A DNA stretch of 64,000 nt from Eledone cirrhosa (lineage: Eukaryota): contig OZ024742.1 of the NCBI GenBank assembly GCA_964016885.1, positions 154,504,001-154,568,000 of the forward strand, written 5' to 3'. The notes below the pieces were generated by a model. It saw nothing but the letters and a program-made list of their open reading frames with translations, did no database searches and was not told the DNA's origin. Below, piece after piece: positions 1 through 64,000 of the stretch. Every line of letters starts with the position of its first letter. The first letter of the stretch is position 1. Position numbers and translations under genes: made by a program.

Positions 1-97
1 AACATAGTTATAAATTCATGAATACATACATACATATATTTGTGTAAATATATACATATATATGTGTTTGTGTGTGTGTGTAAATATGTATATATAT

Positions 98-372
98 ATA
101 TTGTTATACTTGGGTGGTGGGGGGCATATTGTTATAATATTGGCAGAAATAATAACAGAACTCCCTCATAGTTTGGTTTGGGCTGGTTTTCGCTTCGGTA
201 TCTTTGTATTTTTAACCGTTGGTCAATCAATTATAAACATTGATTGCCAAATAAATTAACTATGGGGAAATAAAAATACAGAAGCGAAAACCAACCCAGA
301 CCCAACAGTGAGTGTGCTCTGTTATTATTTCTGGTAATATTATAACTATATAACCCACCCTAAGTATAATAA
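98..372. mobile_element. Short foldback (inverted-repeat) non-autonomous element inserted in (TA)n
   Basis: 98-210 (TATTGTTATACTTGGG...GGTTTTCGCTTCGGTATC) is an imperfect reverse complement of about 268-372. A related arm occurs at 59284-59400, and a similar terminus at 58722 and 44943. Confidence 0.75.
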
Positions 373-421
373 TATTTGTTTCGACACACGATTTCATATC
401 TAATACTTTGCAAAATAAATA

Positions 422-477
<56 letters not shown>

Positions 478-2389
478 TGTGTTTGTTTAATTTTTTATCT
501 ATTGGTCTGCATAAATTATAATTAATGACAGGAAATAAAACGATTACATATATTATATCTTTCGTGTCACCGCTTGTTTGAATGTTAAGAAAACCAAATA
601 CAAGCGTGCTTATTTTTAAGTAAAGCTACATTAAGACATACGCTCCACATAGAATCAAACACTTATATATATTTCCATTTAAATGTTTATCTTTTACAAA
701 ATATATATAGTTACGCATGTATACATACAAATACTTGTGTGTGGCCGCGTGCGCGTGTGTGTCTGTGTGTATGGATGTGCGTGCGCTTTCTTTTTTTCAT
801 GAATGATTAAAAGCTCTTTCGAAACCATGAAATACGAGATAACATATCAGAATGACTTTCAAGTAGGCCATTTTATCTTTAGCTGTGGCAAATATACCCG
901 TCCTTTTTAAGATTAAAACACATAATTATCAGTGTAGAGTTTAATTAGGAATATCTAAAATTGGCTTAGGCGGCATCGAATGAATAGAACTGGGAAGGAT
1001 ACATAAGAGGCAACATATTGATAAGTTCATTTGCCTGATAGTGTTGCTATATACCTACAATCATATACAAATACGTCTTTGTGTAAACGGTAAAGTTATC
1101 GCAGATGAGATACTGTGGCTGTGCAGAAGTGTTTTCCTTCTTTTTTTTCCAATACTTTTGTATTATTCTGAGAACGCCATTCACTGTGTTTAGACCCAGT
1201 TTGATTTTCATTTCAAATGTGCAGCGAGAAATATTCCAAACTTGACCTCATTAACATCGTAGTGTATATCAAACGCTTAACGTTAAAAGACACAAAATAC
1301 AAAATATAACAACACATGGAAACTGTTATCGAAACGTTATTCTTTCAAAGTTTCATTGGATACGCTAGCTTAAAGGCAACCTCAAAGATATGTAAGCAAC
1401 AAGGATAGCGGCATTTAGATCAGAAATCACAACGTAGAAACGTCTCTAAAAGTTCAATACGTAGTGCATTTACGAAATGTTATTGTAACTACTATTCTCA
1501 AGATAAGAATATATCATAATTTGTTATTCCTTTTTATTCACTTCATATAAAATCTTCAAAATCAATGCAGATTTATGAACATTACAAATTCGTCACGGAC
1601 ATGTGAAGGACACATCTATTTTATATCAATAAACCCCGCGCATAACTGGTACTTATTTCACTAACATCCAGAGAAAGAGGAAATTAATCCTATCTAGATT
1701 TCTACTCGTAAGTGTAAGACATTTAACAATAAAATACTCGAACAATCAGTCAGAGGCTCTGGTAGTTTAATTATTTCCTAAATCCTTGTGATCTCCTCCT
1801 CTGTATTGCTTTCAAAGAAAGTGTATTATAATAATAGCGTAAATGATAAAGCGAAACTGCGGGAATGTATATATAAACATATACATATTTATTGTTTGTA
1901 TACAAAATGTACAATATCATTAACCGTAATAGATTGCTAGGGTTAATTTTGTCATGTGGAATATCTGGTAACCATTAAGCTGTAAGTACGCTGTGTTCGA
2001 CCTATAGACCAGGCCAAAGAGAAAAAAAAACTATTAAAGTATCGGCCGCACTCTGATAGGGTTGTGTTGGACCCTGTGGCAGAAGATATCTTGGCCCTCG
2101 GACCACATCCCTATTCACAGCTATCGGGGTGAAGTTGGCTACTACGAGAGGGAATGACTGTTCAAGCGCGTCTAAATGGTTGACCTCCAGATTAATAGAT
2201 ACTTCACGTGAAAGTGATTTATATTAATATGTATATACCAGTAATAATGTTATATTTAAAGAAATGAAATTCAATAATCCACAAAAAATGTAGGTATGCC
2301 ACATTCATAAGTTGTGACTTTTCTTACTCATATCCAGATTGCCGTGCTGCTGACCACATAACAAAGAGAGAAATAAGTAAATCAAATAA

Positions 2390-2590
2390 TTGATTTTCAT
2401 TTTGGGCACAAGGCCAGCAATTTGAAGGGAAGGGAAAAGTCGATTAAATCGACCCGTGCCTAACTGGTACTTTATTTTACCTACCAGATCTAACTTCGCG
2501 GGAATTTGAGGTCAGAGCGCATAGGGCCGTTACTATATGGCGAAAAACATCTTGTTTGACGCTTTACGAATACTGTCAATCTCCCAGCCT
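2390..2590 (-). mobile_element. tRNA-derived SINE, degenerate copy (dominant family in window)
   Basis: Reverse complement of the family consensus (GGCACAAGGCCAGCAA...CTGGTACTTTATTTTA). Confidence 0.7.
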
Positions 2591-3499
2591 CAGACAAAAC
2601 TAATAATCAAATATATCCAGTGACATAGCACAGTTGTAAAACTCATTGCCGCATAATTCATTACTTAAAGTTCATTGATACTAGATATGTTTAGGGGTTT
2701 ATCAAATAGAATTAAAAGGCAGCGAATTTGCATGATTTCTAGAGAACATCAGATAAAAAAAGGTGTTGTACCCTTTCCGCACGCATCACTCTGCTTTCAA
2801 ATGACATCCAGGTCAATCTTGCCTGTCAACCCTTCGAAGTCGAAGACCAAATAATTAGTCCAGTACTGGGGTTGATTCATCCTCTACATTATTTTTTCAA
2901 TGCATCTTTCTGTCTCTCTAACTCTCTGTTTATCTTCTTTTTTCCTGTGATTATTGCTTTCTTTCTCCTTCTCTGTCACTTTCCTTTTAAGGAATCGGCT
3001 TTGTTAAAACTTGATTAAGGGGCACAGCCATGGATGTATGCCAAAGATATGATGTATATTTCTACTGCGCCATCTTCAACTCATCAGGCTTTATGGGCCC
3101 GTGCATGCATATAAGTATAAATATATGTTTTTATTTACTTTTGACATAGAACGATGTAAGGATCACAATACATAATTCGGAATTTCAGCTCATATCTTTC
3201 GGAAATACGTAGAAAAAGAACAATGGTTTCACAAGAACATAAACAACGTAACATAAATGTTTGTCGAATTGCTGGCCTACCTCTGTGAATTAATGATTTG
3301 GCAACGTTGGCCAATTTATTAAAACACAATTCTAATAAATATAACATATTAATTTTCAAATTCTTCTTCTTTATACTGGCAAAATGTGTGTAACATATTC
3401 CAAATTTGTGTGACAAAATATGTTTTTAGAACATATTTTTTTATAGTATTCGAAAATATTTCGCAAGATTCTTACCATAATTTTACCGTATATATAAAA

Positions 3500-3760
3500 T
3501 TCAATATTAGAATATCCAGATTCTGTTATTAGAGATAAACTTTGCCTTTCGTCCATACTGGGTCGATAAAATAAAGTACCTGTAATGTACTGGGATAATT
3601 GCTGACCTTGTGTCAAAAGTAGAAACAATTATTAGAATAAGTTAGGGCGGTGGAGATTTTAGTTTAAATCCCGCTGAGGTTAGCTTTGAATTTCTTACTT
3701 ATATGGTCCTTAAATTAAAGTGCCAGTATTGCACTAGGTTCGATTTACTCCAAATAGTTA
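3500..3760 (+). mobile_element. Two degenerate SINE fragments
   Basis: ACTTTTGCCTTTCGTCC...GGTCGATAAAATAAAGTACC...GTAGAAACAATT followed by another GGCGGTGG start. Confidence 0.6.
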
Positions 3761-4850
3761 GTATTTTCCCTAAATAAATTAATAGCCTTGTGCTTTTAAA
3801 TAACAAAATTGGGTTCTGAAAGGACGAGGTATACGATGTCAGTGTGAACATCAGTCCTTTAACATGTTCAATCCAGCCATGATTTGTCAAGTATAATTCA
3901 TATTTACCAAACGTAACATATGGAATATATCTTTTTAAAGTCATCAAACATTCCGAATCCACTGGTTTTTGTTAAATGTTCCTCTAAGGTATGCAGCTCT
4001 GGATAAAAAGTGTTGATTCTATTGAAGATCAGCAATTCACATGAATACACTTCTCCTCTCTTCACGACACTGGTGTTACCCAAAATAAATCAAAGGCCAT
4101 TACATCTTAGCATCATATTTGGTGTAAAGTCTTATATCTGACGACGTAGGAGAAAATACGAAACAAATCTATAGACGATCTGGACAAGATTTTAGAACAA
4201 ATTCCATCGGTTAAACTATCCGTTATACCACAAACGTTGAGAATGTGTCTGTTTTATTTTATTGTAAGTAGCAAACAAGAAGAGATGAGATTTGACATAA
4301 GTTGTATCCAGTTTTTGGGAGGAAGTTCCAAGTGTTAGAATATATTGGTTCAATTATGGGTTAATTTGGGAACAGAATTTTGAGGGGAATATTTATCTTT
4401 CCCACTTTACTACGAATCATTCATAGTGATTCATTGGTCACGAATTTCAATAACTTATTATTTAATGTTACATGTTTTCTTATTTTCTTATTTATATTCT
4501 ATTATTTTTCTCTGTCTTCTCAAACGAGAGTGATGTACTGCGCAGGTTTAGCCATTATTGCAATGTGAATAGATCTGTTGTATACGTACTTATAAGGCAA
4601 GCATTTTAGGAAAATATCCTGCAACAATTCTATTCAAAATAAAACAAGAACAGACTTTTTCTCATACTCATCAGCAAAATGGCCAGAATATACTTGACAT
4701 TTTGAAATATGTAATTCGTTATTTTTCACCATGGCTTGATGGGCTTCGTAGTAATTCGGTGCTCAGAAGCTTCTATTTAATTTTCAATAACACTGTTGCT
4801 GTGTGCCGCTACCCATCTCTATCTTCCTCTTATTATTTTTCCCAATTGTT

Positions 4851-5070
4851 GGCGGTGGATTGGCAGTATCTGTAGAGAGTAGGACACCATGCTTTTCAGC
4901 ATTTAGTTAAGGCCCTCTACGGTCTGAGTTCAAGTCCTGCCGAGTTTAACTTTACCTTTCATCCTTTCGGCGTCGATAAATTAAAGCACCTGTAACACAC
5001 TGGGGTCGATTTAATCGAATTTCCCTTCCCCTCAAATTGCTGGCCTTGTGCCTATACAAGAAATCATTAT
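4851..5070 (+). mobile_element. tRNA-derived SINE, full length
   Basis: GGCGGTGGATTGGCAGTATC (A-box-like)...GAGTTCAAGTCC (B-box)...TTTCATCCTTTCGGCGTCGATAAA...GCTGGCCTTGTGCC...ATTATT. More than 10 related copies in the window. Confidence 0.85.
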
Positions 5071-6399
5071 TTGTCCAAATTAACCATGTTTTCCTTTCGA
5101 TGCAATGTCTCAAAGCCCGAATACTGGAAGCGAAGTATTTTTTATCAGTATTTCAAAGAAGGACAAGATAATTAATTTAGTTTCAAAATACTAGGTTTAT
5201 AATTCTATTCATTTGAAGCTATTAAATAAACCTTTGTTCTTACTTTCATTTTATTTGATTAGTTTACATATTAGCTTTAAACACGCATGAAATAAACTGT
5301 CAATGTATAGAGATTTTAAATTGGTTAATGATCATGAAGTGAAAATCAAATGTCTTTATATCTCCTAGAATATTTATTTATACTTATTTATATATGTTGT
5401 AAATGATTTTAAGGTAATGTCAATGTATGGCTGAATTGCTTATTATACATTAGGCATGTGTCCCGCACAACGGAAACCCCGGATTCTGTGTCACAATTTT
5501 ACCGGATAAATGTCCGAGTCCCCATAGCACACATTGAATGCTTTCGTACAATATTCTATATTGTAATATTATCGTGTGTTTATTCTAATATTTGATTTTG
5601 TTGTTAATGCATTTCGTTTTATTCTAATTCTCATCCAATTTATAACATCCAATTTATACAAAAGTACGCAACATTTCCTTAAACGAAGACCTCATACACT
5701 TAGCGTTCTTACATCTTAACATATTAATGAAATCAGATATAAACTTAGGAAAATAAGTCCATACAATACTGTTATAATTTCCTTGTAAATATAGACATTT
5801 TTATTTTATTATTTCCTGTAAATATTAGACAACTGAAAAGACTATGACAAATTCCATCCTTATGGAACCAGCAAAATGTATCCTCAGTTCATTTAAAGTG
5901 TTCTTTAATATACGTGCATATTATACATACGTGCAGTATAAAATATTTTTAAATAATATGTTTCAACAAAGCTGGTACTGGCTAATGATGTTATTATTGC
6001 TTCTTCTTGGCATCCATTTTCTGTTGGTTTTATTGAACACTTAGTGTTCCAAAATTTATGGATGTAGGTAGTTGCTGACATTTTCCTCATCATCATTAAA
6101 CTTGAACCAGGCAGTGAGGAACATGTCTCGGTATACTTGCATCCCTACCATGATCTGAACATCTTATTTAGCCAGTGTTTTAAATGAAAAGATGATCATT
6201 GTTTCTAACTCTTGTAGTACCAAAAACGTTGATTGTAATAATATATGTATCGTCTTCTTTGTTTAACTAGAGAAAGAGACGAAAATAGTTAAAGAACGCA
6301 GACAACATAAACACACATGAACAACTAGTGATTTAGTCAAACCCCATCTTCTTCATATCATTAATTGTCATTTCACTACTGCTGGAGGTCGAAAACCTT

Positions 6400-7500
6400 T
6401 CTAAATATTCGTGCTCATCACAGTAGGCATGTCTTCTGGAGCGGTTGAATCTAAAGTTTAAATTCTATTTTAGACAGGTTGCTTTCAAGATTCATTTTAT
6501 CATGAAAAGTGCCTTAATCGCCACTGCAAAAATAGCGACTCTCCGAACTTCATCATTTCAAGACATATTTTAAGATTTTAAGATTTTAAGCACCTACTTT
6601 CTTCTCTTTTCCTTCAATCCTGGTCTCAAAAGTCACGCTAAATCCACGAGTGTACAGTTTATTTCCTTCGTCTCAATTAAAATATCTAATCTGTTGTCTT
6701 CAATATTAATCACGGTTTAAATTGGGAAGTCCCATAAGAGCTTTATTTTATCGTTATTAAGCACTCACATCTCATTTGGGACACCATCGTCATAGTGAAA
6801 TTCTGCATACGGAAACCCATACTTTTTACAATGTGCAATATTATTGCCACATTGTCATGTCGGTCATTTGTCTAATTATTCTGGGATACTGCTTACACAC
6901 TGAAACGATATGGTCAACTGACACTGTTTTCTCCCCCAAAATGCTGCCTTTAACTTGAACAACCTTCTTATTTATGCTTTTCCTAAGGCTTGAACTTGTG
7001 TTGCTAATATAAGTCCTTTCGTCTCTTTCTTAATGTAGCCTTTCCATAACCGTAAACAAGTATTTTTGTTACCATACATGTTTCCTTTTTCTTGGGTCCT
7101 TTCATCAAATGCATTTTGGCGTTCTTGAGCAATCACGATCTTTGTGTTTCTGGATCTCCAAAATGCTTTTCCTGACAAACTCCAATATGCGATTTTCTTT
7201 CTTATATTTTATGTAGAAGCCCATTCAACTTTCATCTATTTTACAGCATCCAGTCTAAAGAAACTAAACAAGTCCCTAAACCTCTCGTCCTTTTTCCAAG
7301 AGATCTTGTCTGCAACATCTTGTGGATGCATACTTGATTAGATAGTGAGCATTTTCCTTGTTTTACGATCAATTTCCTTCAATTCTACTATGTTCATTCT
7401 ACTACATCTGCCTCAGGCTTAATTATTGCAACATCTCTAGCATTTATTGCCTGCACAGTATTGCCACCATTCATTCGAGACGCCATGATCGTCATCAGCC
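6400..7500 (-). pseudogene. Degenerate Dong/R4-type LINE 3' fragment (zinc knuckle + RLE)
   Basis: Minus-strand frames give KGYIKKETKGLILATQVQAL, GEKTVSVDHIVSVC and LLWDFPI..NRLDILI, homologous to the C-terminus of the 55.8-58.5 kb element, with many stops and frameshifts. Confidence 0.65.
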
Positions 7501-7584
7501 TTCGAAAGTAATCGTTTATGACAGTTTTTTTCATTTATTATATTGCCTTTTTATTTATGGCTTTGCAACACACCTAGATATATA

Positions 7585-9660
7585 TGTTTTTCATTTATCT
7601 TGCTTTATGTTCATACGAGTTATCACCAAGTCACCACCAGTGACCCCAAGAGACAACAAGGTCCACCATGTTCAAGAAAATCGCACACACACATGTATCT
7701 TTAGGTGTTTACACTTGTGATGTATTTATATCGACAGAATCTTCCTTAGTATATGGGCAGTTCTGATTAGTACTATCTTTTGTATTTGTTCTACACGTGG
7801 GTTTCTTGGGATTTGGGATGAATAATCATTAGACCCATTAGGTACTATTCCTAGAGCGCCTACAAACATTGGTATTGTTTTAGTTCTCAACTTCCACATT
7901 TTTCCAATCTCTATTTCCAGCTCTTTATACTTGCCCAAATTTTCAAATGTTTTTATAGGTACATTCTGGTATATAGGAAAGGTCATATCAATTAGCAGGC
8001 AAACCCTCTTTTTATTGCATCTATTTTTAGCTCTGTTTGGACGCTAAAGTTCCAAGAAATTGAGATGTGACGTTTTTCAATTACGAGAGGTGGTTGATGC
8101 TTCGACCAATTCTTTTGATGGGGCTGGTCAAAATGCTTACACATTACCCAATGAATGTATTGTGCTGCTCTTTCGTGCCTGTTTAGGTACTCGGTTGGAG
8201 CTATAGGACTGCACATTGAGATTATATGATCAATGGTCTCTGGTTGCACTACTTAATTATTACACTACTTCTTTGGGTGATAATGATTTACAGTTATTAT
8301 TGACTTGCCAATTTTTCTGTAGAAGTATTTTGATTGATTTTGTCCTTATAGAATCTGGTGCATTTTTCAGAGCTCCTTATACGAGGAGCTTTGACTTAAA
8401 CTTGTTGCTTGATTATTTCTATCATCATATCTATCTCACTTGTTGATTTTATATTGTATTTTCTTTTCAATTTTCTGAGTTTAGTTTGTTTAACATGTTC
8501 ACCTACTTTGTAGTATGCTAAAACTTCTATGTCATATCGAAGAAGGTTTATTCGGCGATTGATGTTCTCTTGCCAGGTAGGTTTTTTTGTGGGCATTTCT
8601 TTGTTGTTTTTTTTTCTCATTTTCCCTCCACATAAGTGAGTAGAGACTTCAGCCATTGCATCACAGAGATGATTTATTTCAGTAATGTTTAGTTTATTTG
8701 TGGTGATAATATTGTTGAGAGATATGCAAGTCTTGCGTATTATCATCTGGTTTTGTTTAAAGATCTGTATCTTAGGGAGTGTGTGTCGTTCCTCCATGTC
8801 GGATTCTTTCATTTTCATCCATTCGGTCATAATTTCAATCTTCAAGCTGGCGAGTTCATTCGCATTCATTTCATTATCATTGATGATCGCTTCATTGATT
8901 TCATTGTGAGTTTCATCTTCAAGATGCACTCCTTCCCCTTTTTCGATCCTTTCATTAATGTGTTCAGCTATCAGTGTTTCCGACCCCACCCTGGGATTTA
9001 AGTTGTTACATTTTACTTCGGTTTCACTGAAACATGCTTCATTTTCGCTTTGATGACTTTGCGCTAATTGCTTGATCTGATCAATTACTATGTCAGTTAG
9101 TTATTTTTTCTTAAAGATGTTTCTTCGTATATTAGCTAGTTTGTTACTGTCAATATAACCTCTGTTTTCAGGATGTTTCTTTTTCCAGTTTGTTCTGTAT
9201 TCAATCTATTTGATGGGAAGGGCATGGAAGTGTGGAAAGCCTAAATTACTTCTTTGCTGTGCTCCCGTGACCATTTTTCTCTCTTTTCCTTTGGATTTCT
9301 TGGTGGTGAACATGGAGCGTCATCAGTTGGAGTATTCCTCTCATAGGAGGTCTCCAGCTCGGAATTGATGGGAAGGTGTGAATCATTAGCTGACTTTTTT
9401 AACCCAGTCTGGTTCCTCTCTGAGGGACACGCCACTTGTTGACCCGGGTGACGGCCGATCAATTATGATTTTTTATTATTTGACATTGGATTTATTTTGT
9501 TGCATTTTATCATTAACCACCAAGGGGTAATTATTTCGAGTTACCACTCCTTGGACGAGTGTCAACCAAGAAAAGAGGGGTCGTCCTCCCCATGAGACAC
9601 GGCTATCCCGCCGGTCACCAACCCTGTATTTCTTGGTCACGGTGTTTTTACTGTTATTAT
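7585..9660 (-). mobile_element. Dong/R4-type non-LTR retrotransposon with 5' UTR and N-terminus but RT domain deleted
   Basis: ORF 8396-8989 (PTWQENINRRINLLRYDI) matches the N-terminal region. ORF 7992-8249 has ETIDHIISMC..YLNRH (CCHC) and WNFSVQT. ORF 7726-7986 has KYKELEIEIGKMW..PMFVGALG..AHILRKIL (RLE C-terminus). No RT motifs lie between them. Confidence 0.85.
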
Positions 9661-10242
9661 TACAAATGTTCCTTTAATGTAACTCCTGTGTGACTTATAT
9701 AGATATTATTGTTATAATACACTTGTGGCCATTGTTGATGTTTCCTTTGTTGTTGTTGTTGTTGTTGTTATTGTTATTGACTGTGCTGGTGGGGCTGGGG
9801 CTTTTTTCGGAGGGTGCGGGAGAGTTCTATTGTTAGTGGAGGACATGGTTGCCATTGTAACTGTTAATGTTGAGATGTTAAAAATTTCATTTTGACCAGG
9901 TCACTATGTCAGTCCATTTATATCTTTGAAGCTTCTTCCTTTCTAGTCTTGTCTCGTGTTACTGCTACCTTCTCTCTCCTTCTCAGCAAATTTTATGTTG
10001 TCTTTTCTTAAATTAACAGAAGGTGGTGAGGGATTAGTGGTTGTAGCAATGATGGAGAGCTGGTTGTGATAGATTAGTGGTGGGAATAGAGATGGGTGTA
10101 GTGGTACTGTAGTGATTGTGTTGTTGTTGTTGCTTGTTTGTTTCGGCTAAATTATGTAGCCGTTACAATGTGATGTTGTTATGTTTGTTTAATTGTTTAT
10201 TTGTTAGTTATATATATATATATATAATTCTTTTTTTATATT

Positions 10243-10678
10243 GGTGGATTGGCAGTATCGTTAGGGCGTCGGGCACCATGTTTGCAGAGTTACGCTCCAT
10301 TACGGTCTGAGTTAAAATCCCACGGAAGTTAGCTTTGACTTTCATCAATACAATATCGATACAAATATAGCTCCAGTAATGAACTGGGACCGATTTAATC
10401 GACTTTCTTCTCCCACAAAATTGTTGGCGCTGTGCCTAAATCAGAAACCATTATTATTATTAGTAGTAATAGTAGTAAGGGCGGTAGATTGTCAGTATCG
10501 GTGGAGGAATCGGACGCCATGCTTTGCACCATAGAGTTATGCCCATTTACGGGCTGAGTTCATATCCCGCCGAGGTTCACTTTGCCTTTCATCCTTACTG
10601 GGTCAGTCGTTTAAAGAAAGTACCAGTAATGCACTGGGATAATTGTTGGCCTTGTGCCAAAAGTAGAAACAATTATTA
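10243..10678 (+). mobile_element. Two tandem tRNA-derived SINE copies
   Basis: Family consensus at about 10243-10455 and 10479-10678, separated by (ATT)/(AGT) repeats. Confidence 0.8.
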
Positions 10679-12896
10679 TTAGTAGTAGTGTTGTTGTTGG
10701 GCGTATGTTTGATGTTAATGTTTATTTGCCTGAAATTGTGGATCCAATAATTTAGGATTAATATCATGTGTTCCGAGATAAAGCTTTACATTTTGGAGAT
10801 TAATTTACAAAAATTGGAAATTCAGTGGTATATATATATATCCCAATACATTGGATAAATCTAAGACTCACGGATTACATAACATTTTATTTTAATGCCT
10901 GGTGTTAGGTTAAAGAAAGTTTAACATATAAGCGAAAAATATGGTAAACGTTGTAACATCGGGGATACTGCTGCAAAATAAACCACATAAAAGAGCGACG
11001 AATATTCGTAGGTAAAACAAGAAGAGCCAATCTTTAAAAATAGGGAAACAGAAAATATGGCTTTGAAACAAACACCATTTATTGTCCAAATACTGAAATA
11101 AACATAGGTAATATCAAATATAATAACTTGCACACATTCCTCGGGCGAAGAAAATAGCCAAACTATGACAGTTTGGGTTTTAGTCACGTTTATAGGTATG
11201 AACGTTCCATGAAGTTATAATTTAATAAAAGACACATGCAGTTTCCTTGTTTTAGTGCTGCGCTAGCTTTCAAAACATTAAAAACAACATCATTCTGCAT
11301 ACTGGCAGAAGCGTCACAAAGCGAAAATTCCACGTTTGGTGTCAGTTTCGCAAGTATAAAAACGAATGTTGAGTGTTTAATCATAAACAATGCATAATCC
11401 GAAATAGACATGACATTGTCCTCCATTTGAATCGTGAATTTCTAGATAAACATTTTAAGTATAAAAAAAAGGTAAAGCATACATGTCAAGAAAGCATAGA
11501 GATAATCAGAGAAGGTGCTAGGAATTTTCTTCAGTTCCTCAAATAAAAGATGCCGAGGTACGCTTGTCTACTACACGGTGAGTGCGTCACACGATGGTTA
11601 TAATCTACAGAGGCATGACAATCGACATCAGCCATTGGATCGAAGTTACCTTTAACCAGCAATGTTAGTAGGCAGCATGCACCAAAATAGTGACAAATTA
11701 TATGTTAGGTGCATTTTCAGATATACCTGTCCTCACGATATTTCATCCTCGCAAGACCATTCGAAACTACATCCCGTCGTAATTTCAAATTCAAATAATT
11801 AGACGTTTTGATACTCTTGTAAATATTGTGGGAAAATGATTGAAGGATTTCTGCCACGAAAAGCTGAAAATGTGAGCGAATATCGACCAAGTTTATCGGA
11901 CTTCTTGATTCAAGAAGATCTGTTCGTCAAACCACCTGGATTATATACGTGAATTGCGGGAACAATTCACTTTTTCCATGATTCCTGAAATGTCAGATGC
12001 CGTGGAAAGCGCCTACCTGTTCCAAAATTTCAAACACAGCTACCCAACAGTTATTCACAGCGGGGATATTACCGAAGTTATAAACTATAAAAAATTGCAA
12101 TTCCAACAATTTTCGAAATAGAGACTATTGAAAATCAGCAGACGGTTACGAAGGGATATAGGAAATAAAACTATACATAGCATAACACTAAAACAGCACT
12201 ACAAGAAAGTTTCAAGGAAAAAACGTGAATCTTAAAACACACGGTATTCGGAAAGATAACTGTTCGTCTACATGTTAAATTATAAGCCTTATTAGACAAC
12301 CACACCCAATATGTAAATTATCATGAAAAATGGTGATGGCTACTGGAAACAGGATGATGTTAGAATTATACTTCTAAAAACGAAATCAGAATAAGAAAAA
12401 TATTATTATTTGACCTGAAAATATAAGTGATATAGGTGCTGTATAGACTTACATACCGAAACAAAATGATTGAGGTTGTGTTAAGTAGGTCATTAAAATG
12501 TTTGTATGTTATACATTATATATTTTGTTAAATGTTGGAGTTTATATTATAATGTTACACATGTTGCATTTTTTATGTATGTACATATTGCATTGTAGAT
12601 CATGTTATTCGTGTTCACTCACTTTTATATTTCTTGTTTCTTAAGCTCACGTGTATTATAACCCCAATGTCTAAACAAATTACTTTTTTACATCCGCAGG
12701 CATTTGTGCCTAATGTAGAAAGCGGTATTACCATTGATATTAAAGATCTATACTGTAAACTATCATAACTAAATAGAAGTATATATCTCAGAATATAATC
12801 TATAAATTCATAAGGAAACACACACACACATACACATAGACATCCACACACAAATATATTTTATGTATTTATATTTATATATGTATACACACACAC

Positions 12897-12932
<36 letters not shown>

Positions 12933-12944
12933 TAAAGATATATA

Positions 12945-12975
<31 letters not shown>

Positions 12976-13737
12976 ATGCATGTGTGCATGGTGTGAGTAT
13001 ATATGTGCATCCATATGAATATAATAAAACATGTACATCGTGTATATTTGTTGGCCAAGTATTCAAGTTAAAGCTTGGGTGGGTGACAAGGAGACATTAT
13101 GTCTATCTATCCTTATAAGTTCAAGATTTACCTTGGAAATCAGAAATGTGCTACTAAATCTATTCCCATCAGTTAATTTTGAACACACAGAACTGTTGGT
13201 AGATTTCAGTTTGAAATCTGAATCATTTGTACAGCCATAGATTATTTCTCAGCTTTCCTAGACTGAGTAATAATGTTATTGATCTCTCTCTGGCAACGTG
13301 AAGAGACGCTATGTTTATATTCTTTGGGATGAGAAGTTACATATCGCTTGGCTTCTTTTACCTCAACTACCCTGCTTGTTCAAGCGAAAAATTAGTATCT
13401 TCTGACCAATCAGACAGCCAGCTTTCACGTCTGCCAACTAATCTCTATTGATTCCGTTGACATGCTGTGAGGCAGGATCATTCATTCTTCCACTCGGTTA
13501 ACATAATTTTCTTCTGAATTATTTACTTATTACGTTAAACGTGAAGGCACACAATGTAACTCTTTGGCTTTAGCACTGTTTTTAAACTGAAGGTCATAGA
13601 ACATCATACTATGATATTTAAGTTTTGGAAGCAGAATATGCGACAGGATTTCAAGCCTATTAACATTGGAGGCATGGGTGTGAATTTGAATAAAATTTGT
13701 GAATTTAAATTTATTTTAAGTTGAGTTGTTTAAAGAA

Positions 13738-13925
13738 ATAATTGTTTCTACTTTAGGCACAAGGCCAGCAATTATCCAGTACATTACTGGTACTTTATTT
13801 TAGCGACCCCGTAAGGATGAAAGGCAAAGTTAACCTTGGCGGGATTTGAACTCAGACCGTAAAGGGACGTAACTATGCTAGAAAGCATGGCGTCCAACCC
13901 TCTACCGATACTGCCAATTCACCGT
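13738..13925 (-). mobile_element. tRNA-derived SINE
   Basis: Reverse complement of family consensus, near full length. Confidence 0.85.
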
Positions 13926-15878
13926 GGTTTAAAGAAATAATGTTTAAATATTTTAGATTCTTCAACATATATGCTATTACATTAAAATGTACAGGTATAG
14001 ATAGATGTATGCTTGGATGAGACAAACATGCAATAATGTTTTGATTCAAGTTCACCAATTGTATTTCAATCATTTTTAGGCAGTTAGCATAATAAAAAGC
14101 TGAGACGATTACACGCACGTTACAACGCAGTAGCTTACACACATGCACCTTCACATATATATGTTTTCTGTGAGATAGGCTTATAGATGCGTCCCACTTG
14201 TGATACAGAAACATCACATGATTAGGTTTTAATTACGAATGACGTCGGCTGCTTTCCCTCATGAAAATATAATGAATTATTTATTTATCTCTTTGAAGGA
14301 CAGAAAATGACAATATGGCTTTTACAAAAATTCAAATTTAAATAATTTGGTTTAGTCATAAATAATCTAATGTTACTGCATCAGAAATTACTGTGGATAG
14401 TTTTTGACACAAAAAAACAGTTTTGCCCGTGCGCTTTTCCCTTTCTTTCTCTCGTTTACTTCCTCTAACTTACATTTTATCTTCCAACGAAGGTCTAACG
14501 TACGAAACAGTAATACATTTTTGTTCTTCTATATGAAGTGTTATAGTAACATATATTATAATTGTAATGTATTTGTATATATATATATATATATATTACT
14601 CTTTTACCTCTTCCAGCCATCCGGCTGAGGCCATGCTGGCACACCATTTATCGACATTTATAAATAAATTATCGCACCGTCAACATGTGGAAAATGTCGA
14701 ACGCAGAATCTAAACTATAATAAAGTAAGGAGTGCAGGACTGCGTACAGTTTATTTCTTTTAATCCAGCTAGTAAAATAAGTTGGATTACTTTCATTAAA
14801 TAATGAATGAATATTACATAATTCATCTACTAAATTTCGGACCTGTTGATTAAATATATGTTATTGTTTATTTAAAGATTCACTTCTTTAAAATGTTCAA
14901 ATGTCAACACTTTCGGTTAGCGATAGCTTAAATAAACATTCATATATTTCTGTCACTAATTATCTCCTAATGTAGTTTATATATAACATCGTCTCCTAAT
15001 GTAGTTTATATATAACATCGTCATCTAAATAACGTTACAAATGGGAGAGAAAATAAGAACACATATGATATATACAAAGCATATAAATAAATTTACAGTA
15101 GAATAACATAACAAATATGTTTTAAATATATACATAAATAACATTACAAATGCTTAGATAACATTATAAATTGCTCACGATTCTCTCAGTAGAATATATT
15201 CCTTTAGTGTTACAATATTAAAGAAAATATAAAGGAAGGGGTGAACAACAGAGCAAAAGACAGCAGCGAGGAGTACTGGAAAACCTCTCTAATGATTTTT
15301 GAGGCAAGCCACCATACTCGTAGTGTTAACTCGGGTGATGGCGAAGCTAATATCAATATGCACACTATACATGCTGTCAGAAAACCACCCGAAGGATGGT
15401 TTATCTGCTAATATAACATTAAATATAATCGATTGCTATAAATAATTAGAATGTCGTGTAAATTACCCCCGTAGATGGAAAATGTGGCCACCAAGCTAAA
15501 CTGTAACGAATTTTGTATCCCTCAAATTTGGACTATATGTTCTTGCACTATTGAGCTTAAATGACACCTGGCGATAATTACGGTCTAAATATTAGTATAT
15601 ATCCAATTGAAGTATGATGAAATATGCAAACTAACCATCTGAACGAATCTATTTACAACAATGTTGCACAGTTATTTTCATCGCTCCATGTTTTCTTCAT
15701 TTTCTAAGGATATATATATATGTTACAATTCAATCTATACACGTGTAGCAGAACATTGAACTGAACTTACTTGCGTGTGTATAGGGTTGACCCAATATTT
15801 CCAATTTACATCGTCAAATCTCAATTTGACGATTATAACGTTTGTTGTTTTGTAATTTAACTTTCGGTGAATACTATT

Positions 15879-16091
15879 TTGGTAAATTTATATATTTTCT
15901 TTGACCTCGCGTCAGTGTGTGTGAGTGTGTGTGTACTCACTCACACTAACTGTGACTATCTATAGTTCTACAGATTTGATGCTATGTTGGTAAATGTATA
16001 TATTTTTTTCTTTGACCGCGCTTCGGTGTGTGTGAGTGTGGGTGTACCCACTCACATTAACTGTGACCGATTGTAATTCTACAGATTTGAT
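15879..16091. repeat. Imperfect tandem duplication of about 110 bp
   Basis: TTGGTAAAT.TATATATTTT...GTGTGTGTGAGTGTG...CTAACTGTGAC...TTCTACAGATTTGAT occurs twice. Confidence 0.8.
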
Positions 16092-16271
16092 TGATGTCAA
16101 GCGTCTTTTACAGCTATTGGGAGATAGAGACGTGATAGTTTTATGACCCTAACTGAAGACGATAGCAGCCGCCGTGTTTTGACTTCTTCATCTTCATATG
16201 AGGGACTAAACTCTGTCCGTGAACATCGTTAATTTTCTCACTCATATCAAGGATTTGAAGACAATTCATTT

Positions 16272-16345
16272 TCACCTGACGAGATCAGTGATAATCGATC
16301 ATGGCTACACGATCGATCTATCTCTTATTGAAACACGTGTCGTGA
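16272..16345 (+). ncRNA. Type I hammerhead ribozyme motif (PLE-type, long stem II)
   Basis: TCAC-CTGACGA-[stem II including ATCGATC/GATCGAT]-GAAA-CACGTG-TC-GTGA. Stem I is TCAC/GTGA and stem III is the palindrome ACACGTGT. Confidence 0.75.
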
Positions 16346-16520
16346 TTAAAATGATTGGAAATGTATACCATGCCTTCGGATTTTTATTTTGATATAATTA
16401 CTCCGTTTTACATCATGTAGCTGTTCCCATAAATTGAATTGGAGATATGCAAAAGCGTGGAGAACCTAATATTGGTAATACAAATTTATTGGACCGTTTG
16501 ACACAACCAATAATATACCT

Positions 16521-16749
<229 letters not shown>

Positions 16750-16795
16750 GAAATGACAGGAGGCTGGATTTGTGTAAATCCTTGAAAGGTTTATT

Positions 16796-16853
16796 ATACT
16801 ATGATCATTTCAATGACCGGGTTCCGTATGAATCCGGTGATATCATCAGGTAT
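16796..16853 (-). ncRNA. Type I hammerhead ribozyme motif
   Basis: Minus strand: ATAC-CTGATGA-TATCACCGGATTC-ATACG-GAACCCGGTCATT-GAAA-TGATCA-TA-GTAT. Stem III is the palindrome ATGATCAT, and stem II has mismatches. Confidence 0.7.
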
Positions 16854-17239
16854 TCGAAATATAATACGTGAATGTAATAGGTAAAATCCATGGGGCTGAA
16901 AATCGAGACCCGAGGGCGACCGCTATTCTGTTCCTTCAACCTCAGCCGGTCGCCCTGGAGTGACGTGGCTAAATTTTACAGTATGCTACTACCGGTCAGA
17001 TGAACGAAAACAGAAAGGGATGGGAGCATATGTTAACGTCGATCCCATGACACAAGGTAAAAGAAAGAAAGAAAGGAAGGAGAGAGAATAAGGGGGAAGA
17101 AAGAAGCAGAGAAGCCAGGGTTAATGTCAGCTAAAAGAGGAAGGCAACTACTACTGGTCAGATATAGGCAAGCAAGAGGGGGAAGGAAGATAAGTCTGCG
17201 GGAGGAAGACAGGGGGAAGGGAGGAGAGAAGGAAAGGAA

Positions 17240-17912
17240 GAGAGAAGTAGAAAAGTAAGGGTTGATGGCTACAAGTAGGAAGATAGAAAGAAAGAGGATG
17301 AAAAGTCGATATTAATGTCAGACCACAGTCAAGCCAGGAGTGGCGCGAGAAAATTTTCGCAGGGACCCGCGTCTTAGCAGAGGTGAATATATTGGGAGTC
17401 AGTGTTTTACAGTGTTTAGACTTCTAGGATGAAGTTAAAAAATTAATAATCAACATTCAATATTAAAGAGGTTAGAAAATTTAAAGTTCAACAGTTTAAC
17501 ATTTAATTATATAATAGTTCCGATTTGTTCTGTAATTTAAAGGTACTACTTGGCGGTTAAAACACCGGCCGCGCCCCGGGCCCCATGACGAACTAAGCCA
17601 CGCCGAGTATTTTCATTTACTGAAAGAAGGGGAAATTTAATTTTCCAAGCACTCCAGGTGAGCTCGTTCGCAAGGGAGCCGGTCGCGCTGCCATCAAAAC
17701 CCACCCAACAATCCGACAGAAAGTTGGAACTTTAAAATTTTGCTTAGAGAAGTAAAAGAGTAATGGTTGATAGCTACAAGAAGGAAGATAGAAAGAGAGA
17801 GGAAGGAAGGTTGATATTAATGTCACACCACAGTCGGGCCAGGAGTGGCGCGACAAAATGTTCACAGGGACTCGCATCTTAGCAGAGGTGAATATATTGG
17901 GGGTCAGTGTGT
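17240..17912. repeat. Dispersed direct duplication of about 165 bp
   Basis: AGAGAAGTA.AA.AGTAA.GGTTGAT.GCTACAAG...GCCAGGAGTGGCGCGA...CTTAGCAGAGGTGAATATATTGGG at about 17240-17405 and 17746-17912. Confidence 0.8.
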
Positions 17913-17914
17913 TT

Positions 17915-17994
17915 AAGCTGTTACTTAAATATAAGTATGTGTTCGTACACATATATATGTATACAGACGTACAGTAGTATGTATATATATATAT

Positions 17995-18032
<38 letters not shown>

Positions 18033-18214
18033 GTACGTATGGATTTACCGAACAGTTATTATACATATATGTATACAGACGTACAGCATCCTGTCTTTGT
18101 CAGTGTTGAACAAAAGAGCAGCGATGGTTGCTAAACACTGTACGGCTTCATTCGGGATGTTTGTTTACAAACACAACGAGCATTATAATAAATGTTCGGT
18201 ACATCCATACGTAC

Positions 18215-18245
<31 letters not shown>

Positions 18246-18662
18246 CATGTATTTATCTATATATATACATACTACTGTACGTCTGTATACATATAAATAT
18301 GTACGTATACATACTTATATTTAAGTAACATCCGTACTAAGAGTGAGAAATGAAATTTCGTTTCATTTTTTCCGTTTATCGTTTTCGGTGCACCCGGCCG
18401 ATTAACTTTACTCGATATGCAAATTAGGCTGCTCAGCCGTTAATATGCATAATAAAGTATATACTTTCAGACTTTCAATCATCTTATATGATTGTATACG
18501 GTGATGACGATGGCTAATAAGCTTGAAACTAGTACATCGTTCCTTTGTCACTGTTGAACAAAAGAGCAACGATGGTTGATAAACACTGTACGGCTTAATT
18601 CGGGATGTTTGTTTACAAACACACCGAGCATTATAATAAATGTTCGGTAAATCCATACCTAC

Positions 18663-18694
<32 letters not shown>

Positions 18695-18701
18695 ATGTAT
18701 G

Positions 18702-18733
<32 letters not shown>

Positions 18734-18778
18734 CATACACCTCTACGTCTGTATACATTATGTGTATGTACGTATACG

Positions 18779-18790
<12 letters not shown>
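17915..18790 (+). mobile_element. Dispersed retrozyme-like repeat (about 1.5 units of about 448 bp, with inverted 5' segment) containing a decayed hammerhead
   Basis: CTTTGTCA..GTTGAACAAAAGAGC recurs at 18095 and 18543. Octamer at 18417. HHR at 18498-18540 (ACGGTG-ATGACGA-TGGCT AATA AGCTT-GAAA-CTAG-TA-CATCGT, C3>A). 17915-18085 is an inverted copy of about 18185-18330. Confidence 0.75.
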
Positions 18791-18870
<80 letters not shown>

Positions 18871-21800
18871 TGTATGTGTGCGTGTGTGTGTCTTGGCTAA
18901 AAGTGCAAAGCTGCATATTGGTACACGAACTTGCAAAATCTTCCTTCCAACTGTAGCCGTTTTTAGGTCCAAAAATATTGGCAATCCTTCCCTCATGTAA
19001 TGAAAATTCTTATCATGAATATTAGTCATCAATATTTCTGACATGGTGATTTGTTGGGCACTTGTGAACCAAGCATTGGAAATATATATTTCAACACAAA
19101 TATCATAGATCAATTATATAAATGGAAGGACATTGGAAACCTAAAAACAGGATGATGACATGTGACGTCCATGATCATAGATCATTTCGATCAGAGCTCA
19201 CCTACGTTTTAACAATAGATTTAGCGATTAAATACACCACAAACTTTAGCAAACTCTTCCCTTCAAAACCAAATACCACAACCATCAACACAATTCTGAA
19301 CCAAACGTTTTCATTAAAACTACGCACTATCACGTCTACGATCACCTCCACATTAAGCAACCTATTGTGTCATGAAGACTCTCTATCACATCCACTGTCA
19401 GCAGGAACATGAATGAACGCTTTCTATCAAAACAAACAATCACTACCATCACAAAACATTATATCCAATTGGTACTATTAAACTAACAAGCTCAATCCAC
19501 ATCACCACAAGTTGAGACCCATTGTTGCAATAAGAATAATCAAACATCACAACACACTGTCACAAAGAAAGACATGATCCACCTATTACCATCACGAACT
19601 ATAATCACCGACACCACCACCATGAACAACATGTATCTGTTGTTACTATCCAATCCTACTACCTCAAACACCTCCACAAACATGTTATAAACAAAACAAA
19701 CTGATACAACCACTCTAAAAATATTAACAAAACAAGGAAAAATTACCAACATCAAAACGGCTAGATATCAGAATAGCCACCTCTAAAAAGAGGATCCTAT
19801 TATTACCATCTAAGGGAACAATCACAACAGCCGCTACAAAATACAACCAGTTGCTACAATTAAACCCAAATATAACAAGCCTGAAGGATTTATTACCAAC
19901 TAAACGCGCAACTAACACAAACACCACCAAAAGAATCAATAACATTTTACGTTCCAAAACAGCGGTCACGATCAGCTCAAATATGAACCAATGATTGCAA
20001 TAGCTACCAACCCACCACAAAGTCAAATCCACCTACATGAACATTACTCGAGCTACAGTAGCCCTACCAATTATCATTATCCAGAGACAAAAATGGATCT
20101 GCGATTTGATGTCGATACAAACTCATTAGGAAAATATTTCTGATTTGAAGTATTAACCAACACTCCTTTAAAATCACATTTAAAATCTTTTTAAAAATGA
20201 AGAATAGGATTAACAACAATGTATTGCAGTTTTTGTAAAGAAAAACAGGATTTGAGCACGGCTGGAATAAATTTAATGATAAAGTTATTAAAATGGACCT
20301 CATATAACAAAAGTTTGTGTCATTTGATTTACATTTTAGATATATTTCTGGTTAAAGGCATATCTGTGTTTCTATCCATTTATCCCTTTCCTTCTCGCTT
20401 CCTTTCGTTCTTTCCTCACGCACTTACATGCACGCGCTTATCTGTTATTTCAGTGGATGAGCATGATTTTGCGTACTGACAAGAAAAGGAAAATTGGTAT
20501 ACGGCGAATGATTGTAAGAACATGCAATTGAAATTAGGTAAGTAAAGTTGTAGATATATCACAGTTTAATTAATTCATTAAATATTAAATAAACTATATA
20601 AAGAACATAAAGTTTCGCTCAATGGGTCATTAGTAAGAGGAATATATTTTAATGCAATTACATGGAATAAAAAAATATATTGAAACAAGCACAGTTCTCT
20701 ACTGAAATAGTAATAGCTCAATTAAAGATATTCTACTGAATTTGTAAAAGGAGGATAAGTGACAATAGCAGAATATTAACATGTATTGAATGAATGTAAT
20801 TGTATGTTGAAAGTTGGTGATATTTTGCGATTAACATTGCAAATTCGCTTTTATTGTATAGGAAGAAACCTGCTGAAAGGAAATAATTCTTAGAAGCCAG
20901 AATATAGGTATTTTTTATCTTCTGCATTATTATTGCTATGCATCACAGAAGAAAATTAATTTTATAAAGATTTCAATATATATATAAGGAAAAATATGGA
21001 ATTCGAAAAAAATTGACATAATAGTATTTAAAGGACATTCAAACTATTTTTGTCTCACAACATTTCCCCTATTTTCGAACAAGTAGTTTCATTCGATATG
21101 CATTTGCAATGTTTTTAAGGTCAGATTTAAGTAGGGGAATAGCTTATACGGTCTAGCATTAATCCTTTGTATCATTATACTTATCAGTATTATTATCTTC
21201 ACTGTTTGCATTTAATACATTGCCGAATACAGATCTGTGTGCCTTTTATGTGCGCTTTTCCTCGTAGATCACGGGGTTTTGTTATGTTTTGCATGTTTCC
21301 TTTTTATCATTCCTAGAACACTTATAGTAAATTTTGTTCAAATACCTAATTGTCAGTCGGTCAAGTCTCACCAAAAATCAATAATTGTTTAACTATGTAG
21401 AAAACCACACTGTCTGGTTTGAAATGTTCAATTCGTTGGTCACATTTGACAATAATGTCACATATAATCTTGACATGGTCATTTTATATAACAGTTTCTA
21501 GCTTGGGCGCTTTCCACTTGTTTTTACTTTCAAGGCCGTATTTTCTACATAATTGCCAATAAACGGTGTTTGCTATGTTAGCTTTGTGACGTTTGTAGTG
21601 TCATGTTCTAACTTTGTGCACTGGCTCGTGATATGCCACGCATGTACTCCTTTTTCAGGCACATTCTACACATTTCAGTTATATTTGTGTTCTCAATCAT
21701 GTTTTTCACATAATTTATCCTCAAGGCTTGCACCTGCGCTGTCATTTCTAGTTTAAAGTCACCTCTCTGCATATAAAGTCACATATTCTCATTCTTTATC

Positions 21801-23408
21801 AAGCTGGCTTTGATATTCTCTTCTGATATACCACATCCTTCGCAACTGGTGAGTCCTTTCTTTCATTTCTTTCATGCAAAATAACACCTGTCAAGCTCAT
21901 GTTTTTCCTATCCAAGCTTTGAAATTATTTTACTGTTCCCCAAAACTTTCCAGCACCGTAATATAGAATCTTCTAAAGCCAGCTACATCATATTCAATGC
22001 CAGGTTAGCAGGAAACAGATGCAAAATATGGCACGTTGAATGTTTGCGCATACATTTTGCTGTTGTTTTACAAACTGTTTGAGAGACTACGGACAGCCAT
22101 AAAGTAGCTTTATTGAGATCATAACATTGCTTTCCAACTATTGGTGCCATTCATAGCAAATAGCTCAGGTCTGTACCACTAAGACGTATTTGAAAACAAT
22201 CTGCACCATTCTCCAACGCCCTTCCCCATCAATAGCAACAATTGGACCAGCATCAATAACAATATCAGCTGCAGCAGCAGAACTGGCCGAAGCAAAAAAA
22301 AAAAGAACACCAATAGCAACAACGACAACTTCAACAGCATCAATAGCTGCAGCTGCAGCAATATCTATTTACATAAATAAAAAAAAAGACAATGTATCCC
22401 CAGCTTTAGCAACCTAATTCCCAAACCACAATACGACGTACCAGAAATTGCCTCTTCCTCTTTCAGACATGTCGAACATCAAGAGAGTCGAAATTATGCT
22501 GTAGCCCAATGTCCATAAACAAAGGTAGAATAAAATGAAAATATCATCAAATACACCTATACAAAAACACGCCACCACGACAACTGGGTTGCTTGGGAAA
22601 CATCTATATCTCTCATGATACGGAACCAGAACATCAGTCGCTATTGCTAGAGGTAGCCACCAATGCAGACCTAGTCTTCAGTGTAATAACCGTTGTGGCC
22701 CCGATAAGAACGTCTGCATCCCTGTTGTACGCTGGCAATATGTGTCTATGTAGCTGATAGGAGAAAAGGGTACAAAAGTCCCACGAACTTGCTAAGACTT
22801 TCAAACACTTTCATAGCTACAGACGAGAATTCCAGTTTGTGCCTGTTGGACATGGGAAAACCGAAGCGGGTAATCAATATCCTATGTAGATAACCTATTA
22901 TGTATGTAAATATAATAGACTAGTGTTTCGCAATGAATAATGGTCGGCTCGCCGGAGCAGGAATTTATTATCTGTAAAGTCGATGTGCTTAGGCACATTA
23001 TCAGAGACAAGACAATTGACTTTGCCGGACCACAAAGATTGCCAGGACCATATTAATTACCTATTTAAGTGGGAGCTGATGATGACCCGTCTGTAATATC
23101 TAATGGCTTTTGGAAAAGCGATTATAATAGTTTTGCTAAGTTTTACCGAGGGACTAACCATAGAAAAAAAAACAGATTAGAAGAACAGCTAGTTAGAATC
23201 TTAAAAGAGGCTTACAGAATGTGTTATATTTCTTTCCTCACTTCGTTACCATTTTCACATATTTTCTCCACAGTACTCTGCCATATTTCCATTTGTGTGA
23301 TTTATCGTTATGATTATGTTGCCTACAAGCATTCAATTAGTTTCCATGGTGGAATGACTTTCTCTACTTCTCTGCAAATCTACGCACCCCTACTTTCATG
23401 TCTATCTA

Positions 23409-23677
<269 letters not shown>

Positions 23678-23788
23678 AAAAACAAATAAAAACAAATGCA
23701 AATTAGTCTGCCCACTACTAATTTTCATAGAAAAAGCATATAACGCTATGTGCTTTTACGATTCTCTAGAGAGGCCGGAAGATAGGTA

Positions 23789-23833
23789 AATATTGCTGAT
23801 GAGTTGTAACAACAACGAAACTAGTTCAATATT
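23789..23833 (+). ncRNA. Type I minimal hammerhead ribozyme, array unit 1
   Basis: AATATTG-CTGATGA-GTTGT-AACA-ACAAC-GAAA-CTAG-TT-CAATATT: intact core, 7-bp stem I, 5-bp stem II with G10.1-C11.1, palindromic stem III ACTAGT. Predicted cleavage after 23826. Confidence 0.92.
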
Positions 23834-24256
23834 CCTTGTCTGGCTTTCTGGAGAATAGAGGAAAGGTGTTTCCTCAAAAACCAGTATGACTCTAAAATCC
23901 GGTTTGTCTGTGTGTTTACATACGGAATAGCTGGCCACTCACAGTAAAGTGACCAGTGAAAAAAACTTGGTACATCTACATATGTATACGTGTGTGTATT
24001 CATATACATACTAGTATTTCAGTATACATATATGGATGTACATCTTTAACTTAATTGTTTAAGCGTCAGTCATACAAAAGTGAGTTACAAACGAAACGAA
24101 ATTTAATTTCGTTTCGTTATTTGTTTTTATCGTCTCCGTTGAACCGGTACTTACTCACACTCTATGCAAATTAGTCTGCCCACTACTAATTTTCATAGAA
24201 AAAGCATATAACGCTATGTGCTTTTACGATTCTCTAGAGAGGCCGGAAGATAGGTG

Positions 24257-24301
24257 AATATTGCTGATGAGTTGTAACAACAACGAAACTAGTTCAATAT
24301 T
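24257..24301 (+). ncRNA. Type I minimal hammerhead ribozyme, array unit 2
   Basis: Same motif; an upstream A>G change extends stem I to GAATATTG/CAATATTC. Confidence 0.92.
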
Positions 24302-24724
24302 CCTTGTCTGGCTTTCTGGAGAATAGAGGAAAGGTGTTTCCTCAAAAACCAGTATGACTCTAAAAACCGGTTTGTCTGTGTGTTTACATACGGAATAGCT
24401 GGCCACTCACAGTAAAGTGACCAGTGAAAAAAACTTGGTACATCTACATATGTATACGTGTGTGTATTCATATACATACTAGTATTTCAGTATACATATA
24501 TGGATGTACATCTTTAACTTAATTGTTTAAGCGTCAGTCATACAAAAGTGAGTTACAAACGAAACGAAATTTAATTTCGTTTCGTTATTTGTTTTTATCG
24601 TCTCCGTTGAACCGGTACTTACTCACACTCTATGCAAATTAGTCTGCCCACTACTAATTTTCATAGAAAAAGCATATAACGCTATGTGCTTTTACGATTC
24701 TCTAGAGAGGCCGGAAGATAGGTA

Positions 24725-24769
24725 AATATTGCTGATGAGTTGTAACAACAACGAAACTAGTTCAATATT
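24725..24769 (+). ncRNA. Type I minimal hammerhead ribozyme, array unit 3
   Basis: Same motif as unit 1, offset 936. Confidence 0.92.
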
Positions 24770-25192
24770 CCTTGTCTGGCTTTCTGGAGAATAGAGGAAA
24801 GGTGTTTCCTCAAAAACCAGTATGACTCTAAAATCCGGTTTGTCTGTGTGTTTACATACGGAATAGCTGGCCACTCACAGTAAAGTGACCAGTGAAAAAA
24901 ACTTGGTACATCTACATATGTATACGTGTGTGTATTCATATACATACTAGTATTTCAGTATACATATATGGATGTACATCTTTAACTTAATTGTTTAAGC
25001 GTCAGTCATACAAAAGTGAGTTACAAACGAAACGAAATTTAATTTCGTTTCGTTATTTGTTTTTATCGTCTCCGTTGAACCGGTACTTACTCACACTCTA
25101 TGCAAATTAGTCTGCCCACTACTAATTTTCATAGAAAAAGCATATAACGCTATGTGCTTTTACGATTCTCTAGAGAGGCCGGAAGATAGGTA

Positions 25193-25237
25193 AATATTGC
25201 TGATGAGTTGTAACAACAACGAAACTAGTTCAATATT
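25193..25237 (+). ncRNA. Type I minimal hammerhead ribozyme, array unit 4
   Basis: Same motif as unit 1, offset 1404. Confidence 0.92.
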
Positions 25238-25660
25238 CCTTGTCTGGCTTTCTGGAGAATAGAGGAAAGGTGTTTCCTCAAAAACCAGCATGACTCTAAA
25301 ATCCGGTTTGTCTGTGTGTTTACATACGGAATAGCTGGCCACTCACAGTAAAGTGACCAGTGAAAAAAACTTGGTACATCTACATATGTATACGTGTGTG
25401 TATTCATATACATACTAGTATTTCAGTATACATATATGGATGTACATCTTTAACTTAATTGTTTAAGCGTCAGTCATACAAAAGTGAGTTACAAACGAAA
25501 CGAAATTTAATTTCGTTTCGTTATTTGTTTTTATCGTCTCCGTTGAACCGGTACTTACTCACACTCTATGCAAATTAGTCTGCCCACTACTAATTTTCAT
25601 AGAAAAAGCATATAACGCTATGTGCTTTTACGATTCTCTAGAGAGGCCGGAAGATAGGTA

Positions 25661-25705
25661 AATATTGCTGATGAGTTGTAACAACAACGAAACTAGTTCA
25701 ATATT
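25661..25705 (+). ncRNA. Type I minimal hammerhead ribozyme, array unit 5
   Basis: Same motif as unit 1, offset 1872. Confidence 0.92.
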
Positions 25706-26128
25706 CCTTGTCTGGCTTTCTGGAGAATAGAGGAAAGGTGTTTCCTCAAAAACCAGTATGACTCTAAAAACCGGTTTGTCTGTGTGTTTACATACGGAAT
25801 AGCTGGCCACTCACAGTAAAGTGACCAGTGAAAAAAACTTGGTACATCTACATATGTATACGTGTGTGTATTCATATACATACTAGTATTTCAGTATACA
25901 TATATGGATGTACATCTTTAACTTAATTGTTTAAGCGTCAGTCATACAAAAGTGAGTTACAAACGAAACGAAATTTAATTTCGTTTCGTTATTTGTTTTT
26001 ATCGTCTCCGTTGAACCGGTACTTACTCACACTCTATGCAAATTAGTCTGCCCACTACTAATTTTCATAGAAAAAGCATATAACGCTATGTGCTTTTACG
26101 ATTCTCTAGAGAGGCCGGAAGATAGGTA

Positions 26129-26173
26129 AATATTGCTGATGAGTTGTAACAACAACGAAACTAGTTCAATATT
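26129..26173 (+). ncRNA. Type I minimal hammerhead ribozyme, array unit 6
   Basis: Same motif as unit 1, offset 2340. Confidence 0.92.
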
Positions 26174-26652
26174 CCTTGTCTGGCTTTCTGGAGAATAGAG
26201 GAAAGGTGTTTCCTCAAAAACCAGTATGACTCTAAAAACCGGTTTGTCTGTGTGTTTACATACGGAATAACTGGCCACTCACAGTAAAGTGACCAGTGAA
26301 AAAAACTTGGTACATCTACATATGTATACGTGTGTGTATTCATATACATACTAGTATTTCAGTATACATATATGGATGTACATCTTTAACTTAATTGTTT
26401 ATATATATATATATTAGTGTATAGTGGTAGCTATGTTGCTTCTGTAGGCGGTATGCCAAAATTAGCACTCGATATTCAATTCATAGGGCTCAATCCATAC
26501 AAGGACCATGACTCGAGCTACATGCCGGCGAAACATTTGTAACACGAAATAAACTAAGTCTAGATGCATCACTGATTTTTCGTTTTCTTCGTAATATATA
26601 TATATATTAATTCAAAATATTAACAAAATAGATATTCTTGTGATCAAGTATA

Positions 26653-26715
26653 TTTCATTATACATATTTCAGAGGTACTGAGTTAACTTCAACAGCACGC
26701 CCTCATCAGATAAAA
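26653..26715 (-). ncRNA. Type I hammerhead ribozyme motif
   Basis: Minus strand: TTTTAT-CTGATGA-GGGCGTGCTG..CAGTACCTCT-GAAA-TATGTA-TA-ATGAAA. Confidence 0.7.
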
Positions 26716-27227
26716 TAGGATGATGCATGACACACCCTGACATAGTAGATGGTTAGGTTTCAGTCATGGTAGTGTGTAATATATGACAACACTCAATATT
26801 TATATACCTTAATATTGAGAAACATGAGACAAATATATAATACATACAATAGAGAGTGTGCGTGTGAGACAGCTTAAAAAATACGTGGGATCAATATAAC
26901 TGTTAAATAATTTAAATTACTGAAGAAAAAGGAAAGAAAAGAAAAGCATAGAGGAAGAGACAGATGAGGTGGTAATATAGTTAGTAGGGGCCTAGAAACG
27001 CAAAAGAGAGTTGATTACAGAGAGAGAGATAAAGATAAATAAAGTTATGTTCAAGTCTTGAGACAATTATCTATATACTAGCATTAAAGCCCGGCGTTGC
27101 TCGGGGTCATTAAGTTACCAAAGTTAGGTTACACCACCCATTTTATGGCAGCACTTTTTTGTAAATGTTAAAGGGTTAAATGTTTACGTGTGTGTGTGTG
27201 TGTAGAATAATAATAATGATAATAAGA

Positions 27228-27630
27228 ATTGTTTCTACTTTAGGCACAAGGCCAGCAATGACCCAGTGCATTACTGGTACTTTATTTTATCAACCCCGTA
27301 AGGATGAAAGGCAAAGTAAACCTTGGTGGGTTTTGAACTCAGACCGTAAAGGGACGTAACTATGCTGGAAAGCATGGCGTCCGACTCTCTACCGATACTG
27401 CCAATCCACCGCCCTAATAATTAATAGTATTAGTATTATTGTTATTTGTCAATATTGGTAGAGTGTCGGACAACTTTTTTTGTAATATATAGTTACATGC
27501 CTTTATGTTCTGAATTCAAATCCTGCCGAGGTCAACTTTGCCTTTCATCCTTACAGGGTCAATAAGATAAAGTACCAGTGATGCACTGGGCTTGTTTTAA
27601 TCAACTTTCCCCACCCCAAAATTGCTAGCT
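27228..27630. mobile_element. Two SINE copies in opposite orientation
   Basis: Minus copy 27228-27414; plus copy about 27455-27630. Confidence 0.8.
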
Positions 27631-27644
27631 TTTTGAAAGTAATG

Positions 27645-27852
27645 TGCTAGTGGCTGAGCATTCCACACACATGTGCTCCCCTAACATATTTCTTAGGGAG
27701 ATTCAGCATGACACACGAGGCTGGCTGTCCCTGTGACTGGAGATATTTGAAATGAAGTTTCTTGCTCAAGGACAGAATACACTGCCGGGAATCAAACTCA
27801 CAACCTTACGATCTTGGGCTAAAGACTCTAACCACTAAGTCGCATGCCTTCA
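27645..27852 (-). mobile_element. Second tRNA-derived SINE family (CORE-like central segment)
   Basis: Minus strand GGC..G.CTTAGTGGTTAGAG (A box)...GTGAGTTTGATTCCCGG (B box)...GTCCTTGAGCAAGAAACTTC. A related copy lies at 35484-35790. Confidence 0.7.
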
Positions 27853-28092
27853 CTGGGTGTATGGGTGTGTGGGTGTGTGTGTGTGTGTGTGTGTGGGTGT
27901 GTGTGTGTGTGAATTGCAGACCTGGAAGCAGGAGCTGCGCCAGCAGTGACAATTGTAGTTTCGCCTATGGATATTATTTCTGTGCAAAAAAGTCTTGAAA
28001 TTTATTGTTTCACAGTACTTGCGCAACATGCGCGTAGACGATGCCAACCGAACAACAGAGCTGCGATGGAGTTGTTCTGCATGGTTGTCTGT

Positions 28093-28461
28093 GTGTTTTC
28101 TAAATTTAAGACAGTAGGGAGGGTTGTGTTATGAGGGAGAGTTAGCTGTTGTTTCTAGCAGGTTTAGTGACCTCATAGAGGATATGTGTTTTCTAAATTT
28201 AAGACAGTAGGGAGTGGTGTGATATGGGGGAGAGTTAGCTGCTATTTCTAGCAGGTTTAGTGACCTCATAGAGGATATGTGTTTTCTAAATTTAAGACAG
28301 TAGGGAATGGTGTGATATGGGGGAGAGTTAGCTGCTGTTTCTAGCAGGTTTAGTGACCTCGTAAAAGATATGTTTTCTAAATTTAAGACAGTAGGGAGGG
28401 GTGTGGTATGGGGGAGAGTTAGCTGCTGTTTCTAGCAGGTTTAATGACCTCATAGAGGATA
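28093..28461. repeat. Minisatellite, 4 x about 93 bp
   Basis: GTGTTTTCTAAATTTAAGACAGTAGGGA...CTAGCAGGTTTAGTGACCTCATAGAGGATAT starting at 28093, 28186, 28279 and about 28370. Confidence 0.95.
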
Positions 28462-29244
28462 TTATTGTTTATCATTATCTATAAAATGCAGATTGTTGTT
28501 GTTGTTGTTGAAGTGAGTGTGTGTTTGTATACGTTTGGAAAAGAGGTTTTAAAAAAGATTTATCGCGTGTTGTTGAATAAATGTATCTGTTGCTTTTGAA
28601 TAATTGTCGTTTCGTATGAAATGTAATAATTGTTTCTACTTTTTTGGCACAAGGCCAGCAATTATCCAGTACATTACTGGTACTTTATGTAATAATAAAC
28701 GTTCACTATCTCTCTCCCTCTCACTCTCTTCTCTCTCTCTCTTCGGCAATCACACACGTTGTCAGATGATATGAGAGAGTAAAACGGACAGTATCACCAT
28801 CAAGCTTGGAAAGAGAAAGTTGCAGATAGTATGAAGTTGTATAGATTTTGAATGGTAGTGGAAAGAGTTTAGCAGTTTAAATGACAGAGGAAAATCGTAA
28901 AATATTGAGTTTTATCTATTTTTTGCGTAATTGTGGGTGAAATTGAAAAAATTAGATGTGCCAGGACGCAATCGATGCTATTTCGAATACTCAATTGTAA
29001 ATTTCAATTGAAGAAATTCTATATCGTAGATTTCTATAAGAAAGGAGCATGACCACACACTGAGCTTTATAGATTATGATGCAATATATATCTAAACATA
29101 TCTGGTTGACCGTTAATATTCAAAATATTTAATTTAAGTTATTTCAGAGTAATTAATAATATTTTAGGTTTTAAAATTAATAGGTTATTGTATTAATATT
29201 AAAGTATACTATCAAATTTAATTTCTAAAATCAAATTTTATGAA

Positions 29245-29303
<59 letters not shown>

Positions 29304-29829
29304 GACTGAAGTTGACATCAGTTAATTAGAATTTAACTCATTTATATTTCTTACGCAACAGCTGTTATACGTATTCTGAGGGTAACTCTTCTTTCCATTG
29401 AAGATAAGCACGTTGTTTTATGATACAAACATGCATTTTTTGCTCTAAGGTTACTTGCTGTTACGTTGCATACCATCACATGATAGGATATCTGAATCAT
29501 CTTGAATGCTCTTTAAGCTTCCTTTAAAACGTATGCGTACTGATTAGTTATAAATGTCTTAATGTAATAATTAACTATATTAATTATGTTAATGTTTATA
29601 TCTTCTTAGGCATACGAATTTTTGTAAGTAAAATTATGTTTTTTTCTTTTTAAATGTAATCTTTACTTACCGTGGTATTGTTTTATATTCTGTATATTAT
29701 TATACCTAAATATATTTATGAATGAAACTATGTAAAATACGAATTCAACCTGTAACAGCATTGATATGTTTATGGCCTAATACGATTGAAATAGTATTGT
29801 TTTGGTTTATATATATATATATATATAAT

Positions 29830-31187
29830 GTTGGATTGAATTAATTACACATTCAGGAGAAATAGTAATATCTTCATTTATCCAAGTCCAACACCAACAT
29901 TTATTACTGTTCGAATACTTGTCTGTTGTCTATTAGCGTTGAAATACTGAGATATTTTCCTTCGTAGCGAAAGTATCCCAGTTATCATGCAAATGTTTCA
30001 GGAAAAGGAACAGAGCACGCTATCAGTTGTCATCAGTAGTAGAATGAATCCCTCGTTTACATTGCCGAATTTTACTGGTCCTTAGTGTATAATTTCATGT
30101 AAGTTGCATTATTTAATTAAAATATTTTGTTGAGGATAAAGAAAAGCTACGACAGCTGGTCCTTAAGGCCTGCCACCAACGTTGTTAAATGTCATCATGA
30201 AGCTGGACAATTTATACCTGTGTTGAGAGGAATCTACAATGTGTGCATGGAACGTGTGATCCCCATAAAAAAAAACAATATACATGAGATATTCTTAAAA
30301 AACACAAATAGTTTCATTATACCTGCAAACGTAATTTTTAAAGGAACGTCAGTTTTGTTGATGATTAGATTGATTAGATAATTTTAAAAGAGCTCTAACA
30401 TTGAATATATCAAGAACTAACAATGTTGAATAATAGTATGTTATAAAAGTCACAATTTTGACACAGACACAGATAATCATTACTATGTGACAAACATAAG
30501 GACCTTTTACTGGATTAAACTGTATTACATATATATGTAAATATTACGAATGTATCTCTGAGCTAGCACGGTAAAGTTACAAGAAATAGGTACGATTTGA
30601 CACACACACACATGTATATATATATATACATATAGCTTATGTTAACTTTATATATATATATATAACTTATGTTAACTTTAACCCTTCTGTTGAGAACTCT
30701 ATTCGATTTGTGATGTTTTGCATTCTTGCAATAATATACACAACTGGATCCATTCGCCTGATATAGGGGTTGCCTCCCTTGCCGATCCCCACGTGGTGTC
30801 AGCAATATTAGCATTGAACTTGTATTAGCATTGAACTAAAGCCTGTTGAGAAAGTGGATTCCTTGTTCAATCATCTTACCAGAAACCTAACATTATTTAT
30901 GTAAGCGGACAGTACGTGATTTAGGAGTCTCAGAAACACAAATGCTGGATTTTACCAACCTTCCAGGGGTCCAGGTAAATCTTTCAAGCATATATATTTC
31001 TATTTGTTTTACCCGAATTACTTGATATTTTTTGGGGTGTGTGCGGATGATTGTTTAACCATCGTCTCAGTGTGTTTGGCCTTTAACGTTTGTTATAGCT
31101 CTGGTTCATCTGAATCATTGAACACTTGCCACACATCTCGGAGGTTGTTTTTCGTTATTTCGTGGGCCGAAATGCGATTGTCGATAA

Positions 31188-31190
<3 letters not shown>
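29830..31190 (-). pseudogene. Highly decayed Penelope-like RT remnant
   Basis: Weak minus-strand echoes of RT motifs (LVLDIFNV, MGIT, thumb-region spacing) and a decayed CTGATGA..GAAA near 29985-30040. Confidence 0.35.
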
Positions 31191-31227
<37 letters not shown>

Positions 31228-31260
31228 AAAATAGAGGTTGACACACGAGTTGTGATATAT

Positions 31261-33390
31261 TATTAAAAAGGAAAAGAAAATGCTGACAAATTTTCCCAGT
31301 GAAAAATAGCTTAATTTGGAATAAGTATAAATTAGTAATAAGTATTGGTTAGTATTCAGTTTTAGTTTTAAGTTTTTACCGGTTGCGCATTTCTAATACT
31401 TTTCAAAAATAATTTGGGGATAGAGCGCTTGTGATGTTTTCTCTAATCTGAGCAGTTTTGGAAATTCTTTCTGTTTTATGTGAAAAAAGTGGCTCCAGAG
31501 GTATTAAGATTTGGTTGGTTTTTTAATGTCACGTGAATAAGTACTATACATTTCGCGCCAATTCGTGTTGCAAACATTCTTGTAGTCAAAACAATTTTGA
31601 TTGGTCGGTAGAAGTCACGTGAATGTTAAAATTGATTTTAGCGCGAAATGGTTTGGCGCCAAATGGAGGTTTGTCGAAGAGTGTCCTTTTCTGCTTGATT
31701 GAGTAGCAGTCATGTTGAAATGTCACTGAAAAACATGTATATTAAGAAAAATATGTGTGTCTCTGTGTCTGTAGTAAAGAGGTTCATTGTTGTGATAATG
31801 GTCAGTAGGGATGTGTGTGTGAGTTGCAGTCATCTTGAAAGTTCAACAGTTCAGGTGTCTATTAAAACAAATATGTGTGATTGTGTGTGTGTGTGTGTGT
31901 GTGTGTAGCAGAGTGGTTCGTAGTAGATGGAATGAATCGGTCAGTAGGAATGTGTGTGTACTCGTGTGTGTGTTTGAGGGGGGTGGGGTGTTATAACATG
32001 TTGAAACATATTTTTCAGCTCTTGTCTTATACGGAGATGTGTGTGTGTGTATGTTTATGTATGTATGTTTGTATGTTAGTATACGCGTGTGTATGTTTGC
32101 GTGTGTGTGTGTGTGTGTGGATGTACCAGTATGTTTGTGAGACTGGTAAAAATGTTGTACATTATTCGATATTTTCACTCATTTGCAAAAAACGATTATC
32201 TCAAAAGAACATCAATAACATCAATAATAAAAGAGGTGAATGATGTATAGTATTGCCATAACACCAAGGTGTGTGTGAGTCCAGATTGTATGTACTGAAA
32301 GGGGATTACCTTAGACCCTGCCGTATGGGATACTTGTGTACAAATATGTATGTGCCCATCAATGCGCAATACATGTGTGCGTATGTGTATGTGTGCGTGT
32401 CGGCACGTGTATATCTATAAACATCAGTTGATGTTTATAGATGCATAATTGTACACAATTTGTACACAAGTATCCCATACGGCGGGGCCTAAGGGATTCC
32501 CCTGGCAGTACGTACAATCTGGATAATTCACACACACCTTGGTGTTATGACAATACTATACATCATTGCACCTCTTTTATTATTGATGTTATTGATGTTC
32601 TTTTGAGAGAATCGTTTTTGCAAATGACTGAAAATATCGAATAATGTACATTTTTACCAGTATCACAAACATACTGGTCCATCCACACACATACACACAC
32701 ACATATACACACACACACATATACACACGCGTACACTAACATACAAACAAACACACACACACCCACATAAAACACGCACACACACACACACTCATACATA
32801 TTTGTCTTAATAGACACCTGAACTATTGACCTTTCAACATGACTGCAACTCACACACATCCCTACAGACCATTATAACAACAATGAACCTCTTTACTACA
32901 TACACACACACACACACATCTTTGTCTTAATAGACATGTTTTTCAGTGACTTCTCAACAAGGCTGCAACTCAATCAAGCGGAAAAGGACACTCTTCGACA
33001 AACCTACATTTGGCGCCAAACCATTTCGCGCTAAAATCAATGTTAACATTCACGTGACTTCTACCGACCAATCAAAATTGTTTTGACTACAATAATTTTT
33101 GTAACACGAATTTACTCGAAAAGTATAGTACTTATTCACGTGACACAACAGCAAACCAAATCTTAATACCTCTGGAGCCGCTTTTTTCACATAAAACAGG
33201 AAGAATTTCCAAAACTGCTCAGATTAGAGCAAACATCACGAGCGCTCTATCTCACAATTATTTTTGAAAAGCATTAGAAATGCGCAACCGGTAAAAACTT
33301 AAAACAAAAACTGAATACTAACTAATACTTATCCCTAATTAAACTATTTTTCACTGGGAAACATTTGTCAGCATTTTCTTTTCCTTTTTA

Positions 33391-33395
<5 letters not shown>
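31261..33395. mobile_element. Large foldback element, arms of about 1 kb, in a (TA)n context
   Basis: 31261-32346 is the imperfect reverse complement of 32457-33395 (for example AAAAAGGAAAAGAAAATGCTGACAAA / TTTGTCAGCATTTTCTTTTCCTTTTT). No ORF of note. Confidence 0.9.
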
Positions 33396-33460
<65 letters not shown>

Positions 33461-33505
33461 GTGAAGAAACATAAGTCAATTGCATTAACTCATAATCCTT
33501 TATTT

Positions 33506-33546
33506 ACTGCTATATATATTTCGATGATAGCCATTGATCAGGCAGT
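33506..33546 (-). ncRNA. Decayed hammerhead motif
   Basis: Minus strand ACTGC-CTGATCA-ATGGCTATCATC-GAAA-TATATA-TA-GCAGT. Stem I is perfect but G8 is changed to C. Confidence 0.55.
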
Positions 33547-33960
33547 TAATCAATTCTTAGATATGCCAGCTCTGTGTTTATAGTGTTGATGGTATCAGAG
33601 CCTTGGGACATATATATATATATATATAATATGTGTAGAAATAAATACAGAGAATTATGTATCTAAAACTACGAGGGTAGATGTACCACAAATGTCTTAT
33701 ATATTAAATATGAATCCTACAGTGAGATGTATAATTTATACAGACCGCATCAATAACTGTTACAACTCTCAGACAGATTAGAGATTTAATCTGTTTCTGA
33801 AAAGTTCTGATAATCCGTAGGTTTTTCGTCAGCGAAAGATTAGATCAAATGAAACAAAACACATCTAAATGTTATTACATATTATATAATGCTCAGTATT
33901 TATACTTTGAGCTTGTTAATTACAGGGTTTCAATATGAGTTAATAACTCTTTATTTTATT

Positions 33961-34014
<54 letters not shown>

Positions 34015-34056
34015 CTAGGTCTAGCAAATAAAAAATTCGCTGTACTTACTATATGT

Positions 34057-34138
34057 GCCTTTACCATGGTTTCAAGTTCCAGAAAAAACGGATAATCCAG
34101 GCGGAGTTCCATTGAGAAGGGAACCATCTTCAGAAGGC
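34057..34138 (-). ncRNA. Type I hammerhead ribozyme motif
   Basis: Minus strand GCCTT-CTGAAGA-TGGTTCC...GGAACTT-GAAA-CCATGG-TA-AAGGC. Stem III is the palindrome ACCATGGT. Confidence 0.75.
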
Positions 34139-34245
34139 TCTTGTCACTCGGAGAATATAAAACTCCCGAGTTCAAATCACAAACTGACGGCATACCAAAC
34201 CATTCCCAGATAAGATTGGATGATGGAAGAAATACATACACACAC

Positions 34246-34329
<84 letters not shown>

Positions 34330-34398
34330 TATCCAGTGAATTACCAACCGATAAGGTATGATTTTCATGGGTATGTCTCTATTTATAAAACAATTTTG

Positions 34399-34459
34399 TA
34401 TTTTATCTGATGAAAGCGTACCTATGTTGTTTTGGTTACCCTTGAAATATAATAAAATA
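34399..34459 (+). ncRNA. Type I hammerhead ribozyme motif with very short stem III
   Basis: TATTTTAT-CTGATGA-AAGCGTACC..GGTTACCCTT-GAAA-TA-TA-ATAAAATA, with a perfect 8-bp stem I. Confidence 0.7.
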
Positions 34460-34503
34460 AATATGGATTTATAAATATAGTTTTCATTTATTTAATATCA
34501 TTG

Positions 34504-34597
<94 letters not shown>

Positions 34598-35483
34598 CAT
34601 GTATATATATTTATATATGTGTGTGTGTGTATATAAATAAAAAATTAGTACCAGTAAATACATAAATATGAAAGTAGATATACATAGAAAAAAAGCAAAA
34701 TGATTATTCAATGTGTCTATACGAAAATGATACACTCCGAAAACAAAGCCAACAATAAACAAATCATCTACTGGATAAGACCATTGAATTCCAGCCTCCG
34801 CTCTAATAAATACATTAAAACAGATTATGACCTAAATGTCTATACGAGAACTATCACATCCTACATAATCCCTACCTCGGTCAACATTCAAATTTCCCAA
34901 CCACTAACCCACTCGAAATATGAGTGTTGGGATGACGAATATCTGCCCTCTGTGGCCTTCATATTATGAGAATAGACATTAAACAATATGTATTATTATC
35001 TACAGTCACTACGACCCCATTGCCTAATAATCTACACCAACTAGATCCATTGCCATGACTAACAGACAAAAATTATTTAAATGTTAGATGGCTATCCTGA
35101 CAAAAAAACCGACATCATTGCAATCATATGTACACCAAAATTGCAAACACTTATTAAATGAATGAAACCTACCTTTCTTTAAAACATGAATACGAAATTC
35201 AAATCCAGAAAAGAGTGAAAATAAATAAAACAAGGAATCAAAAATCTGTAATACTTGACCAACATTGAAAAGTCTCAAAGCTAGAAATTATTAAATTTAA
35301 CATAGTTAAATAATTTAACAATACATGTGTAATTATAAAATAACTAAAAAATATCCTGAAATAATTCGAATCGGTAACTAAATAAATAAATAGATTTATA
35401 TAAATGAAATAATCTTGTAGTTTAATCCTTAAATATTAAACAAAAAAAAAAAATATATATATATATAGGTAAAGAATATTAAG

Positions 35484-35790
35484 TTAGGTTACATACCCAC
35501 TTCTTTGGTCATGAATGTCAATGTGATTTGCAGCGAGAAAGGAACCGATCCTTGGCAATGGGTTTTTGTTATTATGGAAGACTAGCAGTTGCCCATGCAT
35601 ATGAGTCTCACTACCACATGTCATTGATGTTATCGAAGGAAAAGCGAAAGGCCGATACAGTTTGGTGCCAGTGACGTGGCAACTCAATTCCAGTAAACTA
35701 GAGCAGCATGAAATGCGTCTTGACGAAGAACACAACGTTTCGCCCGTTTGAGGAATCGAACTCACAACCCCACGATCGTGACTCTGGAAA
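35484..35790 (-). mobile_element. SINE of the second (CORE-like) family, 5' degraded
   Basis: ATGAAATGCGTCTTG..GAAGAACACAACG..GAATCGAACTCACAACC matches the 27645-27852 copy. Confidence 0.6.
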
Positions 35791-35835
35791 CGCACCTAGA
35801 CAGACAGATAGTTATCTTGTTTTATCTGAGATTGC

Positions 35836-35836
<1 letters not shown>

Positions 35837-35866
<30 letters not shown>

Positions 35867-36063
35867 CTTCTTCTTCTTCTTCTTCTTCTTCTTCTTCTTC
35901 TTCTTCTTCTTCTTCTTCTTCTTCTTCTTCTTCTTCTTCTTCTTCTTCAAAGTAGTGGGTGAAGAGTCCTCAAACACTCCTTTCAGCGGGTCCTGTCAGA
36001 AACAACCGTATCCAACTGATCCGGTTGTATCTCCCAGCAAAGCCAGCCAAACCCATCGATATT
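35837..36063 (-). mobile_element. 3' end of an RTE-clade LINE with (GAA)n tail
   Basis: Minus strand IDG..W..EIQPDQLDTVVSDRTR*KECLRTLHP followed by (GAA)n (35837-35948). It continues the RTE fragment broken at 38078. Confidence 0.7.
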
Positions 36064-38077
36064 TTCTCAGTTTCATCATGTTTTAATGAAGTCTCAATAT
36101 TCTAAGTTGATTTTATAAGTTTGTGTTTCAGCGATTAGAGTTACAATATATATTAGATTAGATGCTGTGTTCCTGTTTCTTCTACAAAGCGGTTGGAGGC
36201 CGAAAGAGTCCACGGTGGAACCGCATTGACGTTGGTGTGTCTGGCAGATCCGGAGTCCGAGCCTCAGGGAAACGCCGATGCGCAGGCTATGGTTATCTAG
36301 CTGCGTACCAGTGGAAAAGGAGGGTAGGGCATGGAACTAGGCACCAATGAAGGCCGCAGGAAACCAAGCAAGGAGGTGCTGGTCGAGCTGGCGCGTGAGC
36401 CTGTTTGAGGCCAGGCTGCTATGGATGGCATCCCAAGTCCGTTGGGGGGACTTGACGTACAACAGGAGGGAACTCTTCTGGGCTAAGTCCCAGCCGGTCC
36501 CACGTCTCGCAGGCGGCCTCACGTTCTCTGAACACAGAGGGTTCCGTTGTGTTTTGAAGAACCCTCCTGACGAGGACACGGCACGAGGTTACCGACGAAA
36601 GATACGCCGGAAAAGATAGTGAGATCGGGGACCGGAGGCCAAGGCCGCCATACCTGACAGGTAAAGTGGCCTGTTGCCACCCTGTGTCGTTCAACTTGAT
36701 GTTACATATCTCCTCGGCTGCTGTTCGGATACAAGTATCGAGGTAAGCGAGGAGAGATGTCTGGTTGTAGCACGGATCGCTGAGGAGTGTATAGAGGAGC
36801 TTCGGCATGGCGAAGCAGTTCCTAAGCAGAAAGAGAGATGGGTGGCCGTCAATCAAGCCTAGTTGGCTCGTGACAGTCTGGAGCTGTTGAAGCCTGGATC
36901 TGATGGTTGAGCGGATGGCCGGCAGGTGGATCGGTGACTTGAGGATGAGGACATCCTCTTTGGGAGTTACCTGAACCTGGCCGAGAATGGACCGCACATC
37001 CAAGACGGAAGCTGCAAAGCTCACAGCATCGAGGCTGACATTCACCACTTCTGACTTGGCCGAGTTGACCTGGAGGCTGATTCTCGCCAGGGCAGGAACC
37101 ACCGGTTGAAGGTCATGGCAGACCGTCCGTACGGGCCCGCCTAACGTAGCATCATCCAGATACCAAACGTTGAGGGGAGCCGTGATACTCAGGGCGATGT
37201 GGTCAATAGCAAGGGCGAACAGGAGGGGTCTCAAATGGTCACCAGTAGCCGAGGGTATGACCGTATCAGCAGCAAGGAGCATGCGCGGAGCTCCATAAGA
37301 CAGGTAGACCAGCGGGTAGGCAGAGGGAGCTCGGCTTAGGCAGGCCTCGAGCAGATCATCCCAGCGTAAAGAGTTGAAGGCATTCCTCATATCAAGCTTG
37401 ACAATGAGGTGCCTGGAGTCCCTGGATGCCGGTTCCGATGGGCAACTGAAATAACTGCCTGGTTTCATGAGCGGCACCCTCACAGCCACCGAACACGCAG
37501 ACACCCAGTTGCACCGGACTAAACTCCTCAACCAGTTCGTGTGTTACAGACTTGCAGATCACCTGGTCAGCGAGCCTCCGGAAGACATTGCCCACAGCAA
37601 TGGGGCTTATGCCACCCTCTTTCTTCCTTAGAGAGGTGAGGCTAGCTGAAAAAAGAGTCCTCGTAGGTAAGAGTCAAGGGCACCATGGATGAGCCTATTG
37701 ATCACCGTCACAATTGCACTCAGAAGGCGGCACCCGGCCTCAGCGTAGAGGGAGGGATATCAACTCCTTGAGGTGCCCTGGTCTGAGACTACCAACACCT
37801 CCGCAGCTGCTAACTGGGAAGGACGTGATGGCAGACATGATGCCTGCATCATAATCCACAAGGAGCAAGTGGGTGTCGCGTGGGGGTATGGGTATGAGAT
37901 CAGTGGGTGGCTCAGTGTGTTTGAGTCGCAGAGTAGCCTGGAGCTCCTCGGTGGGTTGGAGGAGAGTGTCTTCTGAGGCAACAAGTCTGACTCCGGCCGA
38001 GACATCACCCATGATAGGCTTCGCATTTACTTGGTCACGCAAACGCTTGGCGCTGGCCTCGGGGGTGGAGGATAGGG
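36064..38077 (-). mobile_element. CRE-clade non-LTR retrotransposon, 5'-truncated and frameshifted
   Basis: IAVGNVFRRLA, PVQLGV..GGCEGAAH, KLDMRNAFNS, WYLDDATLGG, WQQATLPVRYGGLGLRS, QRTWD and SLRLG..C..H..CG motifs. GC-rich relative to the flanks. Confidence 0.85.
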
Positions 38078-38460
38078 ATTATCCTTCCACCTTGCTCACG
38101 GTCTACCCGCGGGTCTCTTGCAGGTTGCCTTTGCCGTTAAAATCTGTTCAGCGAGTCTTTCCTGAGACATTCTAACCAGATGCCCATACTCCATCGCCCG
38201 ACGTTACACCAAAGTGTGTTCGGGGAACCCCATTTCGGTCGTTTGTATTCCCCATCGTATTCTTTAGGTCATTATGCAAGATTCATGACCATAGTTAAGA
38301 ATGGGCACGAATACCGATTTGAAAATAGCGCGTTCAGATTACTGAATGCTGGAAATGACTCATTACTGCACTAACTCCTGGTTTTCTTGCATTTAATTCA
38401 GCCTCCTACCTTCCATTACTCATGGACAGGGGGCTGAGTTACTTCAACTTCTCTAGTATA
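38078..38460 (-). mobile_element. RTE-clade LINE fragment (RT C-terminal part)
   Basis: Minus strand AIFKSVFVPILNYGHES and GHLVRMSQERLAEQIL...KRPAGRP*ARWKDN. Confidence 0.8.
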
Positions 38461-39214
38461 ACCCGCAGACAAATCCCCTTAGTGAACAAGAAGGCCCTGA
38501 TTACTGAGTTGCGGAGAATCGTAGGAGAACCCTTCGATGAGGGAGTGGAATTATTGCGGAAAAGAAGGGGAAAGTGCGTTAGATAGGAGTGGGGATAGTT
38601 CGAAGGGTAAAACATGTAGATTGTAGTTTGGGTTTAAAATATTTTTTTGCAAACTCAGACCTGTTTTTTTTTGTTGGTTTTTATTTCCTGTCATATTTTG
38701 TGTTTCCTCTATTGATCCTTTCAATTAAATACACCAACATTCATTCGCTAGACAATTGTCACCTCCAATTTAATTAAGTCACGGATGGATATGAAACAGT
38801 AATAGGTAAGAGTTGGCCTGTATTTCAATTAATTACACAAATATATATATATATATATATAATGTGTGTGTGTGTATGCGTGTGTGTGTGTGTAAGTTTG
38901 TGTGTGTCTGCGTGTCTGTATGTTATAGCAACATTGTATATAAGCATATATAAACTATAATTCTTACCTGGATTTCACCAGATGGAATCACCAAACACAA
39001 AATTTATTGAACTTGTCTTCTATTCTTATTCTTTGCTCGCTTATACCGCTGATGATCGTGGGAGGAGAGATCTGAAGCACATCTTCCAGCGGTTCCTGCA
39101 ATTCCTCTACTTAACTCAACATTATGTCTTCCATATCTAAACACCTTTTTTACACTTGATGACAATACAATAAATACTTTACTAGAGCGTCCTGAATAAA
39201 ATGATAAAGAATCA

Positions 39215-40340
39215 GCTAGAAGCAAATGGGATGTAGTAGGTGCGATGAAAAGAATGAAGAGGGGAAAGTCGTCAGATATCGATCAAATAACCTCAGCGTT
39301 TTTAAAAGATATTGTTGATAGAATTGGTTGGTATGCTGCAAAGGATCTACAATACTGTTTGGAAGGAAGGAGAGACTCCTCAAATATTCTCAAAAAAGAT
39401 GATGTCACATGTGCCCCAAATAATTTTTTTTGGGGGGGAGTCGATGAAATTGACCCCAGTGGGTGACTGGTACTTTATTTTATCGACCCTGTAAGGATGA
39501 AAGGCAAAGTTAACCTCAGTGGGATTTCAACTCAGATCATAAAGGGCCGTAACTCTATGCGGCAAAACATGGCGTCCAACCCTCTACATATACTGTCATC
39601 CACCGCCCATGTGCACAAAATAATGGGAATTAGTAAGAGTTATATGCACCTCATTCTCTCGAAAAAAAATATTTCTCCGTATACTATTTCCAAAATATAG
39701 CCACTGAAGGAAGAATCAATGAGATGTAAAAAAAGATGATGGCTAAAAGTGATGACGTTCTGAAGGATGGGAAATTAGCGAAGTTTATCAAAATATTTGT
39801 CTTGGTGTGACCAATTGTACCATCATATGATGATGAAGGGAAGAGAAAAACAACATTACCCTCAGCAGCAAATTGAAACAAATCTGGACGAGAAATGATA
39901 TCCCTTGTACGATTAAAATTACGCGATATTATGCTTTTATAATTCCCATAGCAGACTATGTCCATAAAACCGTGACTTTCAGGCAAGAAGCCATGTAAAG
40001 ACATATTGTATTTGAAACAACAGGTTCAGGAGTGTGGAAGACAAGCTATACAGAGATTGTCAGAATCGGTGATATCCAAAGAAACATTGGAGTGTAATGA
40101 AATATACATACTCTAAGACAATTGAGTATGTTAGGCTGGTTCGGTTATGTGATTAGGTGAGATGATAGCTATGACAGAAAATCCTATAACTGAATTTCTT
40201 GGAAAAAATGTCACCGAGCAAACCTTTCAAGAAAAGGATGGATCAAACTCGGAAACGCACTCGGATACCACTGCTCACACTGGATAAGACTGCTGTGAAC
40301 AAGAGGAAGTGGACATGAAGTGTGCAAGAATATCATCAGT
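39215..40340 (+). pseudogene. Decayed RTE-like LINE fragments interrupted by a SINE (39420-39608, minus)
   Basis: DVVGAMKRMKRGKSSDIDQITSAFLK (RT N-terminus) and WFGYVIR (C-terminus). Confidence 0.6.
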
Positions 40341-40656
40341 ATTATGCAATTCAGATGATTTTTATATATCTCCTTATAATATATAACCAGCAATTTCTCT
40401 CTCTGTCTGTCCGACAGTGGAAACACGTGCGCGCGTAGTTGCTATCTCTCTCTCTCTCAAGCTATCCCTCTCTTTTAGTCTGTCTGTTTCTCTCACTCTC
40501 ACTCTTTCTCTTTGTAACACACTAACATTCCTCCCCTCTATCGCTGTGACGATTGGGGAGATGGAGGAGGAGGAGGAGGAGGAGAGAGTCACTTCGTCAC
40601 TTCACCTCTGCCTTTCTTTCTCTCCCCTCTCACTCCCTCATTACGTACAGACATTA

Positions 40657-40741
40657 GGGCGGTGGATTGGCAGAATCTGTAGAGATTCGGACACCATGCT
40701 ACATAGCATGGAGTTACGTCCCTTTACGGTCTGAGTTCAAA
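40657..40741 (+). mobile_element. SINE 5' half, truncated by a Helitron
   Basis: Consensus runs up to GAGTTCAAA, then switches to TCTATATATC. Confidence 0.8.
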
Positions 40742-41782
40742 TCTATATATCTAAAACAGAGAATGTCTGTCTGTCTGTCTGTCTGACTCCCCATAATTCG
40801 AGAACCACCCAACCGAGATTTTTCAAACTTTACACATGTAATACTTATGGCCGTGTGAGTGTTTTGAGAAAGACATATTTCAAATGTTTAATGCCCTAGG
40901 GACCGCATTAGGTGCCGGTTAGCGATCTCTCTGTCTTTTTAGATAGATAATAGCTATAACGTCGTGCCCTTATAATATCTGTCTGTATGTCTGGCTGTCT
41001 GCATTACGACATTATGACACTTTCTGTGTATGTGTGTATATATGTATATATAGTGTGTGTGTATATATATATATATATATAGTGTGTAACGTTTTTCGAA
41101 ATATTTACGTCTGCGTTCACAGATTGATTTGTTTTGTTTCAGAAGATCCCGTTAAGGGTGAAAGCAGCGATTCTGTGCTTAAACTTTAATCTAACATTGT
41201 GTATAAGGAGGTGCTACAATCATTGTTTAGGTAGACGAAGCAGAAAGGGATATACAAGGACGAGACTGTGTTAGTAGTGTGACCAACAGCAGCAAAAACA
41301 ACAACAAAAAACAGAGGGAACATAATTACGTGCTTTTGAAAAATCGTAATGGAAAATTATTTGCCTATTCACCCAAAGCGACTTCAATTTTTATTAGGAT
41401 TTCTGCATCAATTGGTGAACATACAACGAAACATTGAAAGGAGTAAGACCACACCATTCTCCACCACTGCAGTCCCACATGCTTACTGCTCTGTAACTAT
41501 TGCTTTCATTGTACCATAGCACAACGAATACATCTTCGGTTTGTCGAATGCCTTTTTACTTAATCCTATCGTCTTGGCTTTCGTGGGTTAAATATTTTAC
41601 TCTCAGGCACCCAGTTAAGTTAAACCCCTGGTAATCTACGATGAATTTTTTTTATAAGCACAAAATGTAGACACCATCCCCAGGCCGAGGTATTCCGTAC
41701 GTCTCTGTACTGTTTCAGAAAGGAGGGATAAACACGCCAATCTATGTTTAGAATCCCGAGCAATGCTGGTCCATTCTGCTAG
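40742..41782 (+). mobile_element. Non-autonomous Helitron
   Basis: A|TCTATATATCTAAAAC..(TGTC)n 5' end; 3' CCCGAGCAATGCTGG hairpin remnant + CTAG|T. Confidence 0.75.
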
Positions 41783-42860
41783 TCTCTATATATAAAACAC
41801 AGGATGTCTGTCTGTGAGTGTGTGGTGTAATCCCTAAAACTTGAGAAGCACCCAACATACTGTTTTCAAACTTTACAGATGTAATACTTATGTTTCAGGG
41901 AGTGTTCTGAGCAAAAAAGATTTAGAATGTTCATTGACTTAGGGACCGCATTAGGCGAAAGAGCTTTTTTCTCTCTAATATTCTTAGTCTTTCTCTTTTT
42001 AGATAGATACATACATAGAACGTCGCGCCGTTATAATATCTGTCTGTATGTCTGGCTGTCTGCATAACGTGACTTCCCAAAATTCCCTCTGCGTGCAGAT
42101 TTTCCATTTACGGCCCTTTGCCTCCGGTTATTCCGCCACCCTTGCTCAAGACAAATCTCACACTCATTCCCCAAACAATTGGTAAGTGTACACAACTTCT
42201 TCCTCACGTTTTAAGCCACAGGGTTGCTTACTTACGTACCACCAGACCCTTGCTTCTTTGCCAGCCGTGGTTGTGGCAATACTAAACTTAGCTAAGGTGG
42301 TTATATATTTCACACAACACTGGAAGTGAAAGCCGGTAAATATGTATTAGTCAGTCTCATATTCATACCGTGAGCAAAACAAATCCAACTTTTAGTGGAG
42401 CTTGTGAAATAAAGTCGATCCTGCAGCGATTAAAAAATCAGGTTTTCAGGTTATATATTTCACACAACACTAAAAATTAAAGCCGGTAAAGAAAAACATC
42501 GTTATAATAGCTTCAGTTTTCACAGTGTTGCTTACTTACGTGCCTTTACGAGAAAACTAAAAACTGAAAACCGATGTCTGTCTCTGTGTGTGTGTGTGTG
42601 AGTTTGAATCATTAAATCTCGAGAAGCACCCAACCGACTGTTTTCAAACTTTACATATGTAATACTTATGTTTCAGGGAGTGTTCTGAGCAAACAAAATT
42701 TGAAATATTCAATGCGATAGAGACCGCATTGGGCGATTTAGCGATCTCTCTCTATAATTGTTAGTATTTCTCTTTTTAGATAGATACATACATATAACGT
42801 CGCACCCTTATAATATATGTCTGTGTGTCTGGGTGACTGCATTACGTCACTTCCCACACC
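41783..42860 (+). mobile_element. Further tandem Helitron 5' segments (41783-42080 and 42570-42860)
   Basis: TCTCTATATATAAAACA..GAGAAGCACCCAAC..TTTTCAAACTTTACA.ATGTAATACTTATG..GACCGCATT.GGCG repeated. Confidence 0.7.
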
Positions 42861-44889
42861 GAAATGCGTTATTACTACAGTTTAAGGTGAACCCTTCAGC
42901 TAAGAACCTTCCCCTTGACAATTGGTGCGCCAATGTAAGGTCGTTAAGCGGATCGTTGTTCGTTGGGTGTTCTAGAGTTGGCAGCTGGTAGAGTCTTCTT
43001 GCATTTGCACAAGGACGAGGTAGGTTCTTTATCAACATTTCTTAAGGCAATCTTGTTGCCATTCATACGGCCTATTACCTGAAATACGTTTTCCCTCGGC
43101 TTCGGGTGACTACCTTCAGAGATGGACCTTCCGCTTCGCACTTAGCAGTCAATGTATGGCTACTAGTGGAAGCAACCGTAACACCCTCCTTCAAATGTCA
43201 GAGAACGAAGTGAAAGTGACTATTAAGGGCTATAAGTGAACGCTCACATGGCCCTTTTTAGGGCCACCACTTGAAATTGTTGATGGTTACCCCTCCTTAC
43301 TGGGCTATCAGTAAACGGCTTACACGTCCCTTTTAAGGGTCCTTGAAATAGCTGATAGCGACCCTTTCCTTTAGGGCTGCCAGTGAACGCGCACAACCTG
43401 CGGGCCCATTTTATTGCACCATTCCTATTTAAATTTGTTAAATTATACCCACAGTTTGATAAACGTTTGTCCAGTTACGTTTACTTACTAAGGTTTGATT
43501 TCTGCTATATCGAAGTCAAAAAAGCAAGTTTACTTATCATTTTTGTACATTAAATAAGGAATATCAATAAAAAGCCTTGTTATCCCACCAAAGCTTCATC
43601 AATATTTAGCTACACACCAGGCAATATAAGTTTAGACATACCATATAGATGAAGGGTATGACATATGTTGTTCCACTCAGGTCCATCAACAAAAAAATGT
43701 TTTAAAGATTTTTAAAAAGTAACTTGTATAATGTTTAGATGTCATATAATCGTGCTTGTTTATCGTGTAAGTCGTTAAAATCTTATGACTATCCTTCAAC
43801 TTTGAAGGCCATACCAACTACATAAGTAGAAGTAAATATTTTAGACATGAATCGTTGGGACTAATAATGGGAAATGAAAGATAAATGGAATGTTGTGCTT
43901 CGTATGATTCTCTGAAAATTATTAGCATTTAAAGTGGAATGAAATGTTTTCACAAACTTGGAATCGTTGTCTAATGTATTACATTTAGAAAGGTGTTACT
44001 TCATGAAGAACGTTAAACACTTTTTGTTTAGAATTTGTATGTTTTATATTTCATTCTTTCCTTCTTTATATGGGCTTTTGTTAGTATTGTTTTTTAATTT
44101 GTTTTTCTTCTCACTATTTGAACTAAACATCCTTGATTCACAAGCACAAACTAAGTGCCGTTGTTTGCAGAACCCTCTGTGATTAATGTTAAAATAAAGT
44201 CAATATCTTAATTGATTTTCGGTTGAGAGACTGAACAATACACACCTATGTAAACGTGTGCTTGCGTGTGCGAATGTGTATATATGCGTGCATACATATA
44301 CAAAGGCTCACATAAATTTATCGAAACACATGTACAAACACATGCATACACCACACATTCACATAAACACAGACTCACACCCAAGCAAACACACACACTT
44401 ATGTATATATACATATATTTATATATATATATATATGTACATTCATATAAATATTTCCACACTTGTTTTTGAATGTTCAGGCGTGTGTGTAGGCTATAGG
44501 GAATGTGTATTTGAATGACTCTATGATATAATTCTGCTAATGACATTGGTTCCTGTAGCTATACGTATTTAAAAACACACATGAATAAATAGCACTACTT
44601 CAAATCATAAAATCGTATTTTTGGTTTTATGTGGAAGTATATGTGTGATATAAGCCACCAAGTATATTGAGTGTAGATTGAATGTGATTACTACATAATT
44701 GTATTATATTCTCTTTAAAGTTTAACAAATTGCACCAAGCCATTTCTGTAATTTATGTTTAAAATATTATGTAATGCTCAGAGCGGAACACGTAGGGAGC
44801 TAAATTATTAAGTATTTACACTCTCATTTAATATCATAGAAATACGCATTTTCGCCATAGTATACACACACAACATCTCTCTTTTTCTG

Positions 44890-44948
<59 letters not shown>

Positions 44949-45033
44949 ATACTTTGGGAGGGTCATGTTGCCAATAAGAAACACACGCACCAGTTGCTAT
45001 ATATATATATACATATATGTATATGTATATACA

Positions 45034-45195
<162 letters not shown>

Positions 45196-45380
45196 GATAA
45201 GTCTACCAAAATATACGGTAGTGTCCAATCCGTATGAAGAACTCAATGTAATCAAAATATCATGAAAAGAGAAGATGTATTCAAATATTTTTTTCGAATA
45301 AAATCAAAGGAAAACAGAGTCAAGATAAATTAATAAAAACAATGAATAAAAACAAAGAAACGGTTCCTCATATTAAAAAA

Positions 45381-45519
45381 ATCATCATTTTACGATCGTT
45401 TCTAGGATATATATATGTGTTTGTTGATGTGTATATCATATAGATCTATGTAAAAATGTTACAAACTATCAGGGGAAATATACATTCCTACCCCTATATA
45501 TGCTGTCTTCAGAAATAAT
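45381..45519 (-). ncRNA. Type I hammerhead motif with about 100-nt stem II (PLE pseudo-LTR)
   Basis: Minus strand ATTATTT-CTGAAGA-[long]-GAAA-CGATCG-TA-AAATGAT. Confidence 0.7.
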
Positions 45520-45848
45520 TGTTTCTACGTTAGGCACAAGGCCAGCAAATACCCAGTACATTACTGGTACTTTATTTTATCGACCCCGTAAGGATGAAAG
45601 GCAAAGTTAACCTCGGCGGGATTTGAACTCAGACTGGCAAGGGCCGTAACTCTTTGCGTCAAGGCATGGCGTCAGAAATAATTGTTTCTACTTTAGGCAC
45701 AAGGCCAGCAATTATCCAGTGCATTACTGGTACTTTATTTTATCGACCCCGTAAGGATGAAAGGCAAAGTCAACCTCGGCGGGATTTGAACTCAGATCGT
45801 AAAGGGATGTAACTATGCTGGAAAGCATGGCGTCCGACTCTCATGGCG
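45515..45848 (-). mobile_element. Two tandem 5'-truncated SINE copies
   Basis: Consensus on minus strand, with TCAGAAATAAT before, between and after the copies. Confidence 0.85.
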
Positions 45849-47156
45849 TCAGAAATAATGATATTTGTTTATTGAAAAAAACCAACAAAGATTTAATACA
45901 ATAGGTCTGTTTGGGAACAGGTTTTGAATTGACCAATAGAAAAGTAGTAAGTGGTCAAGTTGATAGAATAGTATTAGTAGAAATTTAATTTAGAAGTAGA
46001 GGAATGCAGACTTTAGTTTTTAATGGAAAGACTACTTTGAATGAAAGGATTACTTTGGGGATAAAAAGAGGTCAAGCTGGTGAAATGTACACGAGAATTT
46101 GATGTTATTAAAGAATGATGCTAATGTTAAAATCGAAGGAGAATAACATGTTAGGGTAAATGTGTTAGTGAGAAATATCAATCTTATTTAAATTACAAGG
46201 AATTTAGATCTATAACAAGAAATTAAATTAATTTATTTGATAGGTATACTTATAGGGATAAATTTATATTTATTCATATAGATGGGATAAATAAGAGTTA
46301 GATGTTATTAAAGAATGTTGTTAAAAACGAAGAAAGAAAAATGTTTGGGATAAATGTATTAGTGAGAAATAACAAACTTATATAGACTACAAGGAATTTA
46401 GATTCATAATAGGAAATTAAAATAGATTATAGGTATACTTATAGGTATTAATTTTAAGAAAAGAGAGCTGTAAAAGGGAAATAAAATTATGAAGTTCTCA
46501 GTAGTAAAATACTAATTATAGGTTAACTAAATTAAAAAAAAACTAATTATAATAATTTGTAAATTATAAGTGTAAGGTGTATATTAATCAGGTTTATAAT
46601 ATTTGAAAGTTCTTCTAATTCTATGATTGCACATTATAATTAATACTTGTCGCTTATTTAATATGATATCCTTAGATTTCATTATTTCAAAAAGTTCCTG
46701 GGAACATAATCTACACTCATATCTGCTATTTTGATAAGGGGTGGCCCTTTTGAGCACACTCCAGGTCAGGTTATAATCGATATTTTTTTTCTATAATTAT
46801 TAATTATTTCAGCTAAGGATGTTGTATTAGCTAATGCGGCATTTTTAAAACTATGTTTGTGGGTATTAAATCTTACTTTAAATTGGTTGATATTTCTTAT
46901 TTAAATTTAATAGCATCAAATGTTCGTGTATATTTCTCCATCTAGACCTCATTTCATCCCCAAAGTAATCCTTTCATTCAAAGTAGTATTTCCATTCAAA
47001 ACTTAAGTCTGCATTCATCTACCCCTAAATTAAATGTCTACTACTACTATTCTATCAACTTGACCACTTACTACTTTTCTATTGCTCAATTCAAAACCTG
47101 TTCCCAAACAGACCTATTATATTAAATCTTTGTTGGTTTTTTTTCAATAAAAAAAT

Positions 47157-47295
47157 ATCATTCTTTCTGAAGACAGTATATATATGTGTAGGTATGTATA
47201 TTTCCCCTGATAGTTTGTACATTTTTTACATAGATATATATGATATACACATCAACAAACACATATATATCCTAGAAACGATCGTAAAATGAAAT
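47157..47295 (+). ncRNA. Type I hammerhead motif with about 100-nt stem II (inverted pseudo-LTR copy)
   Basis: TTT-CTGAAGA-CAGTATATATATGTG...CACATATATATCCTA-GAAA-CGATCG-TA-AAA. Confidence 0.65.
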
Positions 47296-47347
47296 TTGTT
47301 TAAATATAAGGAACTGTTTCTTTGTTTTTATTCATTGTTTTTTATTA

Positions 47348-47400
<53 letters not shown>

Positions 47401-47404
<4 letters not shown>

Positions 47405-48004
47405 TATGTATATATGTATACGTACATACATATATGTATACAGACGTACAGCAGTATGTATATATATACATACATGCACACCTATATATATATGCACGTA
47501 TCGGTTTACCGAACATTTATTATAATGTAAACAAACAAGTGAGAAATGAAATTTCGTTTCATTCTATTCCATTTATCGTTTTCGGTGCGCCCAGCCGACT
47601 AAACTCACTCGATATGCAAATTAGGCTGCTCAGCCATTAATATGCATAAGGAAAGTATATACTTTCAGACGTTCAACCATCTGCCAGGAAGGTATACGAT
47701 GCTGACGATAGCTAATAAGCTTGAAACTAGTACATCGTTCCTGTGTCAGTGTTGAACAAAAAGGTGACGTGGTTGCCTAAACACTGTACAGCGTAATTCG
47801 GGCTGTTTGTTTGTTTACAAACAAAAAAACCGAGCATTATAATAAATATTCGGTAAACCGATACGTGCATATAGATATATGTGTGCATGTATGTACATAT
47901 ATACATACTACTGTACGTCTGTATACATATATGTATGTACGTATACATACATACTTACATTTAAGTAACAGCCGTACTAAGAGTGAGAAATGAAATTTCG
48001 TTTC
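47401..48004 (+). mobile_element. Dispersed retrozyme-like repeat (one 444-bp unit plus overlap, inverted 5' segment)
   Basis: GTGAGAAATGAAATTTCGTTTC at 47539 and 47983. Octamer at 47614. 47401-47527 is an inverted copy of about 47835-47957. Confidence 0.8.
47696..47738 (+). ncRNA. Type I minimal hammerhead ribozyme
   Basis: ACGATG-CTGACGA-TAGCT-AATA-AGCTT-GAAA-CTAG-TA-CATCGT. Core intact, with a U.U mismatch at 10.1/11.1. Confidence 0.85.
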
Positions 48005-48045
48005 TTTCTATTACATGTATATACTTATATATATACATATATATG

Positions 48046-48077
<32 letters not shown>

Positions 48078-49599
48078 TTCTTTGTATGATCTCCCTCTCT
48101 CTAAATCTCTCTCTGTTCTTATTAAATGTTTCATGTTTGATATGTCTCTCTGGGTAAAATCTAGTTGTCTCGGATTGTTGACATTGCTCGACAGCACTGA
48201 CAATTGTTTGTATCCTAACTTTCAATTGGTGAAGGGTGTGTACCTGAAACTTGGTGAACGGACGGTCATATATATATACATATATATATATGTAGGGGGG
48301 GGGGTATATGAAGGAAATTGACGCGACTAATATATATCGGCGAAAGAATTACTGATAAACAAGCGTGTTAAACAAAGCTTATGAAAATTGTTCTAAGACT
48401 ATAGCGAACTGTTTACGTTTACTTCGGTTTTATATAAGCATTATTGGCGATGGCAGCAACTGTTATTTGTTGCTTTAATTCAGGAGAAAGCAGCTGTTCC
48501 TATATTTTCAATCCATTACGACACCTCAAATCTATGTTGTTAGTCGAGTCTCATAGAATCCATAATGGAAAAAATAATGAGGTATTGTTGTGAAGCCTTA
48601 CATAGCACGCCGGAATCCCATAGACAACCATGTTATAGTTCACAGTTTGTAAGATATGGAATGGATGTATAGACTGCTAACTTCTGGTTGAGTCTCAGGC
48701 CATCACCATATCTAAAAACATCAGGAAAGAGATATAGAGAAATAATCGAATCTAACACAGGGCTGAGGCATTTGTATCGACCTCAAAGAATGAAAGGCAA
48801 AGTTAACCTCGACGGGATTTCAGATTAAAGCGCAGAGGGCCTAAACAAACATCGCTGCGCATTCTATCCCACATTTTAATGATTTGGCCTATTCACTGCA
48901 TTCAAGCTATGAAATATAAGGGAATAAATCGAATACGGTTCGTTGTGTCTGTGATAAATTACTACATATATTGAGATTTTTATACACACACACAAAAATC
49001 ATCATTCTCTGATAATTCAAAGCCATTGCTACAGAGCAGTTAAGTTCGACAAGCCTGGCCTGTTAAGTGATTTTTATTGAATGTACAGTTAATTTAATTC
49101 TATCATCCTGCCTTTATGAAAGTGATGAACCTAATTCATCACGTTTAGTCTACTGTAAATCTCAGCAACTACATGAGATAGCTATGTGATATATGATGTA
49201 AAAGTTTAAAGAGTACGGAATATCCATCGTTTGTTTCTAGAAGGTTCACATCGCAGACAGAAGCTCCGGCAACATGTTTTTTGTTTAATACATGCATTCG
49301 ACCCTATATGCACTTTACCACTCCATCTTACCACTATTATCGAATTTAAAGACAAAACGATTTGTTATCAAACCAGTGCACCTTACCCATATATATATAT
49401 AGTCCAGAAATAGCCGTCGAAACGGCTTGAGCTCTGCCGTCGAAGTTGAACATTTTCCTATTACCCACTCTACTACCCTAAGTATTGAGTACTCTGGTGC
49501 TTTACGGTCCATCTGGTTCCTTACCACACCTCATTCGTTATATATATATATATATATTTATATACATACAGAATGAAATTGAGTTCGTCGCGATTATCT

Positions 49600-50220
49600 T
49601 TGATTTAAGTTATACAATATTTTCCTTTCCCCTCTACATTAGCGACGTACCCACACTCTTAAACATCCGAGTTATGACCCACAAATTGCTATTTACGTCT
49701 TCTTTGTCCGTCTCCTTACCCAGGCCACCGAACCAATTTCCGGTTCACAAAACAAGAAATTCTGTCATTCTGTTAAGAATTGTTCGACGTTCCAGTATTT
49801 TGGCGAAGATATTTGGGATGCATATAACAAAATAAAATATCGTACATCAAAAGCAAATCATTTTCCCCTTCTACATCCAATTAGATCAACTGCTTTTATC
49901 GGCTTTTTTCATAAATCTTTTCCTCAATTTCGAGCTGCAACACGCCAATAAAATACACAAAATATTCCACGTTTGTCTCCGGTTTACATTTTACCCGAAA
50001 CAGATAACGAAAAGGGCTACCGAGGATAAACAACAGAAACAAGAAAAATAAATTTAGTCTTAATATGAACAAACCATAAGAAAAATTAAGCTGTTCCAAT
50101 TATTTTAATGAGCCACAATTTTAACTGTGTCGCAGTTATCATGTCTTTGACGATTTAATTACTATTCCCTGTACCTTCCGTGATATCCACTATGTCCATA
50201 CAGGTCACTGATGTACAGAA
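49600..50220 (-). pseudogene. Decayed RTE-like LINE fragment
   Basis: Weak minus-strand motifs (WFG.L...; KG...LLY-like). Confidence 0.35.
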
Positions 50221-50717
50221 AACTACCTGTACACGCCCATTTCTATCTTTGTTATTAAAAATGACACATATAATCTATTGAAACATATTTACTGTCATGT
50301 ATTCAAATATATATGGGAAATAATTTACGAAAAATTCTTAATAGACTTGTATGAAATATATTATTACGAGAGGCGTATATTGAGCATACATGCATTCTGA
50401 GTATAAGGCTCAAATACCAAACATTTAACATCAAGTCACTGATCTAAACCTCGAAGACCCAACTAATTGAATTCACTGGCCTGAAATATTACGCTTCATA
50501 TGTCTTATCTAATACCTCTCCAACTAATTTTATTGTCTTCTAAAACAATCGAATTTAGTACTGGTCCTCGGGATATAGCGTTACAGACATTTCGACTACA
50601 ACATATCTCTAAATGTGTAAAAAGTAATCTATACTGATAAAATGGTTAAAGCATTAACTGATCATTCTCTACCACATAGGCACATAAAACCACATAATAG
50701 CACATACATATATAGAT

Positions 50718-51100
<383 letters not shown>

Positions 51101-53339
51101 TAAGTGTGTGTGTATGTGTGTGTGTGTGTAAATCTATATATTGTGTATGAATGTTGGGAGAGAGGAAGAAAAGTCTAAGGAGGGAGATGTGGATTTAATT
51201 TTAACAGCGCATGTACATGTTCATCCCTAAACAAACATGCCTCTTTATCGATCGAACAAGTATTTTATAGCCGGCTTACTTCCATGTTTATTGTTGATCG
51301 TTATCGTATAAAATGACTGCGTAAATTTGGCTCTTCTATAGTACTTTGTGTGCTTTGTACAGTGGCTGATTTTTACAAAGTATGATTCGTAGTGTTGGTA
51401 GGTTTGTATAGTAGGCGGTATGGTGATGTATGTATAGGCTGCTTCGTAATGCGTGTGGTTTGTAAAGTTATTATAGAAAAGCAGAAAAACTGCCGAAAAA
51501 GCCACGATCAAACAATTTATTTTATGTGCCTTTGCTAGTAAAAATCAATTTGCTAGATTAAACTATCCAATCCATGTTTATAAAGAAACGCCTCCATTTT
51601 TAATGTATATATTTTTTTTTGTTGCGACATGATCATAACATTCATGTCATGTAATATTTTGTTTTTATTGACGGCTGCGAAATCCTTAAATTTATTCCCA
51701 TTTTAATTAAACTTTCAGATGATAGCATAGCTGCTCCTGTTGCCATGACTTTGGTGCATCGTTTGTTGATTTGTTCTATGTTAAAGTCTTGAATGTAGTC
51801 TACTGTTTATTTTTGTTAAATAGTTTTAGTTGCTGTGCAATCCTAAGTCACCAATGATCCAGCTGAACTATGATCAAAGGCTAATAAAGCATGATCATTG
51901 GCAACGATATTAGCCTATATTTGCTATATCAGGTTGTTGTGTGAAAGTATTTGACTGTTATTTATTTCTAGCAGATCAATCGACTGCGGAGGATCGTCCT
52001 CATTGGTTCGGTTTTTCGAAGTATTATTGGTCGTCGTTTGTTTTGTAACACATTAGATCTGCCGACATACAGCAAATATGTTTTACCTGGCCAGCTATTA
52101 TTTGCTCTGTATCTAGCACTAGGTTGACCAATGACTCATTCACCAGGAAGGTCTAATTAGAAAACAGTTTGACTACTTTTTCTACTTCTTGTGGAGTCAT
52201 ATATTTCACCGTAGGTTTTTGGAGCTGGTAATACAAATGTTTCAGTTGTTTTGATAAATCATCTTAACAAGGAAACCTATGCATCGATGATCGGGCTGAT
52301 AGCTTCAATTATTGATTGACTTCATTGTACTGAATCATGTGATAAGATGTAACAGAATTCTGGAATTTTATAAACTGTGAGGTGTATACAATCTTCGTGT
52401 ATTTAACAATTCGTCTCCGTATTTTCTTATGAATTTCTTTCAAGTTCAGGGACGATTTTATATATAAACATTCCTTGGACTGTTTCTTGCGTAGCTGTTA
52501 TATATGTTGTTAAGTGAAGTTAAGTATTTTGAGTCTTATACATTACGACGTGGTGGCACTCTTTGAAATAGTAATCATATTTCATAGAAATAGAATATCA
52601 TATTTTCATCATAACTAACTACTCTTTCAAATAGTAGTTAATTATGATGAAAATATGATAATCTATATCTTGTTTTCTCTATTTTGGATGCAGATTTAGT
52701 GGTTAATCTGATAATAGATATAGTGATATATTTATTGTTGTCTATTAATGTATTGCTCTCAGTTTGTTTTGAATTATTAATGTGGTACTATGAACGCATA
52801 TGCTTGGAATTTAAGTTCTGTACACAAAATATATTTATCCCCAATATACGTCTCACGAAATACCATATTTCATACCGGAGTGTATAGAATTTTTCTTAAA
52901 TTATTTTCCGTATTCATGTGAATACATGTGACTCAATATGTTTCAATATATTCCATATGTATCGTTTAATAGTAAAGTTAGATATGTATGGACATAAACC
53001 ATTTCCATATCTCTAAATCAGATGGGGCTGTACATGTAGTTATGACGTGACCTAGACAGACATAGTGGAGTTTACGGACGGTACATAAACGAAAGAAAGG
53101 GAAGAATCATAACATTTTCAAAAAATTTATAAATGTGACATAACAATTAAAAGTTGTGGTTCATTAATTATTTGAAACAGCTTAAATATTAAGTTTAATT
53201 TTATTTTTATTATCTCTTTTGTATATCCTCAGTGGCCGTTTATTAGCAGAAGTGATAGAGCTGGTATTGAGTTATATTTCTTTACGATTTGATTTCAAAT
53301 CCGGCAAGATCAAATTTGCTTTGTACATAAAGATATCGA

Positions 53340-53732
53340 ACATTTGTTAGAACACTTCAGAAGAATTTTGAGAAAGCCATCGACAAGCACAAACTCAAGG
53401 ATGGTTTACTACGAAAGCTCAAGTCTAAGGAAATATTATCATATACCATCGTTGAGAGAAAACTCAAATATTTTAACACTCAATTAAAGAAAATAATGGA
53501 TTACAGAAGCCATAGAAAATTAATGGGAAAAGAAACATTGAAAGATGGGAATTACCCGAACGGATAACATTAACGTTCGTACGGACATAATCAAAATGCA
53601 GAGAATGTATGAATTTACAGAAACAGCAAAGAGGAATCGTCGTTCGTTAGCTTCCAACCTGCTGAAATCGGAAGATACCCGCTGATGATGGTGTGTGTGT
53701 TTTTAAAAGGAAGATGATGATGATGATGATGA
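53340..53732 (+). pseudogene. Decayed RTE 3' end with (TGA)n tail
   Basis: TIVERKLKYF..., DNI.., SNLLKSEDTR** followed by TGATGA repeats. Confidence 0.5.
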
Positions 53733-54332
53733 GGGGGAGAACATGGAATAGGGTTTGTAAACATTTAGAAAATGTTTTAATAGTGGTGGTAGTAGAACTA
53801 ATGTGGATAGGATTATAATATTGCTGATGCTGATGATGTGACATACGAGCTTTTCTTTTCTTGCAGCAGTTAAGTCCAGATCCTGAAGATATATGATCAC
53901 TGATATTTCATTCACGACCAACAATTTTTTTAAAAAATATATCTAAGCCTACATTCTCTCGTTTGCACTTCCTGGTTTGCAGTTGTTTTAAAAAGTCGAG
54001 CGATTGTAAAAAATGTATGTGTTGTTTTCGTTGTTGTTGTTTGTGTTGTTTAGTTCTAGTGCAGCATTGATGTAGTTGATGTCTGATCAAAGGTGTTCCC
54101 TCCCTTGTTGTGATACCAATAAACATATTTTACTATTTATTACGGCGATGGATTTGGCAGAACAATTATAATGTCGGATAACATTGTTCGCGTTATCAAT
54201 TTTAGCTATTAAGTACAAATACCACAGTGATCATTTTTTTTTAGAATTTCGTGGCTCAACTTAATCGGCTATCCGCTCTTATAACATTGCTTTCACTGTG
54301 CCTTTTTTAGAAGCATTATTTTTCAAATCCAA

Positions 54333-54730
54333 GGGCGGTGAATTGGCAGTATCGGTAGAGAGTTGGACGCCATGCTTTGACGCATAGAGTTACTGCCCTT
54401 GCCATTCTGAGTTCAAATCCCGCCGAGGTTAACTTTGCCTTTCATCCTTACGGGGTCGATAAAATAAAGTACCAGTAATGTACTGGGTAATTGCTGGCCT
54501 TGTGCCAAAAGTAGAAATAATTATTTTTCCAATCCATAAGGCGGTGGATTGGCAGTATCGGTAGAGGATCGGATGCCATGCTTTGAAGCATAGAGTTACC
54601 TCCCTGTATGATCTGAGTTCAAATCCCGCCGGGGTTAACTTTGCCTTTCATCCTTCCGGGGTCGATAGAATAAAGTACCAGTAATGCATTGGGTAATTGC
54701 TGGCCTTGTGCCAAAAGTAGAAACAATTAT
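54333..54730 (+). mobile_element. Two tandem full-length SINE copies
   Basis: Consensus at 54333-54522 and 54540-54730, bounded by a repeated TTTTC(C/A)AATCC(AT)AAG. Confidence 0.9.
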
Positions 54731-55634
54731 TTTCCAATCCATAAGTTCTAAATTGTGGAATCCTGGCTCATATTTCTAGCAATTTGAGTTACCACGAAGC
54801 AGCTATGTTTCTTATAAGTACAACGAGGAAGAAATGCTGGTGGTAATGGAAACGGTATTATTTGCTTATTGTTTTAGATTCAAAGGTTGGCCGTTTCTGA
54901 CAGAGACAGATGTAAATGCTTATCAGTTTGTTATGATGTGATGAGTGAGATGATGTTTTGTTCATGAAGTTGTTGCTTTTATCATTGTTTTATTAATGGG
55001 GGTGAGGACAAAGTCGTTGTTGTTATTGTTAATGGAGTTGATGTTGCGTGTGGTGAGGCTAATGTTGATATTGTTAAAGTTGGTTGACGTTGTATAGAGA
55101 ATATTTCTGGGGATGGTGATGGTAAAAAAGATGTGATGGCGAGGTTGGCAGAGGGGTTTGTGGCCTCAGTGATAGAGGCTATACTGATAGTAATACTTTT
55201 GAGGTATCAGATTTTTTGTTTACGCTAAGTTTATTATTTTTTTTTTTTATTTGTGTCTTGTTAATCGTTTAACTGATAGCTATCACAATGTCAACTGTAA
55301 TTGTAGACGATGTTTTAAGGAAAGGGGAATTGAATGTATGTATATAGATGGTATTCGATGGAAATTATACATTTTTACTATTTACTGGTTCCAGTCACAG
55401 TATTATGACCCTCTCAAGAAACCGCATAAATGAGTTTTTAGTTTGACATGTACAGCCCCGTACTTATTTTACGAGCACTCTATTTTCGTTATTTCCTTTA
55501 AACTCACTCGTACAGACGCGTGTGGGCTAAGCCAGATTGAAAATGTCTAGGGTTCAGTGTAATTTAAGTTTGCTCTTCTGAACGCTCATTTGGGTCTGGG
55601 GATATGCAATCATTGTGCCTCCGTCCATATATTG

Positions 55635-55770
<136 letters not shown>

Positions 55771-55788
55771 TATAATAATAATAATAAT

Positions 55789-58640
55789 ATACCTTGAGGC
55801 GAGGAGCCTTCACCAGTGCAACAATATCCTCAAAGCAACAGCAAATACGGTGAGGAAACTACTTGGTATAAAAGCGAGAGGAAACAACAGACAAGAAAGA
55901 GCAGAGCCGTGGTGGAAGAAGCGACTGAGTGGGCAAATCGGGGAAATGAGAAATGACATAGGAAAGCTTGAGTCACTACTGAATGGGACACTAAAAAACA
56001 TAGGCACTAAAAATAGACTGGAAATAAAATACAAAACTAGGAGTAAAAAGCTAAATATTATCATAGAGGAATTGAAGCAACGCATTGTAGCAAAGAGTGC
56101 AAAAATCAGGCGATACGAGAACAGAGTCAGTCAGTATAAACAGAACCGCATGTTCGACAACAACCAGAAGATGCTGTTTGGACAGCTTGAGGGGAAAGAA
56201 AGAGGCAACGACTTGATCCCTGGGGCGGAACAAACTAAAACATTCTGGAGAGGAATATGGGAGCAGGATGTTAGACACAATGCCCAGGCAGGGTCGATTG
56301 AGACAGTACAGAGGGAGATCGGTGAGCAGGCACAACAACAGACTGATTTGAGTATCACAGTTGAAACTCTTAAGGGGCAAGCCCAAAAACTAACCAACTG
56401 GAAATCACCAGGCCCAGATGGTGTGCAGGGGTATTGGATTAAACATTTAACATCCCTCCACCCGAAGCTGACGGCCATGTTCAATGACTGCTTGGTGTCG
56501 GGTGAGGTGCCAGAGTGGTTGACAAAAGGTACCACAGTTCTGATAATGAAAGACCGAATCAAGGGTAATGATGTTACCAACTATAGACCTATCACATGTC
56601 TGCCCGTAATGTGGAAACTGTTGACGAGCATTGTGTCTGAGGAAATCTACCATCACCTCCACACAAACAACTTGTTACCGGACGAACAGAAAGGATGCCG
56701 AAAGAAGTCACGTGGTACAAAGGACCAGTTGCTTATTGATAAGATGGTAATGGGGAATTGGAGGAGGAGACACACTGATCTTGCCATGGGATGGATAGAC
56801 TACAGAAAGGCATTTGACATGGTGCCTCATTCCTGGATCACCAAAAGCCTGGAGATCTTCAGGGTGGCAGATAACATCAGACAGTTGCTAGGCAGGAGTA
56901 TGGGGTCCTGGGAGATAGAGCTGACATCAACTGGAGTATCCTTGGGAAGCGTGAAGATCAAGAGAGGTATCTTCCAGGGAGATAGCCTGTCCCCTCTGTT
57001 GTTTGTCCTTGCCCTGATGCCCTTGACCATTATGCTGCGAAAAGTGAGAGCAGGATACAAGTTGGGAAGGGGAGAGCTTACCATCAATCACCTCCTCTTC
57101 ATGGACGATCTTAAGCTCTTCGGGAAAAGTGAGAAGGAGTTGGATGTGCTTGCTGACACTGTCCGTATTTTCAGCAGTGATATATGTATGCAGTTTGGTA
57201 TTGGTAAATGTGGAGTCATTGGGATGAAGAGGGGTAGGTTGAGCAGAAGTAACGGGATCCAGATACCAACAGGTGAGATGATAAAGGAAATTGACTCTGA
57301 GGAAGGATACAAGTATTTGGGCGTTCTGGAGGCTGATGGCATAAAGAACAAAAAAATGAAGGAATTGTTAAGAACTGAATACATTCGGAGAGTAAGGAGC
57401 GTATTGAAGTCACATCTGAACAGCAGAAATGCCATAAGCGCAGTAAATTCCCGAGCTGTGTCTATTATTAGGTACAGTGCGGGAATTCTGAGATGGAATG
57501 TTGCTGAACAAAAAGAAATGGATAGGAAGACTAGGAAGCTATTGACTATCTACAACATGTTCCACAAGAGGAGTGATGTCGATATACTCTACCTAAGGAG
57601 ATCTGAGGGTGGAAGAGGTCTTATCAGCATAGAGGACTGTGTTCAGATGGAGAAAAACAACCTATACAAATACGTGACCTATAGTAAGGAGCCAATGCTC
57701 AGAACTGTACTGAAGGAGGGGACAGTAGGCCAGGGGATGTCCAAGGAGGAAATAACATCAAGGAGGAAGAGCAGCCTTAAGGGAAAATCCCTTCATAGTA
57801 CCTTCTTTGTGAAAACTGAATTTAGAGATCCACAGACATGGAACTGGTTGAGAAGAGGAGACCTCAAAAAGGCTACAGAAGGAATGCTAATGGCTGCGCA
57901 GGAGCAGGCCCTCAAGACGAAGTGGTTGAAGCACCATATCTACAAGGAGGAGGCTAGCCCACTGTGCAGGATCTGTGGAGAGAGGAGACTGTGGCTCACA
58001 TTGTGTCCGAGTGTAAACACCTAGCCCAGACCCACTATAAGGGCTGGAGACACGATGTGATGGGCAGGGTGATCCACTGGCACCTGTGCAAAGTAAACAA
58101 TCTACCACATTCTGAGAAATGGTATGAGCATAGGCCAGAGGCGGTGATGGAGAACAATCAGGTGAAGGTGCTGTGGGATTTTAGGATACAGACGGACAAA
58201 AAACTGGAACACAATAGACCTGACCTGGTGGTTGTGGACAAAGAAAAAAGATCGTGCCTGATTGTGGATGTAGCCTGCCCGTTCGACACGAGAGTGCAAG
58301 AGAAGGAGAGGGAGAAAATTAACCGATACCAGGACCTAAAGTGGGAGGTGAAAAGGATTTGGAACTGCCATGAAGTCAAAGTTATCCCGATTGTCATAGG
58401 CGCACTGGGGACTATCTCCAAAAGTTTCCAGGGATGGTTAAAGAAAGTCGGCCCCTTCACGCTTTTTGGAACGCTTCTAAAGGCATGCTTGCTTGGAACA
58501 GCAAGAACCCTCCGATACGTCCTGAATATCTGAGGCTGCAGGTAGTGGCTTGATATTCAATCCAACGGACTTTCCAGTTAACCAACATCAATGACTGAGA
58601 TTCAAGGAATAACAATAACAATAATAATAATAATAATAAT
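55789..58640 (+). mobile_element. Dong/R4-clade non-LTR retrotransposon, 5'-truncated, inserted in (AAT)n
   Basis: RT + CCHC + restriction-like endonuclease, with (AAT)n at both ends (55715-55788 and 58608-58640). TAA-repeat targeting is known for Dong. Confidence 0.92.
55850..58533 (+). pseudogene. Reverse transcriptase-RLE polyprotein with a single frameshift near 57980
   Basis: NWKSPGPDG, NYRPITCL, WIDYRKAFDMVPH, GIFQGDSLSPLLF, HLLFMDD, CRICGE / ETVAHIVSEC, RHD, WDFRIQTD..HNRPD..VDVACP..EK..RYQDL. Confidence 0.92.
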
Positions 58641-58721
58641 GAGTTTCAGAAGATCCCGTTAAGGGTGAAGCAGCGATTATTTGCTTAAACTTTAATCTAT
58701 TATTTTAATATATATATATAT

Positions 58722-59211
58722 ATATTGTTATACTTTGGGAGGGTCATGTTGCCAATAAGAAACACACGCACCAGGTGGTTTCACTTAAATTTATTATAAT
58801 AAATTCATAAATTTAGGAATTTATAAATTTCAGGTTAGTTGGTTGGCTCCACAACCGGATAATTGTTTAGATATTGTTAAAGTTATTTCGTCACACATCA
58901 TGTGACCTCTTCAGTTACTGCGGATTATTTTCTTTGTTTTGTGCCCCTCCTTTGTTCAGTCCTACGCCATATTGTTTGTGTGTGTGTGCACACACACAAA
59001 AACAAAGAAAATAATCCTCAGTCACTGAAGAGGTCACATAATGTGTGACGAAAGAAATTTGACAATATATACGCAATGACCCGGTTGAGAACCCAACCAA
59101 CCGGAAATTTATAAATTCCTAAATTTGTAAATTTATTATAATAAATTGAAGTGAAAGCACCTGGTGCGTGTGTTTCTTATTGGCAACATGACCCTCCCAA
59201 AGTATAACAAT

Positions 59212-59212
<1 letters not shown>
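58722..59212. mobile_element. 490-bp foldback element with a hammerhead motif in each arm
   Basis: Termini TATTGTTATACTTTGGGAGGGTCATGTTGCCAATAAGAAACACACGCACCAGGTG are perfectly inverted. HHR-like motifs at 58876-58918 (-) and 59021-59063 (+). A solo terminus lies at 44943-44995. Confidence 0.85.
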
Positions 59213-59290
<78 letters not shown>

Positions 59291-59485
59291 ATACTTGGGT
59301 AGGGTCATATTATTGTGATAATATTGCCAGAAATAATAACAGAACACGCTCACTGTTTGGTTGGTTTTCGCTTCTGTAACTTTTATATCTCCACAGTTAA
59401 ATCATTCGGCCCTCAATGTTTACAATTGACTGCCGAACGTTTAAAAATGCAGATATAATATAGATATAAACACATATATATAGTC

Positions 59486-59694
59486 TAACAAAGTTCTTTC
59501 GTTGCACATCTACAACATCATAAGTGGTACTATTATGTTCCTCCGGTTGTATTGTATATTTACGCCATCTTTATTTTAAAAGATCTATATATAAAAACAT
59601 ATATATATATATATAAAATGGCTTAGATATACAATACAACAGGAGGAACATAATAGTAACACTGATGATGTTGCAGATGTGCGACGAAAGAAAC
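59486..59694. mobile_element. Short foldback with hammerhead motifs in both arms
   Basis: 59494-59570 is inverted at 59618-59692. Plus arm: TAACA-CTGATGA-T-GTTGCA-GATG-TGCGAC-GAAA-GAA. The minus arm supplies GAAA-GAAC-TT-TGTTA. Confidence 0.75.
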
Positions 59695-59707
59695 ATATAT
59701 ACATGCG

Positions 59708-59761
<54 letters not shown>

Positions 59762-59772
<11 letters not shown>

Positions 59773-60018
59773 ACATATGGGTTTACCGAACATTTATTAT
59801 AATGCTCGTTTTGTTTGTAAACACACAGCCCAAATTATTAGCCGTACAGTGTTCGGCAACCATCGTTGCCCTTTTGTTCATCACTGACAAAGGAACGATG
59901 AACTAGTTCCTACCTTCTTAGCTGTCATCAGCACCGTATACCTTGGTGTCAGATGATTTAAAATATATACTTTCCTTATGCATATTAAAGGCTGAGCAGC
60001 CCAATTTGCATATCGACC
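59762..60018 (-). mobile_element. Partial copy of the retrozyme-like family with a decayed hammerhead (59895-59937)
   Basis: Minus strand ATGCAAAT..GCTGCTCAGCC..ACGGTG-CTGATGA-CAGCT AAGA AGGTA-GGAA-CTAG-TT-CATCGT. Confidence 0.8.
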
Positions 60019-60091
<73 letters not shown>

Positions 60092-60248
60092 ATAATAATA
60101 AATTTGAAGACTAAAATTCAAAGAGGGCTCGATAAGGATAAATATATATCAAATATATAAGAACCATAGAGCAAATATTTATTAGAATAACAGATTAAAG
60201 TTTAAGAAAAGAATCGCTGCTTTCACCCTTAACGGGATCTTCTGAAAC

Positions 60249-60339
<91 letters not shown>

Positions 60340-60369
60340 CAGTTAATAACTGTTGCCAATTGATTAAAT

Positions 60370-60650
60370 ACTAAAGTTTTCGCGATCAATATAATACATG
60401 GTCTTTTCCCTCTTACAGTTGGCATGGTGGGGTGTACATGGTGAGACGACAAGAGAGAGTGAGTGGTACACCAGTATTTGACTGGTCATGTATTTATCAA
60501 GCCGGAAATGTTTCTTGAAAGGCATAGTCCATATCGAACTTCGAGTGGTGGAAGCCGAAACAAAAACCACAAGTATGTTTGTCCTACGTTCTAAGGAATG
60601 TATCAAATCACAACTTTTTATGTATAATTGTTTTATTTTATCCATTGTTA
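60370..60650 (-). pseudogene. Decayed PLE GIY-YIG fragment
   Basis: IWTMPFKKHF and NCKREK resemble the YIG.T...FK.RF and C.LC..EK motifs. Confidence 0.45.
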
Positions 60651-61008
60651 ATAATGTAAATATCGTAGTTCATTGCAGATTCAATGAAAGTTTTTATGCG
60701 GATTGTGTTTGACGTTGAAAATAAGAATTGTTAAAGAAGTAAATATAGTAATATGAAAAGATGTAGGTGTGTGTTTAGAAAATATCCGTAGATGTGAGAA
60801 AGGAAAACAAAAATACACTGTCCATAAATACTCACACATACACACGCACTCGTGTACCGGTCGCATCGTGATGGGGATTTTACATCACTCTTCGCAGAGT
60901 CACATATCTCTCCATCTCCCTTAACTTTTGGATATCATGAAATCTTTGATGAACATAAATACATAGTTTAATAAGATAAAATGTATATATATATACATAT
61001 ATATATAC

Positions 61009-61059
<51 letters not shown>

Positions 61060-61060
61060 T

Positions 61061-61128
<68 letters not shown>

Positions 61129-61770
61129 GTGTGTGTGTGTGTGTGGAAATGTAGGTAGGTATGTGAGGTTGGCATATATCATAAAACTTATCATGTTCAT
61201 ATGAACTAATATCACAGAATATAGATTGCTTGATATCAAATAACAGCAGATTGAAGTGCACCCAGGGAGATTTTTACTAAGCAAAATTGAGAGATATTTA
61301 AAAAATTCTTCGCCAAATTAAAATACACAAATATTTAATACAAATAACAACAAACCGAAGAAAAACGTAAATAATTATCAATTTTGTTCGCTGGAATTTA
61401 TTATGTAAACAATACTTCCTAGTTAATGAGATATTAAGCAAATATTTAATGATTAATTTGGGCTTCAGTCAACGAAATTTATAATGAGAGAAATCAGAAA
61501 TTCTACTAACTTTATTCTTTCTCTCTATTTATCTGTAAATTTCTCTAACATCATCTATCAACATAATTTGTTTGTATTCGTCTCTGACAAAAACATCTGT
61601 TTTTCAACTACATATTACCTTCTCTTTATATCTGATTTTATTGTTGGTGTGTTTTTCATTTTTGGACGTACGATCATACATAACATTATCATTCTCTAGT
61701 AACACCTACAGCGATATAACTATGTCTATTCTCTACTTAATCTGTCAAATATATTTATTTTGCTTGCTTT

Positions 61771-61855
<85 letters not shown>

Positions 61856-61989
61856 CTTTATCTCTCTCTCTCTCTGTCTATCTATCTATCTACCTATCTC
61901 TCTCTCTCTTTCTCTATCTATTTAAATGTATAGATTTCCTTACAGACGTCATACATTTTCCTCTTTCACTTTTTTCCGCCTGGCCCACT

Positions 61990-63060
61990 ATTCCCAGTTT
62001 TCCCCTTGACCCATCGTCAGTTATTCATTTCGCCTCACTGCCTTCCATATCACTCGCATCAAACAAATCTAAATTTCGCAGGGCAGCCCCATACTATATC
62101 ACAACCTTAAACAATAATGGCTCTTCGGAGAATGTCCTACTCTCCGGACTATACTCCTAAAACTAATAAGAAAAAGACCTAGGCATAGATCTAACTTCTG
62201 GTTATTTCTTCTTTTCTCCTTGAATGTTAAATGCATGTAAAATCTCTTTTAGCCCTTATAGTTATGGATTAACCCATGGGACATAGATTCGACCATATTT
62301 TTAAACGTCGTACCCGTAAAATTGCATAGTCGAGTACCAGAAATATGAAATCATGCGTTCTAAATAAATACCAGAAACTCCAGACATATGGATGTTCATG
62401 TAAAACGCAAAGAGTGAGGCCCACTGGATCAGCAATGCAACACCCCAGCGATAATAAATGAAGCTGAAGCTTCTTCACTGAATCAATGTAGTCAGAAAGA
62501 GACCTCGACATTGTACGCATGTCGGAGTTTCGTTGCAATACAATTGCATAAATCATGAAAAGACTTAAAACGAATAACACTGATTTGGCGAACGAAATAT
62601 GGCGACTCTAGGACACGAACTGAAAGTGCTCTATTAAATAGAAGATACCTGAACAAGCTCAACCATACATCTGTTTGCAGATTATACAACGATGAGTGGT
62701 TGTGGTTAATTAATAATCTTTATACCCGCTTAGAATACTTCTTTCGCATTTCCCATACCACGAAACATCTTCTAAGTCAATTATATCCACAGCAGCTAAC
62801 TCTAAAAACAAATCCCTCCTATAGCTTAACTTAAGCTCTAGGCCCCTCTATTTTTTGATTTGGCCTACGTAGAATGTAACAATTTATTCATTAATTCTGC
62901 AAGGGTTATACTACCCTGAGGTGTTCTTTCTTTAATTAGTTTCTATAATGTTCTTCCTACCCAATATCTTATTCACTCCTTTGATCGCACTCTTATATAA
63001 GCACTGATTCAGAATCTGTTTCAAACATCGAAATGCGTGCTCCAGTTGTATCTTCGCGTG
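61990..63060 (+). pseudogene. Decayed Penelope-like element fragments (RT thumb and GIY-YIG)
   Basis: SLASNKSKFRRAAPYYITTLNNNG (62071-62142) and NNTDLANEIWRL*DTN*KCSIK*KIPEQAQPY (62573-62668). Confidence 0.65.
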
Positions 63061-63086
63061 CTCCTTTTTTAATATTGGTTTTAATG

Positions 63087-63125
<39 letters not shown>

Positions 63126-63229
63126 CTTTTATTATCCTTAACACATAAGCGTCACTACCGTGATTGTGACAGATTTTGCAAATGCACGTTCACCAGCATG
63201 GTTTACATATAGGCATATAGGCAAGTCAA

Positions 63230-63289
<60 letters not shown>

Positions 63290-63326
63290 TATGAAGAGAG
63301 AAGAAACATTTAGATATAATTAGTAA

Positions 63327-64000
63327 TAAAATGTATCATACCAAAACTGCTCCTAAATTCCTCGACTACGTAGTTTCGTGGCATAAACAAAAACAATATA
63401 TCATAAAGATATAGAGTCCTTGCGAGGTCTGCCGACTTATCAAGAGGATACCTCATTTTACTAGTCTCAAGAACGCGTCTACACGACGTGAGAAAGAATC
63501 CCATTCATTGAGCAACATCGGTGAAGTTGGCACCCTTAACTCACAGTTGGGTGCGGATGCATTCATGTATATATGTGTGTGTCCGCATGTATCTGTGTGT
63601 TTCTAAATATATTGTTAATAACTCCCTCTGGTCGAGCAATCTTTGAAGTGTGGGGACAGCTGGAAAGCTTCCATTACTCATACTTCTCGCCTTCTTCACC
63701 ACCTCTTCTACGGCCTCGATATAAATACCCCCTGCGCCTCCGTGGTATTTTCTTCGGGGTTATAAGAGGCTTAGCTCTGTTTCTCGACCGTTATATCGCG
63801 TGACTATCTCCCCCTCCGCCTTTTGGGATTCTTTCTCACGTCGTCTAGACGCGTTCTTGAGACTAGTAAAATGAGGTATCCTCTTGATAAGTCGGCAGAC
63901 CTCGCAAGGACTCTATATCTTTATGATATATTGTTTTTGTTTATGCCACGAAACTACGTAGTCGAGGAATTTAGGAGCAGTTTAGGTATGATACATTTTA
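63327..64000. mobile_element. Inverted-repeat (PLE-type) element with near-identical arms, running off the window end
   Basis: 63327-63503 is the reverse complement of 63824-64000 with only about 2 differences. Each arm holds an HHR variant. Confidence 0.9.
63879..63968 (+). ncRNA. Type I hammerhead with U3-A8 core variant (mirror copy at 63359-63448, minus)
   Basis: TCCTC-TTGATAA-GT(C)GGCA...TGCCAC-GAAA-CTACGTAG-TC-GAGGA. Confidence 0.75.

What the first reader, a model, noticed from the sequence alone, without database searches (positions are those of the whole stretch)
47401..48004. Circularly permuted, slightly-more-than-unit-length insertions with inverted 5' segments
Seen: the family copies begin at different points in the unit. 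The array starts at the octamer, the 47.5-kb copy starts and ends at GTGAGAAATG (444-bp period), and the 18-kb copy starts just 3' of the HHR (448-bp period). The 18-kb and 47.5-kb copies are each preceded by an inverted piece of themselves, and most copies abut (TA)n. Known: inverted 5' segments are typical of Penelope-like integrations, and PLEs are proposed mobilisers of non-LTR retrozymes. Inference: reverse transcription around a circular or multimeric RNA by a PLE RT/GIY-YIG that prefers TA-rich targets.
Basis: partly seen in the sequence, partly recalled or inferred. Interest (0 to 1): 0.72.

Follow-up and report, generated by a model that had tools for sequence, protein, structure and literature searches.

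The report
Penelope-type insertions of a hammerhead retrozyme
This is one copy of a small non-coding repeat with a hammerhead (self-cutting RNA) motif whose many copies end at two fixed points beside TA repeats and often sit as back-to-back pairs, the same marks that protein-coding Penelope-like jumping genes leave in this genome, so it was likely copied in by their enzyme; both the kind of element and the enzyme's two start points are already in print.

Summary
Window 47404-48020 holds a 124-nt inverted piece, one full 444-bp unit and 37 extra bases, set in (TA)n. The 18-kb copy and the 468-bp array are relatives.

The copies are not freely permuted. In 80 genomic loci (151 arms), 3' ends fall at two fixed unit positions, u37 (77 arms) and about u419 (58 arms). 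Most abut (TA)n. Only the 5' ends vary, and arm length runs from 0.1 to 3.4 units.

54 head-to-head arm pairs were found. In 40 of the 44 that could be classified, one arm ends at each site.

Two autonomous RT/GIY-YIG Penelope-like families in the same genome also have two alternative ends, 46-65 nt apart. One of them shows the same (TA)n flanks and mixed-end pairs.

This matches published Penelope biochemistry (PMC11167929): both DNA strands are extended, there are two internal start sites, and the "tail" is the stretch between them.

The family is therefore a new member of the metazoan non-LTR retrozymes, most likely mobilised by Penelope-like enzymes. Whether the template was a circle or an uncut multimer is unresolved. 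No partner element was identified and no RNA data were available.

Earlier agents of this scan reported the same pattern for other families on other DNA of this genome.

The parts
47351..47403 (.). (TA)n tract on the left of the insertion (target microsatellite)
47404..47539 (-). Inverted arm. Its outer end is at the 'body' start site (about u419). It runs inward to u296 (47527) and, by reading, after a 17-nt gap on to about u270 at 47537.
   Evidence: (I1)
47540..48020 (+). Direct arm: u1-444 plus u1-37. Its outer end is at the 'tail' start site u37.
   Evidence: (D2)
47696..47738 (+). Type I hammerhead motif: helix I ACGATG/CATCGT, core CTGACGA (47702-47708), a 4-bp helix II, a 2-bp helix III, predicted cleavage after 47732 (u193|u194).
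   Evidence: No Rfam hammerhead hit here at E up to 10.
47543..47560 (+). Conserved hairpin (u4-21), 16 nt upstream of the tail start site. A second copy lies at 47987-48004.
48021..48077 (.). TA-rich tract / (TA)n on the right of the insertion
17917..18063 (-). Inverted arm of the older 18-kb copy (u433 down to u299, 77% to the unit)
18087..18784 (+). Direct arm of the 18-kb copy: u194-444 plus u1-414. It starts at the hammerhead cleavage position, ends at the body site and is followed by (TA)n to 18865. The hammerhead core is mutated (ATGACGA). 18061-18086 is a 26-nt filler that repeats part of the inverted arm.
23696..26401 (+). Array of 5.8 units of the homologous 468-bp subfamily. It holds six hammerhead motifs. 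The 5' end is at the octamer, the 3' end is at the body-site equivalent (...AATTGTTTA|TATATA), and (TA)n lies on both sides.
23676..23689 (-). Probable 14-nt inverted mini-arm (ATAAAAACAAATAA). It is the reverse complement of the tail-site end of the 468-bp unit and sits directly after the (TA)n tract.
   Evidence: read. A-rich, so chance is not excluded.
59708..60016 (-). Old partial copy (u70-398, 78%) between two (TA)n tracts

Best explanation
The feature at 47.4-48.0 kb is a two-armed insertion of a 444-bp non-coding hammerhead-ribozyme repeat (a metazoan non-LTR retrozyme) in a (TA)n tract. It was most likely written there by target-primed reverse transcription carried out by the RT/GIY-YIG protein of a Penelope-like element (PLE), which would have primed from both DNA ends at two fixed internal sites of the RNA.

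Shown:
- The family has hundreds of dispersed copies or more.
- Its arms end at u37 ('tail site') or at about u414-424 ('body site').
- Most of these ends abut (TA)n.
- The 5' ends are scattered over the unit.
- Arms span 0.1-3.4 units.
- Inverted arms always face head-to-head.
- Most pairs use one start site each.
- Autonomous PLEs of the same genome show the same two-site, (TA)n-flanked, mixed-pair anatomy.

Inferred:
- The endonuclease cuts both strands of a (TA)n target.
- Each 3'-OH primes cDNA synthesis on retrozyme RNA. One primes at u37, just 3' of a conserved hairpin, and the other about 60 nt upstream.
- The two cDNAs grow towards each other and are joined at variable points, often at short homologies such as the palindrome ATTATAAT.
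- In the window copy, the body-site cDNA stopped after about 124-135 nt and the tail-site cDNA stopped after one full turn (481 nt).
- The template was continuous across the ribozyme cleavage site. It was either a ligated circle copied round and round or an uncut multimeric transcript, and I cannot tell which.
For: Fixed 3' ends:
- 26 of 27 first-sample junctions run ...TTCCATTTAT into (TA)n.
- In 80 loci with 151 arms, 77 arms end at u20-45, 58 at u405-430 and 16 elsewhere. These are 52 discovery loci, which include the window copy itself, plus 28 replication loci.
- 108 of the 135 classified 3' ends are followed by 20 nt with at least 70% TA/AT dinucleotides.
- Contigs of two public runs of unknown kind show (TA)n loose ends right behind 47576 (= u37) in 40 and 50 contigs.

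(TA)n as target:
- Among 32 single arms, perfect (TA)6 or longer lies within 40 nt of the 5' boundary in 14 and of the 3' boundary in 24. The baseline is 7%.

Inverted arms:
- There are 54 '-' then '+' (head-to-head) neighbour pairs, with gaps of -50 to +71 bp.
- There are 11 '+' then '-' neighbour pairs, and 10 of them are 38 bp or more apart.
- Mixed-end pairs number 27 against 2 same-end pairs in discovery (binomial 8e-7), and 13 against 2 in replication (0.004).
- The inner junctions differ from locus to locus, so these are independent events.

Hammerhead:
- 60 of 80 units have an intact core and helices.
- 7 units carry an A-U to U.G double change in helix I.
- Helix I differs but still pairs between subfamilies.

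Autonomous PLEs in the same genome:
- A PF01541 search gave 10597 candidates.
- Five of five PLE-A copies end ...CACTTTCTAAT|(AT)n.
- A second PLE-A end, ...CTTTTTCTTTA|(TA)n, lies about 65 nt upstream.
- Three of three two-armed PLE-A insertions are mixed-end.
- PLE-B has two ends 46 nt apart.

Published support:
- A purified PLE protein cleaves AT-rich DNA and extends both strands. It starts reverse transcription at two adjacent internal RNA sites, and the genomic 'tail' is the stretch between them (PMC11167929, main text read).
- The PLE hallmarks are 5' truncation, partial tandems, an adjacent inverted 5'-truncated copy, a one-sided tail and, for the Naiad clade, (TA)n targets (PMC8557442, passages).
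- PLEs are proposed as the mobilisers of retrozymes (PMC7761336, passages; preprint 10.64898/2026.07.22.740005, sections 14 and 16).
Against: - No enzyme was linked directly. The unit shares no detectable sequence with the 3' regions of 84 sampled PLE loci, apart from separate neighbouring retrozyme copies. The tails of PLE-A and PLE-B lack the retrozyme's strong hairpin.
- The tail here (about 57-62 nt) is longer than the published 30-40 bp.
- In vitro, no difference of start site between the two strands was seen, so the mixed-end rule has no published basis.
- Rfam finds no hammerhead in the 444-bp copy at E up to 10. In the array it finds only sub-threshold HH9 matches (37.7 bits against a gathering score of 52).
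- The loci are the best-scoring matches to the window copy, and the first search favours copies of at least one unit. They are not a random sample.
- (TA)n is rarer at 5' boundaries (14 of 32) than at 3' boundaries (24 of 32), so part of the tract could be added at integration.
- The one-template test is weak. Within-locus units and arms are only modestly more alike than copies from other loci (median rank 0.13-0.21), and many are not more alike at all.
Confidence: 0.78

Rival explanations
1. The template was a closed circular retrozyme RNA, cut by the hammerhead and ligated. It was copied by rolling-circle reverse transcription, and both arms of an insertion came from one circle. This is a more specific form of the best explanation.
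For: - 70 of 135 classified arms are longer than one unit, so they read across the ribozyme cleavage site without a break.
- Only 2 of 135 5' ends lie at u190-200, where 3.3 are expected, so cut linear monomers were not the usual template.
- Arms reach 3.4 units, although most sampled genomic copies have fewer than 3. A length-regenerating step would explain this.
- A few loci have units or arms that are each other's nearest relatives: L004, L007, L015, L025, L064 and L070.
- The unit folds as a circle far better than shuffled sequence does (-125.4 against -92.6 +/- 6.1 kcal/mol, z -5.4, n=60).
- Circular RNAs of metazoan retrozymes are reported (PMC7229834 abstract, listing; PMC7761336 passages).
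Against: - Uncut multimeric transcripts explain the same facts.
- For a PLE in vitro, ribozyme cleavage was not needed and unprocessed RNA was the dominant substrate.
- Many within-locus unit pairs are no more alike than random family members.
- The expected stop after exact whole turns is not significant: 16 of 77 tail arms end inside the tail segment, against 14% expected (P 0.065).
- No RNA data were available.
Confidence: 0.4
2. The copies are 5'-truncated remains of an autonomous Penelope-like element whose pseudo-LTR is this unit. There would then be no separate non-coding element.
For: - In Xenopus, retrozyme families are sister to PLE pseudo-LTRs (preprint, section 14).
- Family copies lie within a few kb of PLE ORF remnants in 5 of 84 PLE loci: L053, L054, L097, L118 and L137.
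Against: - In the 80 family loci, runs of units were joined only where gaps were at most 130 bp. No run was broken by a long stretch of the kind a coding body would leave, and arms continue through up to 3.4 head-to-tail units.
- In L054 the copy is a separate insertion in its own (TA)n tract, 1.2 kb beyond the ORF and past unrelated sequence.
- No PLE 3' region in the 84 loci resembles the unit.
- The longest ORF in a trimer of the unit is 73-75 aa.
Confidence: 0.07
3. A LINE-type reverse transcriptase mobilised the repeat, as for a SINE. The (TA)n would be a 3' tail and the inversions would come from L1-style twin priming.
For: - The family shows a fixed 3' end followed by a simple repeat, together with 5' truncation and inversions.
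- LINE-like RT ORFs occur in the window itself (55769-58024).
Against: - (TA)n also lies at the 5' boundary of 14 of 32 single arms, against a 7% baseline.
- Two alternative start sites, a one-sided tail and mixed-end pairs are seen in the RT/GIY-YIG elements of this genome. The literature read here describes them as unique to PLEs.
- No LINE 3' end was compared, so this rival is not fully tested.
Confidence: 0.06
4. The element is DNA-level. Either it is a Helitron/Helentron-like rolling-circle transposon (AT target, subterminal 3' hairpin, tandem read-through copies), or it is a satellite reshaped by unequal crossing-over and palindrome-driven inversion.
For: - A hairpin lies 16 nt before the 3' end and the flanks are A/T dinucleotides.
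- Tandem units are present.
- The preprint notes that the taxon distribution of retrozymes also resembles that of Helitron-like elements.
Against: - The ends read ...CCATTTAT or ...TTTA, not the Helitron termini. Those termini are recalled, not taken from a call.
- The 5' ends are scattered across the unit.
- There are two alternative 3' ends, with mixed-end head-to-head pairs.
- Hundreds of short dispersed copies with precise ends do not fit satellite dynamics.
- The RT/GIY-YIG elements have the same anatomy.
Confidence: 0.04

Closest known systems
Metazoan non-LTR retrozymes (Cervera and de la Pena 2020, PMC7229834: search listing and passages seen; review PMC7761336: passages seen)
   Same: A non-coding, AT-rich (37% GC) repeat of a few hundred nt in head-to-tail copies. 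Each unit carries a type I hammerhead with a weak 2-bp helix III. There is no LTR, PBS or PPT. Copies longer than one unit occur.
   Different: The 444-468 bp unit is slightly above the 170-400 nt range given in the abstract. Most copies are short (0.1-3.4 units) and dispersed in (TA)n, often two-armed. Expression and circularity could not be examined here. The review states that no conserved motif points to the autonomous partner. Here the insertion ends do point to one class of partner.
Insertion units of endonuclease-positive Penelope-like elements (Craig et al. 2021, PMC8557442, passages; Frangieh et al. 2024, PMC11167929, main text)
   Same: 5' truncation, partial tandems, an adjacent inverted 5'-truncated copy, a tail present at one end only, AT-rich/(TA)n targets, a hammerhead motif and two internal start sites with both strands extended.
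   Different: There is no ORF, so the element is non-autonomous. The tail is about 57-62 nt against the published 30-40 bp. The two arms of a pair nearly always use different start sites, which the in vitro work did not see.
Retrozymes as non-autonomous derivatives of PLE pseudo-LTRs (Li, Clavereau and Pollet 2026 preprint, 10.64898/2026.07.22.740005; sections 14 and 16 read; its supplements are closed)
   Same: The same proposed relationship. PLEs and retrozymes co-occur in one genome.
   Different: That work rests on co-occurrence and on sequence relatedness in Xenopus. Here no sequence relatedness to a PLE was found. The link rests on insertion anatomy, in an invertebrate-type genome that earlier notes of this scan call octopus-like. 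I did not check that call.
Non-autonomous Chlamys elements such as MRC1 (Craig et al. 2021, passage seen)
   Same: Non-coding elements that form pseudo-LTRs and multicopy head-to-tail insertions using PLE machinery.
   Different: Those share their 3' ends with autonomous families and lack canonical hammerheads. This family has a hammerhead and no identified partner.
Twin priming of LINE-1 (mechanism recalled; the term was seen only in search listings)
   Same: It works alike: both 3'-OH ends of the cut target prime cDNA synthesis, which gives an inverted 5' segment next to the direct 3' segment.
   Different: A different enzyme class. Here both priming events start at fixed internal RNA sites, not at a poly(A) tail plus a random internal site.

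Membership tests
Metazoan non-LTR retrozyme | Type I hammerhead ribozyme motif in the unit | tested here: met
   My own pattern scan finds core, helices I-III and a cleavage site in the 47.5-kb copy and in six array units. 60 of 80 genomic units are intact, with paired changes in helix I. Rfam gives only sub-threshold HH9 hits in the array and none in the 444-bp copy.
Metazoan non-LTR retrozyme | Head-to-tail repeats of a few hundred nt without LTR, PBS or PPT, and non-coding | tested here: met
   Arms of up to 3.4 units and an array of 5.8 units. The longest ORF in a unit trimer is 73-75 aa. GC is 36.9%. PBS and PPT were not searched for as motifs.
Metazoan non-LTR retrozyme | Expressed as abundant linear and circular RNA; ribozyme self-cleaves | not testable with these tools
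   No RNA run was listed. Contigs of runs of unknown kind cannot show RNA ends.
Penelope-like element insertion unit | Fixed 3' end(s) with frequent 5' truncation and partial tandems | tested here: met
   135 of 151 arms end at one of two sites. The 5' ends are spread over the unit.
Penelope-like element insertion unit | Inverted 5'-truncated copy directly at the 5' end | tested here: met
   54 head-to-head pairs in 80 loci. There are 11 opposite-order neighbour pairs, and 10 of them are 38 bp or more apart.
Penelope-like element insertion unit | Tail (the sequence between two internal RT start sites) present at one end only | tested here: met
   The start sites u37 and about u419 lie 57-62 nt apart. 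40 of 44 classifiable pairs have one end of each kind. The same holds in 3 of 3 two-armed PLE-A insertions.
Penelope-like element insertion unit | AT-rich / microsatellite target | tested here: met
   (TA)n follows 108 of 135 3' ends. It lies near 14 of 32 single-arm 5' boundaries, against a 7% baseline.
Penelope-like element (autonomous) | ORF with RT and GIY-YIG endonuclease | tested here: not met
   No coding capacity in the unit and no long gap within any run of units in the 80 loci. The family is therefore filed as non-autonomous.
Non-autonomous derivative of a given PLE family | Sequence similarity to the pseudo-LTR / 3' end of an autonomous partner | tested here: inconclusive
   None in 84 PLE loci. 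Those were drawn from the 150 scored of 10597 candidates, so a partner may have been missed.
Helitron/Helentron | Characteristic termini and a subterminal 3' hairpin, insertion at an A/T dinucleotide (features recalled, not from a call) | tested here: not met
   A hairpin 16 nt from the end and A/T flanks are present. However, the ends read ...CCATTTAT or ...TTTA, there are two alternative 3' ends, and the 5' ends are scattered.

The most novel reading that the evidence does not exclude
Integration is concerted. One Penelope-type RT/endonuclease dimer holds a single retrozyme RNA, probably a circle, by its roughly 60-nt tail region, and hands each end of the cut (TA)n target to one of two start sites. 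Nearly every two-armed insertion therefore carries one tail-site arm and one body-site arm, both copied from the same molecule, with rolling-circle copying regenerating multi-unit arrays.
Probability: 0.3. Interest if true: 0.75.

Novelty: new member of a known kind. Interest (0 to 1): 0.5.

Why it matters
In the papers read here, Penelope-like enzymes are proposed as the mobilisers of animal retrozymes on two grounds only: co-occurrence and, in frogs, sequence relatedness.

This family adds a different kind of evidence. Its insertions carry the Penelope-specific footprint that was recently reproduced in vitro, namely two internal start sites, a one-sided tail, both strands extended and AT-rich targets. 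The coding Penelope-like elements of the same genome show the same footprint.

The family also yields one observation that the in vitro work did not show. The two arms of an insertion nearly always use different start sites, which hints at a coordinated two-ended reaction.

It gives defined substrates for a bench test: a 444-nt RNA with known start sites at u37 and about u419, and a (TA)n target.

Tried and rejected
- RNA evidence. No RNA holder was listed for the stretch. I laid four runs of unknown kind. They gave only short repeat contigs, which cannot show RNA ends, strand or circles.
- One-template test. Within-locus units and arms are only modestly more alike than other-locus copies (median rank 0.13-0.21). 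There are some nearest-neighbour cases and many with no excess. The result is inconclusive for this older family.
- Run-off at the ribozyme site. The 18-kb copy and L084 start at u194. Overall, 2 of 135 5' ends lie at u190-200, where 3.3 are expected, so there is no excess.
- 'Stop after a whole turn' or collision clusters. 5' ends at u36-39 and at about u423 looked enriched in the first sample but did not hold up. For u30-45 there were 7 against 4.9 expected, and tail arms ending inside the tail segment numbered 16 of 77 (P 0.065).
- Pol III terminator. The TTTT just after u37 is not conserved in the 468-bp subfamily, so I dropped the idea.
- Partner search. There is no similarity of the unit to 84 PLE loci, and no strong hairpin in the PLE-A or PLE-B tails.
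- Window RT ORF. The 751-aa ORF at 55769-58024 has RVT_1 only and no GIY-YIG. From its motifs I read it as LINE-like, not Penelope-like.
- L054 and L053. The retrozyme copies near PLE ORF remnants are separate insertions, not pseudo-LTRs.
- Rfam at gathering thresholds finds nothing in the window.
- Papers. Searching 'Penelope-like' with 'twin priming' gave 3 papers, none on PLE twin priming by title. Searching 'hammerhead ribozyme' with 'octopus' gave 5 papers (4 listed), none describing such elements by title.

Full report
**What is at the coordinates**

I numbered the repeat unit u1-u444 from window 47540 to 47983. The region reads as follows:
- (TA)n, 47351-47403.
- An inverted piece, 47404-47527, equal to u419 down to u296 and 94% identical to the unit.
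- One full unit, 47540-47983.
- The first 37 bases of the unit again, 47984-48020.
- TA-rich sequence.

The direct repeat has a spacing of 444. The inverted repeat spans 129 nt at 93% complementarity.

The 18-kb copy has the same build. It has an inverted arm 17917-18063, a 26-nt filler, and a direct arm 18087-18784 with a 448-bp period, followed by (TA)n.

The array 23696-26401 (468 bp x 5.8) is homologous to the 444-bp unit over its whole length.

An old fourth copy lies at 59708-60016.

**The ribozyme**

Rfam's gathering thresholds give nothing. At permissive thresholds the six array units match Hammerhead_HH9 below threshold (37.7 bits against 52). The 444-bp copy gives no match.

A pattern scan of my own requires the core CUGANGA...GAAA, a helix II of at least 3 bp, a helix III of at least 2 bp, a non-G residue at the cleavage site and a helix I of at least 5 bp. 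It finds one motif per array unit and one in the 47.5-kb copy, with cleavage after 47732 (u193|u194).
- Helix I is ACGAUG/CAUCGU here and AAUAUUG/CAAUAUU in the array.
- Among 80 genomic units that cover the motif, 60 are intact, 18 have a broken core and 2 have weak helices.
- Seven units carry a double change (A-U to U.G) in helix I.
- The 18-kb copy has a dead core (ATGACGA).

**Genome-wide ends**

The window lies in a 3.0-Gb genome. I took the 30 best loci of each of three DNA searches.
- Whole unit: 3096 first-look candidates, many of them probably TA-rich noise.
- u101-200: 176 candidates.
- u201-290: 492 candidates.
- In each search 40 candidates were scored.

I then dropped:
- seven overlapping duplicates;
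- one local duplicate (L017);
- the window's own locus where it came up again in the third search (L145);
- one repeat of L026 (L151).

That left 52 'discovery' loci, which include the window copy itself, and 28 'replication' loci. These are the best-scoring matches, not a random sample. The first search favours copies of at least one unit.

I call a run of same-strand matches an arm. Of 151 arms, 77 end (3') at u20-45, 58 at u405-430 and 16 elsewhere. In the first sample, 26 of 27 junctions read ...TTCCATTTAT and then (TA)n. Of the 135 classified ends, 108 are followed by TA-rich sequence.

The 5' ends are spread over the whole unit. The copies are therefore not circularly permuted. They have two fixed 3' ends and variable 5' truncation. 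Arm length runs from 38 to 1515 bp, and 70 of the 135 classified arms exceed one unit.

**Two-armed insertions**

- 54 pairs of arms lie head-to-head ('-' then '+'), with gaps of -50 to +71 bp.
- There are 11 neighbour pairs in the opposite order, and 10 of them are 38 bp or more apart.
- In the pairs where both outer ends can be classified, one arm ends at u37 and the other at about u419 in 27 of 29 (discovery) and 13 of 15 (replication).
- The binomial probabilities against 0.5 are 8e-7 and 0.004.
- The exceptions are three tail/tail pairs and one body/body pair. Ten further pairs have an unclassifiable end.
- The inner junctions differ between loci and often show short homologies, for example the palindrome ATTATAAT at u297.
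- The array in the window fits the pattern. Its 3' end is at the body-site equivalent, and a probable 14-nt inverted mini-arm from the tail-site equivalent sits at its 5' side (read).

**Is (TA)n target or tail?**

Among 32 single arms, a perfect (TA)6 or longer lies within 40 nt of the 5' boundary in 14 and of the 3' boundary in 24. The baseline for random 80-nt windows is 7%. The tract is therefore mostly a target. Some extension at the 3' side cannot be excluded.

**Autonomous elements of the same genome**

A six-frame search with the GIY-YIG family found 10597 candidates. All 150 that were scored lie over the family cut-off.

PLE-A (L043; related copies L044, L048, L051, L052 and L054):
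- Five of five copies end ...CACTTTCTAAT|(AT)n.
- A second end, ...CTTTTTCTTTA|(TA)n, lies about 65 nt upstream.
- All three two-armed insertions (L048, L052 and L054) have one end of each kind.

PLE-B (L046, L047 and L050) has two alternative ends 46 nt apart.

The coding Penelope-like elements thus share the retrozyme's two alternative 3' ends, and PLE-A also shares its (TA)n flanks and its mixed-end pairs.

The unit itself has no similarity to the 3' regions of 84 PLE loci. The family copies found in five of those loci are separate insertions. The longest ORF in a trimer of the unit is 73-75 aa.

**What is in print**

- Frangieh et al. 2024 (PMC11167929, main text read) purified a Penelope-like protein.
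  - It prefers AT-rich DNA and cleaves and extends both strands.
  - It starts reverse transcription at two adjacent internal RNA sites that are not homologous to the target.
  - The genomic tail is the stretch between those two sites.
  - Ribozyme cleavage was dispensable, and unprocessed RNA was the main substrate.
  - No difference of start site between the strands was seen.
- Craig et al. 2021 (passages) list 5' truncation, partial tandems, the adjacent inverted copy, the one-sided 30-40-bp tail and (TA)n targets of Naiads.
- De la Pena and colleagues (passages) name PLEs as likely mobilisers. They also state that the repeats show no motif that identifies the partner.
- Li et al. 2026 (sections 14 and 16; supplements closed) relate Xenopus retrozymes to pseudo-LTRs.

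The kind of element, the proposed mobiliser and the two-site mechanism are therefore all known. What this family adds is that a retrozyme carries the full Penelope footprint, side by side with coding elements that carry it too, and that the two arms of a pair almost always use different start sites.

**Circle or multimer?**

Most tail-site arms (51 of 77) read across the ribozyme site. The 5' ends do not pile up there (2 of 135 against 3.3 expected). The usual template was therefore not a cut linear monomer.

Beyond that the evidence is thin:
- The unit folds well as a circle (z -5.4).
- Some loci have units or arms that are each other's nearest relatives, but many do not.
- The excess of arms that stop inside the tail segment after whole turns is not significant (16 of 77, P 0.065).
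- No RNA run was available.

I put the circle route at about 0.4.

**Rivals**

- Pseudo-LTR of a coding element: no long gap interrupts any run of units in the 80 loci.
- LINE-driven SINE-like copying with a (TA)n tail: (TA)n also lies at 5' boundaries, and the two-site tail is a Penelope trait. No LINE 3' end was compared.
- Helitron-like or satellite origin: the ends and the mixed-end pairs do not fit.

**Earlier notes of this scan**

Other agents reported the same two-armed, two-site pattern for other hammerhead families (310, 422, 430, 467 and 615 bp) on other DNA of this genome. I tested the pattern independently here.

**Verdict**

This is a new member of a known kind. It gives useful but confirmatory mechanistic evidence, plus one new regularity, the mixed-end pairs.

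Noticed in passing
window 34062-34133 (- strand), between (TA)n tracts at 33963-34012 and 34246-34326: A second kind of hammerhead-like motif with a long helix II (core CTGAAGA). The same type occurs twice, 459 bp apart, downstream of the PLE-A ORF in locus L044 (6200-6269 and 6659-6728). It is probably another ribozyme-bearing element family inserted in (TA)n.
   Followed up: partly
window 55769-58024 and 57958-58533 (+ strand): A 751-aa open frame with an RVT_1 domain and no GIY-YIG, followed by an overlapping 191-aa frame. It starts right after (TA)n/(ATA)n at 55637-55789. From its motifs I read it as a 5'-truncated LINE-like element. A weaker RT fragment lies at 36419-37543 (-).
   Followed up: partly
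window 54308-54745: Two tandem copies (period 206) of a tRNA-like, SINE-like repeat. Pieces of the same repeat flank family copies in L012 and L007, and in L012 the retrozyme arm abuts its end.
   Followed up: no
alignment A1; window 47612-47640 and each array unit: The block around the octamer (TATGCAAATTAG.CTGC.CA) is among the best conserved parts between the 444- and 468-bp subfamilies, outside the ribozyme and the hairpin. It could be a promoter element or an RNA structure.
   Followed up: no
window 47950-48020; 24050-24132: The tail region of both subfamilies folds into two hairpins. One sits at the body start site (ACUUACAUUUAAGU / CUUAAUUGUUUAAG). A stronger one of 9-13 bp lies 16 nt before the tail start site.
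   Followed up: partly
loci L048 and L054: Autonomous PLE-A copies form kilobase-long head-to-head palindromes (for example L048 989-4737 against itself, 97%). Their two outer ends lie at different sites about 65 nt apart.
   Followed up: partly
window 26659-26709 (- strand): A hammerhead-like pattern hit just outside the array, with a long irregular helix II. It is probably a chance match of my loose pattern.
   Followed up: no
window 15874-16091 and 28092-28462: Unrelated tandem repeats of 111 bp x2 and 93 bp x4.
   Followed up: no
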